A DNA stretch of 64,000 nt from an uncultured Candidatus Saccharibacteria bacterium. Lineage in GTDB: Bacteria; Patescibacteriota; Minisyncoccia; Sungbacterales; HO2-52-23. Positions 1 through 64,000 of the stretch are shown one piece after another. Where the stretch lies: the NCBI GenBank assembly GCA_964501445.1, contig CAZCSJ010000001.1, positions 7,248 through 71,247 on the forward strand. Reading direction: 5' to 3'. The first letter of the stretch is position 1, and each line of letters begins with the position of its first letter. The position numbers and the translations under genes were made by a program. The notes beneath the pieces were generated by a model. The model made no database searches, had not been told where the DNA came from, and saw only the letters and a program-made list of their open reading frames with translations.

Positions 1-807
1 TGACCAATTCTGGACAGTTGTATAACGCACCTCCGCGCCTTTTTTTACAAAAATTTCCACCACCGCGGAATGGAGCGAATCGGTTGAATACTTTGGCGCT
101 GTGCAACTCTCAATGTAATGAACCGCGCTCCCTTCCTCCGCAATGATAAGCGTATGTTCAAATTGTCCGGACTGCGGCGCGTTCATGCGGAAATAGGTTT
201 GCAAAGGCAAATCCACTTTCACTCCTTTTGGCACATACACAAAACTCCCGCCGCTCCAGACCGCACCGTGGAGTGCGGCAAATTTGTGATCCGCGATCGG
301 AACACAGCGCGTCATGAAATACTCTTTCACAAGTTCCGGGTACTTTTGTACCGCGGTGTCGGTATCGGTGAAAATCACTCCAGACCGCTCCCATCGCTCT
401 TTTAACCGCGCGTAAAATCCTTCGGACTCATACTGCCCCACAAGCCCCGCGAGCATATGCTGCTCCGCCTTCGGAATCCCGAGTTTGTCATAGACCGATT
501 TAATATCTTGCGGTACCTCATCCCAATTCTTATACCGTTTCTCCTCGGGACGGATAAAATAGGTGATGTCGTCAAAATTCAATGGCGACAAATCCACGCC
601 CCATGTGGGCAGCGGTTTTTGCTTGAAAATTTTGTATGCGGCAAGACGTTTTTCTCGCATCCACGCGGGCTCATTTTTCATCCACGAGATCTCCTCTACC
701 ACTTTTTCCGAAAGCCCCTGAGGGGTTTTGGAAATGAAACGCAGCGGAGAGGGTTTCTCCCATTCGTGGTCGTAGGTCTGCGATATGTCAGTTGCCTTAC
801 GTTCCAT
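1..807 (-). CDS. sufB: Fe-S cluster assembly protein SufB (3-prime end runs off the window start)
   Basis: Not listed as an ORF in the track. My minus-strand translation from ATG at 807 is open to position 1 and reads MERKATDISQTYDHEW...FAALHGAVWSGGSFVYVPKGVKVDLPLQTYFRMN...EHTLIIAEEGSAVHYIESCTAP, typical SufB. It lies directly downstream of sufC. Confidence 0.85.
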   Translation of the reverse strand, partial: MERKATDISQTYDHEWEKPSPLRFISKTPQGLSEKVVEEISWMKNEPAWMREKRLAAYKIFKQKPLPTWGVDLSPLNFDDITYFIRPEEKRYKNWDEVPQDIKSVYDKLGIPKAEQHMLAGLVGQYESEGFYARLKERWERSGVIFTDTDTAVQKYPELVKEYFMTRCVPIADHKFAALHGAVWSGGSFVYVPKGVKVDLPLQTYFRMNAPQSGQFEHTLIIAEEGSAVHYIESCTAPKYSTDSLHSAVVEIFVKKGAEVRYTTVQNWS

Positions 808-902
808 AATTCATAATTCCTGATTTATATTTCTTCCTGACAACATCCTTACAAACTCCAGTTTGTAGGGATGTTTTTACTGCCCGCGGTACTCCTTATA
901 AT

Positions 903-1643
903 TCACATCGTAAATTGCTCAAATCCTTTCTCCTCTACTTGCTTTACGATCTCCGCGCCGCCGCAGGCGACAATTTTCCCTTGCATCATCACATGTACGA
1001 CATCGGGTTTTAGATATTCGGCGAGGCGGCCGTAATGCGTGATGATGAGGAGCGCGCGGTGCGATGTCATATATTCTTTCAGTGCGGCGCAGACGGCTTT
1101 AAGCCCGTCTACATCAAGGCCGGAATCAAATTCATCAAGCACCGCGAGGTCGGGTTTCAACACCTGCAGTTGGAAAATCTCGCTTCGCTTTTTTTCACCT
1201 CCGGAAAACCCCTCGTTCACGTTTCGCGCAAAAAATGCCTCGGGAAGTTTTAATGAAGCGGCCGCGGGCGCGAATTCAGTCGCAAAATCAGTATCGGCTT
1301 TAAACGGCGCGCCGCGCGCGGCGCGCACACTTCGCAAAAACATCGCCATTGGCACTCCCCCGACTTCCGCCGGGTACTGAAAACCGAGATATAAACCGCG
1401 CCGCGCGCGCTCGTCGGGCGCAACTTTTGTAATTTCCTCGCCCTTGAAACAAATCGCGCCCTCACGCACGGAAACCGCAGGATGCCCCATCAAGACATTG
1501 CCAAACGTACTTTTGCCCGAGCCATTGGGCCCCATCAAAAAATGAATCTCGCCCGGGCGAACTTCCACATCAACGCCCTGGAGAATTTCTTTCTCCTGAA
1601 TTGATGCGTGAAGGTTTTTGACTAATAAGAGAGATGCCATCAC
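903..1643 (-). CDS. sufC: Fe-S cluster assembly ATPase SufC
   Basis: 246 aa. Walker A GPNGSGKST, ABC signature FSGGEKKR, Walker B LAVLDEFDSGLD. Adjacent to sufB. Confidence 0.95.
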   Translation of the reverse strand: MMASLLLVKNLHASIQEKEILQGVDVEVRPGEIHFLMGPNGSGKSTFGNVLMGHPAVSVREGAICFKGEEITKVAPDERARRGLYLGFQYPAEVGGVPMAMFLRSVRAARGAPFKADTDFATEFAPAAASLKLPEAFFARNVNEGFSGGEKKRSEIFQLQVLKPDLAVLDEFDSGLDVDGLKAVCAALKEYMTSHRALLIITHYGRLAEYLKPDVVHVMMQGKIVACGGAEIVKQVEEKGFEQFTM

Positions 1644-1673
1644 AAGCCCACCATACCATCGCAGAGAGTAGCG

Positions 1674-2324
1674 TCAATCATCGCGATGGCGCCGCTGGCC
1701 TTTCCGGTATTCGCGCCAAAAATGAATGACGCTCGGAAGCGAGGAAATGACGACAATACCCGCGACAATCGGCCAGAGATAGCGGTCAATACCCGGAATC
1801 GAGCTCCCGAGGTAGTAGCCCGCCGCAGGAATCCCAATCGCCCAGATGACTGCGCCAAGGATGTTATACCAAAGAAACGTCGGATACGGCATTTCGGCAA
1901 CCCCTGCCAAAATCGGCGCAAAGGTCCGCACCACAGGAATGAAACGCGCGAGGACTATTGCTTTCGCGCCATGCCGCAGATAAAACGCGCGCGCCGTATC
2001 CACATGGTCTTTGTGGAAGAAAAACGAATCGTCGCGCACGAAAATTTTGGGGCCAACCCTGCGGCCGAAGGCGTACCCCACAGAGACGCCCAGAATCGCA
2101 CCGAGGAAACAGACGGGAATCAGCCATCGGATATCAAATGCGCCTTGTGACGCGAGAAAACCCGCGGTAAAAAGGAGCGAATCACCCGGCAGAAAAAACC
2201 CAAAAAACACGCCGGATTCCAAAAAGATAATAAGGCCAATGCCGAAAAGCCCGACGAACTTCGCGAATTCCACTAAACTAATGCCGACAAGCGCTTCCAT
2301 CCGCTGAGTATATATCAGAAGCAA
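1674..2324 (-). CDS. DedA/VTT-family membrane protein
   Basis: 216 aa, multi-TM. FLPGDSLLFTAG and LARFIPVVRTFAP motifs are typical of the DedA (SNARE-associated) family. Confidence 0.85.
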   Translation of the reverse strand: MLLIYTQRMEALVGISLVEFAKFVGLFGIGLIIFLESGVFFGFFLPGDSLLFTAGFLASQGAFDIRWLIPVCFLGAILGVSVGYAFGRRVGPKIFVRDDSFFFHKDHVDTARAFYLRHGAKAIVLARFIPVVRTFAPILAGVAEMPYPTFLWYNILGAVIWAIGIPAAGYYLGSSIPGIDRYLWPIVAGIVVISSLPSVIHFWREYRKGQRRHRDD

Positions 2325-2388
2325 AGAAAGAAAAACTGCCCATCGCGGACAATGCGAAGTCCTGTAGGAGTATCAACGATATTCTTAG

Positions 2389-4941
2389 TTAGAACCCTTG
2401 AAGCAGTTGTATGAGTTTCTCTCGCATCGTCTCTAAGATTTGAGAAATAACCGCGAGGTTTTTGGCGCGGGTATCAATGGAGGAAGTGGTGGTGGAGGTA
2501 ATAGGGGCTTGCAAGGGAAAAATCAATTCATCGTCTTTCGAGGATGAATTATCCCCCGGAGTTTTTTGGCAAGTAACTCGGATATGTAAATTATTGCGGG
2601 ATTCATAGTATGGATCAGTACTACGGGCGTATAACTGTATGCTACCTGATGGGGGAATGAAGTTTACTATTCCTACTGGTGACCATATACCGCCGCCTAC
2701 CTTCGGAATAGGATATCCGCTTTCTAAGCAGGTACCTGCTCCGCTAGAAGTCCATGAAACAGTGAGTACCGAATTATAAGGAACTGACGACAGTTGGTCT
2801 TGTCCGTTTACTTTTACGTCCACGCTCATCGGAGTAGCCGCAGGTGTGGTTGCCGAAACCGGACTTGACTGCGCCGATACGTTGCCTGCGGCATCATACG
2901 CGGCAACGGTGTAGGTATATGTCGTGGCGGCGGTAAGTCCGTTAAGTCCAAGATCAGTGAAGCTCGTATATGGACTATTGGTTAGAAAAGCTCCGTTTCG
3001 GTATACTTTGTATCCAGTAACCCCACCCACATCATCCCTAGAAGCTGACCATGAAAGATTGATTTGGGTTGAAGAAATGACATTCGCGTTAAGGTTACCG
3101 GGGATTGAAGGAGCAGAGGTGTCTGCAAATGTGGTGATAGAAGCCGTATTTGATTGCGCTGATATATTTCCCGCCACATCATACGCGGCAACGGTATAGG
3201 TATACGTCGTGGAAGGAGCAAGTCCGAGATCGGTGTAACCGATAGAAGAGACAGTCATTACCAAAGTTCCATTTCGATATATTTTGTAACCGGCTACGCC
3301 AACAACATCAGTAGAGGCACTCCACAACAAATCAACTCTGGTGGTTGGAACGAAGGATGTATTAATTTGGTAGGAAAAAGCGAGGGCAGTAGCAGTAAAA
3401 TTGGCTGGTGTTGAGGGGGCGATGGTATCGGTAGTAGCGGTAGAAGTAGTAGGCGGGTTGAGCGTGATTTTGATTGTATCATGCACACCCGGCCAATTTG
3501 GAGGCGTGGAGCAGTAAGCCCCAATATCAATTACTAATTGGTTGGGGAAATTGGCGTGCCGAGCGTAGAGTTGTGTACTGCCGGAGAGCGGTATACCGCT
3601 ATTCGAACTGTCGCCTATTGGATATGGCCATTGGCTATTACCGTTCGCGCCCGGGACGATAGAGCCTTCTCTCGCACAGTTCGTGGCTCCGGATGAGGTC
3701 CAAGTTACGTTGAGAATGGAGTTATAGGGAACGTTTGAAAGCGTATCCTGACCATTGACTTTTACATCTACTGATATCGGGGCGGATGCGGTGGTGGTTG
3801 TCGCGGTGGTGGCAGTTGTTGCAAGCGTTGTTGCCGAAACCGGAGATGACGATGCTGAGAAATTTCCCGCAGCATCATACGCGGCAATGGTGTAGGTATA
3901 TGTTATGAAAGCGAAGCGTCCGGTATCACTATAACTGGTAGAACTATTATTCGCTGCAAAAGTTCCGTTTCGATATATTTGGTAACCGGCTACGCCGACA
4001 TTATCGGTTGCAGCTGTCCATGAAAGGTTGATCTGCGAAGATGAAATTGCCGTAGCAGTAAGATTGATCGGTACAGAAGGAGAGATGACATCAGTTGTAG
4101 AAGTCGCTGTGGTTGATGTGGAAGTAGATGTCGACTGGGCCGGTACTGCTGGTGTCGCGGGGATTGCCGACGTAGCGGGTTGAGCAGGAGTGGCGGGAGT
4201 AGCCGGTATGGCAGGGGTTATTCCCGATGGAGTAGTAGTGGCCGTTGTGGTAGTAGTCGTTGTCGCAGTTTGTTGAACCGGTATCGCCAGAATAGTTGTT
4301 GTTCCGGTAAGGCCCATTGGTTGAGCGGGGATGGTACCAGATGGAGTAGAGGTAGGGATTGTCGCGACGGGAATTCTCAGTAATCCCGGCGGAACAACAC
4401 CCGATGCTCCTGCACCATACGCTAAGAGACCCTGTACCACTCCCCTGCCAAGCTCTTGGAACTTCGCAAGGGTTTTGGGCCCTACAATCCCTACTGATTC
4501 AATCCCATGTTTTTCCTGCCATTTTTTTACCGCTTTTTCCGTGAGAGGACCAAAAAAGCCGGTGATAAGACCGTTGGGATAGATTTCCTTATCTCTTGCG
4601 AGAAATGCCTGGAGTTTGCGCACATCGTCGCCGGATGCGCCGCGGGAAAGAGGGCGGGTAAGTTCTGGGGGGGTTGCTTCGGGTTCTACAGGGGGAACAT
4701 CGGGAAGGATTGCTGACGGAGTGGTTTTGCTCGTTGGAGTTGCTTTTTCCGGTTCTTGGCCGAGTTCTCCCTGTAATGTTGCTACCTGCTGTTGGAGCGC
4801 CTGGATTTGTTTCAAGAGGTCCTGAATTTGTTTTTGGAGGTCGGCAGTAGAAAGTTTTTGATCGGCGCTTTGGGCGAAAACAAAAAATGGGGTGGCAAGA
4901 AGTAGTAATAACGTAATAGATGCAATGGAAAAGTTTTTCAT
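2389..4941 (-). CDS. Secreted cell-surface protein: signal peptide, coiled coil, peptidoglycan-binding domain, Thr/Pro linkers, 3 FN3-like domains and 2 copies of a Cys-containing Ig-like module
   Basis: 850 aa. N-terminal hydrophobic signal. PG_binding_1-like DDVRKLQAFLA...GFFGPLTEKAVKKWQ. FN3-like INLSW(T/S)A..D.VGV.GY.IYRNG repeated. The module VDVKVNGQD.LS.VPYNS.L.V.WTSSGA..C...GS.QLYAR occurs twice. Confidence 0.8.
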   Translation of the reverse strand: MKNFSIASITLLLLLATPFFVFAQSADQKLSTADLQKQIQDLLKQIQALQQQVATLQGELGQEPEKATPTSKTTPSAILPDVPPVEPEATPPELTRPLSRGASGDDVRKLQAFLARDKEIYPNGLITGFFGPLTEKAVKKWQEKHGIESVGIVGPKTLAKFQELGRGVVQGLLAYGAGASGVVPPGLLRIPVATIPTSTPSGTIPAQPMGLTGTTTILAIPVQQTATTTTTTTATTTPSGITPAIPATPATPAQPATSAIPATPAVPAQSTSTSTSTTATSTTDVISPSVPINLTATAISSSQINLSWTAATDNVGVAGYQIYRNGTFAANNSSTSYSDTGRFAFITYTYTIAAYDAAGNFSASSSPVSATTLATTATTATTTTASAPISVDVKVNGQDTLSNVPYNSILNVTWTSSGATNCAREGSIVPGANGNSQWPYPIGDSSNSGIPLSGSTQLYARHANFPNQLVIDIGAYCSTPPNWPGVHDTIKITLNPPTTSTATTDTIAPSTPANFTATALAFSYQINTSFVPTTRVDLLWSASTDVVGVAGYKIYRNGTLVMTVSSIGYTDLGLAPSTTYTYTVAAYDVAGNISAQSNTASITTFADTSAPSIPGNLNANVISSTQINLSWSASRDDVGGVTGYKVYRNGAFLTNSPYTSFTDLGLNGLTAATTYTYTVAAYDAAGNVSAQSSPVSATTPAATPMSVDVKVNGQDQLSSVPYNSVLTVSWTSSGAGTCLESGYPIPKVGGGIWSPVGIVNFIPPSGSIQLYARSTDPYYESRNNLHIRVTCQKTPGDNSSSKDDELIFPLQAPITSTTTSSIDTRAKNLAVISQILETMREKLIQLLQGF

Positions 4942-5128
4942 AAGAGAGGTCTAGACGTGTATCTTTTCAAAAGTATACCATGCCAAGCGGCAACATAAAA
5001 AGCATGTTGTGCACAAGGCGCATGCCATTCTGTAGCTTTAGCGAAAGATGGCTGCCCGGGCGGGAACTCCTCGATAAACTACCACACGGAATGTTATAGA
5101 ACTTCGGGGTAACATTCGGAGTTAGGTA

Positions 5129-5824
5129 TTATTTCTGTAACACAACATGAATCCAAAATAATTTGTCTTTTCTAAAATACTCTTTCTTTTTTAGAATCAT
5201 ACCGAGGGTCTCAAACTGCTCAATATATTTCTTACTACACCAATCTTCATTGCGCCACGGACGGACATTATGTGTAATCAAAATTCTTCCATCAGATTTC
5301 AATACATTCACAAATTTCTTAAGAATCTGAAAAAACTCGTCTGGTATATATGTATCTCCTAAATAATAAAGCACTTCTCCTAAAACTATTAGATTAAATT
5401 TTTCTTGAAACTCCATATCGCGTATATTTCCTGCCAAAAATTGTATATTTTTACTGTTTCCTAGTCGTTCTTTTGCGCGTACAATAGCTTCTTCTGAAAT
5501 ATCAACCGCAACTACCTCGTTACATAGTATAGAGATATGTTCGGCAAAATACCCCATACCCGTTCCTACATCAAGACATCTTTCATATTTTTTATCTGAA
5601 ATAAGTTGTATGGAAGAATACACCTGTTCGGTATTTTTATTTCTTCCCCACGGATCAATATCTTTCTTGTATACATCCTCCATATCCCATTTTTTCTTTA
5701 GATCAAAAAGAAAAACTACTGGGTTCTTCAAAAATTTTGTAAAGAAATCAATCATCGTGATATACCACATGGCCGCAGGTGCTATTCTTATAGGCATTTT
5801 ACCGCGAGCGCAGTTTTCATACAT
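5129..5824 (-). CDS. Class I SAM-dependent methyltransferase (NodS-like)
   Basis: 231 aa. DPWGR motif followed by the SAM-binding LDVGTGMGYF and VVAVDISEEAI. The gene is visibly AT-rich relative to its neighbours. The start codon is uncertain. Confidence 0.8.
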   Translation of the reverse strand: MYENCARGKMPIRIAPAAMWYITMIDFFTKFLKNPVVFLFDLKKKWDMEDVYKKDIDPWGRNKNTEQVYSSIQLISDKKYERCLDVGTGMGYFAEHISILCNEVVAVDISEEAIVRAKERLGNSKNIQFLAGNIRDMEFQEKFNLIVLGEVLYYLGDTYIPDEFFQILKKFVNVLKSDGRILITHNVRPWRNEDWCSKKYIEQFETLGMILKKKEYFRKDKLFWIHVVLQK

Positions 5825-5863
5825 TTTCTCTTGGGAACTCCATTCGTAGGACTCCCAGTAATG

Positions 5864-5936
5864 CTGCCGGGCCAGGGATCGAACCTGGAGTCTTTTGGTC
5901 CAGAGCCAAACGTGTTACCAATTACACCACCCGGCA
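5864..5936 (-). tRNA. tRNA-Gln (anticodon CTG)
   Basis: Manual cloverleaf, 73 nt: acceptor TGCCGGG/CCCGGCA (U1-A72, G73 as in bacterial tRNA-Gln), D arm GTGT/ACAC, anticodon loop CTCTGGA, T arm CCAGG-TTCGATC-CCTGG. No encoded CCA. Confidence 0.9.
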
Positions 5937-5946
5937 ATACGAAAAA

Positions 5947-5980
5947 ATGAAAGCGTTCCGATAACACGGAACGCTTTCAT
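5947..5980 (-). terminator. Intrinsic terminator downstream of ftsX
   Basis: Perfect 14-bp stem ATGAAAGCGTTCCG/CGGAACGCTTTCAT with a 6-nt loop, followed on the minus strand by TTTTTT. Confidence 0.75.
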
Positions 5981-6012
5981 TGTAGGCGAAACGGGTGAAT
6001 TTTTCAATCTCG

Positions 6013-6918
6013 TCAGATGTGCAGATACCGACGAATCGCGATGGCGCTTGAAATGACGCCAAGCCCCACTCCTGCAACGAGCATCACCAAGAAAAACTCC
6101 CAGAAATTCGTGAGGAAATAATTCTGGAGATTGAAACTTGGAACCAACACGCTGATTTTTGGAGAAAGGGTCCATGCGATCGGAAAGAAAAGAAGTGTCG
6201 TTATCACCGCCGCAACCGCGCCGTAGAGCACCCCGGTTACGAGAAAGGGCCCTCGGATAAACCACTGAGTCGCGCCCACAAGCCGCATGATGCCGATTTC
6301 TTCCCGCATGGTGTAAATCGCAAGACGCACGGTGTTAAACGCCACAAGGACCGCAGTGAAGGCAAGGAGTACTATGAGCCCCGCACCCAGACGCCGCGTG
6401 GTTCCCAGAATCGCGCCGAGGCGGTCAATCACCATCTGATTTTCAAAGTAATTCACCTTGTCCACAACTGGATAGTTTTTATCAAGCAAAAACTCGCTGA
6501 TGGACGCATACTCAGCCGCGTCTTTTGCTTTGATATTTACACTCGCCACAAGAGGGTTTTCGCCCAGTTCCTCCAGCGCATCAAGGATGAGGGCGTTACC
6601 GCTGTGCTTCTGACGGAAAATGACCAACGCCTCGTCCCGCGAGATATACGAAACCTCGGCAACCGCCGGAAGCGACTCAAGGTCGTGCTTCACCGAAAGA
6701 ATCCCCTCCTCCGGCGCATCCTCTTTGAAATACACCGTCACGTCAATTTTTTCCTCAAGTGCCGCAATCACGGTTGATGTGAGTGCAGAGAGAAATACGA
6801 GATTCCCGAGCACAAAGAGTGCCAGCACCATAATCAAAACCGTTGCGGTGGAGAGCCAGCCGTTGCGGCGGAAACTGAGATATCCTGCATAAATAATTCT
6901 CCGAAGATTTACGAGCAT
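6013..6918 (-). CDS. ftsX: Cell-division ABC transporter permease FtsX
   Basis: 301 aa. N-terminal TM, periplasmic domain and 3 C-terminal TMs (FtsX topology). Downstream of ftsE. Confidence 0.9.
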   Translation of the reverse strand: MLVNLRRIIYAGYLSFRRNGWLSTATVLIMVLALFVLGNLVFLSALTSTVIAALEEKIDVTVYFKEDAPEEGILSVKHDLESLPAVAEVSYISRDEALVIFRQKHSGNALILDALEELGENPLVASVNIKAKDAAEYASISEFLLDKNYPVVDKVNYFENQMVIDRLGAILGTTRRLGAGLIVLLAFTAVLVAFNTVRLAIYTMREEIGIMRLVGATQWFIRGPFLVTGVLYGAVAAVITTLLFFPIAWTLSPKISVLVPSFNLQNYFLTNFWEFFLVMLVAGVGLGVISSAIAIRRYLHI

Positions 6919-6948
6919 ATATACATTATAACATATCCACTACAATCC

Positions 6949-7088
6949 TGAATCTGCCTGATGTGATTTTGAAACCATGGGAGGAGGAATTTGCTTGGTT
7001 CCGCTTTAGCGGAAAATTCCGACGACCATGAGCGCAGCGCACCGCTGGAGTGCGCAAGCGTGTTGAAAAATCACATCAGGCAGATTCA
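6949..7088. repeat. 140-bp element with perfect 22-bp terminal inverted repeats between ftsE and ftsX
   Basis: TGAATCTGCCTGATGTGATTTT at 6949-6970 is the exact reverse complement of 7067-7088. Internal hairpins include GCGCAC-CGCTGGA-GTGCGC. Confidence 0.9.
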
Positions 7089-7089
7089 C

Positions 7090-7770
<681 letters not shown>

Positions 7771-7772
7771 AT

Positions 7773-7876
7773 CGCGATGCCAATATACGAATGCATACTA
7801 ATTATACTAATATAATATATGGTGAGCGTAGTCGAACCATTCGTATCATTGGTATAATTCGTATATTCGCATCGTA
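7773..7876 (-). repeat. Family-A intergenic TIR repeat, copy 1 (prfB stop to ftsE start)
   Basis: CGCGATGC(C/T)AATATACGAATGCATAC...ATTCGTATCATTGGTATAATTCGTATATTCGCATCG. Shared with 30238-30325, 42453-42552, 45255-45383 and 54034-54122. Confidence 0.9.
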
Positions 7877-8972
7877 TTAGGAGCGGAGCTCCGCTTCTAT
7901 AAACTCATCCAATTCTCCGTCCAGCACCTTATCAATCTGGGAAGTCTCCGCCCCTGTCCGGTGGTCTTTTACCATCTGATACGGGTGCATCACATACGAA
8001 CGGATCTGACTCCCCCACTCAATTGCCACTTTTTCTTGCCGGATGCCTTGGCGCTCTTTTTCCTGCTGCTGGAGCCGGAACTGATAGAGACGCGAGCGCA
8101 AAAGACCCATTGCGACTTCCCTGTTTCTCTCCTGCGAACGCTCCACCTGCGATGCGACCTGGAGTCCCGTCGGCAGATGGGTGATGCGAACCGCGGTCTC
8201 GCGCTTATTCACATTCTGTCCTCCCGGACCGGATGAGCGAAAAAAATCAATTTTCAAATCCTCGGCTGTAATCTCCACTTCTTCGGGCGCGACAAATTCG
8301 GGCATCACGTCCACCAGCGCAAACGAGGTGTGGCGGAGCGACTGCGACGAAAATGGGGAAATGCGCACGAGCCGATGCACGCCAGATTCTTTTTTCAAAT
8401 ATCCGTAGGCATACTCCCCCGCTATTGCAATCGTCGCGTTCTTCACTCCCCATCCGGAAGGACCGTTCTGTTCGCCCCAATGTTCATGAATTGTTTTGAT
8501 ACTCCATCCGCGCTGTTCCGCAAATCTCCGAAACATCCGAATGAGAATTGCCGCCCAATCCTCCGCGTCTTTCCCGCCCGCACCCGCATACATCGAGAGC
8601 ACGGCGTTTCCTTTATCATACTTCCCCGAGAGAAAGAGTTCCAACTCAATCCGATGAAGCTCTTTTTCAAGGGCAGCGACGCGCGATGCAGTCTCGGAAA
8701 CCAGTGTGTCATCCTCTTGGGCAATCCCGAGAAGCGTACGGAGATCAACGGTATCAGCATACATGCGATCCCATCGCTCTATCTCGCGTTTCAGCGCGGC
8801 GGCTTCTTTGCTTATTTCCCCCGCTCGCTCTGTATCGCTCCAGAACTCCGGACGCGCCATTTCAACCTCCATCCGCGCGACATCGTGCCGCTTTCGCTCA
8901 ATATCAAAGACGGTCCGCCAACTGGCGGATGTGAGTTTCAAGCGAATCAATTCGTTCCCGCAATTCGTTCAT
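7877..8972 (-). CDS. prfB: Peptide chain release factor 2, programmed +1 frameshift: join(8972..8907, 8905..7877)
   Basis: The main frame carries SPF and GGQ (SGPGGQNVNK) motifs. Upstream, frame 0 runs from ATG at 8972 as MNELRERIDSLETHIRQLADRL, then CTT TGA T (TGA at 8906-8904). A +1 shift continues DIERKRHD.. in the listed ORF frame. Confidence 0.9.
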
Positions 8973-9006
8973 ATCGTTCCCATTCTACCATCCCGCAATT
9001 CAAAAA

Positions 9007-9040
9007 GAAAGAGGCCCCGCGAGCTCGCGGGGCCTCTTTC
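9007..9040. terminator. Hairpin terminator downstream of hsp20
   Basis: Perfect 34-nt palindrome GAAAGAGGCCCCGCGAGCTCGCGGGGCCTCTTTC with flanking A/T runs. Confidence 0.7.
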
Positions 9041-9051
9041 GTTTTGATTAC

Positions 9052-9489
9052 TCACGTAACCTTCACTTTTACTTTTTGCGTTCCCCTCCTCTTCTTAGGA
9101 AGGACAATCGTGAGAAGACCGTGCTTCAATTGCGCTTCTGCCCGTTCATCATCCACTTCTTCCGGAAGAATGACCGAGCGGGAAAATGTCCCCCAAAAGA
9201 GTTCTTTGTAGTAGTAGTGCTCATCGTGCACTTCGTCTATCCGTTCACGCTTGCCGCGGATTCCCACCATATCGTCGGTGATGGACACGTCCAAATCCTC
9301 GGGCCGCACTCCCGCGACAGTTGACTGAATCACGATCGCGTCGCCCTTGTCGTAGATATCAACGGTGAGTTCCCCTTCTTCGTCCACTTCCGGTTCGGAT
9401 GCCGGGGCGATGACGGCCGGTTTCTCTTCTGTCTCAATCTTCAATCGTGTGCCGGCAAGATGAGGAGATTGTATGTTATTTTCACTCAT
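9052..9489 (-). CDS. Hsp20/alpha-crystallin small heat-shock protein
   Basis: 145 aa. The alpha-crystallin domain ends in ..AEAQLKHGLLTIVLPK. Confidence 0.9.
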   Translation of the reverse strand: MSENNIQSPHLAGTRLKIETEEKPAVIAPASEPEVDEEGELTVDIYDKGDAIVIQSTVAGVRPEDLDVSITDDMVGIRGKRERIDEVHDEHYYYKELFWGTFSRSVILPEEVDDERAEAQLKHGLLTIVLPKKRRGTQKVKVKVT

Positions 9490-10214
9490 ACAGAATCTTT
9501 TGATTTTAACTTCTCAAAATCAATGAAGACCATGACCGCCATCGTGGAGAGGAGCAGAATGATGTAGTAGATCCCCTGCGATGACGTTTCCATAATCAGT
9601 ATAAAATAGTTGAAGGCGGTGTGCAAGATGGCGGCAAGGAGAATGCCAAGCCACAGGAAATGATGGCGGTAGTGCGAGAACCATGCGCGCGCGAGAAAGA
9701 AGCCCACAATGCCCGAAGAGAGCGCGTGGAGCAAATTTGCGCCCAAAAAGCGGTTTGCCGTAACTTGGATCCCAGAAAGGAAGCTGTCGTGGAAGAGCGG
9801 AATTAAGAAAAGCGCGTTTTCAAGCGCGGCAAAGCCAAGGGCCGCGGTCATCATATAGACCATTGCGTCAATGGGTTCATCGAAGTCCGGACGCCCGAGG
9901 ATAAAAAATTTAACCGGCAGATATTTTATATATTCTTCAATAAGCGCGATCCCAAAGAAGAGCACGATAGGATTTGTCATGGGATTTGCGCCGCGGAAGC
10001 AGGAACCGGAATTTGCAAAAATCCACACGCATTCAAATGCGAGCGCAAGAAACGCGGCGAGCATCCCCCCGACAAAGGTGAGAAGCAGGAAGCGTTTTGG
10101 TTCGGGGTGCGCGTCTTCGCGAAGGTAAAAAACGAGCCAGAGGATTGGCGGGAGAAATGTGAGCAGGAGATAGCCGGCGTTGGTGCCGATGATGGCGGCG
10201 GTTATTTGGGCCAC
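9486..10214 (-). CDS. prsW: PrsW-family intramembrane glutamic protease
   Basis: 242 aa, multi-TM. Motifs IEEYIKY, FAALENALF, LLHALSSG and HTAFNY. GTG start. 4-nt overlap with hsp20. Confidence 0.8.
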   Translation of the reverse strand: MAQITAAIIGTNAGYLLLTFLPPILWLVFYLREDAHPEPKRFLLLTFVGGMLAAFLALAFECVWIFANSGSCFRGANPMTNPIVLFFGIALIEEYIKYLPVKFFILGRPDFDEPIDAMVYMMTAALGFAALENALFLIPLFHDSFLSGIQVTANRFLGANLLHALSSGIVGFFLARAWFSHYRHHFLWLGILLAAILHTAFNYFILIMETSSQGIYYIILLLSTMAVMVFIDFEKLKSKDSV

Positions 10215-10275
10215 AAATGAGAAGTAAGAATTAAGGACGATACGACTTTTCCTTGATTCCTGCTTCTTGATTCTA

Positions 10276-12387
10276 TCATTTAGGCCATGATTCTACCAGT
10301 AGCATCCGTTTATCTTTTGTGTGGAGGTGGCACCAGATCTCTTCGGTGACAAACGGCATGAATGGGTGGAGGAGTTTAAGGGAAGTTGCGAGGGTGTGGA
10401 GGAGGATGTGCTGTGTAGATTCCTTCAGTTTGGGGTCTGCGAGCTGTGTTTTGCTCGCTTCAAGATATTTGTCGCAGAATTGGTGCCAGAAGAAATCGTA
10501 GAGTGTGTGGAGTGCGGGGCCGAATTCGTATTTTTCTATTTTCTCACTCACGGTCTTTTGCATTTTTTTGAGTTGAGTGAGAATTCTCTTATCGGCAAGA
10601 GTTTTTGGACGAGGTTTCAGGTTGTCCCTCGACTTCGCTCGGGATATATTTCCTGAGCCATTCGGCACTGAGCTCATGGCCGAAGTGCTTGTCGAAGGAT
10701 AGGTGGTGGCGTGCAAATTACTTAACACAAACCGCGATGCGTTCCAGATTTTGTTTGCAAACTTCTTCCCTGCAACCACATGCTCCTCAGACCAATGGAT
10801 ATCCTGATTGCCCATTGCCTGCCAGATGAGACCGAAGCGAGTTGCATCCGCGCCGTAGCGCGAGATTAAATCCATCGGGTCAATGCCGGTGCCGAGCGAC
10901 TTTGACATCCGCTTGCCGTCTTTGGTGAGAATAGTCGCATGGATAATTACATCTTTGAATGGGTCCTTGCCCGTAAATTCTTTTCCAGAAAACACCATCC
11001 GTGTAACCCAAAGATTGATAATATCCCGCGCGGTTGATAATACCTGTGTGGGATAAAATGTTTTTAGGTCCTTACCTTTTGACAGTGTGGCAAACGGCCA
11101 GAGCGCGGAGGAAAACCATGTGTCCAACACATCATCTACTCCGTCAATCGGGATCTTGTGTCCCCACCAGATTTGGCGCGAGATGCACCAGTCCTTTATA
11201 TTTTTCAGCCAGTCAAAATATACTTTTTCCCAACGTTTGGGGTGAAAGCGTATTTTGCCGGATTTTACCGATTGCGTGGCCATCTTGGCGAGTTCCCCCA
11301 TTTTCAAAAACCACTGCAAACTCGGCATCGGCTCAATGACTGTTGCGCACCGATAACAGACCGCGACGTTGTGCGTATAGGGCTTTTCTGAAACAATGAG
11401 TCCTTTTTTGCGAAGGTCTTCTGTAATTTGTTTCCGCGCTTCGGCAACCGGTAGCCCCGCGTATTTTTCCGCGAGCTCGGTCATCTTGCCGTCCGGGCCG
11501 ATTACTTTTTTTACTTCAAGGCCGTGTTTTTCCGCGAGTTCAAAGTCGTGGATGTCGTGCGCCGGTGTTACTTTCATCGCACCTGTTCCGAACTCCATAT
11601 CCACGCTCGGGTCTCCGACCACTTTCATTTTCCGCGGCCCGAGAACGGTTTCCACATCTAGTTCTTTTCCAATATATTTTTTGTAGCGCGCGTCTTTAGG
11701 GTTTACCGCAATTGCGGTATCCCCTACTTTTGTCTCGGGGCGCACCGTGCCGATTGTAAGCGGCCCATATTTAATTGAGTACCATGTTACTTTTTCTTCT
11801 TTGTACTCAAGTTCCAAATCCGACAAGCTCGTGCGGCACCGCGTGCACCAATTCACCACGCGCTCCGCGCGATATATCCACCCCTTTTTGTAGTAATGCA
11901 AAAATGCCTCCTCAACCGCCTTTTGATAATCGGGGTCCATGGTGAAGCGCGTGCGAGACCAATCCATTGAGGAGCCGAGCTTCTTGAATTGCCCCAAAAT
12001 GATGTGGCCGTATTTCTCTTTCCACTCCCAGACCTTTTCAAGAAATTTCTCGCGGCCGAGCTCGTGGCGCGAGATACCCTGTTTTCGTAAATCTTTCTCC
12101 ACCACATTTTGCGTGGCAATTCCCGCATGGTCCGTGCCCGGAAGCCAGAGGGTTTTAAACCCCTCCATTCGTTTTTTGCGAATCAAAATATCCTGAATTA
12201 CGGCATTCAAGGCGTGGCCCATGTGGAGCGAGCCCGTAACATTGGGCGGAGGAACGGTGATGGTGTAGGACTTCGCGCGTTTGCCGGGCAATTTATCCGG
12301 ATTAAAAAAACCGGATCGTTCCCACTTTCGATAGACCGTTTCCTCAACGGATTTAGGGTCGTATTGGGGTGTTAGCTCTTTTCTCAT
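10276..12387 (-). CDS. valS: Valine--tRNA ligase (short form without the C-terminal coiled coil, carrying an in-frame repeat insertion)
   Basis: 703 aa. HIGH-type SLHMGHAL, editing-domain motifs TVRPETKVGDTAIAV and KVTPAHD, and KMSKS. Confidence 0.95.
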   Translation of the reverse strand: MRKELTPQYDPKSVEETVYRKWERSGFFNPDKLPGKRAKSYTITVPPPNVTGSLHMGHALNAVIQDILIRKKRMEGFKTLWLPGTDHAGIATQNVVEKDLRKQGISRHELGREKFLEKVWEWKEKYGHIILGQFKKLGSSMDWSRTRFTMDPDYQKAVEEAFLHYYKKGWIYRAERVVNWCTRCRTSLSDLELEYKEEKVTWYSIKYGPLTIGTVRPETKVGDTAIAVNPKDARYKKYIGKELDVETVLGPRKMKVVGDPSVDMEFGTGAMKVTPAHDIHDFELAEKHGLEVKKVIGPDGKMTELAEKYAGLPVAEARKQITEDLRKKGLIVSEKPYTHNVAVCYRCATVIEPMPSLQWFLKMGELAKMATQSVKSGKIRFHPKRWEKVYFDWLKNIKDWCISRQIWWGHKIPIDGVDDVLDTWFSSALWPFATLSKGKDLKTFYPTQVLSTARDIINLWVTRMVFSGKEFTGKDPFKDVIIHATILTKDGKRMSKSLGTGIDPMDLISRYGADATRFGLIWQAMGNQDIHWSEEHVVAGKKFANKIWNASRFVLSNLHATTYPSTSTSAMSSVPNGSGNISRAKSRDNLKPRPKTLADKRILTQLKKMQKTVSEKIEKYEFGPALHTLYDFFWHQFCDKYLEASKTQLADPKLKESTQHILLHTLATSLKLLHPFMPFVTEEIWCHLHTKDKRMLLVESWPK

Positions 12388-12476
12388 GCATGTATTGTAT
12401 GCGGAACTCCGTGACGAGTAAATAGAAATTTATTCGTCATACCCACTGACGATCGTCAGAGAGGATGACGAATAAA

Positions 12477-13808
12477 TCATCTGCGGGAATTGATGGTGAG
12501 GTTTGGATGCGCTTCCAGTTTCTTCCAGGGCTTTCCGCCAGCTGGCGGATTGCCTGTGAAGTATGCCGCGAGTGCGATCATGAGGGCGTTGTCGCCGGTC
12601 AACGATGAATTAGGAATTAAGAAGTATGAATTATGGACTTCTTTTCTTAGTGCTTCCCGGAGTTTTTGTTGTAGCAGATGGTTTGCGGCAACTCCGCCGC
12701 CGAGGAGCACGGTTTTGGCTTTGTATTCTTTTACCGCTCTGACAGTTTTTTTCACGAGTACATCTACAACCGCGTCTTGAAATTCTTTTGCGATCGCAGG
12801 GCGCAAGCGGCGTATGTCTGCGGGCTTCATCTCACGGAGCATATAGAGTACTGCGGTTTTGAGCCCCGAAAAGGAAAAATCGTAATCGTGTGAATGGAGC
12901 ATGGGTCGCGGGAGTATCACTTTATAATTTTTGTATTCCCTCGACTCTGCTCGGGAAATATTTCCTGAGCTTGTCGAAGAACTATCTTTTATACCGCGCG
13001 CTATACGCGCGATCTCCGGTCCTCCAGGGTATGGCAGTCCCAAAAGCCGCGCGACTTTATCGAACGCCTCCCCTGCCGCATCGTCCCGCGTCTCGCCGAT
13101 TATTTTGAATTTTCCGTGTCCGCGCATAAGTACGAGTTCTGTGTGCCCGCCGGATACCAGAAGCGCGAGGGCGGGGAATTTGATAGGTTTTAGGGGGTAG
13201 GTTTTAGGGGGTAGGGACTTTGGTATGAGAGCGGAATATAAATGACCTGCCATGTGGTCGGTTGGAAGCAACGGCACGTTCCAAAGTGCAGAAAGCGCGC
13301 GGGCAAAATTCACCCCGACCCAAAGCGCGGGCGCAAGTCCGGGGCCGTGCGTGACCGCGATTGCGTCTATCTTTGGCGCAGGCAGCGGTGCGATATGTTT
13401 TTTGAAGCGAAACAGGAGTTCGGGTTCACGTTCGAGGATCAAATTAAGGTTGCCCCTCGACTTCGCTCGGGGAATAATAATTCCTGAGCCTGTCGAAGGA
13501 TTACTTTTCAGTTTATGCAGTTTTCCTTCCTTCAGTGCTTTGAGTAAAAGTGGCACGAGATTTTTCTGGTGTTCCCGTTTTGCGAGATTGGGCACCACCC
13601 CACCGAATTTTTGGTGTATTTTCACCTGCGAGGAGATGAGGTTTGCTAATACGCGGATTTTCGCAGATGATAACGCAGATTTACGCAGATTCGTATCCGC
13701 GCGGATCCGCGAGGGTTGTTTAATCGGTGTTAATCCGCGGCCATTGCTGAATTCCGCAATGGCAATTGCGGTTTCATCACAGCTGGTCTCTATCGCGAGA
13801 ATGCGCAT
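12477..13808 (-). CDS. tsaD: tRNA N6-adenosine threonylcarbamoyltransferase TsaD (about 100 aa longer than usual because of repeat-derived inserts)
   Basis: 443 aa. MRILAIETSCDET.., GGVVPNLAKREH, SGGHTEL and LGGGVAANHLL are Kae1/TsaD hallmarks. Confidence 0.9.
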   Translation of the reverse strand: MRILAIETSCDETAIAIAEFSNGRGLTPIKQPSRIRADTNLRKSALSSAKIRVLANLISSQVKIHQKFGGVVPNLAKREHQKNLVPLLLKALKEGKLHKLKSNPSTGSGIIIPRAKSRGNLNLILEREPELLFRFKKHIAPLPAPKIDAIAVTHGPGLAPALWVGVNFARALSALWNVPLLPTDHMAGHLYSALIPKSLPPKTYPLKPIKFPALALLVSGGHTELVLMRGHGKFKIIGETRDDAAGEAFDKVARLLGLPYPGGPEIARIARGIKDSSSTSSGNISRAESREYKNYKVILPRPMLHSHDYDFSFSGLKTAVLYMLREMKPADIRRLRPAIAKEFQDAVVDVLVKKTVRAVKEYKAKTVLLGGGVAANHLLQQKLREALRKEVHNSYFLIPNSSLTGDNALMIALAAYFTGNPPAGGKPWKKLEAHPNLTINSRR

Positions 13809-13832
13809 AGTGCGCGCATCATAGCGCGCAGT

Positions 13833-14318
13833 TTATATTCGTTCAAGCGTCAGAAAGGTGTAGCGGTACGGATTTTTCTCATCCGGTTCGTGGGGTTCGC
13901 GGCTGATTTCGCACCACTCGCTCCGGTCAAACTCCGGGAAAAAGATGTCGCCGTCAAACTCATGATCAATTTCCGTGAGGTAGAGGCGGTCTGCCTTGGG
14001 GAGAAATAGTTTGTAGATAGTACCTCCGCCGATCACCATCACCTCTTCGGCGTTTTCGGCTGCGGCAATTGCCTCCTCTGGGGAATGTACCACAATGCAT
14101 CCCTCTTTTTTAAAATCGGCCTCGTGCGTGATGATTATATTGAGGCGATCCGGCAAGGGTTTGCCGATGGCTTCAAAAGTTTTGCGCCCCATGATGATGG
14201 GCTTGCCGCGCGTGAGGTCGCGGAAGTGTTTGAGGTCGGCAGGCAAGTACCACGGGAGCGCATTGGTTTTGCCAATCACGCGGTTGCGGCCCATGGCGGC
14301 GATGAGGGATAGTATCAT
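13833..14318 (-). CDS. folA: Dihydrofolate reductase
   Basis: 161 aa. LIAAMGRNRVIGKTNALPW..L..DLKHFRDLT..KPIIMGRKTF. Confidence 0.95.
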   Translation of the reverse strand: MILSLIAAMGRNRVIGKTNALPWYLPADLKHFRDLTRGKPIIMGRKTFEAIGKPLPDRLNIIITHEADFKKEGCIVVHSPEEAIAAAENAEEVMVIGGGTIYKLFLPKADRLYLTEIDHEFDGDIFFPEFDRSEWCEISREPHEPDEKNPYRYTFLTLERI

Positions 14319-14336
14319 AACAAATAGGTTTTATTG

Positions 14337-14389
14337 CCCGAGCTTGTCGAAGGCGTACATTTAATGAAGCCCTTCGACTTCGCTCAGGG
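14337..14389. repeat. Family-C palindromic element, non-coding copy (thyA-folA spacer)
   Basis: CCCGAGCTTGTCGAAGG-(loop)-CCTTCGACTTCGCTCAGGG. The same arms occur inside valS, tsaD and recG. Confidence 0.85.
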
Positions 14390-14400
14390 AGTCTTATTGG

Positions 14401-15246
14401 TTATACCGCCATTGGGGCTTTAATCGTGGGGTGCGATTGGTAGTTCTCGAGCTTGACATCGTCCATGGTGAAGTCCTCAAGGCGCGTGATTGCGGGATTC
14501 AACCATAGTTTTGGTAAGGTGTACGGTTCCCGCGCGAGCTGTTCTTTCACTTGGTCAAAATGATTGAGATAGATATGCGCATCGCCAAGCGTATGCACGA
14601 ATTCCCCGGGTTGAAGTCCCGTTACTTGCGCAACCATTGAGAGCAGGAGCGAGTAAGACGCAATGTTCAAGGGAACGCCCAAAAACATATCGCATGAGCG
14701 CTGGTACATTTGGAGCGAGAGCGCGCCGTCTGCCACGAAAAACTGGAAAAACGCGTGGCAGGGCGGAAGCGCCATACGGTCAAGCTCTCCCGGATTCCAG
14801 GCAACCACAATGTGGCGGCGGTCATACGGTTTTTCCTTGATGCGCTGGATTACTTCTCCAAGCTGGTCAATTTTTCTGCCGTCCGGCGCCTGCCACGCGC
14901 GCCACTGGACCCCATAGACGCGTCCGAGGTCGCCGTCAAACGCGGCTTTCGGTTTCCAGTAGTCGGCCTCCGCGTTCTCTGTCCAGATGGTTTTTTTCTC
15001 TTTGTCGCGCGTGCCGTGGAGGATTTCTGCAAGCCGCCGCTCATCGTTTGACCCCTCAACGAACCAGAGGAGTTCTGACGCCATGGTTTTCCACGGGAGT
15101 TTTTTTGTGGTCATCGCGGGAAATCCCTTGGAGAGGTCGTATCGCATCTGCATGCCAAATACCGCGCGCGTGCCCACACCCGTCCGGTCCTGCCGATCCG
15201 AGCCATGGTCAAGAATATATTGCATTGCGTCAAGATAGGCCTTCAT
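14401..15246 (-). CDS. thyA: Thymidylate synthase (ThyA type)
   Basis: 281 aa. DRTGVGT, LPPCH.F.QF and DMFLGVPLNIASY motifs. Confidence 0.95.
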   Translation of the reverse strand: MKAYLDAMQYILDHGSDRQDRTGVGTRAVFGMQMRYDLSKGFPAMTTKKLPWKTMASELLWFVEGSNDERRLAEILHGTRDKEKKTIWTENAEADYWKPKAAFDGDLGRVYGVQWRAWQAPDGRKIDQLGEVIQRIKEKPYDRRHIVVAWNPGELDRMALPPCHAFFQFFVADGALSLQMYQRSCDMFLGVPLNIASYSLLLSMVAQVTGLQPGEFVHTLGDAHIYLNHFDQVKEQLAREPYTLPKLWLNPAITRLEDFTMDDVKLENYQSHPTIKAPMAV

Positions 15247-15259
15247 AGTATTCGTATTA

Positions 15260-15952
15260 TCACTCTTTTTTAGCGAGCGTCAAAAACACGGTTTCCCAAA
15301 TTTTTTCATGAATGACCTCCGGAGAAAGGAGTGCGCCTGACGCATCGGTGCATTCTATGACGACATGATTTTTTGGGAAGCGGCGCGCAAGCCAGAGGTA
15401 GGCCTGCTCCGTTGCGCGGAGATGCGGGAGATTTGCCTCCAGCCCGTCGCGTTTTTTGCCTCTAGTGTAGGCGCGTGAGGGTTTTTTTAGAATGAGTTTG
15501 TAACTTATGCGTGCAGGCACATGGAGAAGTAGAATAACATCGGGTTTGGGAAGCCGAAGTATTCCATATTCAAGGGTGTAGAGCCACGAGAGGAAGGCCG
15601 TGCGCTTCGCACTGCTTCGTATTTTCCCTCCCTGATGTCCTGCATTTGAATCCACATAGCGGTCAAGCACCACGGTCTTCCCCTGCGAGAGAAGTTTTTG
15701 TATGGCAAAGGAAGCGTCAAAGCGGTCAAGCGCGTAGAGGTATGATGCAATGCACGGGTCAAGCGTCGCGGGATTGCCGTATGCGCCCATGAGATAATTT
15801 TCAATGAGCCCAGCAGATTTCTTGCCGTATTGGGGAAATGAAAATGTTGCCGCGGGTATCCGCTCTTTTTTTAAGCGGCGTATGAGGAGTTCGGTCTGGG
15901 TCCGTTTGCCCGACCCGTCCGTGCCTTCTATTTCTATGAGAACTCCTTTCAT
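15260..15952 (-). CDS. tmk: Thymidylate kinase
   Basis: P-loop EGTDGSGKRTQ. I place the start at the ATG at 15952 (MKGVLIEIEG..) rather than at the ORF-track start 16003, which runs into the upstream terminator hairpin. Confidence 0.85.
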   Translation of the reverse strand: MKGVLIEIEGTDGSGKRTQTELLIRRLKKERIPAATFSFPQYGKKSAGLIENYLMGAYGNPATLDPCIASYLYALDRFDASFAIQKLLSQGKTVVLDRYVDSNAGHQGGKIRSSAKRTAFLSWLYTLEYGILRLPKPDVILLLHVPARISYKLILKKPSRAYTRGKKRDGLEANLPHLRATEQAYLWLARRFPKNHVVIECTDASGALLSPEVIHEKIWETVFLTLAKKE

Positions 15953-15969
15953 CGGAGGTAGTATAACAC

Positions 15970-15998
15970 AAAACCGCCAGCCCTGGGCTGGCGGTTTT
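15970..15998 (-). terminator. Hairpin terminator downstream of rplK
   Basis: AAAACCGCCAGCC-CTG-GGCTGGCGGTTTT, a 9-bp GC stem flanked by A/T runs. Confidence 0.65.
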
Positions 15999-16015
15999 GT
16001 CACTTCGCCCTCTTC

Positions 16016-16057
16016 TTTACATGTACTTTTTAGCTATAGCTAAAAAGTACATGTAAA
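16016..16057. repeat. Perfect 42-bp AT-rich palindrome
   Basis: TTTACATGTACTTTTTAGCTATAGCTAAAAAGTACATGTAAA equals its own reverse complement. Confidence 0.95.
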
Positions 16058-16082
16058 TGACGTGCAACGGGATTATACGGTA

Positions 16083-16511
16083 TCACTTTTCAATCACCTC
16101 AATCCCCATATTGCGCGCGGTTCCCATAATGATTTTTTCTGCCGCTTCTATCGTTTCTGCATTCAAATCCTCCATTTTGCGCTCGGCGATTTTGCGGATA
16201 TCATCTTGTGTCACTTTCCCCACCTTGTTTTTATTCGGTATGCCCGAGCCCTTCTCCACGCCTGCCGCGCGTCGCAAAAGGTCGGATGCCGGCGGGGTTT
16301 TCAGTTTGAAATCAAATGTCCGGTCCTCATAAATCGTAATTTCCACGGGGACGATCTCGCCCGACATTTGTCCGGTTGCGTCATTATACTTTTTCACAAA
16401 GTCGCCGATGTTGATGCCGTGCGGCCCCAAGGCGGTGCCTACCGGCGGCGCGGGAGTTGCCTTGCCCGCGGGAATCTGGAGTTTGATTATGGTTTTGATT
16501 GCCTTCGCCAT
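16083..16511 (-). CDS. rplK: 50S ribosomal protein L11
   Basis: 142 aa. [26 protein letters not shown] is the uL11 signature. Confidence 0.97.
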
Positions 16512-16534
16512 AATAGTTTAATCAGTTGCTGAGT

Positions 16535-16921
16535 TTAATGAGTTGTAGAGTTTTTGTCAAAGTTTATACTTACGAATCGAATATATCCATGTAGTGCTTT
16601 ACGTAACTCTGTATATCCTTCTGAAATGCTGTTTGCACGATCTATTGGAAGAAAACCTTTCTCTGCGCAGCGAAGAATATTACTTCGCGTTTCTTCTCCT
16701 TCCGTCATCGCAATATTTCGCAGGATGTAGCATTTTTCTTTTGCAGATTTTTTGTAATAAGACTCCGCGATGTTATTAGTTACTGATGATGACGAGCGTT
16801 TGAGTTGGTCTACACTACGATATCTCTCGTCATGTGGAAAATCTGCTGTGGCGACATGGATTTTCATTTCCAAGTTTTTTGCCATTTGATAGATTTTGAG
16901 ATTTTCGAGTCCCGTAGCCAC
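16535..16921 (-). CDS. Four-helix-bundle protein (23S rRNA intervening-sequence protein family)
   Basis: 128 aa. The family-typical pattern is IYQ.A..L....H......P..ERY...DQL.RSS.SV..NIAE. AT-rich and flanked by about 40-bp inverted repeats at 16513-16550 and 16921-16960. Confidence 0.8.
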   Translation of the reverse strand: MATGLENLKIYQMAKNLEMKIHVATADFPHDERYRSVDQLKRSSSSVTNNIAESYYKKSAKEKCYILRNIAMTEGEETRSNILRCAEKGFLPIDRANSISEGYTELRKALHGYIRFVSINFDKNSTTH

Positions 16922-16960
16922 AACTCAGCAACTTATTAAACTCAGTAACTCAACAACTGA

Positions 16961-17506
16961 TTACAGTTTCTTAATCTGCAAATAGTCAATCTCTATCGGG
17001 GTGTTGCGGCCAAATACATTGATAAGCACTTTGATCTTTCCGCGCTCGTGGTCCACTTCCGACACTTTGCCGTCAAAATCCTTGAACGGGCCATCCACGA
17101 TTTTTACTGGGTCGCCCGGGGCAACCTCAATTTTGAATTTCGGCTCCTCCGCGCCCATCCGTTTCAGGAGCGTATCAATTTCTTCCTGTGAGAGCGGGGT
17201 TGGCGTGGTGCCTGCGCCCACGAATCCCGTGACGCGCGGGGTGTTTCGCACCACATACCACGAGTCGTCGGTCACAATCATCTCCACCAGCACATAACCC
17301 GGATAGATTTTTTCCTCCACGGTCACGCGCTTCCCGCCCTTGATTTTGATTTTCTTCTCGGTCGGCACGAGCACGTTAAAAATGCGGTCCTCCATGCCCA
17401 TGGACTCAATGCGCTGTTTCAAATTGCGCGCGACCGCATCTTCATACCCCGAGTAGGTGTGAATCGCGTACCAATTTTTACCGAATTCAGAGGTCTGTTT
17501 GGGCAT
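16961..17506 (-). CDS. nusG: Transcription termination/antitermination factor NusG
   Basis: 181 aa. NGN domain WYAIHTYSGYE plus a KOW motif. secE-nusG-rplK context. Confidence 0.95.
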   Translation of the reverse strand: MPKQTSEFGKNWYAIHTYSGYEDAVARNLKQRIESMGMEDRIFNVLVPTEKKIKIKGGKRVTVEEKIYPGYVLVEMIVTDDSWYVVRNTPRVTGFVGAGTTPTPLSQEEIDTLLKRMGAEEPKFKIEVAPGDPVKIVDGPFKDFDGKVSEVDHERGKIKVLINVFGRNTPIEIDYLQIKKL

Positions 17507-17602
17507 ATTTCAGAGTTTAATCAGTTATGAGTTTAACGAGTTATTGAGTTGACTGCGAGGTCGCGAAGCGACCGAAACCCATTAACCTCATAACTCACCT
17601 AA

Positions 17603-17794
17603 CTATAGAACGAAGGTATTCAAAAGGAATTGAAACACATAATCCAACCCCCCAAGAAACGCCGCCACCGCCGCGCTGATGACCACCACCAAAAGGGTAT
17701 AACGAGTTGTTTCTTCGCGCGTGGGCCATACGACCTTGCGAAGCTCGGCACGAGTTTCTTTCAGAAATGTAATTGTCCGCTCAAAAAATGACAT
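17603..17794 (-). CDS. secE: Preprotein translocase subunit SecE
   Basis: 63 aa. ELRKVVWPTREET followed by a single TM. Upstream of nusG. Confidence 0.9.
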   Translation of the reverse strand: MSFFERTITFLKETRAELRKVVWPTREETTRYTLLVVVISAAVAAFLGGLDYVFQFLLNTFVL

Positions 17795-17888
17795 ATTTTG
17801 AGTTTTTTAAAAGCCCTCGCGGGCTTAATATCAGTAGCTTATACCCCTCTAGAGAGAGTGTCAAGCGCTTTTTAAATATCCAAATTCT

Positions 17889-17996
17889 TCACCCCGTTAG
17901 AGATCTCTACTTTGGGATAGTAAATTTTGTTAGATAAAAATTGTGGGAATATCCCAAATTGATATTAACTCTATCCGCATCTCTAACGGGGTTCAC
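17889..17996 (-). repeat. Family-B inverted-repeat element, copy 1 (immediately after the gyrB stop)
   Basis: ACCCCGTTAGAGAT ... ATCTCTAACGGGGT arms around about 80 nt, with an inner TTTGGGATA/TATCCCAAA hairpin. Confidence 0.85.
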
Positions 17997-18004
17997 CGCC
18001 TACA

Positions 18005-20062
<2,058 letters not shown>

Positions 20063-20267
20063 CTAATAAACCCGCATATGTATCAAGCGGATCTACTATC
20101 TGTTATTATCACATTATAGCATAAGAGAGCCCTGTATTCAATGAGAAAAATATCAGCTCCAAAAAAGAAAAAGTCCCGTCTGGGACTTGGTGAGTACTAG
20201 ACGGGATGTCATATAGTGGGTATATCATTTCCGCGCTGGAGACCACTTCTTACGGGCCTTTCTATCC

Positions 20268-20294
20268 TTTGTACCGATCTAAGATCGGTACAAA
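20268..20294 (-). terminator. Hairpin terminator downstream of the PheRS gene
   Basis: TTTGTACCGATCT-A-AGATCGGTACAAA, starting 3 nt after the stop codon. Confidence 0.65.
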
Positions 20295-20296
20295 CG

Positions 20297-21445
20297 CTAC
20301 CGTAACGTTACACGGAAGACCTCTGCAGTTTCGCGGTAGACCCTGTCTTGCAAGGGGTCGATCTCTTCGGTCGTGAGCGTGCGCTCGTTTGAGCGATAGG
20401 TGATGCGGTAGGTGTAGCTCACTTTACCTTTGCCGAATTTTTCCGGGTCTTCATAGCGATCCAGCAATTTTACTTCCTCCACAAGGTCCCCTCCGATGTC
20501 GCGGATGAGGTCAAAGTAGTTATTGGGAACGAAATCAGCATCTATGATAAAAGAAATGTCGCGGGTGATCGCGGGGTATTTGCTGACTTCTTTGTATGTC
20601 GTCCCGAGTGCGAGTTGGCGCGTGATACGCGGGTCATGCGACCAAAGCAATCGGATGTCCGGCAGATCCATTGAAATGATCGCAAGGCGCTCCAGTCCAA
20701 ATCCGAATGCCCAGCCGTTGTACTGTTTCGGATCAATACCGAAATTCCCGAGCACCACAGGCCGCACGAGTCCCCCGCCGAGCACCTCAATCCAGCGCTC
20801 CCCCACTTTGATTTCCATTTCAATGCTGGGGTCAGTGTAGGGAAAGGTGTCGCGATTGAAGCGGTACTGAATGTCGGGGCCGTAGATGGCGCGCGCGACC
20901 TCTGCGAGCGCCTCTTCCAAGTCCTCGGGCGTGATTATTTTCTGGTCACTGGGCGCAAGATACAGCCCGTCCATCTGGTGGAAAATATTCATGTGGTTTC
21001 GGTCTATCTCATCTTTCCGATACACTTTCCCATATGAGAACACCTTGAGCGGCTCATTCTTTTTGATTTTTTCTTTAATGTGCGGCGAGTTTACATAGTA
21101 GTACCACATGACTGTCGTGTGGGTGCGGAGGATATTTTGGGGATCCACATAGTAAGTGTCTGAGGGGCTGCGTACAGGGTGGTCTGCGGGGAAATTAAAA
21201 AGATCAAAGCTGATGTCCGCCGGGACAACTTCCGGCGCATCAATCACATCAAACCCTTTGAAATACTCAAGCGCGATAATGCGTCCGACAAGCTCATGTA
21301 TTGGACTTCCGGGGGTGCGTGAGAGATCCGGCATTTTCAAAAAACGCACGAGCCGTTTTGCTTCTGCATCGCTTCGCGCTTCAAGCGATGCGCGAAATTT
21401 CTGTTCTTCGCTTTTATCAATTGTTATCTCCATAAGGATGCGCAT
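20297..21445 (-). CDS. pheS: Single-chain phenylalanine--tRNA ligase (PheS-type catalytic core fused to a C-terminal FDX-ACB domain, mitochondrial-type)
   Basis: About 382 aa. Class II core (HP.R...DT.Y, GWAFGFGLERLA). The C-terminus KYPAITRDISF...IGGDLVEEVKLLD...YRITYRS.ERTLT closely resembles the FDX-ACB domain of monomeric mitochondrial PheRS. Start could be 21448, 21445 or 21433. Confidence 0.85.
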   Translation of the reverse strand: MRILMEITIDKSEEQKFRASLEARSDAEAKRLVRFLKMPDLSRTPGSPIHELVGRIIALEYFKGFDVIDAPEVVPADISFDLFNFPADHPVRSPSDTYYVDPQNILRTHTTVMWYYYVNSPHIKEKIKKNEPLKVFSYGKVYRKDEIDRNHMNIFHQMDGLYLAPSDQKIITPEDLEEALAEVARAIYGPDIQYRFNRDTFPYTDPSIEMEIKVGERWIEVLGGGLVRPVVLGNFGIDPKQYNGWAFGFGLERLAIISMDLPDIRLLWSHDPRITRQLALGTTYKEVSKYPAITRDISFIIDADFVPNNYFDLIRDIGGDLVEEVKLLDRYEDPEKFGKGKVSYTYRITYRSNERTLTTEEIDPLQDRVYRETAEVFRVTLR

Positions 21446-21451
21446 CAAGAA

Positions 21452-21525
21452 GTCATTCTGAGCGAAGTCCCGCTAAGCGGGCGAGTGAAGAATCTCCGGA
21501 GATCCTTCACTGCGTTCAGGATGAC
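21452..21525. repeat. Family-E palindromic element (GTCATYCTGAGCGAAG type)
   Basis: GTCATTCTGAGCGAAGT...CACTGCGTTCAGGATGAC with nested hairpins. A related copy lies at 35355-35421. Confidence 0.8.
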
Positions 21526-21599
21526 GCACTGATGTCAGATATGAATTCCAGTGTAACGTGGCATTTCCCTGATTACAACTCTCGTGTCCGAACATCAAA

Positions 21600-23093
21600 T
21601 CACCGTACTTTCTTAAGATTCTTGAGCGCTTCAAAGAGGTCCGCTCCTTCGGAGAGCGAGGGTCGCGCGGGGGTCTGCCGGGCGAGCGCCGCGCCATGGA
21701 TGAATTCGCTCTCAAGGTATGTGATGATCGCGCGTATGTCTGATATCCGATTACGAGAGCCAAGCGTGATGATTGCAACAGGCCGCGCGCCGTATTCGGA
21801 AACCCGCACCGCATACACCCCGGCCATGGTCTGGAGCGATTCTTCAATCCATCCCGCTTTTCCGCCCAAAAACCGCTTGTCGCCCGCAGGCCAGTTGATG
21901 TTGCGCCAGTTGTGGCGCGCTTTTTTGTTTTCCGCAACCGCAGAGTATTCGCGCGCTTTGGTCGCCTCCAACAAGTCGGGGTGCGTATCTCTGATGTAGC
22001 GGAGGAGTTTAAAAAGGTCGGAGGCGCTCGCGATATTATCAAAATCAAGTCCGCTTGAATCCTCGTACACGGTTTTGGTCATGCCAAGTTCTCGCGCCTT
22101 TTGATTCATAAGGTCAAGGAAACCGGGTACTGCAAGTTCAAGTGCTTTAGCGGCGTCGTTTGATGAAGGCAGCATCATGCCGTAAAGGAGGTTTTTTGCA
22201 GTAAATTGCTCCCCTTTCACAAATCCTCCGGAGTTTCCGTAGGTGTCCAGCGCCTCGGGAGTAATTTCCACAAAGTCATCGGGCTCAAGGTGTTCCAATG
22301 CTACCACCGCGGTCATGAGTTTGGAGACCGACGCGAGCGGGAAGGTATCGTTGGTATTTTTCTCAAAAAGAATTTCGCCCGTTTCCAGATCCGCGGCAAG
22401 GGCAGAGGCGGCAGTTACTTCCGGCACGCGATGCGGGAAATTGGTGCGGCGAAAATAAGTGAATGGCGCCGGTGTTTTGACATCGGTATATGCGATGAGC
22501 ACCTGCATCCCGGGCGATACGAGTTCGTAGAGTTCTTTTGCGTCCGTGTATGACAGGCGGATGCCTCCGCCCGGCGCGGTATTTACGAGCGCGCGGCCGT
22601 GTGCCTTCGGAACACCATGGATCACGTAGTTTCCATAGAGATACAGCGTCCACGGGAGTGTAATTTTTTCCAATTTTGAGGGGTGGGTTTCGGCTTTTGC
22701 CTGAATCGTATAAAACCCGCTTGGCGTTTCAAAAAATCCGCCCTCCATGGGTTTTGCGACAATCGGGAAGGTGCGCACGAGCGTGCCGTGCTCATACAAA
22801 GCGAGTGTCATCTCGTGTAAGTCAGCGAAGAGAAAATCGCGCTCCTCCCAGACGAGCGGGTCGCGTTTTTTCAACACCTCCTTTTTTGAGGCAAAAAGCG
22901 GCGTTTCTTTGGGGACGTCAATATAGAAATCGTCTGCCGACACCCGCGAGGGGAAGTCAATAAACGGGAGTTCAGGCACAAGGTAGAGTTCAAGCTGGCC
23001 TGCGGCAAAGGTGAAGGAGGCAAAAATCACCACCAAGAGCCCGATGAATTCAACGGCATACAACGCCCCGTGTTTATCCATGTGGAGTTCCAT
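21600..23093 (-). CDS. Membrane-anchored fusion of a YkuD (L,D-transpeptidase)-like domain and a D-alanyl-D-alanine carboxypeptidase (peptidase S11, PBP5-like)
   Basis: 497 aa. YkuD-like VIHG....GGGIRLSYTDAKELYELV. S11 motifs SVSK (SxxK), SSND (SxN) and KAG (KTG-like). Confidence 0.85.
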   Translation of the reverse strand: MELHMDKHGALYAVEFIGLLVVIFASFTFAAGQLELYLVPELPFIDFPSRVSADDFYIDVPKETPLFASKKEVLKKRDPLVWEERDFLFADLHEMTLALYEHGTLVRTFPIVAKPMEGGFFETPSGFYTIQAKAETHPSKLEKITLPWTLYLYGNYVIHGVPKAHGRALVNTAPGGGIRLSYTDAKELYELVSPGMQVLIAYTDVKTPAPFTYFRRTNFPHRVPEVTAASALAADLETGEILFEKNTNDTFPLASVSKLMTAVVALEHLEPDDFVEITPEALDTYGNSGGFVKGEQFTAKNLLYGMMLPSSNDAAKALELAVPGFLDLMNQKARELGMTKTVYEDSSGLDFDNIASASDLFKLLRYIRDTHPDLLEATKAREYSAVAENKKARHNWRNINWPAGDKRFLGGKAGWIEESLQTMAGVYAVRVSEYGARPVAIITLGSRNRISDIRAIITYLESEFIHGAALARQTPARPSLSEGADLFEALKNLKKVR

Positions 23094-23215
23094 GAATTGA
23101 TTATACCAAAAAAAGAATAGCGGAGCGCTATTCTTTTTCTAAAGTCCTGAAGCGTGTTAGGGGGGCAGACCCCTGACAAATTGCCGTAGAGGAAGATTTC
23201 CTGCATAATCTCACT

Positions 23216-24853
23216 ATGATACCGAAACTCATTCTTGTCGCATTTGGGGCAATCGTGGCGGCGATTCCTTTGCCCTTTCTGCCTAATTTTTTCCCTCCAC
23301 CCCCTCCGCCTCCCCCGCTTTCCGAAAGGGAGTTCACCGAAAAGAGGTCCATCTACGTTGAATCTGTGGACGACACAGCACCCGACGAGTTTATTGATTA
23401 CGCGCTCGTTTCGGTGTGGAAACCGAAGCTCACGACCAAGGACGGCGCGGAGGGGTTCCTGCTCCCTTTTACCGTAAGAAACCTCGCGAAGCAAAAATAC
23501 GGAGTTCGCATCGCGCTTATCTGTGCCAACATTCACGTAGAGGATGTTTTCTATGACGTGCCACCCTACCGCGTGTGGTCAAGAGAACCGGTGAAATTCC
23601 TTTTTCACGGATTTCAAGATACCGTGAATGGCCGAGGAGAGGAAGCAGCGGCGTTTCGCGCAGGCAAAAAGACAGAGCAATGCAGTCTGCAAATCGTCGA
23701 GGTGCAACAGAGAAGTTTCTCCGACCCAAATGGACCGGCGGACGCTGACCTTTCGAACAACGCCTTTCGTTTTACGCTCACAATGCGTCGCGGTGCGCTT
23801 GCTCTTGAACATCTCGAGCGGGAGGCGCTTAGTGTCTCGGAGCGCGTAAAAAAGTTGAACCTGCCCCTCACCCAAGACGAACTCCAAACGTACACGTCCC
23901 TGGCCGCGGAACAATGCGTCAACGTGTTGATCTCAAGTTCCCGCCGCGGCACGTATTATAACGGCGAGCCAATTGAGCCGTCGCCTTCGCAGGCGCACAT
24001 CGCCGGCGACCGCATCGGGTATGTGAGGGGCAACACTGTTATCGTTGACGGAAAGGAGGTCGGAGCGCTCAATGACATTAACTTTCCTGTGACGCGCCCT
24101 GGCGAAAATCTCAAACTGAATGAAAAACACTTTGCCTATCATCGGCTGGTTGGTCTCGACGCCGACCGCGTGCCGATCTCTCACCTCATTTTTGACGGCA
24201 AGGACCTCGGCCCCGCCAACCTCTTCTTATACAGATTGAACGGCGACTTCGTCATCTATGGGCGGACTGATGAACAAGGCGGGAAGCGAGAGGAGGATCT
24301 CTTCGCAAACGGTAAAAAAATCGCCGATGGCGCGTTCGGGGATTATGACGGAAAGAATATTGCCTATATTGACTTCAATGACACCCAGCAACTTATCGTG
24401 AACGGGAAAAGCATCGGGTTTGGAGGCGATGTGACATTTCGAGACGGCCACACCGCTTTCATCAAGGGGAAAACCGAAAACGTTGTGGAACCGCACGTAA
24501 TGTACGACGGCAAAGATTTGGGAAGGGGCCGAGCGCCGGTTCTTGAAAAGAACCACATTGCCTTCATACGGGCGCCATCGGAAATTGATCCGCGATCAAA
24601 AGATGAATACCCTCGGGTCGTGTATGACAGGAAGGAATTCGGCAAGATCGGCGGTTTTGGGTGGAAGATCAGTCTTGCTGGCGACCACATTGCCTATCTG
24701 CGCCGGCTTGATGAAAGAGAAAATCCATTCGTGTATCCGGAGGATTTTGCTCGAGTCAACATTGACGGGAAAGATTACCCCGGCGATTTCCTCTCCAGCG
24801 ACGTGTATGTGGAAATCGCCGAAAAAGCAGACCGGCGCGGATGCAAAAAATGA
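23216..24853 (+). CDS. Membrane-anchored repeat protein (poly-Pro stretch, about 8 degenerate DGK.xG / hA(F/Y)(I/L)R repeats, beta-propeller-like)
   Basis: 545 aa. N-terminal hydrophobic anchor, PPPPPPPP, and recurring (V/Y/F)DGK(D/E).G and H(I/T)A(F/Y)(I/L)(R/K) units. No family assigned. Confidence 0.65.
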   Translation: MIPKLILVAFGAIVAAIPLPFLPNFFPPPPPPPPLSEREFTEKRSIYVESVDDTAPDEFIDYALVSVWKPKLTTKDGAEGFLLPFTVRNLAKQKYGVRIALICANIHVEDVFYDVPPYRVWSREPVKFLFHGFQDTVNGRGEEAAAFRAGKKTEQCSLQIVEVQQRSFSDPNGPADADLSNNAFRFTLTMRRGALALEHLEREALSVSERVKKLNLPLTQDELQTYTSLAAEQCVNVLISSSRRGTYYNGEPIEPSPSQAHIAGDRIGYVRGNTVIVDGKEVGALNDINFPVTRPGENLKLNEKHFAYHRLVGLDADRVPISHLIFDGKDLGPANLFLYRLNGDFVIYGRTDEQGGKREEDLFANGKKIADGAFGDYDGKNIAYIDFNDTQQLIVNGKSIGFGGDVTFRDGHTAFIKGKTENVVEPHVMYDGKDLGRGRAPVLEKNHIAFIRAPSEIDPRSKDEYPRVVYDRKEFGKIGGFGWKISLAGDHIAYLRRLDERENPFVYPEDFARVNIDGKDYPGDFLSSDVYVEIAEKADRRGCKK

Positions 24854-25112
24854 GTTTACGTATGGCGGTGACGGGCGCGACCCCAGTAGCAGTCCCGACG
24901 TAACGTCGGGACGCTACGGGGCAAGCCGGATTCCGCTTCGCTAGAACCGTCGCGGCGGCTCAACCAGGTGGACTCGCCACCGCTCTCGGAAACCCCTCGG
25001 TTTCCGTTCTTCCGCCACGGGAAAACTCCCGTTTTCCCGACCCCTTTCCCCGGTTCGAATCCGGTCGTAAAGAGAAAATTCCGGTACACAAGGCACCGAA
25101 ATCTTCTCTTTA

Positions 25113-25188
25113 CGGGCGCGACCGGATTCGAACCGGCGATCTCCACAGTGACAGTGTGGCGTGTTAGACCAGGCTACACCACGCGCCC
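25113..25188 (-). tRNA. tRNA-Asp (anticodon GTC)
   Basis: 76 nt. Acceptor GGGCGCG/CGCGCCC, anticodon loop CTGTCAC, T arm GCCGG-TTCGAAT-CCGGT. Confidence 0.92.
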
Positions 25189-25202
25189 AATATGCAGTTG
25201 TA

Positions 25203-25273
25203 TGCCGATGGGAGGAATTGAACCTCCTTCCGAGCTTTATGAGGGCTCTGCTTTACCATTAAGCTACACCGGC
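25203..25273 (-). tRNA. tRNA-Met (anticodon CAT; elongator, or an Ile2 precursor)
   Basis: 71 nt. Acceptor GCCGGTG/CATCGGC, D arm GCTT/AAGC, anticodon loop CTCATAA, T arm GGAGG-TTCAATT-CCTCC. Confidence 0.85.
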
Positions 25274-25356
25274 AAGCACTCACAGAGTAACAGAATATAT
25301 GTGAGAATTCAACGGATCGGTATTGAGTTTTTTCATCTAATGGGCTACTATCCTCT

Positions 25357-25427
25357 TGCGGGGTAGAGGAGAAGTACCTCGCGAGGCTCATAACCTCGAG
25401 ACGCCCGTGCAATTCGGGCCCCCGCAA
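25357..25427 (+). tRNA. tRNA-Met (anticodon CAT), initiator-like
   Basis: 71 nt. The ends TGCGGGG...CCCCGCA-A resemble E. coli tRNA-fMet (CGCGGGG...CCCCGCAACCA). Anticodon loop CTCATAA, G30-C40 and G31-C39 present. The T loop is the unusual TGCAATT. Confidence 0.75.
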
Positions 25428-25439
25428 CACAGATGTCTC

Positions 25440-25475
25440 CACCAAAAAGACCGCATGCGTGCGGTCTTTTTGGTG
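25440..25475. terminator. Bidirectional intrinsic terminator
   Basis: 16-bp stem CACCAAAAAGACCGCA/TGCGGTCTTTTTGGTG between the + strand tRNA and the convergent minus-strand CDS. Confidence 0.8.
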
Positions 25476-25497
25476 AGTGAAAATTTGCGCCGAAACC

Positions 25498-26628
25498 TTA
25501 GAACCCAAACCAATCAACAACTTTCTCCCAAAGCGAAGCCGAATAATTTTTATAGGTATAGTAGGAAAGCTGATCCCTGGTATTCCCCATTGATCGTTTC
25601 TCTTCGGGTTTCTGCTGCTCTTCTCTCTGAATGGTCTGCTGCAGCTTCTCTTCCAATCTCTGGAGGCGGTTTCGCATATCGTTGCTTATGTTTGACTTAT
25701 TTCTCACCGCACTCATCACTTTCCAAAGCTCCTGGTCCACCTCGTTTATGAGCGTGTTCGCTTCGCGGAAATCGCCGGAATTCACGGCATCATAGACGGG
25801 TGCCAAAACCTCTTGTATATCGCTTCTCACGCTCTCCGATTTTATTACCTTCAACCGCCGGGTCATCTCCGCTAATCTGTTTAACACGCCGAACATCTCG
25901 CCGGGGTGGGCGCCGTCTTCATAAACCACTTGCATTGCTTCCTGCGCTTCCTCTAAATTGCCCTGCGCCAGATTCTCCCGCGCGTGGCTGACCGCGGCCT
26001 TCACTTCCTCAATTTTCACTCTCACCTTCTCCATATCTATCCCTTCCACCACGAATGTCTTTTTATTTATCATCTTCTCCAATCGTTTCATCTCGCGCTC
26101 TATCCCCTTGAGTTCGTTGGGCAGTTCTATTTTTACCCTGATATTGTTCATGGTGTCCCATATTTGCGCATCATAGAAATCCTGAAGAGTGTCGCGCGAA
26201 ACCCTGTCCTTGGAACCCCTGAGCGCTGCCTCGGTGGCAGAAACTTGCATTACCAATTCGTTCAATTTTGCTGTTTCGGCGGTAAATCCGGCCTTCGTTG
26301 CCTTTTTAATGATCCTGTTTGCCTCCCGTTTGATATCTTTTATCTGCCGGAGCACATCCCGTATCTCCTGCGGATCAACAAATTCTTCTCTCCTATCTTC
26401 TTCAGGAATTCCGGGTCCCTTCTCTGATTCGAGTGAAGGGGGAGGCGGTGGCGGCGCCGGCGCCCGCTCCTCAACCGGTTTTACTGTGGGCTGCGGCATC
26501 ACTTCCGCGGGTGCGGGTGCGGATACGGAAGGAGCCGGTACCGCGGTTTCTTGCGCAAAGAGCATCAACGGCGCAAGAAACGCAATGGATGTGCCCGTGA
26601 GAATATGAATAATAAAGTTACCTTTCAT
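25498..26628 (-). CDS. Secreted alpha-helical/coiled-coil protein with a Pro-rich N-terminal region
   Basis: 376 aa. Signal peptide, APAPPPPPPS stretch, then a long charged helical region. No family assigned. Confidence 0.7.
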   Translation of the reverse strand: MKGNFIIHILTGTSIAFLAPLMLFAQETAVPAPSVSAPAPAEVMPQPTVKPVEERAPAPPPPPPSLESEKGPGIPEEDRREEFVDPQEIRDVLRQIKDIKREANRIIKKATKAGFTAETAKLNELVMQVSATEAALRGSKDRVSRDTLQDFYDAQIWDTMNNIRVKIELPNELKGIEREMKRLEKMINKKTFVVEGIDMEKVRVKIEEVKAAVSHARENLAQGNLEEAQEAMQVVYEDGAHPGEMFGVLNRLAEMTRRLKVIKSESVRSDIQEVLAPVYDAVNSGDFREANTLINEVDQELWKVMSAVRNKSNISNDMRNRLQRLEEKLQQTIQREEQQKPEEKRSMGNTRDQLSYYTYKNYSASLWEKVVDWFGF

Positions 26629-26729
26629 GTATGTAGAGAAATTATGTTATGACTCTGCCTCATTCGACATCACAATTATACCAACCAAAGAATCGTCATG
26701 CAATTGGCGTACGCGAAGGGATATGCACA

Positions 26730-26768
26730 CCTAAAAATCCCCTTCGACATGCTCAGGGGATTTTTAGG
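26730..26768. terminator. Hairpin terminator downstream of the 26797..27987 gene
   Basis: 13-bp stem CCTAAAAATCCCC/GGGGATTTTTAGG. The loop carries a family-C half-site, CCTTCGACATGCTCAGG. Confidence 0.65.
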
Positions 26769-26796
26769 ATTTCGGGGTTTCCCTCTGCGAGTTGCT

Positions 26797-27987
26797 TTAG
26801 ATCTTAATCCCCACGAGCGAATTCTGATTTTTCCGCTCCTCGGCCTTTTTCATAATGGTAAATACCGTAAACGCCGTTGCCGCAACCGAGAGAATAATAA
26901 TCACCGCGGCAAAGAGGAAGGAGTTTCGTTCAAGCGAGGCGAGGGCCGCGGCAAGACCCTTCTCGGAATCGCCTGTTTTTGCGCTCTCCCCTGCTTTCAC
27001 AAATCCGTTTTCAAGGCAAAGTTTTTCCGTAGGATCCACTTCCGGAGCTTTGGGTGCAAGCGCAATAGATGCGACGGTGCGCGTCGGCTGTGTCGCCGCT
27101 GCTGCCGGATTTACCGCAACCCGGCACGTTGCCGAGGCACTCCGACCCGCCTCATCGCGCGCCGTTACCGTGGCACTTTTCGTTCCGGTACTTGTAAATG
27201 TGGCGGTCTTGGCAGCGCCGCTTCCCGAGACGTCTCCTGTCCATGAAAAGGTTGTCTGGCCTGTTCCCCCTGATGCGCCGCCAGCAAAGGTTACCCGATC
27301 GCCAACCCGGATGGTCGAAGGACTTGTCACGCAGGACGCCGCAAAGGATGCAGGTATTGGCGCAGGAGCCCGATTCACGAGCACGGTCTTATTTGCCGAT
27401 GCAGATCCGCCGCTTGCATTGGTGCACACGAGCGAGTAGGTAGTGTTTACGGCGGGCGTTACACGTTCAGTACCCGAAAGAAGTTTTGTGCCAGACCAGA
27501 TCCCCCCTGATGCGATACATGTGCTCGCCCCGGAAGAACTCCAGGCAAGAGTTGCTGCCTCGCCGGAGGCAACACTTTCAGGAACGGCATTTAATGTAGC
27601 TGTGACACCCGCAATCCCGCTTCCCGTACCGGTGGTGGATACGGGGGTAACGGTGGTCGGCACCGAAACAGAAACGGTAACGCGCTGAGAGGCCGACCCC
27701 TCAGGACCCGTGCATACGATCGCGTATTCTGTGGTTTGGCGCGGCGCGTCCCATGCCGAACCATAGGTTTGGAGGTATCCGCTCCATCCGCCTGATGCGA
27801 CACAATACGAAGCATTGGACGCGTTCCAGGAGAGCGACACCGCCTGTCCCTGCGAAACGGATGTGGGGTTTGCGTTAAACGTAAGCGTCGGGGGCGCGGC
27901 AAACACCGGTGCGGCAGTCAACACAAACACCGCGATCCCAAACGCGATCCCACACACAATTCGTTTTGCGAGTTGAAGTTTTTCCAT
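26797..27987 (-). CDS. Cell-surface protein with repeated Ig-like/PKD-like modules and a C-terminal TM anchor
   Basis: 396 aa. Signal peptide. Repeated ..LSWN(A/S)S.AS.C.ASGGWSG...Y.(I/L)VCT modules. PKD-like TFSWTGDVSG...VTARDEAGRSASATC. C-terminal hydrophobic helix. Confidence 0.75.
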   Translation of the reverse strand: MEKLQLAKRIVCGIAFGIAVFVLTAAPVFAAPPTLTFNANPTSVSQGQAVSLSWNASNASYCVASGGWSGYLQTYGSAWDAPRQTTEYAIVCTGPEGSASQRVTVSVSVPTTVTPVSTTGTGSGIAGVTATLNAVPESVASGEAATLAWSSSGASTCIASGGIWSGTKLLSGTERVTPAVNTTYSLVCTNASGGSASANKTVLVNRAPAPIPASFAASCVTSPSTIRVGDRVTFAGGASGGTGQTTFSWTGDVSGSGAAKTATFTSTGTKSATVTARDEAGRSASATCRVAVNPAAAATQPTRTVASIALAPKAPEVDPTEKLCLENGFVKAGESAKTGDSEKGLAAALASLERNSFLFAAVIIILSVAATAFTVFTIMKKAEERKNQNSLVGIKI

Positions 27988-28107
27988 ATCATCACCAATT
28001 CTATGGTATCTATATATTACGACAAAATATAAAAATTGTCAATACAACAGCGTGAATTGCCTTTATATAAGAGAAAAATATCCGATGTTACTTCGTGAAA
28101 GTGCGCG

Positions 28108-28743
28108 TTAGAGCACCTTGAGCTCCTTAAATGCCTTTTCGTAGGCCTTGAGCGCGTAGCGAATGGAGTCTTGAGGATGCTGGGCGGTCGGTTCGTGCGC
28201 AACGAGATTTCGCAGGCGATGCGCTGACCACACGTCGTCAAGCGACGGCATCTGGACGCGGTCCACAATTTTCAGGCGGTCCGAGAGCGTTTCGCCCTGA
28301 TACCCAAAACGTTGGAGCGTTTCGTCAAGAAGCGCATCTGCCCGAAGAACCGCCATGTTCCAATCCGATGCGTTCGCGGAAGCGGCGAGGGCCTGGATCT
28401 GTATCCAATTCTCCGTTACCGCACGCATCGCACCTGCCGTCTCATCGCGGGCATAGACCGCGGTCGGGTACGCGAGCTGCTGCCGGACGCGTTCATGGTA
28501 GCGGATGGCGTTGCGTATGATGAACGTAATGAGGAGGAGATTTACGAGGGAAAACGCAATTGCCGCAAGCCTATTTGCACTCCTCCAATCAAACCCATAC
28601 CACCATGTGAGGAAATCGCGATACCACCCAACCCCCGTGGTGACGTAATTTCCCAAGAGCGCTGCAAAAACGATAAACGCAAGCACTGCGAGGGCAATCT
28701 CTGCAAACGTCGTGGTGAGATTTGATGTACTCTTTTCGTCCAT
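28108..28743 (-). CDS. Membrane protein with 3 N-terminal TM helices and a C-terminal HEPN/DUF4145-like domain
   Basis: 211 aa. The C-terminal helical domain carries WSAHRLRNLVAHE (R178-N-x3-H183, codons 28212-28195), the Rx4-6H HEPN signature. Confidence 0.6.
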   Translation of the reverse strand: MDEKSTSNLTTTFAEIALAVLAFIVFAALLGNYVTTGVGWYRDFLTWWYGFDWRSANRLAAIAFSLVNLLLITFIIRNAIRYHERVRQQLAYPTAVYARDETAGAMRAVTENWIQIQALAASANASDWNMAVLRADALLDETLQRFGYQGETLSDRLKIVDRVQMPSLDDVWSAHRLRNLVAHEPTAQHPQDSIRYALKAYEKAFKELKVL

Positions 28744-28752
28744 ATGAGTGGA

Positions 28753-30231
28753 TCAGGCGCGAAGCGCTTCAAGCGCGTCGGCGGCGGCGAGAATCTTTAA
28801 TTCCTTGTGCCACGCGCCGATGAGCTGGAGTCCCACCGGCAGCATGACGCCCTCTCGCGCCACTTCCCCTACGGGGAGGGAGAGTGCCGGCAGGCCGGCA
28901 AGGTTAATCGCAACCGTGTAGATATCAGCAAGATACATGGAAAGCACGTCATCCGTCCTCTCTCCAATGCGAAACGCAGGAGAGGGGGTGGTCGGTCCCG
29001 CAATAATGTCCACTTCCTCAAATGCACGCGCAAAGTCGTCTCGTATGAGCCGCCGGACTTTTTGGGCCTTTGCATAGTACGCGTCATAGTACCCGGCCGA
29101 GAGCGCATAGGTGCCAAGCATGATGCGCCGTTTCACTTCCGGCCCGAGCCCTTCGCTTCGGGAACGCGCATAGACATCATAGAGCGCGATTTCGCGCATT
29201 GCCGCCACACTATGACCATACCGTATTCCGTCAAATCGCGCGAGGTTTGCCGACACTTCGGAGGGCACAATGACATAGTATGCGGGAAGAGCGAAGCGCG
29301 AGTGCGGCAGAGAAATATCTTTGACATCGGCCCCTGCGCGGCGCATCTCGTCAATTGCGTTTTTGATTGCTTCCGCAACATCGGGGTCAAGCCCATCTCC
29401 GAAGTATTCTTTGGGAACCCCGATCTTCAAGTTCTTCAGTTGATGAGTTGATGAGTTTATGAGTTCTCTTTCTGACTCCTTAAACTGATTAAACTCACCG
29501 ACTGAGGTCGCATCAAACGCATCTCCTCCCCTGATCGCCTCAAAGAGGATTCGCGCATCTTCAACGGTTTTGGTGATAGGTCCTATCTGATCAAGCGATG
29601 ATGCCATAGCAATGAGGCCGTGTCGCGAGACGCTCCCGTAGGTCGGCTTGAGGCCGACAACTCCGCAAAATGATGCGGGCTGGCGGATGGAGCCGCCGGT
29701 GTCGGAGCCAAGTGCGGCAACACAAAGACTTCCCGCAACCGCTGCGGCAGATCCTCCGGATGATCCGCCCGGAACCCGCGTCATGTCGCGCGGATTTTTT
29801 GTGGGGCCATATGCGGAATTTTCCGTGGAAGACCCCATGGCAAATTCGTCAAGATTCGTTTTCCCGAGCACAATCGCGCCCGCGGCTTTCAGCCGCGTGA
29901 TCACCGTTGCGTCGTAACTTGCCGTATACTCTTTAAGAACCTTGGAGCCCGCGGTGCAACGCATCCCCTCCACCATGATATTATCTTTTACGGCAATGGG
30001 GATGCCGAAAAGCGCGGGGAGACGCGCGCGCTCGACATCGCTCATGTTCTCAAGCATGGTATCACGCTCCTCGGCCTGCGTTTCTGTATCTTCGGAGAGC
30101 GTGAGGAAACTTTTGAGATGCGGGTCGCGTTCGCGTATCGCGCCGAGGCAGTGAGACAAAAGTTGTGTTACCGAAAACTCACCTTTGCGGAGTCCTTCGG
30201 CTGCCTGCTGAATTGTGAGCGTATTGAACAT
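28753..30231 (-). CDS. gatA: Glutamyl/aspartyl-tRNA amidotransferase subunit A
   Basis: Amidase signature GGSSGGSAAAVA. I place the start at the ATG at 30231 (MFNTLTIQQAAEGL..), because the ORF-track start 30270 lies inside repeat A. Confidence 0.93.
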   Translation of the reverse strand: MFNTLTIQQAAEGLRKGEFSVTQLLSHCLGAIRERDPHLKSFLTLSEDTETQAEERDTMLENMSDVERARLPALFGIPIAVKDNIMVEGMRCTAGSKVLKEYTASYDATVITRLKAAGAIVLGKTNLDEFAMGSSTENSAYGPTKNPRDMTRVPGGSSGGSAAAVAGSLCVAALGSDTGGSIRQPASFCGVVGLKPTYGSVSRHGLIAMASSLDQIGPITKTVEDARILFEAIRGGDAFDATSVGEFNQFKESERELINSSTHQLKNLKIGVPKEYFGDGLDPDVAEAIKNAIDEMRRAGADVKDISLPHSRFALPAYYVIVPSEVSANLARFDGIRYGHSVAAMREIALYDVYARSRSEGLGPEVKRRIMLGTYALSAGYYDAYYAKAQKVRRLIRDDFARAFEEVDIIAGPTTPSPAFRIGERTDDVLSMYLADIYTVAINLAGLPALSLPVGEVAREGVMLPVGLQLIGAWHKELKILAAADALEALRA

Positions 30232-30237
30232 ACTTGA

Positions 30238-30325
30238 CGCGATGCTAATATACGAATGCATACTAATCATACTAATACTTCCTATCCATTCGTATCATTA
30301 GTATTATTCGTATATTCGCATCGTA
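30238..30325 (-). repeat. Family-A intergenic TIR repeat, copy 2 (gatC stop to gatA start)
   Basis: GCGATGCTAATATACGAATGCATAC...CATTCGTATCATTAGTATTATTCGTATATTCGCATCG. Confidence 0.9.
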
Positions 30326-30619
30326 TTATTCAAACACCGCTTTTACTTTCACATATCCCTTTTCGCGCTCGGGCGCTGCGGAAAGCAGACGCTCCGGATT
30401 TCCTTCAAGCGATGTATCGATCGCATCGTCCTCTCGCATGACGTTTTTTAACTGCGTGCCGCCGGTCATGGGAAGAACATTCTCCGTATCCAATTCCCCC
30501 AACTGCTCCACAAACGACAAAATCGCCGAGAGTTCTTTCTCAAACTTCTCTTTTTCCGTGTCGGTCAGGGCGATTCGCGCGAGATGCGCGATATGTGCGA
30601 CGTCGTTTTTTGAAATCAT
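30326..30619 (-). CDS. gatC: Glutamyl/aspartyl-tRNA amidotransferase subunit C
   Basis: 97 aa. VAHIAHLARI.L...E......L..IL.FVE.L is GatC-typical. The ATGA overlaps the stop of the ligase gene. Confidence 0.9.
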   Translation of the reverse strand: MISKNDVAHIAHLARIALTDTEKEKFEKELSAILSFVEQLGELDTENVLPMTGGTQLKNVMREDDAIDTSLEGNPERLLSAAPEREKGYVKVKAVFE

Positions 30620-32394
30620 TTTCTGAACATCTTTTCTACTTCTCTCACGGTGGTGGCATCTTCCGGATTTTTGTCTTCGCGGTACCGCACCAGGCGCGGG
30701 AAACGGAGCGAGTAGCCCCGGGTGTGTTCCGTGCGCCCCGCGGTGTGCCGGGGAGAACGCGAAATTTCGTCTGCCAAGATCTCTGCAACGAGCGCCGGCT
30801 TCACCCAGATGTCGGGCGCGCTCTCCTTATCTGCCACATACTCTCTGGGCGGGGCAGAGACGCGGAGGGTCTCGATCCTTCGCTTTGTTTCGCGAAATTG
30901 CTCATCGGAGAGTCCGGTGCCAAGACGCGAAATGGTGTAGTACCGATCGTCTTTTCCCCGCACGCCAAGGAGCAGCCCGCCGATGCCAAATTGCGTACGT
31001 TTCCCTCTTCCTTTATATGCGCCCATGACGACACAGTCAATCGTATCAAGCACCTGTGTCCGCGTTTTCTTTGCGCCCGCACGGAGAGCCCCAAGCGCCG
31101 CAGACGTGCTCTTGATTTTCACCCAGTGAAATCCCCTGCTCCCGGCTTCATAGGGCGCCTCAAGATTTTTTATCACCAATCCCTCAAGACCCGCATCAAT
31201 GCTTTTTTTGAGTTCCCGCGCGACCAGGTCCGGATCATCGCTTTCTTTCTGTTCCGCGAGATGAATCGCGGATTTGTCTCTCTGATGCGCGAGCATCCTC
31301 TCAAGCGCTCCCCTTCGCTCCCGGAACGGACGCTCCAAGAGCGACTCTCCGTTTTTATAGAGCACATCAAACACGAATATCGCGAGAGGAATTTTTTTTG
31401 CAAACGCTTCTACATCGTGTTTTCGCTTGCGCTGAACGGTTTCCTGAAAGGGTGCGAAGCGATGGGTCTTTTGAGAGTACCCGATCGTTTCTCCGTCAAG
31501 AATGGCGCTTGAGAGTGAGAGCCGGCGCGCCGCGTCCTCAATTTCCGGAAACATCGCGGTGGTATTTTCAAGATTCCGGGAAAAGAGTGCGACTCGTTTC
31601 CTCCCCCCTTCGTTCCACACATGCACCTGCGTGCGGAAACCATCAAGTTTATATTCAATCCCCACGCGGGGGCCCGCTTTTTTCAACGCGTCGGGAATGT
31701 CTTTCACGCGCTCCGCGAGCGACGGCCGTATCGGAATGCCGAGTTTTGGCGTCACGCGCCCAAGGCCCGTGAGTCCGTGTTCTTTCACGCGTTTTGCAAT
31801 CGCGCCGATGTCGGCCGTCACATTATACGCCCGCTCTATGACTTGGCGCGCTGATTTATCCCCTCTCTCCAGAACCGAGAGCGCGTCAAGGATCGTGGCA
31901 TCCGAAAATCCAAGGCGGAGTTTTCCCACCGGAATCCGCGCGACAAAGCGCGCAGACAATGGATCAAGGGAAGAGAGAATATCTGCCATCGCGCGAATTT
32001 TTCGCTCCTGGCTTCCCTCGCCCGAATCCTTTGCCAGATGCAGGAGCCGGTCGTAGATATCGCGTATGCGAAGGGTACCCGCGGATCTTCGCGTGCCGCG
32101 CGCGAGTTCTTCTGCGGTATCGCCGATATCCCCCTTTGTTTTATAGCGTCTCGCAACTGCATCCTGCGGTATGCCATAGGCGGCCGCGAGCGCCTGCACC
32201 ATGAGCTTCTCCGCAATTTGAAATTCCACTCCGCGGTACGCGGGCAGAAGTTCGCCGAGAAGCACATAACACGCGGCGTCAATTTCATCCGCGCGGATTT
32301 TTTTGAAGAGTGCGGCAAGGAGCCGCGTCATTTCATTGCGGGAAGGGGTTTTTTCAAGCTCTTCAAGATGCGTTGCGAATTCGGAGATGATCAT
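30616..32394 (-). CDS. ATP-dependent DNA ligase (archaeal/eukaryal Lig1-like, with an N-terminal DNA-binding domain)
   Basis: 592 aa. Adenylation motif I in IEYKLDGFRTQVH (KxDG), plus OB-fold C-terminal motifs. Confidence 0.9.
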   Translation of the reverse strand: MIISEFATHLEELEKTPSRNEMTRLLAALFKKIRADEIDAACYVLLGELLPAYRGVEFQIAEKLMVQALAAAYGIPQDAVARRYKTKGDIGDTAEELARGTRRSAGTLRIRDIYDRLLHLAKDSGEGSQERKIRAMADILSSLDPLSARFVARIPVGKLRLGFSDATILDALSVLERGDKSARQVIERAYNVTADIGAIAKRVKEHGLTGLGRVTPKLGIPIRPSLAERVKDIPDALKKAGPRVGIEYKLDGFRTQVHVWNEGGRKRVALFSRNLENTTAMFPEIEDAARRLSLSSAILDGETIGYSQKTHRFAPFQETVQRKRKHDVEAFAKKIPLAIFVFDVLYKNGESLLERPFRERRGALERMLAHQRDKSAIHLAEQKESDDPDLVARELKKSIDAGLEGLVIKNLEAPYEAGSRGFHWVKIKSTSAALGALRAGAKKTRTQVLDTIDCVVMGAYKGRGKRTQFGIGGLLLGVRGKDDRYYTISRLGTGLSDEQFRETKRRIETLRVSAPPREYVADKESAPDIWVKPALVAEILADEISRSPRHTAGRTEHTRGYSLRFPRLVRYREDKNPEDATTVREVEKMFRK

Positions 32395-32418
32395 CCCCGT
32401 ATATCAACCTCGACTGCG

Positions 32419-32450
32419 CTCCGCCTCCGCCAGCTGGCGGAGGCGGAGCG
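32419..32450. repeat. Perfect 32-bp palindrome (family-D core CCGCCAGCTGGCGG), likely a terminator between the pilin block and the ligase gene
   Basis: GCTCCGCCTCCGCCAGCTGGCGGAGGCGGAGC, flanked by family-C-like arms. Confidence 0.9.
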
Positions 32451-32567
32451 GCTCGTTCGGAGTTGATAAATGAGCGGTTAGGTTATCTTTGTATACATTG
32501 TTCACATCCATACAGAGGGTATCGCTTTACGCACTGACTATAGTCGAGGTTGTATTACGGGGTCATT

Positions 32568-33008
32568 TCAGTAGACAACCTGGAACCCGCGCCGGACCAC
32601 ACGGTCGGGATTCACACCGCAGCGGTATTGGCCGGACGCTTGGATCACAGTATCAAGAACGCCATCGGGCGGCTCCACATCCTTCTGTGATACTTTCACC
32701 GTATAGCAGGCGCTCGCACCTCCGCCCGAAGAAATGGTGATGGTCTCTTCGGGCATACAGGGATCTCCGAAATTCACCACGTTTCCTTTATCGCATACAT
32801 CGTCTGCCGCTCTCCGGTCGCGATAGAGCATCCGCTCCATGCCTTGGTCGGCCGCATAGGACGCAAAAAAAGAATCCGCGAGTTCCCCGGAAATCCGAAG
32901 CTGGCCGTAGGCAACATTGAAAATCCCTACGCTGATAGAGAGGAGAGCGGAGACGATCACCACGACAAGGAGGAGAGTAATACCCTCACGCGAATGAAAC
33001 TTGAACAT
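32568..33008 (-). CDS. Minor pseudopilin-like protein (no Glu at +5)
   Basis: I place the start at the ATG at 33008 (MFKFHSREGITLLLVVVIVSALL..). The longer ORF-track N-terminus is encoded by a 15-bp inverted repeat (33030-33044 / 33074-33088). Confidence 0.6.
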   Translation of the reverse strand: MFKFHSREGITLLLVVVIVSALLSISVGIFNVAYGQLRISGELADSFFASYAADQGMERMLYRDRRAADDVCDKGNVVNFGDPCMPEETITISSGGGASACYTVKVSQKDVEPPDGVLDTVIQASGQYRCGVNPDRVVRRGFQVVY

Positions 33009-33118
33009 CACGCCAACACGCGAACATATGCGAACAACGCAAATGAAAACACCAGGAGTATCTTGAGTCATTGATTTGCGTTGTTCGCGTTGAGTTCGTG
33101 TCGTTCGCATGATGCTGT

Positions 33119-33877
33119 TTAAAATTCCCTTAGCCGCGGGACAATGCTCGTCTGAAGCGACAGGGACACAGGAGACGAGAGCCGCGGATCTGCGGACTGG
33201 ACTTGAAGGACGATCGTCGCGATCGGCTGGCCATCGGAAGAACCCCGCGTCGCGCCATGGAGAACGAAACGGAGATTTTTCACTCTCACCTCATCGCTCG
33301 TGAGCGGCTGGGTGTATGCCGTCTCCCCGCAGTTTTGGTGATTTACACTGTCACTCATCCGCATGATGGTGAGATTTTCCGGCCGCGAATCCCAGTAGTA
33401 GGTAATCTGCGTTCCCTCGGAGTTGGTAAACGTGAGTTCGTGGATCGGATCAAACCCGGAACCCACGCAGTTTAACCCAAAGGAGGTATTTTGGTACCCA
33501 AAACCCGTGCGGAGCTCTTTTGTAATCAACTCCAAACTGAAACGGACATTATCTTGGATCGCCTGGGTTTCGGCCGCGCGGACCTGCGCATTCATGATAT
33601 CAATCGTGACTCCGATCGCGCTCACCACGATCACCAAAAAAATCCCCATGGAGGTAACCATCTCAAGCAAGGTAAACCCGTTTCGCCCCCCACCCCACGA
33701 TGAGATTCCTATGCGTTTTTGCGAAATTGTGGAGGCGTGGCGCACAAATAACCGAAGCGAGGAGGATGGGAAACAGGGGCGCGAGTCCCGCGGGAAGCGG
33801 GACGAGCGAACACTGAGGGGTTCCCGCCGACGAGCGAGGATTATTTGTCCACGCCGAAACGTTGAAGCAAAACGCAT
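33119..33877 (-). CDS. Type IV pilin-like pseudopilin with a long identical N-terminal module
   Basis: G|FTLLEMVTSMGIFLVIVV prepilin motif. The ATG at 33877 lies 7 nt after the upstream stop. The first about 70 codons are identical to the next gene. Confidence 0.75.
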   Translation of the reverse strand: MRFASTFRRGQIILARRREPLSVRSSRFPRDSRPCFPSSSLRLFVRHASTISQKRIGISSWGGGRNGFTLLEMVTSMGIFLVIVVSAIGVTIDIMNAQVRAAETQAIQDNVRFSLELITKELRTGFGYQNTSFGLNCVGSGFDPIHELTFTNSEGTQITYYWDSRPENLTIMRMSDSVNHQNCGETAYTQPLTSDEVRVKNLRFVLHGATRGSSDGQPIATIVLQVQSADPRLSSPVSLSLQTSIVPRLREF

Positions 33878-33879
33878 AG
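33663..33879 (-). repeat. Duplicated pseudopilin 5-prime module, copy 1
   Basis: 33663-33863 is identical base for base to 34456-34656 (201 bp, compared by eye). Similarity continues through the ATG. Confidence 0.95.
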
Positions 33880-33884
33880 GAATC

Positions 33885-34670
33885 TCATCTCCAATTATAT
33901 AATCGCTCCCGCAACTCGACCTCTTTTCGCACTCCGCGCTCATCCCACCATACTCGTGAGATAACATCCATTTGGTCGTTCTTGTTGATGTTATTCGCTT
34001 GATCTTCATTATCGGGCGGCGATCTCACGGTGACGGTGCGGCGAAAGATCGTGGGCTCCGCACCGCCGTATCCCACAAGACCGGTTGCTGGATCCCGCGA
34101 GAGATTTTGATTCCCCACGCCGGCCTGGGCAGGAGAAAACAACGGCATGGGAATTACGGGGTTTCCCCCGCACGTGATTCCTTCCGGTCCGATCTGGGTG
34201 GCATCCACCTCCCATGTGCCGTCCATGGATCCGCTCCCCGAGGGATGACGCTCCCAATCCCATTTTGGCTTGCCGTTCAATTGATCGCACAGCACATTAT
34301 TTTCACGCACGAGCCGCACGATCTCAATTCCCTCTTGCGCGAGGTGCAGGGCGGCAAGACGGTTTTTGGCGGAAGGGAAAGAAGAAATACTGCGCGTGAC
34401 CACCGCAACCGGCCCCACGACTGCCGCGAGAATCAGAGAGAGGGCGATAATGGTTTCAAGCAAGGTAAACCCGTTTCGCCCCCCACCCCACGATGAGATT
34501 CCTATGCGTTTTTGCGAAATTGTGGAGGCGTGGCGCACAAATAACCGAAGCGAGGAGGATGGGAAACAGGGGCGCGAGTCCCGCGGGAAGCGGGACGAGC
34601 GAACACTGAGGGGTTCCCGCCGACGAGCGAGGATTATTTGTCCACGCCGAAACGTTTGAGTAAAACGCAT
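33885..34670 (-). CDS. Type IV pilin-like pseudopilin with a long identical N-terminal module
   Basis: G|FTLLETIIALSLILAAVV prepilin motif. The ATG at 34670 lies 7 nt after the upstream stop. Confidence 0.75.
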   Translation of the reverse strand: MRFTQTFRRGQIILARRREPLSVRSSRFPRDSRPCFPSSSLRLFVRHASTISQKRIGISSWGGGRNGFTLLETIIALSLILAAVVGPVAVVTRSISSFPSAKNRLAALHLAQEGIEIVRLVRENNVLCDQLNGKPKWDWERHPSGSGSMDGTWEVDATQIGPEGITCGGNPVIPMPLFSPAQAGVGNQNLSRDPATGLVGYGGAEPTIFRRTVTVRSPPDNEDQANNINKNDQMDVISRVWWDERGVRKEVELRERLYNWR

Positions 34671-34672
34671 AG
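34456..34672 (-). repeat. Duplicated pseudopilin 5-prime module, copy 2
   Basis: See copy 1. Confidence 0.95.
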
Positions 34673-34677
34673 TGGCT

Positions 34678-35334
34678 TCACTTTATACTTATCTGCCCGT
34701 TCGTTTTCACAATGATGGTTCGCTGCGGACTGCCGTCGGAGGGGGCCACGACAATACGCAGTTCACTTCCAATATCTGCTCCATTCTCATCGGTAAGCGT
34801 GAGTTTTGCTTCTGGCGCGGCAAAAAGAACGTGCGCCGCGGGATAGGGATTTTGCGACTGCAAGCCGCGGAGTTCATAGATCGTGGTACCACGCGGCAAG
34901 TAATACTTTTGGATATCAAGATCCGCGCCGCCTTGCTCGCCGAGCGGCACATATTTTCCGTCAGGCGGATTTCCCATATCGGCAAAAGTTTGCGTGGAGA
35001 GTTCCCCTGCCCGAATCCACACCCCGACCACCGGAGCGGTCACGGGTCCCGCCTGTGTCGGTACGGCGCGCACCGCGAGCGCCATGTTCTGGGCGCTCCG
35101 AAGGGTAAGTGCTACCTCGCGGCTGGCGCGGTTCAATACCCCTCCCTCATTGAGGCCGGTGAAACTCACAAGCACCAACGCGCTCATGAAGGTTACCACC
35201 GCAATCATGACGACCGCTTCAACGAGTGTGAATCCCGCACATAACTTCTTTTTACTTCTCTCGTGCACCCCTTCATTGTATCGTGTTTTGTCTAAATAAA
35301 AAATCCCCTCGTATGGGCAATGGGATTCTCGCAT
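34678..35334 (-). CDS. Type IV pilin-like pseudopilin
   Basis: KKKLCAG|FTLVEAVVMIAVV prepilin motif. The real start may be the in-frame GTG at 35268, which would give a 12-aa leader. Confidence 0.8.
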   Translation of the reverse strand: MRESHCPYEGIFYLDKTRYNEGVHERSKKKLCAGFTLVEAVVMIAVVTFMSALVLVSFTGLNEGGVLNRASREVALTLRSAQNMALAVRAVPTQAGPVTAPVVGVWIRAGELSTQTFADMGNPPDGKYVPLGEQGGADLDIQKYYLPRGTTIYELRGLQSQNPYPAAHVLFAAPEAKLTLTDENGADIGSELRIVVAPSDGSPQRTIIVKTNGQISIK

Positions 35335-35354
35335 ACACCTATCTACGTTTCCAT

Positions 35355-35421
35355 GTCATCCTGAGGGCGAAGCCCGAAGGATCTTGAGATTCTTCTCCGC
35401 CAACTGGCGGATCAGAATGAC
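35355..35421. repeat. Family-E palindromic element with a nested family-D-like core
   Basis: GTCATCCTGAGGGCGAAG...CTCCGCCAACTGGCGGATCAGAATGAC. Confidence 0.8.
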
Positions 35422-35428
35422 AAAAAAA

Positions 35429-35839
35429 TCACTTTTCAAACCGCAGTTCGTATTGGTCGCCTGACGCGATGGTGAGCGCGCGAAGGGGACCTGCCACCGG
35501 CGCGCCATTTTTATACACCACGCCGCGGCGGATGCGGTCAGACCCGTCTCCGGAGAGAATCTCCTCACCCTCTATTCGGATGGGGAGGTCGGCATCGCGA
35601 ATGATCTCCTTGAGGACAAGAGAGAACGGATAGGATGAATTTTCCATCGGCCCCTCAAATGCGCGTCGTGTTCCGTTTCCAAAATCAATGCTCACCCATG
35701 CGGCCTTTGCGCTCTGATGCAAAAGAGGAGAAACAGAACCCTCATCCTTTTTTGCGACAAAAAGAGGCACCGCGACAAAAAAGAGGAGCGCCGCGGAGGT
35801 AATCAGGAGTATGAAAATGAGGGGGAGGCGTACGCGCAT
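35429..35839 (-). CDS. Membrane-anchored hypothetical protein of the pilus locus
   Basis: MRVRLPLIFILLITSAALLFFVAV.. gives a single TM plus a roughly 100-aa extracytoplasmic domain. No family assigned. Confidence 0.6.
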   Translation of the reverse strand: MRVRLPLIFILLITSAALLFFVAVPLFVAKKDEGSVSPLLHQSAKAAWVSIDFGNGTRRAFEGPMENSSYPFSLVLKEIIRDADLPIRIEGEEILSGDGSDRIRRGVVYKNGAPVAGPLRALTIASGDQYELRFEK

Positions 35840-35901
35840 ATAGTTATTATTTTGAAACCCGCTCAAGAATCTGCCCGCCTGATATTACTACTGTTCATTA
35901 G

Positions 35902-36732
35902 TTAGAGAAATAAGGGGAAACCTGCGATACGCAAAAGTGTGGAGCTGTAAAAATATGCGATGAGAGTGCCTAAAAGAATAAAGGGACCGAAAGGTATGGT
36001 TTCGGCAAGAGTTCTCCTTTTTGAAAAAAGAAGCAGAATACCCACCGCAGCCCCTGTCCAGAACGAAAAGAGGAATGCGGCAATTGACGCGGGGAATCCC
36101 ACAAGGAGCGAGGTTGCGAGCGCCAATTTCGCATCGCCAAATCCCATCCAGCGGCCGCGCGACGCATACCAGAGAACCGCAAAAAAGAGTGCGATCACAC
36201 ACGCGCTTATTCCATCATAGAGGAGAGACCCAAACCATGACAATGACGATGACCATGATGGCAACGATGATAAAGACCGCATGATGGTGGCGGCAATACC
36301 CAAAAACGCCAATACGAGCACCGCGCCGTCAGGAATAATCATCCAACGGAGATCCGACACAAAAATCACGATTGCGGCGGCGATGCCGACGAATACGGCG
36401 CTAAGAAGTGCGAGGGATCCAAGCGATGCGTCAAGCGACGGCAAGAGGTGCCAGAGCGCAATGCCGTAGGCAAGGGCAGTTCCCGCTTCCACAAGCGGGT
36501 ATTGGAGCGAAAGGGCGGCGCCGCATGAACGGCACCGCCCTTTCTGAAAAAGAAAACTTGCAACCGGAATGAGTTCTTTTATTGAGAGGGTGCGCGCGCA
36601 GTGGGGACAGCGCGATCGCCCTCCGAGCGTCTCTCCATTCTTGCCGCGCAGGATCACCACATTGAGGAAGCTCCCGACGACGAGTCCGAGAATCACCGCG
36701 CCTCCTATCGCGATGTAAGCGAACGGAAGCAT
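35902..36732 (-). CDS. pilD: Prepilin peptidase (A24 family)
   Basis: 276 aa. The Cys-pairs CPHC...CRSC, the catalytic Asp motifs GFGDAKL, and the IPFGPF C-terminus. Confidence 0.92.
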   Translation of the reverse strand: MLPFAYIAIGGAVILGLVVGSFLNVVILRGKNGETLGGRSRCPHCARTLSIKELIPVASFLFQKGRCRSCGAALSLQYPLVEAGTALAYGIALWHLLPSLDASLGSLALLSAVFVGIAAAIVIFVSDLRWMIIPDGAVLVLAFLGIAATIMRSLSSLPSWSSSLSWFGSLLYDGISACVIALFFAVLWYASRGRWMGFGDAKLALATSLLVGFPASIAAFLFSFWTGAAVGILLLFSKRRTLAETIPFGPFILLGTLIAYFYSSTLLRIAGFPLFL

Positions 36733-36741
36733 GGAGGGGAG

Positions 36742-37281
36742 TTATGGACGCACGTCGTAGCAGGTTTCGTCCTCCACAGGATCGGCTTTCGTACCATCGC
36801 ACTGACCGGTTGTCGTCTCACTCTGTCCGTGGAAGCCGTTCGTATAAGCGGTGGAGTCAAAATCAGCATCGGTCTTAAGAGCCCCCTGTTTCTTATCTTC
36901 CAGCCGCCCTCCCAAGTGGTACGTGGTGGGCTTCGTATCGTCTTTCACCGTCGCGTATCGGTAACAGGTATCTGATGAACCCGCATCCCGAGGCACTTGC
37001 GGAATTTGAGTTCCTTCCATTACTTCCAAGCCGTTATCCGTGCTCGCGTCGCAACCCGCTGATGCCACCGGATATTTGCTGTTCGCGTCAAAATAGAGTT
37101 CAAGGGCAAGCTGAATCTGCTTCAAATCGCTTATGCGGCGCACATCGCGCGATTTCTGGCGGGCGTTGTTTAACGACGCGAGCACGATGGAGGAGAGCAC
37201 CCCGATGATTGCAATGACGACCAGAAGTTCTATCAACGTGAAGCCGATGTCGGCGCGCTTTTTATTCAGTAATTGGACCAT
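36742..37281 (-). CDS. Type IV major pilin-like protein
   Basis: 179 aa. KKRADIG|FTLIELLVVIAIIGVLSSIVL is the canonical class III signal. Confidence 0.88.
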   Translation of the reverse strand: MVQLLNKKRADIGFTLIELLVVIAIIGVLSSIVLASLNNARQKSRDVRRISDLKQIQLALELYFDANSKYPVASAGCDASTDNGLEVMEGTQIPQVPRDAGSSDTCYRYATVKDDTKPTTYHLGGRLEDKKQGALKTDADFDSTAYTNGFHGQSETTTGQCDGTKADPVEDETCYDVRP

Positions 37282-37391
37282 GTCGTAATTAAAATTAAAG
37301 GATTAAATAAAATTACGTGTTCACAAATGAGGTATGCGACCTTTTTCTATTATACGCGAGCGCGAATACTATACAAAATATGTTATCCACA

Positions 37392-37459
37392 TCCCGTTAG
37401 AGGTCCGATTTTCTTAGAGAAAATCGGCAGAAACCATAGGTTTCTTACCTCTAACGGGA
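37392..37459 (-). repeat. Family-B inverted-repeat element, copy 2 (immediately after the pilC stop)
   Basis: TCCCGTTAGAGGT ... ACCTCTAACGGGA enclosing two hairpins (CCGATTTTC/GAAAATCGG and AGAAACC/GGTTTCT). Confidence 0.85.
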
Positions 37460-38668
37460 CTAAATGCTTCCCACAAGGTTATAGAGCGGCACCAGCACCG
37501 CCGAAACGAGCGCGGCAACTCCAAGGCCCAGCCCGATGATCAAAATCGGCTCAATCAACGCCACAAGGTTATCCACCGCTGAATCCACTTCGCGCTGGTA
37601 GAACTTCGCAACGCTCCCGAGGATAAAATCAAGCCGTCCGGACGCCTCCCCGATACGAACCATCTGGGTCACAAGCACCGGAACGCGGTTTGACCTCTCA
37701 AGGGCGGAAGAGATCGTACTGCCGCCCTTCACCGACTCAATCGCGTCGGTAATCACGCGCTGGTAGACGGCATTCCCCACCACATCGCGCGTGACTTCAA
37801 GCGCCCGAAGAATCGGGATGCCGCCGACAATCAGGGTCCGGAGGTTATCCGTAAAACGCGCCATATAGAGCTTTTGGTAGAGGCCGCCGAATACCGGCGC
37901 CCGAAGCTGCAGCATATGGAGCGCATATTTCCCGCGTGCCGTAACTCCCCACCGCCAGACAAGAATCGCTCCGGCGATAACAAAAAGAAGCAGGAGCACA
38001 CCCCACTGCTGGAGGAAGGTGGAGAGCCCGATTATAAACCTCGTGAACAGGGGAACTTGCTGTTGGGTTTCCTCAAATATTTTTACAAGCCGCGGGATAA
38101 TGACCACGAGCATGATGATAAGCACCGCGACAAACGCAAAGAGCACAAATGCGGGATAGATCATGGCATTGCGCGCTTTTGAAGTAAGGTAGTAGGAACG
38201 CTCCAGATAGTCGGCAAGATAGGTGAATACCTCCTGCAGTTTTCCCGATTCCTCGCCCGAACGCACAAGGTAAATATAGAACGGAGAGAAAATGGCAGGG
38301 TGTTTGGCAAGGGCTTGGGAGAGCGCGAGGCCTCCGGACACGTCATCAAGAATCGTCGCAATCGCGGTTTTGAGCGCAGGGGTCGGCGTTTCACCCACAA
38401 GAGTTTTTAAGGCGGTCGCAACGGGAATGTTTGCTTCAAAGAGGGTTGCGAGCTGCCGCGAGAATATGACCACATCTTTTTGCTTCACGCGGCCGCCAAG
38501 TATTGAAATGTTCCATGCGGCAATACGGTCACGCTCCTCTTCCACAGAGATAATGAGAAGGTTTTGCTGATGGAGAATGTCTATTGCCCCGTCCCGGGAG
38601 GAGGCGTCAATCACGCCGGAACGGATTTCTCCTTGTTGAGTTTTGGCTTTGTAGTTAAAAGTAGGCAT
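37460..38668 (-). CDS. pilC: Type IV pilus platform protein PilC (GspF family)
   Basis: 402 aa. Two GspF repeats and 3 TM segments. Confidence 0.93.
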   Translation of the reverse strand: MPTFNYKAKTQQGEIRSGVIDASSRDGAIDILHQQNLLIISVEEERDRIAAWNISILGGRVKQKDVVIFSRQLATLFEANIPVATALKTLVGETPTPALKTAIATILDDVSGGLALSQALAKHPAIFSPFYIYLVRSGEESGKLQEVFTYLADYLERSYYLTSKARNAMIYPAFVLFAFVAVLIIMLVVIIPRLVKIFEETQQQVPLFTRFIIGLSTFLQQWGVLLLLFVIAGAILVWRWGVTARGKYALHMLQLRAPVFGGLYQKLYMARFTDNLRTLIVGGIPILRALEVTRDVVGNAVYQRVITDAIESVKGGSTISSALERSNRVPVLVTQMVRIGEASGRLDFILGSVAKFYQREVDSAVDNLVALIEPILIIGLGLGVAALVSAVLVPLYNLVGSI

Positions 38669-38788
38669 TGGTACGAGGGACTAGGGGTTAGGTTTTAGGT
38701 TGTAGGGGGTAAGGGGTCCTGCTAATGATTACCGGTAACTAATTATCAATTTATTAATCCCTAGCCCCTAATCCCTAAAACCTAGAAC
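38669..38788. repeat. G-rich TTAGGG-like repeats in inverted arrangement around an AT-rich core (pilT-pilC spacer)
   Basis: Left arm CTAGGGGTTAGGTTTTAGGTTGTAGGGGGTAAGGGG. Right arm CCCTAGCCCCTAATCCCTAAAACCTAGAACCTAG. Confidence 0.8.
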
Positions 38789-39856
38789 CTAGTTTTTAAG
38801 GAGCGTTTGCAGCTCTTCAGGATTGAGAGAGTAGCGGGTGGCGTTTTCTATGGAAATTTCGCCGCGCCGGATCAAATCCACGAGCGAGCGGTTCAAACTC
38901 ATCATTCCTTCGCCCGAGCTGGTTTCAATCACAAGATTGATTTCGTGGACTTTATTCTCGCGGATGAGATTCCTGATCGCGGGATTCACCAGCATCACTT
39001 CCACCGCCGGAATGAGGCCGCCTGAGATCCTCGGCACCAAGCGCTGCGACACAATGCCCACGAGCGAGGATGCGAGCTGCGCGCGGATCTGCCCCTGCTG
39101 GTCGCCGGGAAAGGAATCAATAATGCGGTCAATGGTCTGGGCGGCGTTGTTGGTGTGCAGAGTGGAGAGAATAAAATGGCCGGTTTCCGCGGCGGTGACG
39201 GCAATCGCCATGGTCTCGGCATCCCGCATCTCGCCCACCATTGCCACATCCACATCTTCGCGGAACACCGAACGGAGCGCTTTATGGAAGGAATGGGTGT
39301 CAAACCCCACTTCGCGCTGGTCAATAATTGCGCGGTCTGACACAAAGAGATATTCAATAGGATCTTCAATCGTGATGATGTGGTCTGCGCGGGTATGATT
39401 TATGAAATCCACCATTGCGGCAAGCGTGGTAGATTTTCCGTGGCCCGTGGGGCCCACCACGAGCAGAAATCCCTGCTGGAGTCCTGCGAGTTCTTTTAAT
39501 ATCGGTGGGAGGAATAACTCCTCTGCGGTTTTAATGGCGTTGGGAATGAGGCGCAGGGCCGCCCCCATGTATCCCCGCTGGAAAAACACATTCACCCGAA
39601 AGCGCGCGCGGTCGCGAAAGTTATACGAGAGATCAAGCTCCTTCTCTTCCATGAATTTTTTCTCCTGCTCGGGCGAGAGCATCGCGAGAATAAAATCGCG
39701 CACCACCTCGGGGGTCACGATCTCTTCTTTTACGAGCAGTATAAGCGAACCGTTGACGCGGAGCGTAGGATGGCGCCCCACCGAGAGGTGGAGATCCGAC
39801 GCGTTCTCCTTTACCACAGTGGAGAGGAGCTCTTCAAGATAGTTTTTTCCTGCCAT
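38789..39856 (-). CDS. pilT: Type IV pilus retraction ATPase PilT
   Basis: 355 aa. Walker A GPTGHGKST, Asp box, GHFILSTLHTNNA. Confidence 0.93.
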   Translation of the reverse strand: MAGKNYLEELLSTVVKENASDLHLSVGRHPTLRVNGSLILLVKEEIVTPEVVRDFILAMLSPEQEKKFMEEKELDLSYNFRDRARFRVNVFFQRGYMGAALRLIPNAIKTAEELFLPPILKELAGLQQGFLLVVGPTGHGKSTTLAAMVDFINHTRADHIITIEDPIEYLFVSDRAIIDQREVGFDTHSFHKALRSVFREDVDVAMVGEMRDAETMAIAVTAAETGHFILSTLHTNNAAQTIDRIIDSFPGDQQGQIRAQLASSLVGIVSQRLVPRISGGLIPAVEVMLVNPAIRNLIRENKVHEINLVIETSSGEGMMSLNRSLVDLIRRGEISIENATRYSLNPEELQTLLKN

Positions 39857-39893
39857 AGAACGAATTGAGGTTTCAGGTTTTAGGAATTGGGGC

Positions 39894-40277
39894 TTACGAT
39901 ATCCCTAATACCCTTTTCACTTTCTCCACCACTTCATTTGGCGTGAAGTGGGCTTTGATGATGTAGTCGTCCGCCCCAAGCTTCATGCCCCGATCCACAT
40001 CTTCCTTCTGTCCGAGGTTTGTCAAAAGTATGACTTTGACATCTCGGAGCGCCGGGTCCTCCTTCAACGTCCGGAGCACCTCAAAGCCGTCCATCGCGGG
40101 CAGCACAATATCAAGAAGCATGACGCGCGGAGAGGTCTCTTTCATTTTCTTCAACGCATCTTTCCCGTTTTTTGCAATGGCAATGGCAAACCCCTTCTCC
40201 TGAAACTTCAGAACATACATATCAAGAATAAACGGGTCGTCGTCAACTATAAGAATGGTGGGTTTGTCTTTTACCAT
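39894..40277 (-). CDS. Stand-alone response-regulator receiver (CheY/PilH-like)
   Basis: 127 aa. ILIVDDD.., phospho-acceptor LLDIVLPAMDG, and K at LGADDYIIK. Confidence 0.9.
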   Translation of the reverse strand: MVKDKPTILIVDDDPFILDMYVLKFQEKGFAIAIAKNGKDALKKMKETSPRVMLLDIVLPAMDGFEVLRTLKEDPALRDVKVILLTNLGQKEDVDRGMKLGADDYIIKAHFTPNEVVEKVKRVLGIS

Positions 40278-40286
40278 ACGTATATA

Positions 40287-40703
40287 TTATGGAGATGCGG
40301 TATGGGATCCTTTTGATTTTCCCGAGATACTACTGGTCTCAAGGGAGTAGGTAATCGTGTAGGTAGATCCGGTGGGCGATTCGTAGACGTAGCGGTAGGG
40401 ATCGCTCTCAAGAGGGTCTTTGGGAATCTGAGAGATGGCGTCTTCCGCGATAAGAGCGGCGGACACCGCATCTTTTCCGGTCAGCGGTATCGGCTCTTCT
40501 GCTATTGGGTAAATTCCCTTGTTTACCGCATAGATCGCGAAGGCATTTTGGAGTGTTTTTATCTCCTGTTCCCGCTCGGCGTCGCGCGCGCGAGCGCGCG
40601 CTTCCCCAAGCTGGACAAACACGAGCGATCCGACCATACCCATGATCGCGAGCACCACCAGTATCTCTAAAATCGTGAAACCGTAGTTATCGCTTCTTTC
40701 CAT
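40287..40703 (-). CDS. Type IV pilin-like protein
   Basis: 138 aa. SDNYG|FTILEILVVLAIMGMVGSL prepilin motif. Confidence 0.85.
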   Translation of the reverse strand: MERSDNYGFTILEILVVLAIMGMVGSLVFVQLGEARARARDAEREQEIKTLQNAFAIYAVNKGIYPIAEEPIPLTGKDAVSAALIAEDAISQIPKDPLESDPYRYVYESPTGSTYTITYSLETSSISGKSKGSHTASP

Positions 40704-40715
40704 AATCGTAGTATA

Positions 40716-42437
40716 CTATGCCACCTCCAGCAAATCCTCCAAGCCAATCACACCCTTGGCGACCTTCAAGATGCCGTCTTGGCGCATCGTAATCATCGCC
40801 TGGCGCCGGGCTTCTTCCGCGATTTGCGCCTCCGAGGGACTTGAGAGGATTATCTTTTCAAGTTCGGGGGACATCGCGAGCGTTTCAAAAATCCCTGTCC
40901 GTCCCCGCGTGCCCTTGGGGCATGTCGGCGACACCTCGGCGTGATACACCTCCGAAGGAAATGTCTTTTTGAGTTCCACCTTCAACGCATCCGGCATGCC
41001 CTCAAGTTCTTTTGCAATAATCTCTTTTATTTTCCCTGTCACCTTTGCGGTCTTTTTGGAATCCGGACAGAGCTTTCGCACAAGCCGCTGGCCGACCGCG
41101 AGCACGAGCGTGGTGGAAATGAGGAACGGCTCCACTCCCATGTCCACAAGGCGCGGGACCACCCCTATCGCGTTATTCGTATGGAGGGTTGAGAGCACGA
41201 GGTGGCCGGTGAGTGCCGCGTGAATCGCGAGCGCCGCAGTTTCTTTGTCGCGTATTTCGCCGACCATAATCACGTCCGGATCTTGACGCAAGATATGGCG
41301 CAGACCCGTGGCAAAGTCATACCCGATCTCCGGCCGGATCTGGGACTGATTGACGCCCGGGATGTAGTACTCCACCGGATCTTCTAAACTAATGATGTTC
41401 ACCCCCTCTTGATTGAGAATCTGGAGGAGCGCGTAGAGCGTGGTGGATTTGCCGGATCCCGTGGGACCGGTGATGAGAATAAGTCCATACGGCCGTTTGA
41501 TGCTCTCCTGAAGGAGAGTTAAGTTCCTCCCCTCAAGTCCCAAGTCATCAAGCGTGGCAATGCCTGCTTGCGGGTTCAAGATCCGAATCGCGATCTTCTC
41601 GCCAAATGATGTCGGGAGGAACGAGACGCGAAAGTCAATCTCGTGCCCCCCGACTTCGGCATGGAATCTGCCGTCCTGGGGTACGCGCGTTTCGTCAATT
41701 TTCAAATTGGTCATGACTTTGACACGGGTCACAAATGCCGGATGCACCTCAATTGGCAGGCGCAAGCTCGTGTGAAGCACCCCGTCCACCCGAAACCGCA
41801 CCCGCAGGTGGTCGCGCGCGGGCTCAATGTGCACATCGGACGCGAGGCCATCCACCGCATGCTTGATGATGACGCTGATCATCTTGGTAATCGGCGCCTC
41901 CTCTATGATTTTTGCCGGCTCGTCTTTGACGATTTTCACCTCTTCAACCCCGCCAAACTCCGGATATTCTTTCTTAAACTCGCCAAGGGCTTGCGTCACC
42001 TCGCCCGACAAGCTTTTATACTCCTGAAGAATTGATTGGAAATCCGTCGGCGTCACGACAAACACCCGCGTGGGGAGATTGGTGCGGGCGGAAATGAATT
42101 TGAGCGCCTCCTGCGCCGCGACGTCTTCCGGGGCGAGCATCCCGACATCAAGATACCCTCCGTCTTTGCCAAGCGGAATCATCCGGTAGTGGCGCGCGGA
42201 CTCCTCGGGAATGTAGTGGAGAATGTCAAAAGGGACCGGCGCGCCCCGGAGGTAGCGCGCGGGAAGTCCCGTGAGTTCGCTTTTGGCTTCCGCCACGTCT
42301 TCTTCTCGTATGCCGAACTGGTAGAGGATGTCTTCTATTGCCACCCCCTTTTCTTTTGCGGTTTTTTTCGCCTCACCCGCGCGGGTGAGGTCAATGAGTC
42401 CTTTTGCAATGAGTTGATCCGTGAGGGTTTTTGCCAT
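40716..42437 (-). CDS. pilB: Type IV pilus assembly ATPase PilB (GspE family)
   Basis: Walker A GPTGSGKST, GHLVLSTLHTN, and an N-terminal GSPII_E_N domain. I place the start at the ATG at 42437 (MAKTLTDQL..). The ORF-track start lies in repeat A. Confidence 0.93.
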   Translation of the reverse strand: MAKTLTDQLIAKGLIDLTRAGEAKKTAKEKGVAIEDILYQFGIREEDVAEAKSELTGLPARYLRGAPVPFDILHYIPEESARHYRMIPLGKDGGYLDVGMLAPEDVAAQEALKFISARTNLPTRVFVVTPTDFQSILQEYKSLSGEVTQALGEFKKEYPEFGGVEEVKIVKDEPAKIIEEAPITKMISVIIKHAVDGLASDVHIEPARDHLRVRFRVDGVLHTSLRLPIEVHPAFVTRVKVMTNLKIDETRVPQDGRFHAEVGGHEIDFRVSFLPTSFGEKIAIRILNPQAGIATLDDLGLEGRNLTLLQESIKRPYGLILITGPTGSGKSTTLYALLQILNQEGVNIISLEDPVEYYIPGVNQSQIRPEIGYDFATGLRHILRQDPDVIMVGEIRDKETAALAIHAALTGHLVLSTLHTNNAIGVVPRLVDMGVEPFLISTTLVLAVGQRLVRKLCPDSKKTAKVTGKIKEIIAKELEGMPDALKVELKKTFPSEVYHAEVSPTCPKGTRGRTGIFETLAMSPELEKIILSSPSEAQIAEEARRQAMITMRQDGILKVAKGVIGLEDLLEVA

Positions 42438-42452
42438 ATCGTGCTTCGCACA

Positions 42453-42552
42453 TCGCGATGCTAATATACTAATGCATACCAATTATACGAATACCGTATC
42501 ATTTGTATCATTGGCATAATTCGTATATTCGCATCGTATTATATTGGCATCG
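42453..42552 (-). repeat. Family-A intergenic TIR repeat, copy 3 (upstream of pilB)
   Basis: CGCGATGCTAATATACTAATGCATACC...ATTTGTATCATTGGCATAATTCGTATATTCGCATCG. Confidence 0.9.
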
Positions 42553-42849
42553 TTAAAACGGTGTAAACGGATTCTGGCGTCCATGCTCTCCCTCCCCGCC
42601 CGCTAAGGATTCCTGAAATGTGGGCGCAGTTTCAAGCGCACGGAAAAGCGGGTCTTGGAAAACCGAGGTGTCAAGGCGAAGATTTTTGAGGCGCCGGAGC
42701 GTTCCCAAACGATCCTGGAGCGCTTTTGGACCATTAGCAATCGGCGTTTCAGTGGGGAGGGCTGGCGCGGATCCAAAATAGGCGTACCACACATATCCTA
42801 TTGCGGCGAGTGCCAGTATCAGAATAAGTACGAGAATGGTTTGTCTCAT
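42553..42849 (-). CDS. Small membrane-anchored protein of the pilus locus (PilP position)
   Basis: 98 aa with a single N-terminal TM. It follows pilO with a 1-nt gap. No family assigned. Confidence 0.6.
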   Translation of the reverse strand: MRQTILVLILILALAAIGYVWYAYFGSAPALPTETPIANGPKALQDRLGTLRRLKNLRLDTSVFQDPLFRALETAPTFQESLAGGEGEHGRQNPFTPF

Positions 42850-42850
42850 C

Positions 42851-43438
42851 CTATTGGTAGTAAATTACGCTTTTGACGCTAAACTCTATGGGGTCGCCCG
42901 GACGCGGAGGCGCAATGAATGTCAAATCTTTCACGGTCACGACGCGAGAGAATCGTTCAAGTTCTGCAAGGAAGTTTTTGAACGCATCGTAAGAACCGGA
43001 GACCGTGAAAGAAACCGTAACCTCTTTGATCCCGCCCGTTTTCGCAACGCCCGAAGGGGCGGCCGAGGGCCGCGGCTGTCCGGACTTGGACCCTTCAGAA
43101 TCTTTGGCACCGCTGCCAAGCGTCGGAACATCGGTACGCCGCAGGAGAAGACCGTTTCGGAGCACCATTTTTTCAAGATCCACGAGAAACTCCGCGCTCT
43201 GGGGCCCCTTGGGGAGCGCCTGCGCAACTCGGTCAAGATCTTCCTTCCGGATTTTGCTTATGACACTCCCGACGCTGTTGAGGTTGCCTATGAGTTCATC
43301 CACTTCTCCCGAGAGCGCGTGGAGGTCTTCGGTTTGCTTGCGAAGCGAGAGAAACTCGTTCCAGGCCGGCGCAAAATATAAGACCCCGACACCGACAATT
43401 GCCGCAAGAAGAAGTAATGGGAGGATAAGACGAGCCAT
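42851..43438 (-). CDS. pilO: Type IV pilus biogenesis protein PilO-like
   Basis: 195 aa with N-terminal TM, coiled coil and a C-terminal ferredoxin-like part (FKNFLAELERFSRVVTVKDL). Position after pilM/pilN. Confidence 0.75.
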   Translation of the reverse strand: MARLILPLLLLAAIVGVGVLYFAPAWNEFLSLRKQTEDLHALSGEVDELIGNLNSVGSVISKIRKEDLDRVAQALPKGPQSAEFLVDLEKMVLRNGLLLRRTDVPTLGSGAKDSEGSKSGQPRPSAAPSGVAKTGGIKEVTVSFTVSGSYDAFKNFLAELERFSRVVTVKDLTFIAPPRPGDPIEFSVKSVIYYQ

Positions 43439-43447
43439 TGTGAGGTT

Positions 43448-44023
43448 TTAGGGGTTAGGGGTTAGGGGGGAAGAAAGAGAGGCGCGGAAAAATGAGGGGG
43501 TAAAAATGATCGTGGTCTGGAATCTAAGAATGTTATTTTGGTCAAGCGCCAAATTGCCAAATTCCACCCGCTCTATGCGGGGATCTCCCTCAAGGAGCGC
43601 GATTTGCCGCGCGAGTGTCGCATAGCCCGCTGCCTCGCCTGACATATCAAGGCGCCGGGTATCCGCGCGGAAATTAAAATTGAGGAAACGGACCCGAGGG
43701 TTGGTCGTGCTCTCAAGGAACGAAAAAATTGGGGTGAGGAAAAGGCGCTGCGAGAGAATAGTCCGCATGTCGCGGAGACGGCTATCCAGGAGAAACACCT
43801 GATTTATCGCTTCCGGCCGGATTTCTGCCTTGCTCTCAATCTCTGCGGTGAGTTCCTCAAGAGCTGAAGCCTGATACCGGTTGAGCACAAAAAGTCCGCC
43901 GTAGGCAGCGCCTTCCAGCACCAAAAGCGCAACGCCCGCATAGATAAGCAGGGGTACGGTTGAACGCACCGTGACGTCAATTTTGGAACCCATTGTTGCT
44001 TTTGATGAAAGGAGGTCGGCCAT
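43448..44023 (-). CDS. pilN: Type IV pilus biogenesis protein PilN-like
   Basis: I place the start at the ATG at 44023 (MADLLSS..). Single TM plus coiled coil. The C-terminal PLTPNP is encoded by the CCCCTAA repeat. Confidence 0.7.
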   Translation of the reverse strand: MADLLSSKATMGSKIDVTVRSTVPLLIYAGVALLVLEGAAYGGLFVLNRYQASALEELTAEIESKAEIRPEAINQVFLLDSRLRDMRTILSQRLFLTPIFSFLESTTNPRVRFLNFNFRADTRRLDMSGEAAGYATLARQIALLEGDPRIERVEFGNLALDQNNILRFQTTIIFTPSFFRASLSSPLTPNP

Positions 44024-44138
44024 CGCTTCGCTAAAATCAAATAGTAAAATGCAAAATGCAAAATGGAGGTGTCGCTTCGCGACCATGTAAAAATGCGTGT
44101 ATGTTTACATTTTGATCTGTCATTTTGACTCCTGGATG

Positions 44139-45251
44139 TTACCTTGTGGTGATCTCATGGAGTGCTAATCCCACGGCGGTGGAAAAGTTCGGGCCGATGT
44201 CGCGCAGCATCGGCTGGAGAAATGCGGGTGCTACCACGCGCGCAAAGGGATTCCCGCGCGTCACCTCTATGCCAAATCGGGTGCTCGTGTAATCAATAAG
44301 GCCTTTCATATGCGATCCTCCGCCGGTCAAATTTATTTTCTGGATCTTTCGGTCGGTACGGCGATTGTAGAGCGCTACAATCCGTTCAATTTCCGCGAGG
44401 AGCGAATCGGTAAGGGGCGTTAAGACCGACGTAATCTCTTTTTGCTCCACCCGTTCCTCAATGCCGATGTCCTGCTTTATCGCCTCCGCGCGCTCCTGAT
44501 TGATACCCATGCCCTGCGCTAACGCCCGCGTGAGCTCCTCTGAACCGCGACTGATGTTATGCGACATCCGGAGTTTGCCGCGGTCAACGACCGCAACGGT
44601 GGTCGTATAGTGCCCCATATTGAGAATCAGGGTCGGGGTGGTATCCATGCCCATAAGCGACCGGACAATGCTGAACGTTTCCACTTCCAGCGCCACAAGT
44701 GTTATGTCGAGCATCTGGCTTATCCGTTTGAACTTTTCAATGACTTCTTTTGGCACTGCCACAAGCAGAACCGTAACCCCCTGATCGGTCTCCTCAATCA
44801 CCTCCCAGTCAAGGGTCACTTCTGCGATCGGTATGGGAACGTACTTTCGCGCCTCAAAAGGGATCGCCTGCGAAATTTCCTTTATCGCGATCTTCGGGAA
44901 CGGGATCGGGGTAACAAAACTTGAGGTTGCGGGTACGCCGATAACCGCGTCTTTCGCAGTCACATTGGACTCGCGGAGGATATCCCGGAGCAGATCCGCA
45001 ATATCAGCATCGGTGTAGCGGAGAAACCCCCCTCCGCCAGCTGGCAGACCCCCTTCACTTGTTTTGAGATACTTTCCCGAAAGCAATTCGCCGTACGTTT
45101 CAAGGATTGCCCGCTCTTTCTCGTAGTGTAATTGTACCACTTTCGCAGAATGGATTCCAACATCAATACCCACCGTGCGGGACGGCTTGCCTTTGAGAAA
45201 GTCAAGCGAGAATCCGGGAAGACGAAGTTTTTTAAGAAAAGGAATGTCCAC
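44139..45251 (-). CDS. pilM: Type IV pilus assembly protein PilM (actin-like ATPase)
   Basis: 370 aa. VGIDVGIHSAKVVQL and LTGGGSHMKGL are actin-fold phosphate motifs. GTG start. Confidence 0.9.
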   Translation of the reverse strand: MDIPFLKKLRLPGFSLDFLKGKPSRTVGIDVGIHSAKVVQLHYEKERAILETYGELLSGKYLKTSEGGLPAGGGGFLRYTDADIADLLRDILRESNVTAKDAVIGVPATSSFVTPIPFPKIAIKEISQAIPFEARKYVPIPIAEVTLDWEVIEETDQGVTVLLVAVPKEVIEKFKRISQMLDITLVALEVETFSIVRSLMGMDTTPTLILNMGHYTTTVAVVDRGKLRMSHNISRGSEELTRALAQGMGINQERAEAIKQDIGIEERVEQKEITSVLTPLTDSLLAEIERIVALYNRRTDRKIQKINLTGGGSHMKGLIDYTSTRFGIEVTRGNPFARVVAPAFLQPMLRDIGPNFSTAVGLALHEITTR

Positions 45252-45254
45252 GGA

Positions 45255-45383
45255 GCGCGATACGAATTACCGCGATGCTAATATACGAATGCTCCGCCAG
45301 CTGGCGGACTAATTATACGAATATATATGGTGAGCGCAGTCGAACCATTCGTATCATTAGTATAATTCGCATATTCGCATCGG
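45255..45383. repeat. Family-A repeat, copy 4, in the divergent pilM/comF spacer, with a nested family-D palindrome
   Basis: CGCGATGCTAATATACGAATG-[CTCCGCCAGCTGGCGGAC]-TAATTATACG...CATTCGTATCATTAGTATAATTCGCATATTCGCATCG. Confidence 0.9.
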
Positions 45384-45423
45384 TTACATTCGTATAGTAC
45401 CATTTTTAAGGTAAAATAGGGGG

Positions 45424-46146
45424 ATGCATTATCCCCAATTGATTCGCGGTAAGGAAGCGGTGCTTGACCTTCTCTTCCCGCTCCGGTGTGTGGAGTGCGG
45501 CAATGAAGGCGATCTCTGGTGCGCGGCATGCCGCGGGCTCGTGCGGGTAGTGCCGCCTCTCTGTGTCCGATGCGGTCTCTGGACACTCGCACGTTCCCGC
45601 GTCCGTCCGGGACGCACATGCCCTTCCTGCCAACCGCATTCTTCAATATACGCGTATGTATCTCCGTATCGCTATGACACGCCCGCTGTCCGAGAACTTA
45701 TCCACCGGATGAAGTATCAACGCGTACGCTCAATTGCTCTGCTTTTTGGTGCGCTTCTTACGGACGCGTGCGTACGCACAGGAATTTCTCTATCGGACAT
45801 GTCGTATATTGTCCCTATCCCATTGCACCCGGCGCGCGAGCGCGTACGCGGGTTTAACCAATCGCAATTAATCGCTGAGGAAGTCCGTCGCCGTGCCGGA
45901 CTCGCGGTCCGAAGCGACCTCCTCACGCGCGTGCGGCGCACACTGCCGCAAGTTGAGTGCAGCGGAGAGGAACGCCTCGCAAATGTCCGAGACGCGTTTG
46001 CGGTTGTCAACCCATTAGCGGTTCGTGATGCGACCATACTGCTTCTTGACGACGTAAAAACAACCGGCGCCACCCTGGAAGAGGCGGCGCGGGTGTTGAA
46101 AGAGGCAGGCGCGAAGAGAGTGTGGGCGATGACAGTGGCGCACTGA
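45424..46146 (+). CDS. comF: ComF-family protein (competence-associated phosphoribosyltransferase)
   Basis: 240 aa. N-terminal Zn-finger-like C..C...C..C and the PRT motif ILLLDDVKTTGATL. Confidence 0.88.
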   Translation: MHYPQLIRGKEAVLDLLFPLRCVECGNEGDLWCAACRGLVRVVPPLCVRCGLWTLARSRVRPGRTCPSCQPHSSIYAYVSPYRYDTPAVRELIHRMKYQRVRSIALLFGALLTDACVRTGISLSDMSYIVPIPLHPARERVRGFNQSQLIAEEVRRRAGLAVRSDLLTRVRRTLPQVECSGEERLANVRDAFAVVNPLAVRDATILLLDDVKTTGATLEEAARVLKEAGAKRVWAMTVAH

Positions 46147-46184
46147 TCCTTCACTTGAGATGGCAATGCGCGTGAGCGGGTTGG

Positions 46185-46241
46185 AGGCCGAGCGGGCATG
46201 GTCCGAGCACTCAACGCATTGAGTGCTCGGGAGCGAGGCTT
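46185..46241 (+). other. GCGGGCATGGT structured motif, copy 1 (strand not established)
   Basis: P1 AGGCC/GGCTT; J GAGCGGGCATGGT; P2 12-bp stem CCGAGCACTCAA/TTGAGTGCTCGG; J GAGCGA. Confidence 0.5.
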
Positions 46242-46341
46242 AATTCGTAAGATGTTTCAAGCGAGCCTATCGCACGCGAGCGTAATTGTGGAGGCGCGTT
46301 TTTATTTTAGGCGAGAAGCAGTTCGTTTATGAGCGGGGTTT

Positions 46342-46392
46342 GAAAGCCGAGCGGGCATGGTCTCCGATATATATCGGAGGAGCGAGGCTTTC
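46342..46392 (+). other. GCGGGCATGGT structured motif, copy 2 (strand not established)
   Basis: P1 GAAAGCC/GGCTTTC; J GAGCGGGCATGGT; P2 CTCCGAT/ATCGGAG; J GAGCGA. Enclosed by a long-range stem between 46315-46330 and 46432-46447. Confidence 0.5.
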
Positions 46393-46399
46393 ACCTATG

Positions 46400-46420
46400 A
46401 AAATCCTCGCTGGGGATTTT
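46400..46420 (-). terminator. Shared hairpin AAAATCCTCGCTGGGGATTTT downstream of rny
   Basis: The identical 21-mer recurs at 48622-48642 downstream of the sigma gene. The stem is weak (7 bp, A/U-rich), so a terminator function is tentative. Confidence 0.45.
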
Positions 46421-46450
46421 CATAAAAGCGAATAAACGAAGTGCTTCGAG

Positions 46451-47977
46451 CTACCGAGCATACTCAATCACCCTATTCTCCCGTATCACATTTACCTTAA
46501 TCTCCCCCGGATATTTGAGTTCGTTTTCAATTTGGATCGCGATGTTTCGCGCAAGCTCCCGCGCTTCAAGGTCGCTTATTTTCTCGGGTGTGACAAAAAT
46601 CCGTATTTCGCGGCCGCCGGAGATCGCGTATGTTTTTTCCACCCCATCAAATGAGTTTGCGATCCGTTCAAGATCTTCCAGTCGCTTGATGTAATGTTCA
46701 AGCGTGTCGCGGCGCGCACCCGGGCGTGAGGCGGAGATCGCGTCTACCGTCTGCACAATGACGGATTCTATGGTTTCGTACGGATACTCTTCGTGATGCG
46801 ATTGCATGGCTTTTATCACCCGCTCGTCCACGCCGAATTTCTGGAGGATCCGCCTGCCGATTTCCACATGCGTTCCCGTCACCTCGTGGTCAACCGCTTT
46901 TCCGATATCGTGCAGGAGCGCTCCTTTCTTTGCAATTGCGATGTCTCCCCCGACCTCCGAAGCAAGCATGCCTGCCAAGTGCGCCATTTCTATTGAGTGG
47001 TGGAGCACATTTTGTCCGTAGCTCGTGCGGAATGCCAACCGCCCGAGGAGGGTGACAAGCCGCGGGTCAAGGTCAAAGATGCCGACCTCAAATGCCGCCT
47101 GCTCGCCCGATTTTTTGACTTCTTTCTCTATTTCCGTACGCGCCTTCTCTACGGTTTCTTCAATACGCGCGGGCTGGATCCGCCCGTCCTGAATCAACAT
47201 TTCCAGCGCCATTTTTGCGATGTGGCGGCGCACGGGGTCAAAGCCGGAAATCACAATGGAACCCGGCGTTTCGTCCACAATAATCTCCACACCCGCCGCG
47301 CGCTCCAGCGCCTTGATGTTTCGCCCCTCCTTTCCGATTATTTTTCCCTTGAGGTCGTCTGAGGGAATCGCAACAGTGGTGGTGGTGACCTCTGAAGTTG
47401 TCGCAGAGGCAATGCGCTGGATAACGGCGGCGAGGATGTGTTTTGCCCTCTGTTCCAGCGCTTCAACGCCATGCACTTCAAGTTTCTTTACGCGCACCAT
47501 CATGTCCTCGGCGTGGTCCCGCTCAACTTTGGCGACCAATTCCTTTTTTGCTTCTTCCTCGGAGAGATGCGCGACCCGCTCAAGTTCTTTCCCGAGCGCT
47601 TCATGTTTTTCCTCAAGCTCGGTTTTTACCGTTTTTACCTTTTCAATCCGCGCCTCCACGTCCCGCTCCCGTTTTTCAAACTCTTGAGCCCTCCGGTCAA
47701 ACGCGGTTTCGCGCTCAAGCAGCCGTTCTTCAAGACGCCGCACCTGCGAGAGCAAGTCCTTCTCTTCCTTTTTTGCGCTATCAGCAATGCGCGCTGCCTC
47801 TTCCTTTGCATTGAGGACGGTATCTTTTGCTTCGCGCTTCGCGTCCTCAACCAGTTTACGGAGGCGCGCTTCAATGGATGAGCGCCGGATGACGACGACG
47901 AGCTGCCGGATGAGGTAGCCGAGCACGACGCCAAGTCCGAGCACGAGCGCTCCCCATACCATAAGTGATGTATTCAT
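46451..47977 (-). CDS. rny: Ribonuclease Y
   Basis: 508 aa. N-terminal TM, long coiled coil, KH domain (GKIIGKEGRNIK) and HD domain (LLHDIGK). Confidence 0.95.
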   Translation of the reverse strand: MNTSLMVWGALVLGLGVVLGYLIRQLVVVIRRSSIEARLRKLVEDAKREAKDTVLNAKEEAARIADSAKKEEKDLLSQVRRLEERLLERETAFDRRAQEFEKRERDVEARIEKVKTVKTELEEKHEALGKELERVAHLSEEEAKKELVAKVERDHAEDMMVRVKKLEVHGVEALEQRAKHILAAVIQRIASATTSEVTTTTVAIPSDDLKGKIIGKEGRNIKALERAAGVEIIVDETPGSIVISGFDPVRRHIAKMALEMLIQDGRIQPARIEETVEKARTEIEKEVKKSGEQAAFEVGIFDLDPRLVTLLGRLAFRTSYGQNVLHHSIEMAHLAGMLASEVGGDIAIAKKGALLHDIGKAVDHEVTGTHVEIGRRILQKFGVDERVIKAMQSHHEEYPYETIESVIVQTVDAISASRPGARRDTLEHYIKRLEDLERIANSFDGVEKTYAISGGREIRIFVTPEKISDLEARELARNIAIQIENELKYPGEIKVNVIRENRVIEYAR

Positions 47978-48204
47978 ACATGGAACTCCCTTAAATCACA
48001 AAGGTCCTCTTTCCGGAAGAGGATAATGAGGGAGAGATATCGCAAATGTTACATTACCGATCGGTTGAGATCGGTTGAGGCATGAGAATAGAGGTGTGGA
48101 GCGGAAGAAAATCTCATGAAATGGTCTACCTTTTGCTCATTATCGCTCTTCCCGTGTGACCGGGAGCGTGTTATTCAAAAAGTTATTTGCTTTCTATAAC
48201 TCGC

Positions 48205-48233
48205 ATCGTAGCACTCCTGTTTTCTGATGTCAA
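48205..48233 (-). promoter_or_regulatory. Candidate sigma-70 promoter for rny
   Basis: On the minus strand, TTGACA (48233-48228), a 17-nt spacer, then TACGAT (48210-48205). This would give a roughly 220-nt leader. Confidence 0.45.
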
Positions 48234-48528
48234 AAAAAGATGTAATATCCACTCGCGTCATTGACATTTTGTCCCTTCCCGCGCGGGTCCTTCTCGCCCC
48301 ATCCTTTCCCGCTCACAGTGCTCCGCGCGGACACATTCTACGCGCTCCGCTCGGGGAACCCCTCCGTGTTCTCCGACGATACGTCGGAGCCCCGGTTTCC
48401 CCTTCGCTCCGCCTGCGTGAATGTGTATCCGGCGCTCCGCAAGTTCGCGGATAAAGGGTGGTGCGTGCTCCCGCGCGGGAATACCATATCCCAGAGCAGT
48501 CGAGCCGCCTCGTTTACGTGCGGCGCTC

Positions 48529-48611
48529 AAAGGTGCGGCGGGCATGGTTTGTCAAGGCTCTCATTCGTTGCCGTCCGCAGGACATACTGCCTTGACAACC
48601 GACGCACCTTT
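48529..48611 (+). other. GCGGGCATGGT structured motif, copy 3 (strand not established)
   Basis: P1 AAAGGTGCG/CGCACCTTT; J GCGGGCATGGT; P2 TTGTCAAGGC/GCCTTGACAA with a 30-nt loop; J CCGA. Followed 10 nt later by the shared 21-mer at 48622-48642. Confidence 0.5.
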
Positions 48612-48741
48612 GCGCGAACCTAAAATCCTCGCTGGGGATTTTGGGTGACCGCACTGAGCGAGGCGGCGAGGCCTGCCTGCCGGCAGAGAACCGCGATGGA
48701 TTCCTACAAAAAAAGAGGTCTCTGGTGTTACCTAAAGACCC

Positions 48742-49656
48742 CTACGAAAGCGATTGGTGGAGGATTTTTGCGGCAGGAGAACGCCGAAGCTTTTCCAGTG
48801 CATTGGCCTCAATCTGGCGTACGCGCTCGCGGGCTATCCCAAATATGTTCCCTACTTCTCTAAGAGAAAGCCCCTGTTCCCCTCCGATGCCGAAACGCAG
48901 CCGTACCACTTGGGCGTGGCGTTCAGGGAGAGTGTTTTTCAGGAGCGCATCCACTCTTTGCGCAAAATCGCGAGCGGCGATTTGTTCATCGAGCGGTGTC
49001 TGGCCGTCCGGGATGTTTGCGCCAAGCCGATCCGGCTCTTGCGTGGGTCGTTTTCCTTCTTCGTTGACAGCTTCGTCAAGCGAACGAAGGGGTTTGGCCA
49101 CCACAAGTTCCCTCATTTGAAAAATAATTTTTGGGGGGAGGCCTATTTCTCGAGCGATCTCCGCGTCAGTCGGATCTCTCCCGAGTTCCACAGAGAGGCG
49201 GCGAGTCGCGTATTTGATGCGCGAACGCCGGTCGTGGATATGAACGGGAATACGTATGGTCCTCCCGTAGTCCGCATTCGCGCGGCTCACTGCCTGCCGA
49301 ATCCACCATGTCGCGTACGTTGAAAATTTAAACCCCTTGCGGTAGTCAAACTTGTCAACTGCCCGGAGAAGGCCGACGTTTCCTTCCTGAATTAAATCCA
49401 GGAAGGTGAGGTTTGACGACCCGTCCAGATGATTTTTGACAATGGAAACCACAAGGCGGAGATTTGCCAGATATAGTTTCTCCCGCGCCTTTGCATCCCC
49501 CTTTTCCATCCGCCTGCCAAGCTCCTGTTCCTCCTCTTTGCTCAAGAGCGGGATTTTCCCGATTTTATAGGCGTAGAGACGGAGGGAACTTTCCAGAATC
49601 TCGCTCTCCTTATTTCCTTTCCCATTCTCTCCATCTCCATCGTGATATCTTTCCAT
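48742..49656 (-). CDS. RNA polymerase sigma-70 family factor (RpoD/SigA-like, lacking region 1.1)
   Basis: 304 aa. Region 2 [35 protein letters not shown] and a region 4 HTH. Canonical SD AAGGAGG lies 8 nt upstream of the ATG. Confidence 0.92.
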
Positions 49657-49782
49657 TCATGTATCCTCCTTATTTCCAAGGTACTGGGTACGATTCTCCA
49701 GAGCGCACGCTCTAGATTTTGCACATAGCGTAACACCCCATGCATGAAATACAAGTGGCGCAGCCGTGGTATAATCCATCGT

Positions 49783-51363
49783 ATGACAAGAAAACCGTTG
49801 CTTCTCGTAATTCTTGACGGCTTCGGGGTTTCCATTGACCCCAAAGGCAATCCGGTTGCGGAAGCAAAAAAACCAACGCTTGAGATGCTTGAACGCGAGT
49901 TTCCTTTTACCACGCTTCAAGCGTCGGGCGTGGCAGTCGGCCTCCCGTGGGGAGAAGCAGGAAACTCCGAGGTGGGGCATTTGACGATTGGCTCTGGCCG
50001 CGTCATCTACCACCACCTTCCGCGCATCATCAATGCGATTGCGGATGAATCATTTTTCAAAAACGAGGCGTTTTTGGGTGCGGCCGCGCATGTAAAAAAG
50101 AATAATACACGCTTCCATATTGCGGGGCTCGTGTCTTCCGGCTCCGTGCATGCGTATATTGACCATCTCTACGCAATTCTTGATTTTACCAAACAGCAAG
50201 GAATCGCCGAAGTATATCTGCATCTTTTTTCCGATGGCAAAGACGCGCCGCCGCAAGAGGGCGCAACGTTTTATGAAGCGCTTGAAGAGCGGCTGCAGCG
50301 CGACTATCCGCACGCGCGGATCGCTTCCCTCATCGGAAGGTTTTACGCCCTTGACCGCGGCGAACAGTGGGAGAGAACACAAATCGCATACGCGCTTCTG
50401 ACAGAAGGGAAGGGTGAAATAATCTCTTCGGTTCCCGAATATCTCTCGCGTTCCTACAAAGAAGGCCTTGCGGATGAAACCATCCGTCCGGCCCTCGTCG
50501 CGGATGCGAAAGGCACTCCTCTTCCCCGAATTGCAGAGGGTGATGCGCTTATCTTTACCGATTTTCGCGAGGACTCAATGCGGCAACTCGCGCATGCGTT
50601 TGGGGACGTCGCATTTGACCATTTTCCCCGAAAGAAGGTGGAAAATCTCTTTTTGGCAACTATGACCGAGTACGAAAAGGGACTCGCGGCGCACCCTGCC
50701 TTTCCGCAATTTGGAGTCGCTTGGCCTCTTGCGCGGGTGCTTGGAGACGCGGGATTGCGCCACCTCCACATTGCCGAAACCCAGAAGTACGCGCACGTGA
50801 CGTATTTTTTCAACGGAGGGATTGAGAAGCCGTTTCCGGACGAGGAGCGAGTGCTGATTCCTTCAGCACCCGCCGCGCACTTTGACGAGGCGCCGGAGAT
50901 GCGGGCACCTGACATCACGCAAAAAATTATACAGGGGCTGGATACCTATGATGTGATTATCGCAAACTACGCCAATGCCGACATGGTGGGGCATTCCGGC
51001 AATTTTCAGGCAGCGATTCGCGCGGTAGAAGCGATTGATGCAGCGCTCGGCGAGCTCGCAAACGCGATTCTCTCGCGGCCCAATGCCGTGATGATTGTGA
51101 CCGGAGACCACGGAAATGTGGAGTTAAAACGTCATTTGGTCTCGGGTGAGAAGCGAACCGAACACTCACTCTCCCCGGTCTACTGCATACTCGTGGGAAA
51201 GGAGTTTCGCCGCGCGGTTCCCCGCACCTCCGACGAGGTGCTCCGGGCAAAAAAAGAAGTCGGCGGGATTTTGACCGACATCGCGCCGACAATCATTGAA
51301 CTGCTTGGGTTAAAAAAACCCGCGGAGATGACAGGTGAAAGTTTGATTAAAATCCTTTTATAG
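49783..51363 (+). CDS. gpmI: 2,3-bisphosphoglycerate-independent phosphoglycerate mutase
   Basis: LLLVILDGFG, SEVGHLT.GSGR and GDHGN motifs. I place the start at the ATG at 49783 (MTRKPLLL..). Confidence 0.93.
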   Translation: MTRKPLLLVILDGFGVSIDPKGNPVAEAKKPTLEMLEREFPFTTLQASGVAVGLPWGEAGNSEVGHLTIGSGRVIYHHLPRIINAIADESFFKNEAFLGAAAHVKKNNTRFHIAGLVSSGSVHAYIDHLYAILDFTKQQGIAEVYLHLFSDGKDAPPQEGATFYEALEERLQRDYPHARIASLIGRFYALDRGEQWERTQIAYALLTEGKGEIISSVPEYLSRSYKEGLADETIRPALVADAKGTPLPRIAEGDALIFTDFREDSMRQLAHAFGDVAFDHFPRKKVENLFLATMTEYEKGLAAHPAFPQFGVAWPLARVLGDAGLRHLHIAETQKYAHVTYFFNGGIEKPFPDEERVLIPSAPAAHFDEAPEMRAPDITQKIIQGLDTYDVIIANYANADMVGHSGNFQAAIRAVEAIDAALGELANAILSRPNAVMIVTGDHGNVELKRHLVSGEKRTEHSLSPVYCILVGKEFRRAVPRTSDEVLRAKKEVGGILTDIAPTIIELLGLKKPAEMTGESLIKILL

Positions 51364-51396
51364 TAAACCCGCCAATCTGCCTTCGCCACTCCCCTA

Positions 51397-51424
51397 TTGA
51401 CAGATTATCGAGATTTGCTATACT
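51397..51424 (+). promoter_or_regulatory. Near-consensus sigma-70 promoter with no CDS downstream
   Basis: TTGACA (51397-51402), a 16-nt spacer, then TATACT (51419-51424). It is followed within about 20 nt by the terminator hairpin. Confidence 0.45.
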
Positions 51425-51442
51425 TACAATGTGATGACACTC

Positions 51443-51476
51443 TGGAGTATCCGCAAGGATAGCTCCAGATTTTTTA
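51443..51476. terminator. Bidirectional terminator between gpmI and the NYN gene
   Basis: CTGGAG-TATCC-GCAA-GGATA-GCTCCAG followed by ATTTTTTATT on the + strand. It abuts the NYN stop codon at 51474. Confidence 0.75.
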
Positions 51477-51986
51477 TTGGCTGATTTCGTCTTTGAGTTT
51501 ACGAAGATCAATATACTTTGCTCTCTCCAGCAATTCTTTTGAGATATGACCTCTCGTGGACATTACAATAATTCGTTTTCCTGCCTTTTTTATTCGGTCA
51601 ATCGGCACGGCAAAATCGCTGTCTCCTGATAAAAGCACCGCCGTATCATATTTCTCTTTTGTGTCATCCATTTCAAAAGCAAGTTCCATATCCAAATTGC
51701 TTTTCCACTCCTCTTTGCCGCTTTTTCGGTCTTTTATCCTCTTAACAACTTTTGTTCTCAAAATATAGCCGTTAATCTCCAGCATATCCAGAAATTTCCT
51801 CTGCCCCGTATTAAACTCGTCTACTCCTTTGTAGATAAAACACTTAATCTCATCACCGCACTCTTGCTCGAGATAGCCCCTCAGCCTCTCATAGGAAATC
51901 CTCCAACCCAAAGTGCGCTGTGCATAAAACACATTTTCAGCGTCTATAAAAACATACACTTTTCCTTTTATGAACTGCCGCAACAT
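51474..51986 (-). CDS. NYN-domain (LabA-like, PIN-like RNase fold) protein
   Basis: 170 aa. N-terminal VYVFIDAENV and LLSGDSDF acidic motifs of the NYN/LabA family. Visibly AT-rich. Confidence 0.8.
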   Translation of the reverse strand: MLRQFIKGKVYVFIDAENVFYAQRTLGWRISYERLRGYLEQECGDEIKCFIYKGVDEFNTGQRKFLDMLEINGYILRTKVVKRIKDRKSGKEEWKSNLDMELAFEMDDTKEKYDTAVLLSGDSDFAVPIDRIKKAGKRIIVMSTRGHISKELLERAKYIDLRKLKDEISQ

Positions 51987-52013
51987 AACCCACTATCAAT
52001 GTAACAGGTTTAT

Positions 52014-52391
52014 TTAGGTTCGGCTAACTTTTGCGGCATGGCGTTTGGCGAGCGCGCGCTCTCGCGCGCGCCGGAATTTTGCCGTATCAAGATATCGTTT
52101 CCACGCGAGCACCCGGAAACGGATAAAGACGTGCGGGTCTCCGCGAAGCAACTTTCCTTCTTCTGCGACGCGGTGCTGGAGGAGCGGGGGCGCGTTCCAA
52201 AGGTCTACAAGGTCAATTTTGTCTTCTGAAATTTTCAGCATACGGGCAATTTTACATGCGAGGTCCGCTTTCTCTTCCATATCCAACGCGTGGTCGGCAA
52301 GCGCCGCCACATCCGCGTCTGAATTTTTACTTTCGGTTCCTCGCGCGCGGGAACCAAAGAGGACGATGAATTGTACGCCAACCATAGGCAT
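52014..52391 (-). CDS. Minimal nucleotidyltransferase (MNT/MntA-like) domain protein
   Basis: 125 aa. LFGSRARGTESKNSDADVA is the GS-x9-12-D.D NTase motif. It lies 27 nt upstream of the NYN gene. Confidence 0.8.
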   Translation of the reverse strand: MPMVGVQFIVLFGSRARGTESKNSDADVAALADHALDMEEKADLACKIARMLKISEDKIDLVDLWNAPPLLQHRVAEEGKLLRGDPHVFIRFRVLAWKRYLDTAKFRRARERALAKRHAAKVSRT

Positions 52392-52420
52392 GGCCCCACT
52401 ATAGCACCGTTTCCCCTCAG

Positions 52421-53305
52421 TTAGAAGAAAAGTATCGCGAGCACAACCGCCGCGGCGACCAAAAGAAATCCCGCCATAGGAATCCCGACGAGGATTTTTT
52501 TGTCACGGCCGGTGGGGGCCACTTCCCCGCCTTTTGCGTCTTTGAGCGCGCGATAGAGAAGGTAGATGTACGCAGTCGCAAATGGCGTGAGGAAAATCGC
52601 GGGTATGGCGGAAAGAAAATCAAGCCAATCGTCGGGAATATTAGTGAGGATATCAAGAATCATAAACGGCGCCATTGCGGCAATCCAAATCGCGGCAAGG
52701 AGAAGCAGGCGCCACACCACAGCCAACCAGTAGCCCTCCACATACTTTTTGCTTTTGGCGAGCGCCCGAAATCCCCGTTCGTTTTCGGATACAAGCACAT
52801 AGAGCGCTGGAAAAAACCACACAAGCATCACAATGCCGGGGAGAAAAAAGAGGAGAAAACTGCCGAGGGTCAAAAGACCTCCGAGAATCGTGACCCAGAG
52901 ATACGGGAGAATCTTTGCAAAACCGCGCGAAAATGATTCACGGATGCCGATTTTTTCTTCCGCATCCTTCAGAGCGTATAGTAACGCGAGTTCGCTCCAG
53001 AGTTGCAGGAACCATGCCAGAATCCAGACGAGAATCACGGAGCCGAAAAGCACAATATCTTTTGTAAGGGGCATACGCCATGCGATGGCATTATCTGCCG
53101 CCTCCCCCAGCGCCAAAAACACGGATGTCAAAAGTAGTACGACTGCGAGCGGAATAAAAACAATCCCCAAGAGCGTCCAGAATCGGCTGCGGTAGAGCGT
53201 CCACGCATTTTTCAGGAGCGCCCTCGCGCTCAAGAAACCCGCTGCATGGGGCGCGGGCAATTCCGGGCGCTGGAGTTCTGATGAGAGAAGTTCGGGAGAG
53301 GGCAT
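52421..53305 (-). CDS. Multi-pass membrane protein (6-7 TM), function unknown
   Basis: 294 aa with repeated hydrophobic helices. No motif recognised. Confidence 0.7.
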   Translation of the reverse strand: MPSPELLSSELQRPELPAPHAAGFLSARALLKNAWTLYRSRFWTLLGIVFIPLAVVLLLTSVFLALGEAADNAIAWRMPLTKDIVLFGSVILVWILAWFLQLWSELALLYALKDAEEKIGIRESFSRGFAKILPYLWVTILGGLLTLGSFLLFFLPGIVMLVWFFPALYVLVSENERGFRALAKSKKYVEGYWLAVVWRLLLLAAIWIAAMAPFMILDILTNIPDDWLDFLSAIPAIFLTPFATAYIYLLYRALKDAKGGEVAPTGRDKKILVGIPMAGFLLVAAAVVLAILFF

Positions 53306-53407
53306 CCCGTTAGAGATTTTTATGTGGTGTTGAGTACCTAAAAGATAGAGACCCTATACGCATCATCCTCCAAGATTTTGATTTCATAGTCGCATCTCTA
53401 ACGGGAT
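53304..53407 (-). repeat. Family-B inverted-repeat element, copy 3 (clpP stop to next start)
   Basis: ATCCCGTTAGAGAT (53304-53317) and ATCTCTAACGGGAT (53394-53407). Confidence 0.9.
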
Positions 53408-53413
53408 CACGAA

Positions 53414-54031
53414 TTATTTCCCATTCGTTTTTCGCTTGATGATTTCATCAATGATGCCGTACTTTTTTGCGTCCTCGGCGGTCATGTACTTGTCGCGCTC
53501 GGTGTCGTCATGCACTTGCTCCAGCGTTCTGCCGCTGTGTTTTGCGAGGATTTGGTTGAGTCGTTCTTTGAGTTGTAAGATATGCTTTGCAGAAATTTCA
53601 ATCTCCGTTGCCTGCCCCTCAATGCCGCCTGCCATCACTTGGTGGATCATCACCTCCGCGTTCTGGAGCGCGAAGCGTTTGCCTTTTGCTCCTGCGGCAA
53701 GCAGCAACGCCGCGCCCGATGCCGCCATGCCGACACAAATGGTTGAGACATCGGGCTTCACATACTGCATGGTGTCGTAGATCGCCAAAGTCGCCGGAAC
53801 CGAACCGCCCGGGGAATTGACATAGAGCTTGATGTCTTTTTTTTCATCCTCCGATTCAAGGAAAAGGAGCTGGGCAATAATGGCGTTTGCCACCGGGTCC
53901 ACGATCGGCCCGCCAAGGAAAATAATCCGCTCTTTTAAGAGCCGCGAGTAGATGTCGTATGCCCGCTCGCCAAACTGCGATTTTTCAATGACGGTCGGAA
54001 TGAGGTATTGGTTGTAGGTTTCGTTATTCAT
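53414..54031 (-). CDS. clpP: ATP-dependent Clp protease proteolytic subunit
   Basis: 205 aa. [14 protein letters not shown] (catalytic Ser), IHQ (His), and DTERD. Confidence 0.97.
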
Positions 54032-54033
54032 GT

Positions 54034-54122
54034 ATCGCGATGCTAATATACTAATGCATACTAATTATACTAATACTTCCTATCCATTCGTATCATTGGT
54101 ATAATTCGTATATTCGCATCGA
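54034..54122 (-). repeat. Family-A intergenic TIR repeat, copy 5 (tig stop to clpP start)
   Basis: TCGCGATGCTAATATACTAATGCATAC...CATTCGTATCATTGGTATAATTCGTATATTCGCATCG. Confidence 0.9.
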
Positions 54123-54123
54123 T

Positions 54124-55425
54124 TTAGAGTTGTTCAAGAAACTCAAACACTTTCTCGTTTGTCAACACGTCTTTAGTATATGCGCGGAGCGCCTCGGGGT
54201 CAAAATCCTTTTTGGCGTTTTCCGCAGAGCGGTAGCGCGCAAGGATTTCGTTTGCCCGCGTCTCTATCTCCTGGGCGGCGGGCTCAATTTTCTCAACCCC
54301 GCCTATTTCGTGGAGTACGAGCGCGATCCGCACGCGTTTCTGGGCGTCTTTCTCCCAGTCGGTTTTGAGGTCTTCCGGCGTTTTCTTTATGTGCGCGAGA
54401 TACTCCTCCCACTTCATCCCCATATCCCCAATGCTCGCGCGGAGCTCGTCTGTCATCTTTTCAATCTCCCGATCAATAAGGATCCTGGGCACCTCCATGG
54501 CGGAAGCGTCGGCAATTGCCTCAAGGGTCAAAGCGCGAATCCGCTGGATTTCTTTTTGTTCTTTTTCCTGCGCGATCCCCTCGGCAACGTTTTTTTTCAA
54601 CGCCGCAACCGAGTCAAAATTCCCGAGGCCTTTTGCGAATTCATCGGTCATTTCAGGCATAGACCGCTCCTGCACCAGATTCATCTTTACGGTGAAGTCA
54701 AGCGATTTCTCCGCATATCCCTTGTCGTGCCAGTCCTTGGGGGCTTGGAGCGAAAATGATTTCTCTTCTCCCGCCTTCATGCCCTCAATCGCATCTTCAA
54801 AACCCGGGAGAAAACGGCCCTTGCCAAGAATAAAAAGGTGGTTTCTGGACTCGCCACCTTCAATTTTGACCCCTCCGTGGCGCGTGTCAAAATCAATGGT
54901 AACCGCGTCGCCCGGAGCCGCGGCGCGGTTGACCGTCACAAGGACTGAGCGCGACTCGCGGATCCACTCAAGGGTTTTTTCCGTTTCCTCATCGCTCACC
55001 GAAACCGCCTGTTTTCCTTTGCCGAGGCGCCGCGCAATCGCTTTGTAGTCAGGCAGTGTTACCTTTGGGAAAAGCGCTGTCTTCACTTTGAATTCAAGGT
55101 CGCTTCCGGGTGCGAGCTTTGTTATGGCGATTTCCGGACGTCCGATCGGCGGGGTTTTGGAAAGCTCACCCGACACAAGTTCCTCCATGAGTTTCGGGTA
55201 GGCCGCGCGTACTGCGAGCTCGGCGCCGCGCTCATAGAGCGCGAATTCGCCCACGCGGTCTTTTACGACGTCGTAGGGCGCTTTGCCCTTGCGAAATCCT
55301 TCAATTACCGTTTCTTCGGAGATCACAATCGCCGCGCGCTTCACGTGCGGTTCAAATTCGGCGTGAGGGACGATAACAGTAATCTCCGCTTCCGAGTGCG
55401 GGAGGAGCGTTACGGAATGATTCAT
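54124..55425 (-). CDS. tig: Trigger factor
   Basis: 433 aa. N-terminal ribosome-binding GFRKGKAP, a central FKBP-like domain and a C-terminal helical domain. Upstream of clpP. Confidence 0.93.
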   Translation of the reverse strand: MNHSVTLLPHSEAEITVIVPHAEFEPHVKRAAIVISEETVIEGFRKGKAPYDVVKDRVGEFALYERGAELAVRAAYPKLMEELVSGELSKTPPIGRPEIAITKLAPGSDLEFKVKTALFPKVTLPDYKAIARRLGKGKQAVSVSDEETEKTLEWIRESRSVLVTVNRAAAPGDAVTIDFDTRHGGVKIEGGESRNHLFILGKGRFLPGFEDAIEGMKAGEEKSFSLQAPKDWHDKGYAEKSLDFTVKMNLVQERSMPEMTDEFAKGLGNFDSVAALKKNVAEGIAQEKEQKEIQRIRALTLEAIADASAMEVPRILIDREIEKMTDELRASIGDMGMKWEEYLAHIKKTPEDLKTDWEKDAQKRVRIALVLHEIGGVEKIEPAAQEIETRANEILARYRSAENAKKDFDPEALRAYTKDVLTNEKVFEFLEQL

Positions 55426-55496
55426 ACGAGAATTATGAATTACGAGTTATGAATTATGGTTTCGTATTGTAATTTTCTTAATTCGTAATTCATACT

Positions 55497-56780
55497 TCAT
55501 AATTCTGGCTCTTTGTCTTTACTCTCTTCGGTGCCTGTAGATTCGGCTACCGCCTCCTCCTCTTCAGACCCTGCCGGAGTTTCCGGTGCGTTGGAACGTA
55601 CATCAATCTTCCAACCGGTAAGGCGCGCGGCAAGGCGCACATTCTGCCCGCCCTTGCCGATCGCAAGCGAGAGCTGGTCTTCGGCAACAATGGCGCGCGC
55701 CTCGCGGCGCTCCTCATTGAGTTCCACATCAAGGACTTTTGCGGGCGAAAGGGCGTGCGACACAAACTCTGCCGCATCTTCGGACCATTCAATAATATCT
55801 ATCTTCTCGCCTCCGAGTTCGTTTATGACGGTGGAGACCCGAATGCCTTTCTGCCCCACGAGCGAACCCACGGGATCCACGCCCTGTTCGTTTGACGCGG
55901 CCGCGACCTTGGCGCGCGACCCGGGTTCGCGCGCGATCGCTTTTATCTCAACCGCCCCGGACGGTATTTCCGGAACTTCAAGCTCAAAGAGTTTTTTCAA
56001 AAGCAGGGGGTGGGAGCGCGAGAGCACGATCCCGGGCCCTCTCGGATTTTTCTCAACCGCCAAAATGAGGGTTTTGATACGGCTGCCGATATGCAGGCGT
56101 TCGTACGAATTCTGCTCTTCGGGAGGGAGGGCGGCAACCGTCCGTCCGATATCCACATAGACCATGCGCCCTTCAATCCGCTGGATGATGCCCGACACCA
56201 GCTCCCCCTCACGGTTTTTATAGTCGTCATAAATCGTCTCGCGTTCAATTTCGCGGATGCGTTGTATAATCACCTGTTTTGCGGTCTGCGCCGCAATCCG
56301 GCCGAAGTCGTCGTGCGACTGGAGCGGAAACTCAAGCTCATCTCCGGTCTTCACCTCGGGGGTGATCGCGCGCGCCTCTTCAATCATGATGTGTTTCTCC
56401 GGATTGAAACGGACTTTCTTCTCACCCGGCTCCTCGCTTTCCTCTTCCCGCTCTCCTTTTTTCCCTTTTTCTTTTTCCTTCTCTTCCTGTTCTTCCGGCG
56501 CAATGCCCGCAAGCCGCCGCGCGCGCTCCTCTTCCTCTGCCTGCACCTCTTCTTCGGATTTAATCATCGTGTCATCCACGACGATTTTAATTTGGCGCAT
56601 TTCCAACGCCCCGGTTTTCGGATCCATCTTCGCACGGATAAGCTGGCCGCGTTTGCCATAGTCACGTTTGTAGGCGGCAGCTAACGCCATCTCTATGGTC
56701 TCAAAAATCTTTTCCTGCGGGATTCCTTTCTCGTCGGCAATCTGCTGGATTGCCTGTGTAAATGTTTTGAGGTCAATCAT
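55497..56780 (-). CDS. nusA: Transcription termination/antitermination factor NusA (with a Glu/Lys-rich insert)
   Basis: 427 aa with NusA N-domain, S1 domain and two KH domains (GQKGIRV.., GKGGQNVRLA). Confidence 0.93.
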   Translation of the reverse strand: MIDLKTFTQAIQQIADEKGIPQEKIFETIEMALAAAYKRDYGKRGQLIRAKMDPKTGALEMRQIKIVVDDTMIKSEEEVQAEEEERARRLAGIAPEEQEEKEKEKGKKGEREEESEEPGEKKVRFNPEKHIMIEEARAITPEVKTGDELEFPLQSHDDFGRIAAQTAKQVIIQRIREIERETIYDDYKNREGELVSGIIQRIEGRMVYVDIGRTVAALPPEEQNSYERLHIGSRIKTLILAVEKNPRGPGIVLSRSHPLLLKKLFELEVPEIPSGAVEIKAIAREPGSRAKVAAASNEQGVDPVGSLVGQKGIRVSTVINELGGEKIDIIEWSEDAAEFVSHALSPAKVLDVELNEERREARAIVAEDQLSLAIGKGGQNVRLAARLTGWKIDVRSNAPETPAGSEEEEAVAESTGTEESKDKEPEL

Positions 56781-56894
56781 ATACGATGGAATTACGAATT
56801 ATGAATTATGGACACGTGAGTAGCAAGAAAGTCCGTTCTACAGAACGGACTTTCTTCATAAATCTATAATAGGATATGCGTCGATCGGTGTCAA

Positions 56895-57572
56895 CTATGC
56901 GTTTGCGAGCTTGAGCACCACCACCTCTGTTTTTCCTTCCGCTTCCACGTCTTTTTTCTTCAACGTAAGCTTTTCCTGCGGCTCCTCCGCCTCCGCCAGC
57001 TGGCGGATTTGGCGGATCCCCGCGCCCATCGCCTTCAAAAACTCATCGGCATTCGCGATGTTGATTGTGAGCCCGGGGATTTTATAGTGCATGGGAATGA
57101 CGAAGCGCGGTTCAATCTGTTTTGTAACCCGGGCCGCTGTCTCGCCGTCAATGGTGTAGACCCCGCCGACCGGCGTCAACAGCACGTGAACCTCGCCTAT
57201 TTCTTCAAGCGTTTCATCACGGAGTTTTTCTTCTCCAAAATCTCCGAGGTGGAGCAGGCGAATTCCCTCCATCTCAATCACATACACGGTGTTCATCCCC
57301 CGCTCCCTGCCCTGCGACTGGTCATGGAAGGTGGAAATCCCATGGACATACACCCCTTTCACTTCGTACTCTCCCGGACCGCGAATCAAAAAGGGGTCGC
57401 CGGCCAGCGCCTCAAGATTGGCGTGGTCATAGTGGCCGTGGGTTGCGAGCGCCACATCCGCGCGAAAACGCGGCGGGGTCAACCCCACCTCCTTTGCATA
57501 CGGGTCAATCACGACCACGAGATCGCCTGACTGGATTTTAAAACACGCGTGCCCGTACCATTGGATAACCAT
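56895..57572 (-). CDS. MBL-fold metallo-hydrolase (UPF0173-like)
   Basis: I place the start at the ATG at 57572 (MVIQWYGHACFKIQ..). HGHYDH motif. The ORF-track N-terminal extension is encoded by a 9-mer tandem repeat. Confidence 0.85.
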   Translation of the reverse strand: MVIQWYGHACFKIQSGDLVVVIDPYAKEVGLTPPRFRADVALATHGHYDHANLEALAGDPFLIRGPGEYEVKGVYVHGISTFHDQSQGRERGMNTVYVIEMEGIRLLHLGDFGEEKLRDETLEEIGEVHVLLTPVGGVYTIDGETAARVTKQIEPRFVIPMHYKIPGLTINIANADEFLKAMGAGIRQIRQLAEAEEPQEKLTLKKKDVEAEGKTEVVVLKLANA

Positions 57573-57619
57573 GAGGTAAGAATAAAGAAGCAAGACCCAA
57601 GAAGCAAGGGCAATACGGA

Positions 57620-57700
57620 GTATCCTCGTATCCATTGTATCCATTGTATCCATTCCCCCCCATGTCAACAATTTTGGACGATCGTCTGAAATTGTTGACA
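57620..57700. repeat. Tandem 9-mer (GTATCCATT x3) plus a 39-bp palindrome in the divergent MBL/rpsA spacer
   Basis: ATGTCAACAATTT-TGGACGATCGTCTG-AAATTGTTGACAT at 57662-57700. It contains TTGACA in both orientations. Confidence 0.85.
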
Positions 57701-57778
57701 TCCCCCAACACCTCACACCCTCACAAAAATTCCTTGCAATCTGTGATGCGGACGGGTATACTACCGAACGCTACTCGT

Positions 57779-58984
57779 ATGTACGAAACATCCAATACCA
57801 CTGCAGTTCCCGTTGCCGCCCCCTCGCGCCAAAACCGCATCATGGAATCGCTCTTAAAGAGCCGGGAAACGCACGGACTTTTTGTGAAGCAGGGAGAGGT
57901 GGTGGAAGGGACGGTCGTGGAAAAACGTGGCTCTTCGCTCTTTGTGGATCTTGGCGCGCGCGGCATGGGGATCGTGTACGGCCGCGAATACTACGCTGCG
58001 CAGGACATCATTAAACGCCTGGCGCCGGGCGATACCGTGAGCGCAAAGGTGGTGGAGCCGGATAATGAAGAGGGGTATGTAGAACTCTCGCTCAAAGAAG
58101 CGGGCGATGAGAAAAAATGGCTCACTCTTCGCCGTTTCATGAATGAGGGCGAGGTGTTGGAACTTCCGATCATGGAGGCAAACCGCGGCGGCTTGATTCT
58201 TGAGGCAGAGGGAGTGCGCGGGTTTCTCCCCGCATCCCAGCTTGCCCCGCAAAATTATCCTCGGGTTGAGGGCGGCGACAAAGAGAAAATTCTTGAGGAA
58301 CTTCAAAAGCTCGTGGGCGAGAAACTGAAAGTGAAAGTGCTTGACGTGAATCCTGTAGAGGCAAAGCTCATTTTCACCGAGCGGCGCCAAGTGTCGGAAG
58401 AAATGAAACAATTCCTCGCCACACACGCGATCGGCGACGCGGTGGAGGGCGAAGTGGTGAGCGTGGTGGATTTTGGCGCGTTTATGAAAATTGCCGAAAC
58501 CGACCTTGAGGGGCTTATCCATATTTCCGAGATTGACTGGAGTTTGATTGAAGACCCGCGGGAGGTACTGAAAACCGGCGACCGCGTGAGGGCAAAAATC
58601 ATTGATGTGCAGGGCGACCGAATTTCGCTCTCGCTAAAACAGCTCAAAGAGGATCCATGGGTTTCGTTCGGCGAGTCCCACAAAAAAGGCGATACGGTCA
58701 CCGGCCGCGTGACAAAAGTGAATACCTTTGGCGCATTTGTAGAATTCGTAAAGGGAGTAAATGGGCTCGCGCATGTGTCGGAGTTCGGCACGGAAACGCG
58801 TATGCGGGAAACCCTCACGCCCGGAAACGAATATCCATTTGTCATTCTCCTTCTTGATCCAAAAGAGCATAAAATGTCGCTCGGGATGCCCGAAAGCAAC
58901 CGCGAGCCGTCCCGAAACGCAGATGGGATCCCGCCCGAGGCACCCGACACCCCCTCCTCATCAAAGAATACGAACGCCGAGTAA
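57779..58984 (+). CDS. rpsA: 30S ribosomal protein S1 (4 S1 domains)
   Basis: Repeated S1 motifs (G..V.G.V......G.FV.L). The start is uncertain, either 57779 or 57842. The ORF-track start 57635 overlaps the repeats. Confidence 0.88.
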   Translation: MYETSNTTAVPVAAPSRQNRIMESLLKSRETHGLFVKQGEVVEGTVVEKRGSSLFVDLGARGMGIVYGREYYAAQDIIKRLAPGDTVSAKVVEPDNEEGYVELSLKEAGDEKKWLTLRRFMNEGEVLELPIMEANRGGLILEAEGVRGFLPASQLAPQNYPRVEGGDKEKILEELQKLVGEKLKVKVLDVNPVEAKLIFTERRQVSEEMKQFLATHAIGDAVEGEVVSVVDFGAFMKIAETDLEGLIHISEIDWSLIEDPREVLKTGDRVRAKIIDVQGDRISLSLKQLKEDPWVSFGESHKKGDTVTGRVTKVNTFGAFVEFVKGVNGLAHVSEFGTETRMRETLTPGNEYPFVILLLDPKEHKMSLGMPESNREPSRNADGIPPEAPDTPSSSKNTNAE

Positions 58985-59029
58985 TCCTTCCCCTCTCTTG
59001 GGGAGCGTCAAACATGCTATACTTTTGGC

Positions 59030-59569
59030 ATGCCCCAAAAGATTATTGATCTCCGAAAGAATGCGGCCGCTTCCCCTGCGGTTTCAGCGCCTCTTCCACG
59101 CGCTCCAAAGATACCCGACGCGATTGAGTGGTCCATACCCGCATTTGAACGCGGGAATCGTGATGTGGCATCACTCGCGTTTCCGGGAATTGCAGCACTC
59201 CTTCTCGTCATCCTTGCGATTTTCATCAAAAGCTACTTTTTTGCCGTGTTTGTCGCGCTTGCCTACGGGGTGCTCTTACTGTATGGTTTCCGTGAGCCGC
59301 GCATGATTTCCTGCCGCATCGCAAAAGAAGGGGTTGCGATTGGCCGGAAGAAGTATGGGTATGGCGATTTTGAATCCTTCTGTCTCTTCACAGGAGGAAC
59401 ACCCCATGAACTCTCCCTTGCCGTAAAAAGCGGATTGCTCCCCTTTATTCGCATGCCGCTTACGAATGTATCTTCGGAGGAGGTGCGCGCGACTCTCCTG
59501 CAATTTCTCCCCGAGAAAGAGCATCAGGAAGCCGCGTCCGACCAAATCGCGCGGACGCTGGGGCTTTAA
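59030..59569 (+). CDS. Two-TM membrane protein, function unknown
   Basis: 179 aa with two adjacent hydrophobic helices and a C-terminal soluble domain. No motif recognised. Confidence 0.6.
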   Translation: MPQKIIDLRKNAAASPAVSAPLPRAPKIPDAIEWSIPAFERGNRDVASLAFPGIAALLLVILAIFIKSYFFAVFVALAYGVLLLYGFREPRMISCRIAKEGVAIGRKKYGYGDFESFCLFTGGTPHELSLAVKSGLLPFIRMPLTNVSSEEVRATLLQFLPEKEHQEAASDQIARTLGL

Positions 59570-59675
59570 TTCTATGTCCTCATAGCCCCGACGCTTCATT
59601 TAAAAAGTTACAATAAAAGAAGTCGGGGTCCCGACCGAAGCGTCGGGACTCAATCGGACCCCGCACTAAAACTAT

Positions 59676-59747
59676 GTCCCCATAGCTCAACGGATAGAGC
59701 GTGAGTTTGCGGAGCTCAAGATCGAGGTTCGATTCCTCGTGGGGACG
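59676..59747 (+). tRNA. tRNA-Arg (anticodon GCG)
   Basis: 72 nt. Acceptor GTCCCCA/TGGGGAC, D arm GCTC/GAGC, anticodon loop TTGCGGA, T arm CGAGG-TTCGATT-CCTCG, G73. Confidence 0.88.
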
Positions 59748-59958
59748 CAAAAAAAGTGTTGGGGTGAAAGTCCTGTCGGGCACGCAATCGAGGAAAATTC
59801 GGAAAAGCAGCGGAGCCGCACCGCTCAAAACCGCCATAGTTCGATAAACTCACGACGAGAAGAACCCGTAGAAAAACAACTCTACTGAGTTTGTCGAAGT
59901 GGGGGAAGAAAATTTTTTAATTATAGAATAAAATTTCAATAATTAGTGCCCTGAACAT

Positions 59959-60615
59959 ATGAATCAAAAAGGTTTTACAAATGTTGTTTTAGTCTTAGTA
60001 ATCTTCTTGGTCGTAGGAGTAATCGGCTATTTTGCTTTTGTAAAAAAGTCAGCTCCGACTGCTCAACAAACACCAACACCTGTTCAAACAGAAACTGTCT
60101 CCCCAACTCCAATACCGGAAGATGGAACGGTGAATTGGAAAACTTACTCGAACAGCAAATATAATTTTTCTCTGAAATATCCAGATGGATGGGCAATTGA
60201 AGAATCTTCACGGGCAGATACAATAGGTAGAGTAATTTCTTTGAGAAGCCCAGAGATTGCACAGTTATTGCAAGAAAGAAAAATTGATTCTGGTTATTCA
60301 TATAACTTGATAATTTCATTTTGGCCAGACATCAATAACGAATACGCCCGTGGCGGTAGTTGGATTGGTCAAAGAAATTACACCAGTTTGGTAGATTATT
60401 TCACTGACAAAAACGCATTGAAGCGAAAGACTGGGAATATAAATGTTGCTGGCCAAAACGCTTACGAAGTAAGTATCGGTGGCGCCGGGCTTAATTATGG
60501 CGTTATGATTGAGCATAATGGAATTTATGAATTATCATTTGAAACGGCTTGGGATAAGTCAAAGCTTGGTCCTGTCGAAAAACAAATTTTGTCTACCTTT
60601 CAATTCTCGAGATAG
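59959..60615 (+). CDS. Membrane-anchored secreted protein (TM, Thr/Pro linker, W.TY.N..Y.FS.KYP domain)
   Basis: 218 aa. AT-rich. This domain pattern is common among uncharacterised small-genome bacterial exoproteins. Confidence 0.7.
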   Translation: MNQKGFTNVVLVLVIFLVVGVIGYFAFVKKSAPTAQQTPTPVQTETVSPTPIPEDGTVNWKTYSNSKYNFSLKYPDGWAIEESSRADTIGRVISLRSPEIAQLLQERKIDSGYSYNLIISFWPDINNEYARGGSWIGQRNYTSLVDYFTDKNALKRKTGNINVAGQNAYEVSIGGAGLNYGVMIEHNGIYELSFETAWDKSKLGPVEKQILSTFQFSR

Positions 60616-60776
60616 TTTGTAAGGATCTGCCACCAAAGAAAAACCTCAGTCGTAGAACGCTACGCATTCACTACGTGACAGGTTTGAAATTGTCGGCGTC
60701 TGTGATCATTTTTTTGGGGGGGGTGCTATCCGCGTGCTATAGCACGTTTTGATTGACAAGGTTATAATCAATCTAT

Positions 60777-60980
60777 ATGCACAGGGACTCTTTTTTTAGA
60801 TTTTACGCCAATTTACCTATCGGGGTTCGGCGCGAGGTTATTTTGGATTTGCCAGAACGAGGCCCTATCACTTGGGAGGTTGCCTATAGGGAAATAAACG
60901 AGGACTCAGAACTGGGCAAGGTAATTCTACAAAAACTTGTTGAGTTGGAATTTATTCCTGTTGGAGATAAGCGAAAATAA
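60777..60980 (+). CDS. Hypothetical 67-aa protein (first gene of the islet operon)
   Basis: The ATG lies 8 nt downstream of a TATAAT box. 2-nt gap to the next ORF. No motif recognised. Confidence 0.55.
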   Translation: MHRDSFFRFYANLPIGVRREVILDLPERGPITWEVAYREINEDSELGKVILQKLVELEFIPVGDKRK

Positions 60981-60982
60981 TC

Positions 60983-61243
60983 ATGGAAGAAAAAAACGAA
61001 GCTCAAACCATTTCTGATTCTGAGGATATAATAAACCTCGTAATAGCGAGGTTAAAGACCATTCCCTCAAATGTTGAATTGTCGATAGGAAACGAGGGCA
61101 GTTTTTCCATTGATGAGTTAATAGAAAGAGTCAAAAAGCAAGATAACATTGGTAGGAAAATGATAGAGATGCAACTGGCGTATTTACGTTCACTCGGTAA
61201 CTTACCTACTCAAGAATTACAAAATGCTCCTGCTATTAACTAG
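60983..61243 (+). CDS. Hypothetical 86-aa acidic protein
   Basis: Tightly coupled to both neighbours. No motif recognised. Confidence 0.55.
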   Translation: MEEKNEAQTISDSEDIINLVIARLKTIPSNVELSIGNEGSFSIDELIERVKKQDNIGRKMIEMQLAYLRSLGNLPTQELQNAPAIN

Positions 61244-61838
61244 GCCACGATACGACAGACCAACGCATTACCTGTTCTATTGGGCAGGTCTTTTAATTGA
61301 TGAAGCAAAGAAGAGAGGTATTGAGGTCATAGATTTAGACAAAAGCAAAGCAAAAAAGAAGAAACTACACAGCTATTTAGCAAAACAACCCATTGATGTT
61401 GTTATTTTGAATGGGCACGGAAATCAAGAAGCAGTTGCTGGTCAAGAAGAAATTATTCTTTCAATTGGAAACGGCACTGATCTCCTTAAAAATAAAACGG
61501 TGTTCGTAAGAGCGTGCGATGCGGGGGTGATATTGGGTAAAGAAATAATGAGAAATGGCGCAAAGGGTTTTATCGGCTACATTCAACCATTTATGTTTTT
61601 GATAGACAAAGATTCCCTCAATAAACCGCTTGAGGATGAATTGGCGGCCCCAGTTCTTGAGTGCTCAAATCAAGTCGGAACCTCTTTAATTAAAGGAAAA
61701 TCGGCAACAGAAGCACAAAAAGACAGTATCGATAAATACGCAAAAATGATTGATGGGTTTTCTTCAAGCGAGGCAACCAACTCTTTTTTGTTACCGATCC
61801 TGTTGTGGAATATGACGAGTCAGGTTTGCTACATCTGA
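61224..61838 (+). CDS. Minimal caspase-like (clan CD His/Cys dyad) protein
   Basis: 204 aa. DVVILNGHGN (His65) and KTVFVRACDAG (Cys98), each following a hydrophobic strand, as in caspase, CHAT and gingipain cores. Confidence 0.6.
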   Translation: MLLLLTRPRYDRPTHYLFYWAGLLIDEAKKRGIEVIDLDKSKAKKKKLHSYLAKQPIDVVILNGHGNQEAVAGQEEIILSIGNGTDLLKNKTVFVRACDAGVILGKEIMRNGAKGFIGYIQPFMFLIDKDSLNKPLEDELAAPVLECSNQVGTSLIKGKSATEAQKDSIDKYAKMIDGFSSSEATNSFLLPILLWNMTSQVCYI

Positions 61839-61871
61839 ACTTGTCTAAATGAGGAGGCATCTCTCTTTTTT

Positions 61872-63998
61872 ATGCAGATTACCCTTGCGACACCGCTCTC
61901 TTCTATTCCCAAAATCAGTGCGCGCATTCGGCCGGCGCTCGCGCGTCTCGGGATTCTCACCGTCCGCGATCTCCTTTTTCATTTTCCCTCGCGCTATGAC
62001 GATTTTTCGAATATGCGTCAGATCCGGAGCGTGGGGCTAAATGAAACCGTAACAGTGCAGGGAGTGATTGAACGCGTGAGCGCGCGGCGCACCGCAAAAA
62101 AGCACATGGCGTTGACCGAAGCCGTAATTCGCGACGGCTCCGGAGCGATACGCGCGATTTGGTTCAATCAGCCGTTTCTCGCGCGAACTTTAAAAGAGGG
62201 GCAGAGGGTAAGTATTTCCGGGAAAACCGCCCGCGGGGCGCAGGGCATCTATTTTCAGAACCCCGCCTACGAGCGCGCAAAACGAAATCTCCATACTGCG
62301 GGGCTTGTCGCGGTCTATCCGGAGAGTAAGGGCATCTCATCGCGCTGGCTCCGATTTCTTACGAAATCCTTCATGCCGCTCGCATCCTCCTTTCCCGATC
62401 CGCTTCCCTTAGAAACCCTTCGCAGGTATCAACTCCCCGGAGCGCGCGATGCCATCCGAATGATCCACTTCCCCAAGACCCTTGAAGAGGCAGAACGCGC
62501 AAAAAAGAGATTCCAGTTTGAGAAACTGCTTTTGATCCGGCTCCGGGCGCTCCGAGAGAAACACCTCTTGAAGAAAGAGGCGGCTCCGAGAATTCCCCTT
62601 GACCTTCCGCTCGTGAAATCATTCGTGGCATCGCTCCCGTTTGCCCTCACCGATGCCCAGCGCCGTTCCCTTTGGGAAATTCTGCAAGACCTTTCAAAGT
62701 CCCAGCCAATGAATCGGCTGCTTGAAGGCGATGTGGGATCAGGGAAAACCGTGGTGGCCGCCGCTGCCGCACTCTTGGTATCGCGCGCAGGGTTTCAGAC
62801 CGCGTTTCTTGCGCCAACGGAAATCTTGGCGCACCAGCATTTCGCAACGTTAGCGCAGGTACTCGCGCCATTTTCAATTTCCATGGGACTTCTCACAGGG
62901 ACTCACAAACGCTCCATGCCTTCCGATGATGTGGTGGTGGGCACCCATGCGCTCCTTCAAAAAGATGTACGCTTTGATCGCCTTGGATTTGTGGTGGTGG
63001 ATGAACAGCACCGGTTTGGCGTGAGGCAGCGCGCGGCTTTACTTCAGAAGCAAGAAGAAATCCTTCGACAAGCTCAGGATATATCTCCCGAGCAGAGTCG
63101 AGGGATACCCAAGAGTCAAGGAAGTATGTTGCTTCCGCATTTTTTATCAATGTCCGCGACCCCCATTCCGCGCACACTTGCGCTCACCCTCTATGGCGAT
63201 CTTGACCTCTCGCTCCTTGACGAGATGCCGCAGTCCCGGAAAAAAATTATCACCTCTATCATTCCGCCGTCCAAACGCGAAGACGCATATCATTTCATCC
63301 GTAAAGAGGTAGCCGCGGGACGACAAGTATTTGTCATCTGTCCGCGGATAGACGCCGAATCAGGAATCAGGAATCAGGAATCAGGAAAAGGACAGCAGCA
63401 ACTTTTGCTTTCAGATGTGAAGGCGGTGAAGGAAGAGTATAAAAAGCTTTCCGAGGAGATTTTTCCCGATCTCCGCGTGGGAATGCTCCACGGCAAAATG
63501 AAGGCAAAAGAAAAAGCGGATGCTATGGAACGATTTCGCAAAGGTGAAGCGGATATTCTCGTCTCTACCTCTGTGGTGGAAGTGGGCGTGGATGTGCCAA
63601 ACGCTACCCTCATGATGATCGAGGGCGCGGAGCGGTTTGGGCTCGCCACTCTCCACCAATTCCGAGGGCGCGTGGGCAGAGGGAGCGAACAATCATACTG
63701 CCTCCTTTTTCCTACTGAAGATGGTGTGGGCGCACAGCGCCTCCGTGCGCTTATGGAGGCAAACACCGGCTTTGAACTCGCGGAAAAGGACTTAGAGCTG
63801 CGCGGCGCAGGGGATCTCTTGGGCGTGCGGCAGTGGGGTGTGGAGAGCGATCTTATAGACGCGCTTCGGGATCAGGCGCTCGTACGGATAGTGAACCGTG
63901 AAGCAACGCTCCTCATGGCGCGCGACCCCTCGCTTGCCTCGTGTCCCCTCCTGAAACAGGCGTTGGAGAGCGCAGAAAAGCAGATACATCTTGAATGA
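61872..63998 (+). CDS. recG: ATP-dependent DNA helicase RecG
   Basis: 708 aa. OB wedge domain, helicase motifs GDVGSGKT, DEQHRFG, SATPIPRT and QFRGRVGRG. Contains repeat-derived in-frame inserts. Confidence 0.95.
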   Translation: MQITLATPLSSIPKISARIRPALARLGILTVRDLLFHFPSRYDDFSNMRQIRSVGLNETVTVQGVIERVSARRTAKKHMALTEAVIRDGSGAIRAIWFNQPFLARTLKEGQRVSISGKTARGAQGIYFQNPAYERAKRNLHTAGLVAVYPESKGISSRWLRFLTKSFMPLASSFPDPLPLETLRRYQLPGARDAIRMIHFPKTLEEAERAKKRFQFEKLLLIRLRALREKHLLKKEAAPRIPLDLPLVKSFVASLPFALTDAQRRSLWEILQDLSKSQPMNRLLEGDVGSGKTVVAAAAALLVSRAGFQTAFLAPTEILAHQHFATLAQVLAPFSISMGLLTGTHKRSMPSDDVVVGTHALLQKDVRFDRLGFVVVDEQHRFGVRQRAALLQKQEEILRQAQDISPEQSRGIPKSQGSMLLPHFLSMSATPIPRTLALTLYGDLDLSLLDEMPQSRKKIITSIIPPSKREDAYHFIRKEVAAGRQVFVICPRIDAESGIRNQESGKGQQQLLLSDVKAVKEEYKKLSEEIFPDLRVGMLHGKMKAKEKADAMERFRKGEADILVSTSVVEVGVDVPNATLMMIEGAERFGLATLHQFRGRVGRGSEQSYCLLFPTEDGVGAQRLRALMEANTGFELAEKDLELRGAGDLLGVRQWGVESDLIDALRDQALVRIVNREATLLMARDPSLASCPLLKQALESAEKQIHLE

Positions 63999-64000
63999 GT

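Follow-up and report, generated by a model that had tools for sequence, protein, structure and literature searches.

The repeated motif found in the window (the whole stretch of 64,000 nucleotides analysed here) belongs to an undescribed multi-copy family of elements, about 140-180 nt in length, in Parcubacteria/CPR genomes. The family has not been described previously: nothing on it was found in Rfam 15, in phage and plasmid collections or in the literature searched, and its function is not known. We show that the complete element is a three-way junction on the + strand of the window. It is plausible, with a probability that we put at roughly 45%, that the element works as a folded single strand, most probably RNA, with a trans-acting partner, a reading for which no transcript data were available. 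The reading of the element as single-stranded DNA or a mobile repeat remains a serious rival.

Copies in the window and in other genomes

Two complete copies lie on the + strand of the window: copy 2 (46315-46453) and copy 3 (48500-48677), the latter scoring 58.2 bits with the covariance model R1. Copy 1 is partial or degenerate and consists of the P1-core-P2 arm and the J0 motif alone (Table 1). R1 gives it 15.6 bits at 46180-46246, over model positions 25-81 only, and no P3 hairpin was found downstream of its arm. The recurrence of the motif itself was borne out. The core GCGGGCATGGT has three exact matches in the window (46192, 46351 and 48538), all on the + strand, and with at most one mismatch there are six matches against 1.35 expected, a number reached in none of 100 shuffles. 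The identical 21-mer predicted after copies 2 and 3, AAAATCCTCGCTGGGGATTTT, is located in P3 at 46400 and 48622, where none is expected. The upstream motif TGAGCGGG(G)TT, said to be common to copies 1 and 2, is present at both (46173 and 46330) but is too short to be significant alone.

All stems were confirmed in the sequence and in MFE folds, including the outer stems that had been described as differing in sequence yet complementary. The MFE is -62.7 kcal/mol for copy 2 (z = -6.0) and -106.1 kcal/mol for copy 3 (z = -7.4); a wider fold of copy 1 has z = -1.8. The long-range stem reported to wrap copy 2 exists, with 15 pairs and one G.G mismatch instead of the 16 bp claimed, and copy 3, for which no such stem had been noted, has one too.

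Table 1. Parts of the three copies in the window
Feature	Position	Strand	Remarks
Copy 1, J0-like junction motif TGAGCGGGTTG	46173-46183	+	family consensus counterpart GAGCGGCRU / GAGAAACG
Copy 1, arm (partial element)	46185-46241	+	sequence, R1 match
Copy 1, P1 AGGCC/GGCTT	46185-89 / 46237-41	+	
Copy 1, core GAGCGGGCATGGT	46190-46202	+	
Copy 1, P2, 12-bp hairpin	46203-46230	+	
Copy 1, J3' GAGCGA	46231-46236	+	
Copy 2, P0 5' strand	46315-46330	+	pairs with 46432-46447
Copy 2, junction J0 GAGCGGGGTTT	46331-46341	+	
Copy 2, arm	46342-46392	+	
Copy 2, P1 GAAAGCC/GGCTTTC	46342-48 / 46386-92	+	
Copy 2, core GAGCGGGCATGGT	46349-46361	+	
Copy 2, P2 CTCCGATATATATCGGAG	46362-46379	+	
Copy 2, J3' GAGCGA	46380-46385	+	
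Copy 2, P3 hairpin	46397-46423	+	21-mer 46400-46420 extended by ATG/CAT
Copy 2, junction AAAAGCGA	46424-46431	+	
Copy 2, P0 3' strand	46432-46447	+	
Copy 3, P0 / P0b 5' strands	48504-48526	+	pair with 48649-48667
Copy 3, arm	48528-48612	+	
Copy 3, P1	48528-48537 with 48603-48612	+	
Copy 3, core GCGGGCATGGT	48538-48548	+	CGG (48539-41) pairs with CCG (48599-601); GCATGGT bulged
Copy 3, P2, UGUCAAGGC..GCCUUGACA type	48549-48598	+	
Copy 3, P3 hairpin	48618-48646	+	21-mer 48622-48642 extended by CCTA/TGGG
Copy 3, P0b / P0 3' strands	48649-48667	+	contain GAGCGAGGCGGC

Additional copies, for which a covariance-model search had been proposed, are many. A metagenome scan seeded with the P3 21-mer alone gave at least 120 loci, on contigs from sites such as Hainich, Rifle and Crystal Geyser, and the core GAGCGGGCANGGY was found upstream of the 21-mer in 92 of 121 instances; the window version, GAGCGGGCATGGT, is the commonest form of the core among them. 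R1 detected 116 copies in 683 kb, several per contig, about 20 of which lack the seed 21-mer. It also matched Azambacteria (L021, two copies) and Patescibacteria MAGs (L005 and L030). The element is present in the window, L005, L021 and L030 and is missing around rny in 76 other MAGs; the sole other contig with the rny of the window is 100% identical to the window. No empty site was found in a flank-to-flank search of all fetched loci, which had been pre-selected for carrying the element.

The P2 hairpins of the three copies had been regarded as unrelated sequences. This view cannot be maintained, because each type is a module that recurs in copies from other genomes: the copy-1 type (CCGAGCACUCAA..UUGAGUGCUCGG) in L110, L116 and L158, the copy-2 type (CUCCGA..UCGGAG) in L157 and L161, and the copy-3 type in L005, L092, L103, L135, L137, L183 and L187. 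Whole hairpin modules are exchanged between copies that are otherwise about 95% identical. At orthologous sites, whose neighbour proteins are 81-92% identical, the element is retained and whole apical hairpins are swapped. Conservation of the bulge and of the P3 loop extends to lineages whose RNase Y is only about 60-65% identical. A second conserved unit of about 200 nt, which we call sub2, has the same P3 hairpin, the GCAUGGU bulge and GCGAGGAG, and its G-U pairs are far more frequent than A-C. A sub-threshold 26-bit match of sub2 to ylbH in Rfam rests mostly on a terminator hairpin.

The three-way junction and its functional strand

P0 is a long outer helix of variable, covarying sequence, capped at both ends by tandem sheared-type G.A pairs (..GCGA-helix-GAGC..). 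In copy 2, ..GGCGA lies just 5' of P0 and GAGC at 46448-46451, giving the tandem G.A closure. The first arm is composed of P1, the pairs G.A, A.G, G-C and C-G, the 8-nt bulge GGGCANGG and P2. The second arm is P3, a variable stem with a conserved apical nCGCUGG; in copy 2 the apical sequence is C-U-C[GCU]G-G-G, which contains a U.G pair. Altogether, tandem G.A pairs occur at three places. The real unit is thus larger than the confirmed motif of the original prediction, since the arm, the upstream TGAGCGGG, P3 and P0 make up one element. The core and joiners, which had been taken to be single-stranded, are partly paired (the four pairs above, formed between GAGC and GCGA), and only the 8-nt bulge remains of the proposed single-stranded core.

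Covariation is strong and exceeds both the shuffle and the slid-partner controls. Pairing was observed in 92.5% of cells (65.8% in shuffles), and 29 of the 31 pairs showed changes on both sides. The covariation score was 0.572 compared with 0.151 for shuffled alignments, none of 500 shuffles matched it, and slid-partner controls gave 0.06-0.11. The top mutual-information pairs coincide with the predicted helices.

Four observations identify the + strand of the window as the functional one: the tandem G.A motifs and GNA loops exist on this strand only, G-U exceeds A-C (81 vs 47), the P3 U.G pair seldom becomes Watson-Crick (only two C-G in 107 distinct rows) and + folds are more stable than - folds. 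The conservation of the U.G pair was measured in a collection selected on the P3 21-mer, and G-U pairs outnumber A-C by no more than about 1.7-1.9 : 1. C-GNA-G triloops predominate among the P2 loops (16 of 40), none of which is a GNRA or UNCG tetraloop.

Several other structural or coding interpretations were rejected. J3' AGCGAGG and P3 CCUCGCU are exact complements in canonical copies, so a pseudoknot or alternative pairing was considered; however, the P3 variants ACGCCGG, UCGCAGG and GCGCUGG and the sub2 variants without GCGAGG have no compensating change opposite. A kink-turn of the L7Ae type would require a 3-nt bulge that is missing, by direct reading, on the required strand, although tandem G.A is present. 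Protein coding was excluded, as no Pfam family matched the ORFs across copy 3, the length steps of P2 are not multiples of 3 and the stems covary. No local targets of the hypervariable P3 stems were found within the same loci.

Genomic context and comparison with known systems

Copies are intergenic and lie beside diverse housekeeping genes, including rny, sigma-70, murC, dnaG and gap; the 174 flanking proteins fall into 147 clusters. An association with rny or any single gene family was rejected on account of this diversity. That a copy lies beside rny in the window as well as in L021 is within chance, there being few intergenic slots per locus. About two thirds of the copies run antisense to the neighbouring genes and have their P0' end within a few nt of a convergent stop codon; the rny stop codon (46451-46453, - strand) is 3 nt past P0' of copy 2. 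Among 66 opposite-strand neighbours, the stop codon on the P3 side is typically 0-13 nt from the end of the element. Copies are somewhat over-represented in convergent intergenic regions and under-represented in divergent ones, and a same-strand gene is located downstream in only 27 of 93 copies, at variable distances. The orientation bias is 2:1 relative to both the coding strand and GC skew.

Next to the window copies there is neither a convincing promoter nor a convincing terminator. Promoter-like matches occur upstream of canonical copies in AT-rich DNA, where such matches are common. A T-rich tract and a TTTA(A/G)A word are found just 5' of the element, and no convincing -35/-10 pair was detected upstream. 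After P0 there is no U-tract on either strand; GAGCGAUUGUUA is located there instead. P3 resembles the A-tract/stem/T-tract terminator at 26709-26798 of the window, and its A4/T4 frame is found in some subfamilies only. The element was not taken as an intrinsic terminator, as a terminator scan flagged no window copy and nothing at the canonical copy.

In agreement with the earlier failure to assign the motif to any RNA family, Rfam 15 gave nothing at gathering score in the window and no relevant match at E <= 10 for positions 45900-48900 or for the canonical copy in L127; eight further loci gave rRNA and tRNA matches only. BLAST detected no similarity to any of 72,556 plasmids and 50,697 phage genomes, and exact-sequence and keyword searches of the literature found nothing on the element. 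A viral origin was rejected because two IMG/VR scans, one of them with the 19-nt pattern AAATYCTCGCTGGGRATTT derived from the P3 21-mer, gave chance matches only. These were located in GC-rich phage genomes without the stems or in a reading frame that, by eye and with no family search, resembled that of an IS4-type transposase.

By analogy, the element may be called REP/BOX-like in its distribution. Like REP/BIME, BOX, ERIC and Correia-type repeats, it is about 100-200 nt long, is extragenic with many copies per genome, preferably just after genes, and has a long imperfect hairpin, a modular structure (cf. boxA-B-C) and partial and clustered copies. It differs from them in its three-way junction, where the asymmetric bulge is invariant and a loop is conserved, in having helices that covary instead of sharing a fixed sequence, and in lacking a GTAG-type REP head, conserved terminal inverted repeats and a TA duplication. 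REP, BOX and Correia families are species- or genus-specific, whereas the unpaired motifs of the element are conserved across deeply diverged CPR lineages. REP/RAYT systems have a short imperfect palindrome (about 20-40 nt) with a GTAG-like 5' tetranucleotide, and the RAYT (Y1 HUH) gene is often flanked by REPs. The element is 140-180 nt, branched and without a GTAG head, and Y1_Tnp (IS200-like) genes were found in 2 of about 200 loci (loci, not whole genomes), 0.7-1.3 kb from a copy. Neither gene is adjacent to a copy or flanked by copies, and within these loci a link to IS200/RAYT found no support. MITEs of the Correia or bcr1 kind, with sequence-conserved terminal inverted repeats and a target-site duplication, were rejected, as the terminal helix P0 is variable in sequence and covaries. 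The sole excess of flanking direct repeats is the structural GA/GAGCGA (8 six-mers vs 1.5 expected, all GAGCGA).

Integron attC sites share with the element a conserved structure of variable sequence, specific features on the strand opposite the adjacent gene, a start at or next to the stop codon of that gene and a variable, sometimes branched apical part. However, the RYYYAAC/GTTRRRY core-site pair was present in 0 of 75 copies in either orientation, the neighbours are essential housekeeping genes and not cassettes, and there are no arrays and no nearby intI; attC was therefore rejected. The signals ssoA and phage ssi and the d(GCGAAGC) mini-hairpins resemble the element in their orientation-specific folds of about 150-200 nt, GNA triloops and tandem G.A, a likeness that does not amount to a test. 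A CS-6-like TAGCGA/T word is found in the 3' junction of one subfamily but is not universal in the family. Unlike ssoA and ssi, the element is chromosomal and dispersed, with no plasmid or phage BLAST match. Multi-copy ncRNAs of Rfam (HEARO/omega RNA, RAGATH and the motifs of Weinberg et al. 2017) likewise have conserved unpaired nucleotides in covarying helices, several copies per genome and a metagenomic discovery. In contrast to these, the element matches no Rfam 15 model, is not accompanied by a protein gene (IscB/TnpB or a reverse transcriptase, for instance), and carries GNA triloops, not GNRA/UNCG tetraloops.

Rival readings and significance

The original prediction of a novel structured RNA or REP-like hairpin is supported by the further copies, the covariation and the absence from Rfam, and the choice between RNA and DNA is not settled. 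A DNA-level reading is possible, if tentative. It would make the element a palindromic repeat, non-autonomous or recombinogenic, akin to REP/REPIN, MITE or attC, whose ssDNA fold is recognised by a DNA enzyme (HUH/Y1 transposase, recombinase or primase) and which was spread or homogenised by that enzyme or by gene conversion, RNA effects being secondary. Copies are numerous, dispersed and sporadic, being absent around rny in 76 other MAGs; there are several per contig, partly in head-to-head pairs and some of them partial, and one is located within a 16S rRNA insertion, antisense to the rRNA. Such features are typical of dispersed DNA repeats and count against the element being RNA. The same is true of the C-GNA-G triloops of P2, a signature of very stable DNA mini-hairpins (cf. 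d(GCGAAGC)), and of the G-U : A-C ratio of about 1.7 : 1, which is below our expectation for a long-selected RNA. The GAGCGA:GAGCGA tandem G.A motif is also unusually stable in DNA. Module swapping among nearly identical copies and at orthologous sites, the orientation bias and the two loci with Y1_Tnp genes fit this reading as well. However, REP and MITE families are usually shorter-lived than the divergence across which the bulge and P3 loop are conserved. Moreover, attC core sites, an adjacent transposase and sequence-conserved terminal inverted repeats were not found, the structural GA motif is the only sign of a target-site duplication, and no empty-site polymorphism was seen in a sample that had not been chosen for this purpose. 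On the condition that genes are co-oriented with replication, it is mostly the leading-strand template that would carry the structure, and this strand is less exposed as ssDNA. In sub2, furthermore, the same motif set occurs with G-U far above A-C.

It is rather improbable that the element is, in essence, a large hairpin that terminates the abutting gene or stabilises the 3' end of its mRNA in either orientation, the conserved loops being incidental. The close P3-side stop codons, that of rny included, the bias toward convergent regions and the likeness of P3 to the terminator at 26709-26798 would be explained, but the U-tract after P0 is missing on both strands and the P3 stems of B-type copies are GC-rich without a T-tract. 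Termination does not need an invariant 8-nt bulge, a conserved P3 loop and tandem G.A across phylum-level lineages, and the G.A pairs turn into C/U mismatches when the abutting gene's own strand is considered. A cis-regulatory riboswitch or self-cleaving ribozyme is very hard to sustain, even though the three-way junction, asymmetric bulge and conserved distal loop look aptamer- or ribozyme-like and copies 1 and 2 are in tandem. A role as cis-regulator or riboswitch is disfavoured because no one gene or gene class lies consistently downstream and copies face either way with respect to their neighbours; the scarcity and variable distance of same-strand downstream genes, the tens of copies per genome and the lack of compensating changes in the lone tertiary-pairing candidate also speak against it. 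No Rfam ribozyme or riboswitch model matched even at E <= 10, and, as far as sequence can tell, the element matches no known self-cleaving ribozyme family.

The reading that we favour is that of a folded single strand, most probably RNA, with a trans-acting partner. The RNA might come from weak AT-rich upstream promoters or from read-through; read-through is ruled out as a source for the two thirds of copies that run antisense to the neighbouring genes, and the lack of a convincing promoter or terminator, with promoter-like matches being common in AT-rich DNA, counts against this reading. A trans-acting factor, probably a protein, would recognise the conserved unpaired bulge together with the P3 loop, although no binding partner has been identified, and P0, P2 and the P3 stem would be scaffolds only. 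Because the element directly follows stop codons, its very stable fold could also be a 3'-end barrier or insulator between genes, like REP and BOX repeats. Copies would persist at orthologous sites and exchange apical hairpins, presumably by recombination among paralogous copies. An unlikely extension is that one recognition vocabulary (GGGCAUGG bulge, nCGCUGG loop and tandem-G.A-capped helices) is common to sub2, which may be an sRNA gene, and to the tens of copies per genome. The dispersed copies would then be a SINE-like offshoot of the sRNA or decoy/landing sites for the partner protein, and a dedicated mechanism would swap P2 and P3 among copies that are nearly identical elsewhere.

CPR/Patescibacteria genomes are tiny (about 0.5-1 Mb) and leave little space for non-coding DNA; to our knowledge almost nothing is known of their non-coding RNAs and repeats. 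That an element of 150 nt persists in many copies, and that its unpaired nucleotides stay conserved between deeply diverged lineages, implies strong selection. Its retention points to an unidentified partner, which may be an RNA-binding protein, a nuclease or a DNA enzyme, and raises the question of what binds the bulge and the CGCUGG loop. The family supplies a ready covariance model for the annotation of CPR genomes, and the wholesale swapping of hairpin modules at orthologous sites provides an unusual case for studies of repeat evolution.

The element and its copies in the window

The original prediction, drawn from sequence alone, was of a novel structured RNA or REP-like element with an invariant core, covarying stems and a repeated 21-mer. 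The window contains exactly three instances of the core GCGGGCATGGT, always on the + strand; with up to one mismatch allowed there are 6 hits against 1.35 expected, a number not reached in any of 100 shuffles. The 21-mer occurs twice where none is expected, and the stems agree in sequence and fold with their first description. The upstream TGAGCGGG, the P1-core-P2 arm, the 21-mer hairpin and the long-range stem are all real, but they are not the separate items they were taken for, as folding of the wider region joins them into one object. This is a three-way junction in which an outer helix, P0/P0', surrounds the P1/P2 arm and a hairpin, P3, that contains the 21-mer. Copy 1 has only the arm and the junction word; its score with R1, the covariance model of the element, is weak (15.6 bits) and its wider fold is unexceptional (z = -1.8). 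Each of the three P2 hairpins can be assigned to a recurrent module type.

The window belongs to a CPR bacterium near Candidatus Sungbacteria; the RNase Y encoded there shares no more than about 75% identity with Sungiibacteriota MAG proteins. Pfam assignments together with ORF coordinates defined the neighboring genes. The spacer between the convergent comF-like and rny genes is occupied by copies 1 and 2, with 3 nt separating P0' of copy 2 from the rny stop codon, and copy 3 is in the 760-nt spacer from the sigma gene to rny. In relatives (L002-L005, L009, L012, L016, L017), iPGM and rny stand side by side in divergent orientation; in the window the interval between them (47978-49743) holds the sigma-70 gene and the 760-nt spacer, a GC-rich non-coding stretch with internal inverted repeats at about 48270-48480 and two cccgcgcggg words.

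Coordinates of genes and copies (window positions unless a comparison locus is named)
Feature	Position	Strand	Basis or remark
comF-like	45424-46146	+	Pfam/ORF
Copy 2	46315-46453	+	complete; fold z = -6.0; R1 91 bits
rny	46451-47977	-	Pfam/ORF
Copy 3	48500-48677	+	complete; fold z = -7.4; R1 58 bits
Sigma-70 factor	48742-49656	-	Pfam/ORF
iPGM	49744-51363	+	Pfam/ORF
B-type copy	L098 2609-2760		
B-type copy	L101 4918-5068		
B-type copy	L130 1203-1353		
B-type copy	L140 10428-10578		
B-type copy	L148 4668-4818		

Family consensus and covariation

The exact core was absent from 80 rny loci of GTDB species genomes. Recognisable homologous units with the same order of parts were found in an Azambacteria MAG (L021, two copies, with the near-identical core GGAGCGGGCACGGT) and a Patescibacteria MAG (L005). 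A metagenome scan with AAAATYCTCGCTGGGRATTTT as the sole seed matched at least 120 stretches; among the matches listed, GAGCGGGCANGGY lay within 130 nt upstream in 92 of 121 instances, and GAGCGGGCATGGT, as in the window, was the commonest variant. Since these loci were chosen by exact P3 sequence, P3 variation is under-sampled. R1, built from 56 copies, detected 116 copies (E <= 1e-3) across 683 kb of metagenome loci; about 20 lack the seed 21-mer, and as many as three lie within one 13.5-kb stretch. The main-subfamily consensus is [P0] GAGAAACGCUCAAGC(C)GAC GAGCGGGCA(G/U)GGU [P2] GAGCGAGGAG GCUUG.CGAGUCC [AAAAUCCUCGCUGGGGAUUUU] GGACGUUUUCGAAA [P0'] (C)CGAGCGAUUGUUA. In a second subfamily the junctions are GAGCGGCRU... 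/ ...UAGCGARA, as in window copy 2.

In the model-based alignment, 92.5% of cells were paired, against 65.8% after shuffling, and both sides had changed in 29 of 31 pairs. The covariation score of 0.572 (0.151 shuffled) was reached by none of 500 shuffles and was only 0.06-0.11 with partners slid by 1-3 columns. Mutual information independently ranked the predicted helices at the top and supplied further pairs in P1 and the inner helix of P0. Helices are closed by a recurrent motif, 5'-..GCGA|helix and helix|GAGC..-3', forming A.G, G.A, C-G and G-C pairs; the same arrangement connects P1 to the bulge. Because this motif closes helices, the GAGCGA direct repeats around many copies are structural, not target-site duplications. 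The positions of this motif (column 41-160) are G.A/A.G in one subfamily and Watson-Crick pairs in another. Triloops make up 25 of 40 P2 loops; 16 are GNA, including 13 C-GAA-G.

The element has no match in Rfam 15, and this, together with family-wide copies and covariation, supports the first interpretation and the reality of the finding. No copy was found in the viral and plasmid collections searched, and literature searches, exact-sequence searches included, found nothing on the element. It lacks integron attC core sites (0 of 75 copies), lacks the conserved terminal inverted repeats and target-site duplication of a MITE, and does not qualify as a k-turn. A pseudoknot between AGCGAGG of the joiner J3' and CCUCGCU of P3 is unsupported by variation.

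Genomic context, hairpin exchange and other repeats

Flanking proteins are diverse housekeeping proteins (MurC, DnaG, GAPDH, L21, LysRS, RNase J, MurB, MreB, ProRS, Pth, S12), 174 of which fell into 147 clusters. Of the P3-side neighbors, 66 are on the opposite strand and 27 on the same strand, with the neighbor's stop codon usually 0-13 nt from where the element ends. Spacing 5' of the element varies, and the DNA there is T-rich and ends in TTTA(A/G)A. Flanking coding sequence is mainly on the opposite strand (51 loci versus 25), with which GC skew agrees. Such neighbor types, orientation and spacing rule out a sense-strand cis-regulator and leave two options, an RNA transcribed independently or an element that works at the DNA level.

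In L103, an 822-nt insertion without a long ORF (4197-5019) interrupts a - strand 16S rRNA gene after model position ~781 and carries a copy at 4815-4991 (+), antisense to the rRNA. IS200-like Y1 transposase genes lie 1.3 kb from a copy in L005 (7986-8429; Pfam Y1_Tnp E = 5e-33) and 0.7 kb from one in L094 (10426-10800; E = 5e-29).

At the orthologous sites L127/L157, L116/L180 and L101/L161, whose neighbor proteins are 81-92% identical, the element is kept and the P2 module differs. Copies of the B-type subfamily at different loci, two of them on one 550-kb contig, are about 95% identical except in the P3 stem, where both arms are entirely different and the loop nCGCWGG is retained. Point mutation cannot explain these stems. 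Our inference is that the hairpin swaps are most simply explained by recombination among paralogous copies, the conserved flanks serving as homology.

A separate conserved non-coding unit of ~200 nt, sub2, was found at L106 2265-2500, L109 3175-3400, L139, L146, L150, L168, L173, L175, L192, L195, L196 and L202. It has a 5' hairpin (UUCCCUCUU..AAGAGGGAA), a three-way junction that includes the P3 hairpin of the element, and a GCAUGGU bulge facing GCGAGGAG, and the unit ends with a terminator-like hairpin; its G-U pairs far exceed A-C. Rfam gave no match to it beyond a sub-threshold 26-bit ylbH. The sub2 unit may be an sRNA gene whose partner is common to the dispersed elements.

The genomes of these metagenome loci have several intergenic repeat families. 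Short repeats recur upstream of many main-subfamily copies (e.g. L088, L095, L096, L130, L161; L090, L102, L167, L176, L178). One is a 'mini' unit, AGAGCGAACCCTTTTCTCTTGAGCGACATTATGG, made of two GAGCGA words on either side of a 13-nt spacer; GACCCTCCCCTGAATCATTCGCAGAAGAAAAGACTCGCTC and AATTTTTAATTTTTAAAC also recur. In the window, two ~200-nt long imperfect hairpins 793 nt apart (33690-33895 and 34483-34690, +) have GAGCGA / AGCGAGG blocks as in the element and a GTCCCGC-GGGAAG-CGGGAC hairpin; R1 does not match them. Over the whole window AGCGAGG has 15 occurrences on the + strand and 4 on the - strand (3.8 expected). An A5-TCCCC...GGGGA-T5 hairpin at 26709-26798 is in appearance an ordinary bidirectional terminator; its likeness to the P3 frame accounts for weak R1 matches on either strand.

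RNA-level or DNA-level function

Tandem G.A pairs, GNA loops and the P3 U.G pair are found on the window + strand only, where the fold is also more stable. The U.G pair is rarely Watson-Crick (2 C-G in 107 rows of the P3-selected set). We tentatively favor a function at the RNA level, with a probability of about 45%, because the three-way junction combines a bulge and a distal loop that are both conserved, conservation of these unpaired nucleotides runs deep across lineages, and the same three motifs recur in sub2 with its excess of G-U. A repeat acting at the DNA level, as single-stranded DNA or a selfish element, is a real possibility that we hold with less conviction. Its support comes from copy number, partial copies, head-to-head pairs and the antisense copy in the 16S insertion, and from the Y1 transposase genes at two loci, though these do not adjoin a copy. 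The P2 loops, rich in GNA and with no GNRA or UNCG tetraloop among 40, point the same way; C-GNA-G triloops and tandem G.A duplexes of the GAGCGA type are classic examples of DNA motifs with very high stability. So does the modest G-U to A-C ratio of the element itself (81 versus 47, the invariant U.G pair excluded), which we count against a long-selected RNA. That the element is merely a terminator or stabilizer seems unlikely, and it does not qualify as a canonical terminator. A riboswitch or ribozyme is highly improbable.

Function and partner remain unidentified. In distribution the element resembles REP/BOX-type repeats, whereas in conservation pattern it resembles a structured RNA. It is a new family, widespread in CPR bacteria.

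Follow-up and report, generated by a model that had tools for sequence, protein, structure and literature searches.

The genes tig and clpP, both on the minus strand, are separated by a short inverted-repeat element that we call family A. On the gene (minus) strand this focal copy reads 5′-CGATGCGAATATACGAAT...ATTAGTATATTAGCATCG-CG-3′, and it is one of five copies in the window, by which we mean the whole 64,000-nt stretch of DNA analyzed here (C1:7248-71247 of the 715-kb, 48-contig assembly GCA_964501445.1, genome code G000). Genes were defined with our own crude ORF and codon-usage calls, and the neighbors of each copy were checked with Pfam. The features, in window coordinates, are the following:

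54124..54126, minus strand: tig stop codon TAA, 2 nt before the element
54036..54121, minus strand: focal copy (copy 5), between tig (upstream) and clpP (downstream); nhmmer score 90.5 bits
54085..54121, minus strand: focal copy, G-arm, 5′ on the gene strand, built of AAT/ATAC blocks and reading CGATGC-G-AATATAC-G-AAT-T-ATAC-C-AAT-G-ATAC-G-AAT
54077..54084, minus strand: loop, or variable centre, of the focal copy, the place of the nuclease gene in full-length copies
54036..54076, minus strand: focal copy, T/C-arm, 3′ on the gene strand; its plus strand is CGCGATGCTAATATACTAATGCATACTAATTATACTAATAC
54029..54031, minus strand: clpP start codon ATG, 6 nt after GCATCG
7773..7874, minus strand: copy 1, with the stop codon of prfB 2 nt before it and the ATG of an ftsE-like ABC ATPase gene 4 nt after it; its centre holds an extra module (GGTTCGACTACGCTCACCAT...)
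30238..30323, minus strand: copy 2, with the gatC stop codon 2 nt before it and the gatA ATG 8 nt after it
42454..42536, minus strand: copy 3, upstream of pilB, with a 98-aa ORF as its upstream neighbor
42537..42552, minus strand: solo arm fragment beside copy 3, CGATGCCAATATAATA on the gene strand, the remnant of an earlier copy
45271..45382, minus strand: copy 4, in the divergent spacer of pilM (minus strand, downstream) and comFC (plus strand)
45294..45307, no strand: 14-bp palindromic repeat, CCGCCAGCTGGCGG, distinct from family A and nested in copy 4
45255..45270, minus strand: degenerate piece left by an older arm (gene strand, ATTCGTATCGCG), located between copy 4 and the start of pilM

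All five copies were found where a first-pass annotation of this DNA had placed them, and Pfam agreed with the genes it had named downstream (ftsE-like ABC ATPase, gatA, pilB, pilM, and clpP). The cores, CGATGC...GCATCG, occupy 7775-7874, 30240-30323, 42456-42536, 45273-45382, and 54038-54121. Both ends of family-A copies carry the motif CGATGC[G/T/C]AATATAC[G/T]AAT, and a search for this 18-nt end motif with up to three mismatches gave 10 matches in the window, which form five inward-facing pairs, against a mean of 0.12 matches expected from dinucleotide-preserving shuffles. The polarity relative to the downstream minus-strand genes is the same in 5/5 copies, as the annotation had reported. 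Its spans were right in place, but those of copies 3 and 4 took in leftovers of older copies (42537-42552 and 45255-45272), and its statement that each copy runs from the stop codon of the upstream gene fails for copy 4, between the divergent pilM (−) and comFC (+). The only neighboring gene on the plus strand is comFC, which places copy 4 in a divergent spacer with no preceding stop codon. The older-arm leftovers that adjoin copies 3 and 4 point to repeated hits at one place.

On the gene strand, a copy is laid out as the upstream stop codon, 0-5 nt (usually ...TAATA), the G-arm, a variable centre, a second arm, CG, another 1-9 nt, and ATG. The second arm is the reverse complement of the T/C-arm, CGATGC-Y-AATATAC-K-AAT-GC-ATAC-T-AAT-T-ATAC-K-AAT. 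Both arms are about 40 bp long, with identical AAT/ATAC blocks every 9-10 bp, and the single positions that separate the blocks are systematically different in the G-arm and the T/C-arm. This makes the element a long palindrome with regular mismatches, whose two ends can be told apart. A hairpin with an 18-bp stem had been proposed from the inverted-repeat ends, and while the element is indeed predicted to fold, the stem is about 35 bp and the whole element is one imperfect palindrome. Predicted folds of the copies range from −22 to −36 kcal/mol, about equal on the two strands, with Z-scores of −2.7 to −8.2; the focal copy is predicted to form one ~35-bp stem of −22.5 kcal/mol on the gene strand and −24.5 kcal/mol on the other. 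Median pairwise identity among copies is 79%. In the copy alignment, the variable arm positions are systematically non-complementary and show no covariation toward pairing, and the paired blocks never vary, so the alignment is silent on selection for the stem. A search against Rfam, one of the checks suggested with the annotation, returned only four tRNAs from the window at gathering thresholds and no match to the focal copy, for which the best permissive hit had an E-value of 6.6.

A profile search of the whole assembly (715 kb) found 37 family-A loci, about 24 of them complete and the rest fragments. Complete gene-less copies are 64-143 bp long and have no ORF. At most sites, the G-arm begins 1-4 nt after the upstream stop codon and the first in-frame downstream start lies 2-11 nt past the second arm; every copy in the genome is between or beside protein-coding genes. 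According to their sites, 20 complete copies are co-directional and G-arm-first, 1 is reversed (C6:5024, which is truncated), 3 lie in divergent spacers (C1 52520, C4 1423, and C7 974), and 1 is ambiguous. Polarity is thus uniform at 20/21 classifiable co-directional sites (two-sided binomial, ~2e-5), and the genome-wide census that the annotation had proposed, naming random orientation as the outcome that would speak against it, showed both orientation and position to be non-random. The dinucleotide TA adjoins the G-arm side in 17 of 24 copies and is not directly adjacent on the other side. Judged roughly from the spacer histogram, all co-directional spacers of 20 nt or less sum to well under 1 kb, and although the genome holds ~100 times as much non-coding DNA as these junctions, most copies are still found in them. 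Placement in short junctions reflects a real preference, in either insertion or survival.

Two loci elsewhere in the assembly, C2:51400-51844 (445 bp) and C14:6278-6725 (448 bp), have the same ends as family A, and each encloses an ORF of ~130 aa; the full-length form is generally ~420-500 bp, with a single gene of 125-135 aa. The two ORFs scored 71 and 70 bits against Pfam PF13366 (PDDEXK_3; cut-off, 22), and the match to NCBIfam TIGR04256 (GxxExxY) reached 66.9 bits (cut-off, 35). They are the only two PDDEXK_3/TIGR04256 genes in the assembly, and both are inside family-A arms. Since these 445-448-bp copies with the same ends carry PDDEXK_3 genes, family A is best described as a MITE-like, gene-less derivative of a nuclease cassette, and the comparison shows, at the level of sequence, that the five window copies are gene-less versions of a GxxExxY-nuclease cassette. 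The earlier proposal of a domesticated MITE holds insofar as these are short, multi-copy sequences with no ORF that lie between inverted repeats and have the ends of the gene-carrying copies, but the word "domesticated" was not borne out. G000 has ~12 gene-less copies for each one that carries the gene. With respect to the genes on either side, the gene-less copies are antisense to the lost ORF, whereas in the two gene-carrying copies the ORF is sense.

The boundaries of the nuclease ORF lie within the arms: it starts at an ATG inside the T/C-arm (AATGCATAC), which is retained in the focal gene-less copy, and its stop codon is a TAA in the G-arm (GGTATAATTCG). Several of the "TATAAT boxes" pointed out in the annotation are therefore just parts of the arm blocks and the stop codon of this ORF. 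This bears on the suggestion that family A is a portable promoter or short-leader cassette, in which internal TATAAT/TATATT boxes start transcription just before the downstream start codon. Such hexamers do occur 11-29 nt from the starts, three copies fill most of a divergent spacer, so that promoters must lie in or beside them, and copy 3 gives two promoter-like matches. The hexamers are, however, forced by the AAT/ATAC arm blocks, one of them being the stop codon of the nuclease ORF, and copy 3 is the only one of the five to match a sigma-70-type −35/−10 pair with 16-18 nt spacing; copies 1, 2, 4, and 5 have no consistent −35/−10 pair. Scanning for promoters and terminators revealed no consistent site and no excess over shuffles, the promoter-like total of the region being 13 versus 9.7 ± 2.8 in shuffled sequence. 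Most copies, moreover, follow an upstream stop codon by 1-4 nt within operons, and a near-palindrome would fire in both directions.

The promoter reading had also leaned on translation signals. The genes downstream of the copies lack a Shine-Dalgarno sequence and the sigma gene has AAGGAGG, as the annotation had said, but this contrast is not special, as lacking the sequence is the norm genome-wide: an SD-like 4-mer was present at −16 to −7 in 57 of 570 called genes, and there was no G enrichment upstream of starts. We therefore rejected the Shine-Dalgarno contrast as a special feature, the whole genome being without Shine-Dalgarno usage. With no consistent sigma-70-like site, with placement inside operons, with the absence of Shine-Dalgarno sequences as the norm, and with a polarity that is reversed in related genomes (see below), the portable promoter or leader did not survive the analysis, and we regard it as very unlikely. 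A −10-only promoter, or one that faces outward, is possible in the copies that occupy divergent spacers.

The protein encoded by the full-length copies appears to be a small nuclease. Residues E38, D70, E80, and K82, which make up the PD-(D/E)XK catalytic set, are invariant in 31 aligned homologues, and the arm-encoded N-terminus (MHTNYTN in G000; MHTN(Y/D)TN) is kept in 30 of the 31. An AlphaFold2 model of the nuclease had a mean pLDDT of 85.7 and its first eight residues were disordered, suggesting that the conservation of the N-terminus more likely reflects a constraint on the DNA than on the protein. The folds nearest to the model are of the Cas4/RecB type; the best matches, to Cas4 (SSO0001 and Pcal_0546), a lambda-type exonuclease, and tRNA-splicing endonucleases, are weak and generic for PD-(D/E)XK (E about 1e-3; TM, 0.47). 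A sequence search of the PDB with the nuclease gave no match. The protein is, as predicted from its sequence, a minimal PD-(D/E)XK nuclease without a close solved relative. PDDEXK_3 is listed with unknown function in a survey of PD-(D/E)XK proteins (PMC3424549), and a link of GxxExxY proteins to inverted repeats or mobility was not found in the literature searched, the coverage of which was incomplete.

The organism is a Parcubacteria-type member of the Candidate Phyla Radiation (CPR), a group of ultra-small bacteria, and the same architecture is found in many other CPR lineages. PDDEXK_3 genes are present in 18 of 40 related genomes, and most of 30 PDDEXK_3 loci retrieved from these relatives are flanked by inverted repeats of periodic short units, with a whole length of ~415-530 bp. 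The arm unit varies with the nuclease subfamily (ATACGAAT, TACGAAAT, ACGCGGAC, TAACGCCAAT, and others), and in two relatives (G017 and G019) gene-less hairpins match the arms of the nuclease cassette of their own genome. Scanning one genome per species with a profile of the family-A nuclease gave 80 loci, from Portnoy-, Azam-, Lipton-, Staskawicz-, Doudna-, Levyi-, and Sungiibacteria, Paceibacterota, and other lineages. Flanking inverted repeats with a score of at least 12 were present at 67 of 79 nuclease genes versus 0 of 73 controls shifted by 800 nt. A CGAT[GA]C...AATATAC.AAT core was found at 55 loci. Of these, a stop triplet lies no more than 6 nt upstream in 50, an ATG lies no more than 9 nt downstream in 41, and the two occur together in 40, with triplets counted in any frame. 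The nuclease ORF is co-directional with its neighbors in 40 of 50 flank comparisons. We did not find a description of this cassette in the literature searched, with incomplete coverage.

These data also bear on the reverse relationship, in which the hairpins are primary and owe their movement to a different function, of host or phage, while GxxExxY genes are passengers that have settled repeatedly in the loops. The ~12 to 1 ratio of gene-less to gene-carrying copies in G000 would fit such a history, as would the ability of the loops to accept other inserts and the five genomes (G002, G011, G022, G033, and G039) that have family-A hairpins but no family-A nuclease gene. A passenger would not be expected to have its start and stop codons inside the arms with an arm-encoded N-terminus kept in 30/31 homologues, nor to be flanked by such arms at 67/79 loci, and the change of the arm repeat unit with the nuclease subfamily and the location of both G000 nuclease genes inside family-A arms also speak against it. 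We consider a passenger gene highly improbable.

Comparison with relatives supports insertion and spread. Family-A DNA is present in 11 of 41 related genomes and retains ~80% identity even in other families of the order. Occupied and empty sites, a comparison likewise proposed in the annotation, were compared at the tig-clpP and gatC-gatA junctions, and many relatives proved empty. At tig-clpP, most relatives have either an ATGA overlap or a spacer of 2-15 nt, such as TAAATATG in G006. The junction of G004 contains another hairpin family (TGATGC...GCATCA), and yet other repeats occur at this place in further genomes. In 15 of 29 relatives, gatC and gatA overlap (TAATG, ATGA) or are no more than 27 nt apart, and at least five relatives have other hairpin families between these genes; the G017 and G019 hairpins at this junction are the ones with arms like those of their own nuclease cassettes. 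Within G000, an identical nested 14-bp palindrome occupies the same internal position in six dispersed family-A copies, and central modules are common to subsets of copies; these shared features show that gene-less copies have multiplied as such. Taken as evidence drawn from sequence comparison, these patterns show family A to be a derived, patchily distributed insertion that has multiplied. No consistent target-site duplication was detected in 24 gene-less and 55 full-length copies, which have AT-rich flanks and no same-strain empty allele, whether the ends were defined by the CGATGC core, by the core plus CG, or by ATA/TAT or GTAT/ATAC extensions. The search for a strain with an empty site yielded one other contig with an identical ClpP, and that contig breaks inside the element.

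The state of these junctions also speaks against a non-mobile, conserved cis-regulatory RNA or protein operator common to a regulon of housekeeping genes. Strong sequence conservation and a place directly upstream of start codons could be expected of such a regulator, and the 9-10-bp periodic blocks resemble protein-binding sites. Yet the downstream genes are functionally unrelated, relatives have no insert, or one of another family, at the orthologous junctions, gene-carrying versions exist, there is no Rfam match, and the element folds on both strands. This leaves the regulon hardly credible. The link to a nuclease element accounts for a conspicuous class of "structured intergenic spacers" in CPR genomes, which could otherwise be over-read as promoters, leaders, or riboswitches.

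Polarity, as read from the asymmetry of the arms, is consistent within genomes and inconsistent between them. Five relatives agree with G000 (G004 in 6/6 copies, and G002, G039, G030, and G022), whereas it is opposite in G033 (5/5), G011 (2/2), G009, and G036, although in diverged relatives the assignment rests partly on small score margins. A promoter, or any other host function with a fixed direction, does not predict such flips from one genome to another, and a strand-specific insertion process or lineage-specific selection fits the pattern better. The uniform polarity in G000 likewise looks like a property of the insertion process or a result of lineage-specific selection, and not like a directional host function. 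GC skew is confounded with coding-strand skew in this assembly and the contigs are short, so that the directions of replication and of genes are inseparable.

A selected role for the intercistronic RNA hairpin, which the annotation had also raised, deserves more weight than the promoter. Here the hairpin would be kept as an RNase III target or as a block to exonucleases, uncoupling or stabilizing the neighboring mRNAs, roles that have been described for REP and Correia elements. The predicted stem of ~35 bp would suit this role, and so would the intra-operon placement (1-4 nt after stops and 2-11 nt before starts), the presence of an rnc gene with one copy directly upstream of it, and the uniform polarity within the genome. 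The stem is, however, as stable on one strand as on the other and thus gives no account of the polarity, which is reversed in G033, G011, G009, and G036. Furthermore, relatives differ in whether a given junction is occupied, compensatory changes are absent from the variable arm positions, and three copies lie in divergent spacers. We judge a selected RNA hairpin to be unlikely.

The explanation that we favor, and consider likely as a whole, is that family A is the gene-less form of a hairpin-ended nuclease element that occupies stop-start spacers, is mobilized by the nuclease, is looped out by its stem, and is probably a substrate of RNase III. The element would land in, or survive only in, the very short stop-to-start spacer between genes. 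The nuclease may recognize its own arms, in duplex form or as a hairpin that is extruded or single-stranded, and may mobilize full-length and gene-less copies alike. In the operon transcript, the insert would fold into the ~35-bp stem, the base of which would rejoin the upstream stop codon and the downstream start codon. The genome would rely on coupling rather than on Shine-Dalgarno sites, and the stem would preserve the ancestral closeness of stop and start; as the base of the stem rejoins the two codons in a genome without Shine-Dalgarno use, insertion may be near neutral. The stem is probably a substrate of the host RNase III. An rnc gene is present, with one family-A copy directly upstream of it, and processing of the modeled hairpin by RNase III is plausible.

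Several observations were counted against this explanation. One is the 20/21 polarity, together with the antisense position of the lost ORF in gene-less copies and its sense position in full-length ones. Another is the three copies in divergent spacers, where a promoter must exist in or beside the element. The others are the absence of a defined target duplication, the generic fold matches of the nuclease, and arms without covariation.

We also put forward a broader proposal, which is tentative and to which we give somewhat less than even chances. GxxExxY (PDDEXK_3) nucleases may be the mobilizing enzymes of an undescribed class of hairpin-ended elements that leave no detectable target duplication, that colonize the stop-start junctions of CPR operons, and that are tolerated because the stem, by looping out the insert, leaves stop and start side by side; strand-specific (single-strand or replication-coupled) insertion would in that case underlie the strict, lineage-specific polarity of gene-less copies. 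This would offer a concrete job to GxxExxY/PDDEXK_3, a large family of unknown function, and its natural substrate would be the arms that flank its own gene. Likewise, stop-start placement without Shine-Dalgarno use would represent a natural experiment on how translational coupling tolerates an insert of 90-450 nt.

Family A shares features with three known systems and coincides with none of them. The Correia/nemis elements of Neisseria are reportedly cut by RNase III and carry promoter-like boxes, two ideas that the annotation had put forward for family A, and they are gene-adjacent and co-transcribed. Like these MITEs, which are ~100-150 bp, family A is ORF-less and multi-copy, has hairpin-forming terminal inverted repeats, and lies next to or between genes. 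Unlike them, it ends in CGATGC..., no TA duplication was found, its arms are ~40 bp long and composed of periodic 9-10-bp blocks, its gene-carrying relative encodes a PD-(D/E)XK nuclease instead of a DDE transposase, and its placement between stop and start codons is precise. To our knowledge, family A has no sequence relation to Correia elements.

Closer in form are the intervening sequences (IVS) of 23S rRNA. The IVS of Coxiella burnetii has 428 nt and an S23p ORF (PMC4990558), and in IVS generally RNase III removes the stem, ORF-less versions exist, and the distribution is sporadic, suggesting horizontal transfer (PMC4990558; PMC11270868). As in IVS, the full-length form of family A is a selfish insert of ~430-450 nt with one small ORF and a long terminal stem whose base would restore the continuity of the host RNA, and it too has ORF-less versions and a sporadic distribution. 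The two differ in site, which is a protein-gene junction for family A and helix 25 or 45 of 23S rRNA for IVS, and in the ORF, which belongs to PF13366 (PDDEXK_3) in family A and encodes the four-helix S23p protein (PF05635) in IVS. The resemblance suggests a common logic of hairpin-ended selfish inserts in essential transcripts.

With REPIN/RAYT systems, family A has in common the many short palindromic non-autonomous copies beside a single-copy gene flanked by the same repeats, as well as the joint divergence of repeat and enzyme between genomes, but its enzyme is a PD-(D/E)XK nuclease and not an HUH Y1 transposase. As no DDE or Y1 enzyme is associated with its arms, no target duplication was found, and its site is not in rRNA, family A departs in a defining feature from each of MITEs, REPIN/RAYT systems, and IVS. 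A link to a RAYT in this genome was considered and rejected: the profile search gave no family-A match on contig C19, which carries the sole Y1_Tnp gene (PF01797) of the genome, and this gene, at C19:8546-9280, is flanked by a different palindrome, GTACCGATCTTAGATCGGTAC, and not by family-A arms.

The junction between tig and clpP, which in the source genome (G000) is filled by family A, the gene-less hairpin element with CGATGC...GCATCG ends, is filled in the related genome G004 (L041) by a member of a sister family, whose elements are about 100 bp long and have TGATGC...GCATCA ends and CTAC-type blocks. About six copies of this sister family were found in G000, on the following contigs:

C3:14761-14863, sister-family copy
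C3:43643-43734, sister-family copy
C7:31598-31700, sister-family copy
C8:16131-16233, sister-family copy
C12:10179-10284, sister-family copy
C20:3706-3808, sister-family copy

In three other related genomes, G010 (L043), G001 (L060) and G022 (L061), the same spacer is occupied by another repeat, beginning ...TTTTCGGTTCCCTCGG..., which is unrelated.

A perfect 14-bp palindrome, CCGCCAGCTGGCGG, lies inside one family-A copy in the window and recurs at further window sites:

45294-45307, CCGCCAGCTGGCGG palindrome inside a family-A copy
about 8915, 12535, 32427, 35397, 45034 and 56993, further CCGCCAGCTGGCGG sites

This palindrome is a highly repeated element in its own right, with at least 55 copies at two or fewer mismatches in the 715-kb genome, many of them in coding regions, and six family-A copies carry it nested at the same position in each. 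In the related genome G009, family A is enclosed by a larger unit with inverted repeats, CGCTCCTCGC...GCGAGGAGCG. This unit is also repeated, and the whole is a composite in which one repeat family is nested within another:

L077:3550-3646, family A within the larger unit
L077:4237-4333, family A within the larger unit
L079:1539-1653, family A within the larger unit

A Y1 (HUH) transposase or RAYT-like gene (PF01797, 40 bits) is present outside the window, at G000 C19:8546-9280, with the palindrome GTACCGATCTTAGATCGGTAC on either side; together they form a REPIN-like system that is separate from family A and unrelated to it.

Also outside the window, a family-A copy of G000 lies immediately upstream of the gene for RNase III:

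C24:2898-2970, family-A copy
C24:2199-2924, minus strand, rnc (RNase III)

Regions upstream of genes are A/T-rich and G-poor throughout G000, and Shine-Dalgarno sequences are almost unused genome-wide, an SD-like 4-mer being found in 10% of genes. An exception is the sigma-factor gene (window 48742-49656), which has a perfect AAGGAGG 6 nt ahead of its ATG, within window 49657-49680.

One family-A-type nuclease (metagenome contigs L107-L116) recurs in identical form in 129 blocks of public contigs. In every place examined its neighbours on the two sides were the same pair of genes with inteins, DUF2229 and BcrAD_BadFG, which looks like one widespread organism and not many insertions.

Related genomes also contain GxxExxY nuclease cassettes of a subfamily whose arms are GC-rich and built of ACGCGGAC units; these cassettes are located inside host genes:

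L009:1246-3342, cassette inside a host gene
L028:532-3222, cassette inside a host gene
L013:1237-2793, cassette inside a host gene
L020:1231-2817, cassette inside a host gene

In the RecG helicase the cassette is in frame between the DEAD and Helicase_C domains, and in an EF-G/LepA-like factor it lies within the GTPase domain. These insertions produce open frames 500-900 aa long that contain the nuclease domain in their interior.

Follow-up and report, generated by a model that had tools for sequence, protein, structure and literature searches.

A gene of the window (the whole stretch of 64,000 nucleotides that was analyzed) encodes a protein of 204 amino acids that, judging from its sequence and modeled structure, is probably an active, minimal clan CD cysteine peptidase belonging to an unannotated family. 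The gene is the last of an obligate three-gene operon, preceded by genes for two small partner proteins, here called A and B. The operon makes up a cassette of about 1.1 kb that travels as a single unit, by horizontal transfer, between Patescibacteria, DPANN, and some Euryarchaeota, and its insertion sites lie between unrelated, mostly housekeeping genes. The best explanation we can offer, with about an even chance of being right, is that the minimal peptidase and its partners constitute a mobile, obligate cassette serving as a conflict module similar to toxin-antitoxin (TA) systems. The horizontal transfer of the cassette, its possession of its own promoter, and the TA or recombinase genes that occasionally lie beside it make this the most plausible reading.

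The pertinent features of the window lie as follows:

59676 to 59748: tRNA-Arg(GCG), at one flank of the low-GC islet
about 59900 to 61840 (no strand): low-GC islet, 38.8% GC, containing the cassette as well as an unrelated ORF upstream of it
60719 to 60776 (+ strand): 5' boundary of the cassette and promoter region, with the start of homology and the TATAAT box
60733 to 60746: 14-bp palindrome, CGTGCTATAGCACG, perfect only in the window
60763 to 60768 (+ strand): TATAAT box, 8 nt ahead of the first ATG
60777 to 60980 (+ strand): ORF of partner A, 67 aa, first of the three packed ORFs; family motif F..YANLP...R.E..L.L...GPITWEVAY.EI...T.LG..IL.KL..L.FI.
60983 to 61243 (+ strand): ORF of partner B, 86 aa, 2 nt after the ORF of partner A; family motif I..LV.aRL.tIPsN..lSiG..GsF...ELI..Vk...eiGKk.IE.QL.yLRsL
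61224 to 61838 (+ strand): ORF of the peptidase homologue, 204 aa, overlapping the ORF of partner B by 20 nt
61416 to 61418 (+ strand): codon of His65, the predicted catalytic His, within the NGHG motif at the C-terminal end of the strand formed by residues 59-63
61515 to 61517 (+ strand): codon of Cys98, the predicted catalytic Cys, within the R-A-C-D-A-G motif at the C-terminal end of the strand formed by residues 92-96
61635 to 61637 (+ strand): codon of Asp138, within the P-L-x-D motif in the loop past strand 5, retained in 259 of 260 family members
61872: start of the ORF of a RecG-type helicase, 708 aa, at the other flank

The three packed ORFs lie exactly where the original prediction, made from the sequence alone, had placed them, down to the 2-nt gap and the 20-nt overlap, and so do the codons of His65 and Cys98, within the motifs VVILNGHGN and TVFVRACDAG. 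The prediction had also set the genes in an AT-rich islet lying between a tRNA-Arg gene and recG, within a window otherwise richer in GC and read mostly from the minus strand. This picture holds as well: both flanking genes are in place, the cassette is 39.6% GC while the window is 51.7% (a deficit of 3.3 SD from the mean of 1.1-kb windows), and 41 of the 51 long ORFs of the window are on the minus strand. The ORF beginning at 61872 gives a partial match to the Pfam-annotated RecG gene of one of the compared loci (L005). Within the islet but outside the conserved cassette lies an ORF of 218 aa (59959 to 60615).

The three ORFs are more than chance open frames, because each belongs to a conserved protein family (word-indexed searches gave 111 database clusters for the 204-aa protein, 613 for the 86-aa protein, and 1,702 for the 67-aa protein), and because third codon positions take most of the substitutions in both of the small genes.

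The association of the three genes is strict. Partners A and B were found directly upstream of the peptidase gene, on the same strand and with B between A and the peptidase gene, in 35 of 35 matching loci (the window included), and L019, the only locus lacking upstream partners, is truncated on its 5' side. The search for this three-gene neighborhood in other genomes, suggested along with the original prediction, therefore found it conserved in every locus examined. Only the three cassette genes recur; no fourth gene does so across the loci. The junctions between genes are no longer than 10 nt, or are overlaps, in all 30 distinct loci, and since the genes abut or overlap in this way, their translation is probably coupled. 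They have also diverged together: Mantel correlations range from 0.86 to 0.88, values reached by none of 2000 permutations. Natural fusions among the three proteins were not seen in the best 120 matches of either partner.

At the nucleotide level, homology with cassettes from other genomes, at 82-86% identity across lineages, covers only positions 60719 to 61831, its 5' start falling between 60719 and 60726. Since the homology ends at 60719 and 61831, the unit is evidently the 1.1-kb cassette rather than the islet as a whole. The confinement of homology to the cassette across lineages, taken with the discordance in GC content, argues for frequent horizontal transfer of a self-contained unit. 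The genes flanking the cassette differ in every context, and they occasionally include a serine recombinase, MNT/HepT, PemK, or HigB with HTH/M78. One candidate vehicle, a tRNA-targeted integrative island bounded by att repeats, was rejected, as a search of the flanks for direct repeats of the tRNA 3' end gave none.

Many loci share with the window a TATAAT-like box 7 to 12 nt ahead of the first ATG. In the closest cassettes the palindrome at 60733-60746 is degenerate, and in the others it is missing; it was also scored as a weak terminator-like hairpin. It is thus not conserved across loci as might be expected of an operator for autoregulation.

The assignment of the 204-aa protein to clan CD comes from its predicted structure. 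The AlphaFold model (pLDDT 96.9, pTM 0.92) is an alpha/beta/alpha sandwich with a six-stranded sheet, its elements running in the order beta1-alpha-beta2-alpha-beta3(GHG)-hairpin-beta4(AC)-alpha-beta5-helices-beta6. When it was compared with the PDB by Foldseek, as had been proposed at the outset, clan CD enzymes accounted for all 12 matches at E ≤ 1e-3, namely SAVED-CHAT (8tl0), gingipain R (1cvr/4ief), caspase-4/-11, DdvA CHAT, and Craspase CHAT. C11 and separase were likewise among the clan CD enzymes that the model matched best. The matches of the protein in a viral library were to caspase and clostripain proteins. In the model, the strand of residues 59-63 is followed by G64-H65-G66 and that of residues 92-96 by A97-C98, i.e., His and Gly end strand 3 and a small residue and Cys end strand 4, the positions of the clan CD dyad. 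This topology suggests that the two residues are juxtaposed in three dimensions. Both are conserved without exception, His65 in the 259 members that cover the column and Cys98 in all 261. The features that the original prediction had read from the sequence, a clan CD dyad layout in a bare core of some 200 residues with a spacing like that of gingipains, are therefore all present in the model: the 33 residues between His and Cys are the same number as in gingipain R, and there is no additional sensor or effector domain. Asp138 is a candidate S1-pocket or structural residue, and because it is nearly invariant, it may point to a basic residue (Arg or Lys) at P1.

By sequence, the 204-aa protein had no match in Pfam, NCBIfam, PADLOC, PHROG, or the PDB, and a profile of the family matched nothing meaningful amongst PDB sequences. 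The family is absent from the first four of these collections. It fails the Pfam models for C14, CHAT, C25, C13, and C11. Peptidase_C14 (PF00656) matched neither the window protein (E ≤ 10) nor any of 32 divergent members (E ≤ 1), and CHAT (PF12770) matched none of these proteins, the likeness to CHAT being structural only. Three of the 32 members matched Peptidase_C25 (PF01364), all below the gathering score (best E = 0.1), and subthreshold matches to C13 and U57 were also seen in a few members. An ungapped register puts H65 and C98 on H211 and C244 of RgpB, with 11 identities in 50 positions, a score that 0.9% of shuffled sequences reach. An hhalign comparison of the family with the single RgpB sequence aligned the GHG segment alone and was not significant (P = 0.12).

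The family comprises 2,131 clusters at 50% identity, nearly all of its members standalone proteins of about 205 to 218 aa. Their hosts are Patescibacteria, DPANN, and Methanoperedens-type archaea, and the family thus extends beyond CPR. Literature searches on combinations of caspase-like, clan CD, TA, and CPR turned up no description of the three-gene cassette.

The original prediction had seen no recognizable motif in the two small proteins, and neither of them matches a known fold. All of the clusters of the partner A family are unannotated. The AlphaFold model of partner A (pLDDT 84) has the topology alpha-alpha-beta hairpin-alpha-alpha, which matched no fold in the PDB (best E = 2.1), and the partner B family has no match in Pfam or the PDB. 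Profiles of the two families aligned with each other by hhalign (P = 1e-4 over 44 columns), suggesting that A and B are weakly paralogous. Each of the two has an invariant Arg, R18 in A and R23 in B. The motif L..L..L.FI raised the idea of a recognition helix. The partners' being winged-helix or otherwise DNA-binding proteins was nonetheless not supported, partner A having no PDB fold and no match by sequence to Pfam or the PDB. The DNA-binding folds of antitoxins (HTH, RHH, AbrB) were likewise not found, either among Pfam matches of the partners or as a PDB fold for partner A.

How does the cassette compare with known systems? Gingipain R (RgpB, MEROPS C25) gives the best TM-score of all PDB matches (query-normalized 0.62 to 0.66, the upper value coming from 1cvr/4ief), and beyond the identical spacing of the dyad, it follows the same motif logic, GHG ... 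h-F-h-x-x-A-C-x-x-G. However, RgpB, which is secreted and some 435 aa long, has a prodomain at its N terminus, a further subdomain, and an Ig-like domain, whereas the window protein is a cytoplasmic core only about 10% identical to it in sequence, and gingipains have no counterpart of the two-partner operon. The lowest Foldseek E-values (7e-6 to 8e-4) go to CHAT proteases, which have in common with the 204-aa protein a caspase-like core with a His/Cys dyad. CHAT proteases of prokaryotic immunity work in conflict systems of several genes, under the control of partner proteins. The structures matched are the SAVED-CHAT of type II CBASS-like/CRISPR-associated systems (8tl0) and the TPR-CHAT/Csx29 of type III-E Craspase (7y84/8d9h). 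These proteases differ in that they are fused to SAVED or TPR sensor/adaptor domains and coupled to nucleotide signaling or CRISPR complexes, while the 204-aa protein has no fused domain and does not match the CHAT model of Pfam. With caspases, metacaspases, and orthocaspases (MEROPS C14), it shares the fold and the strand order, His following beta3 and Cys following beta4, and in the model a Gly-Tyr segment past beta5 recalls the substrate-binding loop. It differs from them in its shorter His-Cys spacing and its lack of a p20/p10 linker and of a prodomain.

The architecture of the cassette can be likened to that of tripartite TA cassettes (TAC, with HigB, HigA, and a SecB-like chaperone; PaaR-PaaA-ParE). 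Like them, it is a compact, self-promoted three-gene operon with small proteins encoded upstream of a larger enzyme, horizontally mobile, found in variable contexts, and sometimes situated beside other TA genes. It departs from them in that none of the folds of known antitoxins (HTH, RHH, chaperone) is seen in its partners. Moreover, no clan CD fold is known to us among TA toxins, nor did literature searches find one.

If the TA-like model is correct, then the small proteins A and B would pair as a heterodimer and bind the peptidase. The pair might act in trans as an inhibitor or pseudo-substrate, in the manner of an antitoxin, or else it might be the dedicated substrate of the peptidase. The cassette would then be a toxin-antitoxin-like conflict or addiction module, and when control by the partners was lost, the peptidase would be able to cleave cellular or invader proteins. 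Against this model we count the partners' lack of a DNA-binding or known antitoxin fold and the failure of the palindrome to be conserved. We also count against it the lack of enrichment of defense genes nearby and of matches in phages, plasmids, and viruses, as well as the family's failure against the Pfam peptidase models and the nonsignificant profile comparison with RgpB.

Two further readings give the cassette a role in conflict or immunity. Perhaps it is a novel conflict or immune module typical of ultra-small episymbiotic prokaryotes (CPR, DPANN) and Methanoperedens-type archaea, where a stripped-down "proto-caspase" would be held in check by a novel-fold heterodimer that serves as trigger, with infection or loss of the cassette leading to death or arrest of the cell; we regard this as unlikely. 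Or perhaps it is an anti-phage system acting by abortive infection, whose partners would detect an infection and then set free or switch on the caspase-like effector. The latter idea has structural relatives to recommend it, as SAVED-CHAT, Craspase TPR-CHAT, and caspase-like proteases all serve as immune effectors, and the cassette is suitably mobile, compact, and patchy in distribution. We consider it decidedly unlikely, since no model of PADLOC-DB v2.0.0 matched any of the three proteins at E ≤ 10, no sensor domain is recognizable, and defense genes do not recur beside the cassette loci, a finding that led us to discard an association with defense islands. The 118 neighboring ORFs are mostly housekeeping genes, the PADLOC matches among them are scattered and apparently due to generic domains, and no CRISPR, CBASS, or cyclase genes were found near the cassettes. 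An origin in phages, plasmids, or viruses was also rejected, the window protein and an archaeal representative having found, as queries, no match in an IMG/VR pattern scan, INPHARED phages, or PLSDB plasmids. The defense role that the original prediction had considered for the cassette is thus not supported.

Other readings do without conflict altogether. The peptidase might mature or turn over the partners, or the partners might be its adaptors, in a dedicated processing system that is simply an accessory operon with a physiological function (e.g., regulated proteolysis) in small-genome episymbiotic organisms. The strict co-inheritance and co-divergence of the three genes would suit such a system, as would neighbors that are mostly housekeeping genes with no defense association, and so would the position of the cassette directly upstream of recG, with no terminator in the window. 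We judge it somewhat unlikely, because the frequent transfer of a self-contained unit speaks against it, and because the partners vary in both their N- and C-terminal tails, where no processing site is conserved. Clan CD also includes transamidases, and two dedicated small proteins always accompany the enzyme, which might accordingly be a non-hydrolytic member of the caspase-hemoglobinase fold, a transamidase or ligase resembling GPI8 or legumain-type enzymes, that conjugates or joins the partners. This is very improbable, given that neither a C-terminal tail nor a Gly-Gly-type motif is conserved in the partners and that the top structural matches are all hydrolases. Scarcely credible is the notion that the protein is no peptidase at all but is flavodoxin- or Rossmann-like, its His and Cys standing where they do by coincidence. 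Foldseek did list flavodoxins and FMN reductases, at E ≥ 2.8e-3, but such matches are shorter (e.g., 127 columns, with a query-normalized TM-score of 0.38) and rank below the 12 clan CD matches, there is no match to a flavodoxin model in Pfam, and the pair is invariant (259/259) at just those strand ends that clan CD enzymes use.

Caspase-like proteases are the central executioners of eukaryotic cell death. The caspase-like effectors that are increasingly found in bacterial immunity are, to our knowledge, in every case fused or coupled to extensive sensor machinery, and we know of few conflict systems in the lineages that carry the cassette. Here, bare cores of about 205 aa make up a very large unannotated family, with over 2,100 clusters at 50% identity, whose only constant companions are two tiny proteins, in a cassette that crosses the divide between bacteria and archaea. 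Should the cassette prove to be a conflict or TA-type module, it would represent a new architecture for the control of a caspase-type enzyme, and the regulation of clan CD enzymes in trans could be studied in a minimal, tractable model. If the reading as a proto-caspase suicide module is true, no smaller caspase-based system of cell suicide would be known, and a clan CD toxin would for the first time be seen in a TA-like architecture. Even if its role is a different one, the cassette provides a new peptidase family and two new families of small proteins that can be annotated in thousands of metagenomic genomes.

The cassette comprises genes for two small proteins, partner A and partner B, and for a 204-aa peptidase homologue. 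The positions that the original prediction gave for three packed plus-strand ORFs, with their gap, overlap and catalytic codons, proved exact; they are listed here together with the located flanking genes:

59676-59748: tRNA-Arg(GCG)
60777-60980, plus strand: ORF of partner A, 67 aa (gene 1)
60983-61243, plus strand: ORF of partner B, 86 aa (gene 2)
61224-61838, plus strand: ORF of the 204-aa protein (gene 3)
61416-61418, plus strand: codon for His65 of the 204-aa protein
61515-61517, plus strand: codon for Cys98 of the 204-aa protein
61872 (start): ORF of a RecG-type helicase, 708 aa

The first two ORFs are separated by 2 nt, and the last two of the cassette overlap by 20 nt. Their setting had also been correctly described, as an AT-rich islet between tRNA-Arg and recG in a window otherwise GC-richer and largely minus-strand: the GC content is 39.6% in the cassette versus 51.7% in the whole window, just one other patch matches the cassette in AT-richness, and 41 of the 51 long ORFs lie on the minus strand. 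Part of the 708-aa ORF matches the Pfam-annotated RecG gene of a related locus (L005); the Giovannonibacteria loci L005-L007 have recG no more than 4 kb from the cassette, but in the opposite orientation.

A further ORF in the islet (59959-60615, plus strand) encodes 218 aa; its product has a transmembrane segment at the N-terminus and modestly matches PsbP_2 of Pfam (E = 1e-7, 32.6 bits, cut-off 27). This ORF has the islet's low GC, yet lies outside the conserved cassette and its nucleotide homology. tRNA-Arg is preceded, 100 nt upstream, by a 20-nt stretch (59567-59586) with 85% identity to 59667-59686, which covers the 5' end of the tRNA; the upstream stretch may be a tRNA fragment left over from an old rearrangement. 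Between the two stretches is a 14-nt inverted repeat (59584-59597/59637-59650, 93% complementary). The second low-GC patch (about 4500-6300, minimum 37.8% GC), perhaps another horizontally acquired insert, adjoins tRNA-Gln (5863-5936) and carries a 231-aa ORF (5129-5824, minus strand) with the SAM-methyltransferase-like motif LDVGTGMGYF.

On predicted structure and conservation taken together, the 204-aa protein is very probably a minimal clan CD peptidase that is competent for catalysis; its family is absent from the libraries searched. The AlphaFold2 model (28-sequence alignment as input) has a pLDDT of 96.9 and a pTM of 0.92, and Foldseek matched it to 12 PDB entries at E <= 1e-3, every one belonging to clan CD, as the caspase-like call of the original prediction would have it. 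Among them are SAVED-CHAT (8tl0, E = 7e-6), gingipain R (1cvr/4ief, query-normalised TM-score 0.62-0.66), caspase-4, caspase-11, the DdvA CHAT domain, and Craspase TPR-CHAT, followed in the list by C11 peptidases, separase, and MALT1. Matches in a viral structure library were to giant-virus caspase-domain and clostripain proteins. The protein resembles the gingipain/CHAT/caspase core in predicted fold and, presumably, in its way of working.

In clan CD, the catalytic His follows strand 3 and the Cys follows strand 4. The model runs beta1(2-7), alpha, beta2(34-39), alpha, beta3(59-63), G64-H65-G66, then a hairpin, beta4(92-96), A97-C98, alpha, beta5(115-119), three helices, and beta6(200-203), so that His65 and Cys98 are predicted to stand in just this arrangement. 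Of 261 family members retrieved, all 259 that cover both columns keep both residues, and G64, H65, G66, C98, G118, Y119, and F123 are invariant in alignments down to 29% identity. The same pair can be laid over gingipain RgpB, the mature sequence of which was confirmed against the PDB copy: the single ungapped register that places H65 on the catalytic His211 of RgpB also places C98 on Cys244, the other residue of its dyad, the 33-residue spacing being identical. No other offset comes close to that register, which has 11/50 identities (GHG, A, F, AC, G); a score as high turned up in 0.9% of shuffles. A comparison by hhalign with the single RgpB sequence aligned the GHG segment alone, without significance. 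Asp138 is kept in 259 of 260 members and, if gingipain R, metacaspases, and clostripain are a guide, gives a hint of specificity for Arg/Lys.

Sequence searches of Pfam, NCBIfam, PADLOC, PHROGs, and (with a profile as well) the PDB gave no match to the 204-aa protein, and no PADLOC system contains it by model match. It and its family fall outside the Pfam families C14, CHAT, C25, C13, and C11 as judged by HMMs; a few divergent relatives give subthreshold matches to Peptidase_C25, C13, and U57. A word-indexed search gave 111 close clusters, each of about 204 aa and 'hypothetical'. An exhaustive profile search yielded 2,131 at 50% identity (E <= 1e-3; 290 at E <= 1e-30), the best 150 of which are nearly all standalone proteins of 205-218 aa. 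Within Patescibacteria, the family occurs in many lineages: Giovannoni-, Wolfe-, Kaiser-, Nomura-, and Yanofskybacteria, Paceibacterota, and Saccharimonadales.

Related loci were gathered through exact-protein look-ups and one genome per GTDB species, and all their ORFs were searched with HMMs of both small proteins. In 35 loci, the window included, both small genes lie directly upstream of the 204-aa homologue in constant order and strand, the sole exception being a contig truncated at its 5' end. The predicted three-gene operon was recovered in other CPR genomes; its synteny survives divergence to 31% identity and extends to archaeal bins (Woesearchaeota, Methanosarcinales). Gene junctions overlap or measure <= 10 nt in 30/30 distinct loci, all-against-all clustering of flanking ORFs found recurrence limited to the three cassette genes, and the pairwise divergences of the three families correlate closely (Mantel r = 0.86-0.88, reached by 0/2000 permutations). 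The cassette is an obligate, co-evolving three-protein unit.

The partners belong to large, unannotated families (1,702 clusters for A, 613 for B), with no Pfam or PDB sequence match and no fusions among the matches listed. Profile-profile comparison (P = 1e-4, 44 columns, probability 58%) indicates that they are weakly paralogous; both alignments have the pattern (L/I)P-x-(N/D) ... G ... E(L/V) ... (L/I)G. Their cores are conserved and their terminal tails (N and C) variable, and substitutions in both genes are biased to third codon positions, a sign that purifying selection acts on the two. Partner A is predicted to form an alpha-alpha-beta hairpin-alpha-alpha structure (pLDDT 84). A winged helix, the initial idea, finds no support, since Foldseek returned no PDB match for this model (best E = 2.1).

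In the window, a TATAAT box ends 8 nt ahead of the first ATG, a GGAGA motif within the 3' end of gene 1 precedes gene 2, and gene 3 begins with an ATG 20 nt within gene 2. In many loci (e.g., L001, L011, L012, L016, L027, L029, L032), a TATAAT-like box stands 7-12 nt ahead of the first ATG, which has no Shine-Dalgarno sequence before it; this suggests a tricistronic mRNA with no leader, or a very short one, across lineages. Since no terminator-like site separates the cassette from recG, which starts 33 nt after the last cassette stop codon (61838-61872), transcription from the cassette promoter may run on into recG. The perfect 14-bp palindrome CGTGCTATAGCACG (60733-60746) overlaps the promoter's -35 region, and its GTGCTAT half-site is repeated at 60723-60729; the closest cassettes keep it in part (GCTATAG), distant ones lack it, and it is also rated a weak terminator-like hairpin.

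Nucleotide identity to cassettes of other lineages (82-86%) is confined to 60719-60726 through 61831, i.e., the promoter and three genes and nothing beyond. This confinement and the discordant GC content indicate horizontal transfer as a unit of about 1.1 kb. No att-like direct repeats surround the cassette, and the genes beside it vary from context to context; it is a self-contained mobile unit.

How might such a unit work? Prodomains, linkers, or cofactors normally hold clan CD enzymes in a latent state; the 204-aa core has no such element, which would make control in trans the simplest reading: the two paralogous partners would form a heterodimer and bind the peptidase as inhibitor, pseudo-substrate, or dedicated substrate. 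Such control, together with the selfish behaviour of the cassette, makes a toxin-antitoxin (TA)-like conflict module the best model, albeit a tentative one. The architecture is like that of tripartite TA cassettes, the peptidase being a candidate toxin, but differs in having no recognisable DNA-binding antitoxin. That a minimal clan CD peptidase, an obligate mobile operon, and a TA-like conflict module all come together here has perhaps an even chance of being right, most of the weight lying with enzyme identity and operon unity, and somewhat under half with the TA-like mechanism.

Near some cassettes are a serine recombinase, MNT/HepT, PemK, or HigB with HTH/M78. The 118 neighbouring ORFs scanned are mainly housekeeping genes (MreB, gyrB, tRNA synthetases, RRF, thymidylate synthase, sigma-70) with no recurring defence genes, and searches of IMG/VR, INPHARED phages, and PLSDB plasmids came back empty. 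The defence label is unproven, without guilt-by-association support, and a true anti-phage abortive system seems decidedly unlikely; a processing system with no role in conflict is unlikely as well, if less so. It is improbable that the enzyme works on the partners as a transamidase or ligase, and scarcely credible that it is a flavodoxin-like protein and no peptidase, as flavodoxin-type proteins enter the Foldseek list only at E >= 2.8e-3, with shorter alignments.

Literature searches turned up no description of the cassette; what is new is the clan CD family and the three-gene architecture to which it belongs. Beyond Patescibacteria, the family extends to DPANN bins, Candidatus Methanoperedens, and other Euryarchaeota MAGs. 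Some members (loci L033 and L034, protein clusters P0120 and P0114) come from bins labelled Candidatus Methanoperedens, Euryarchaeota, or Methanosarcinales, and also Gammaproteobacteria and Thalassospira, the last two of which may be mis-binned contigs. Methanoperedens is a host of Borgs and plasmids, and this link might merit checking. The family matters in that it is very large, spans the divide between bacteria and archaea, is unannotated, and is directly testable.
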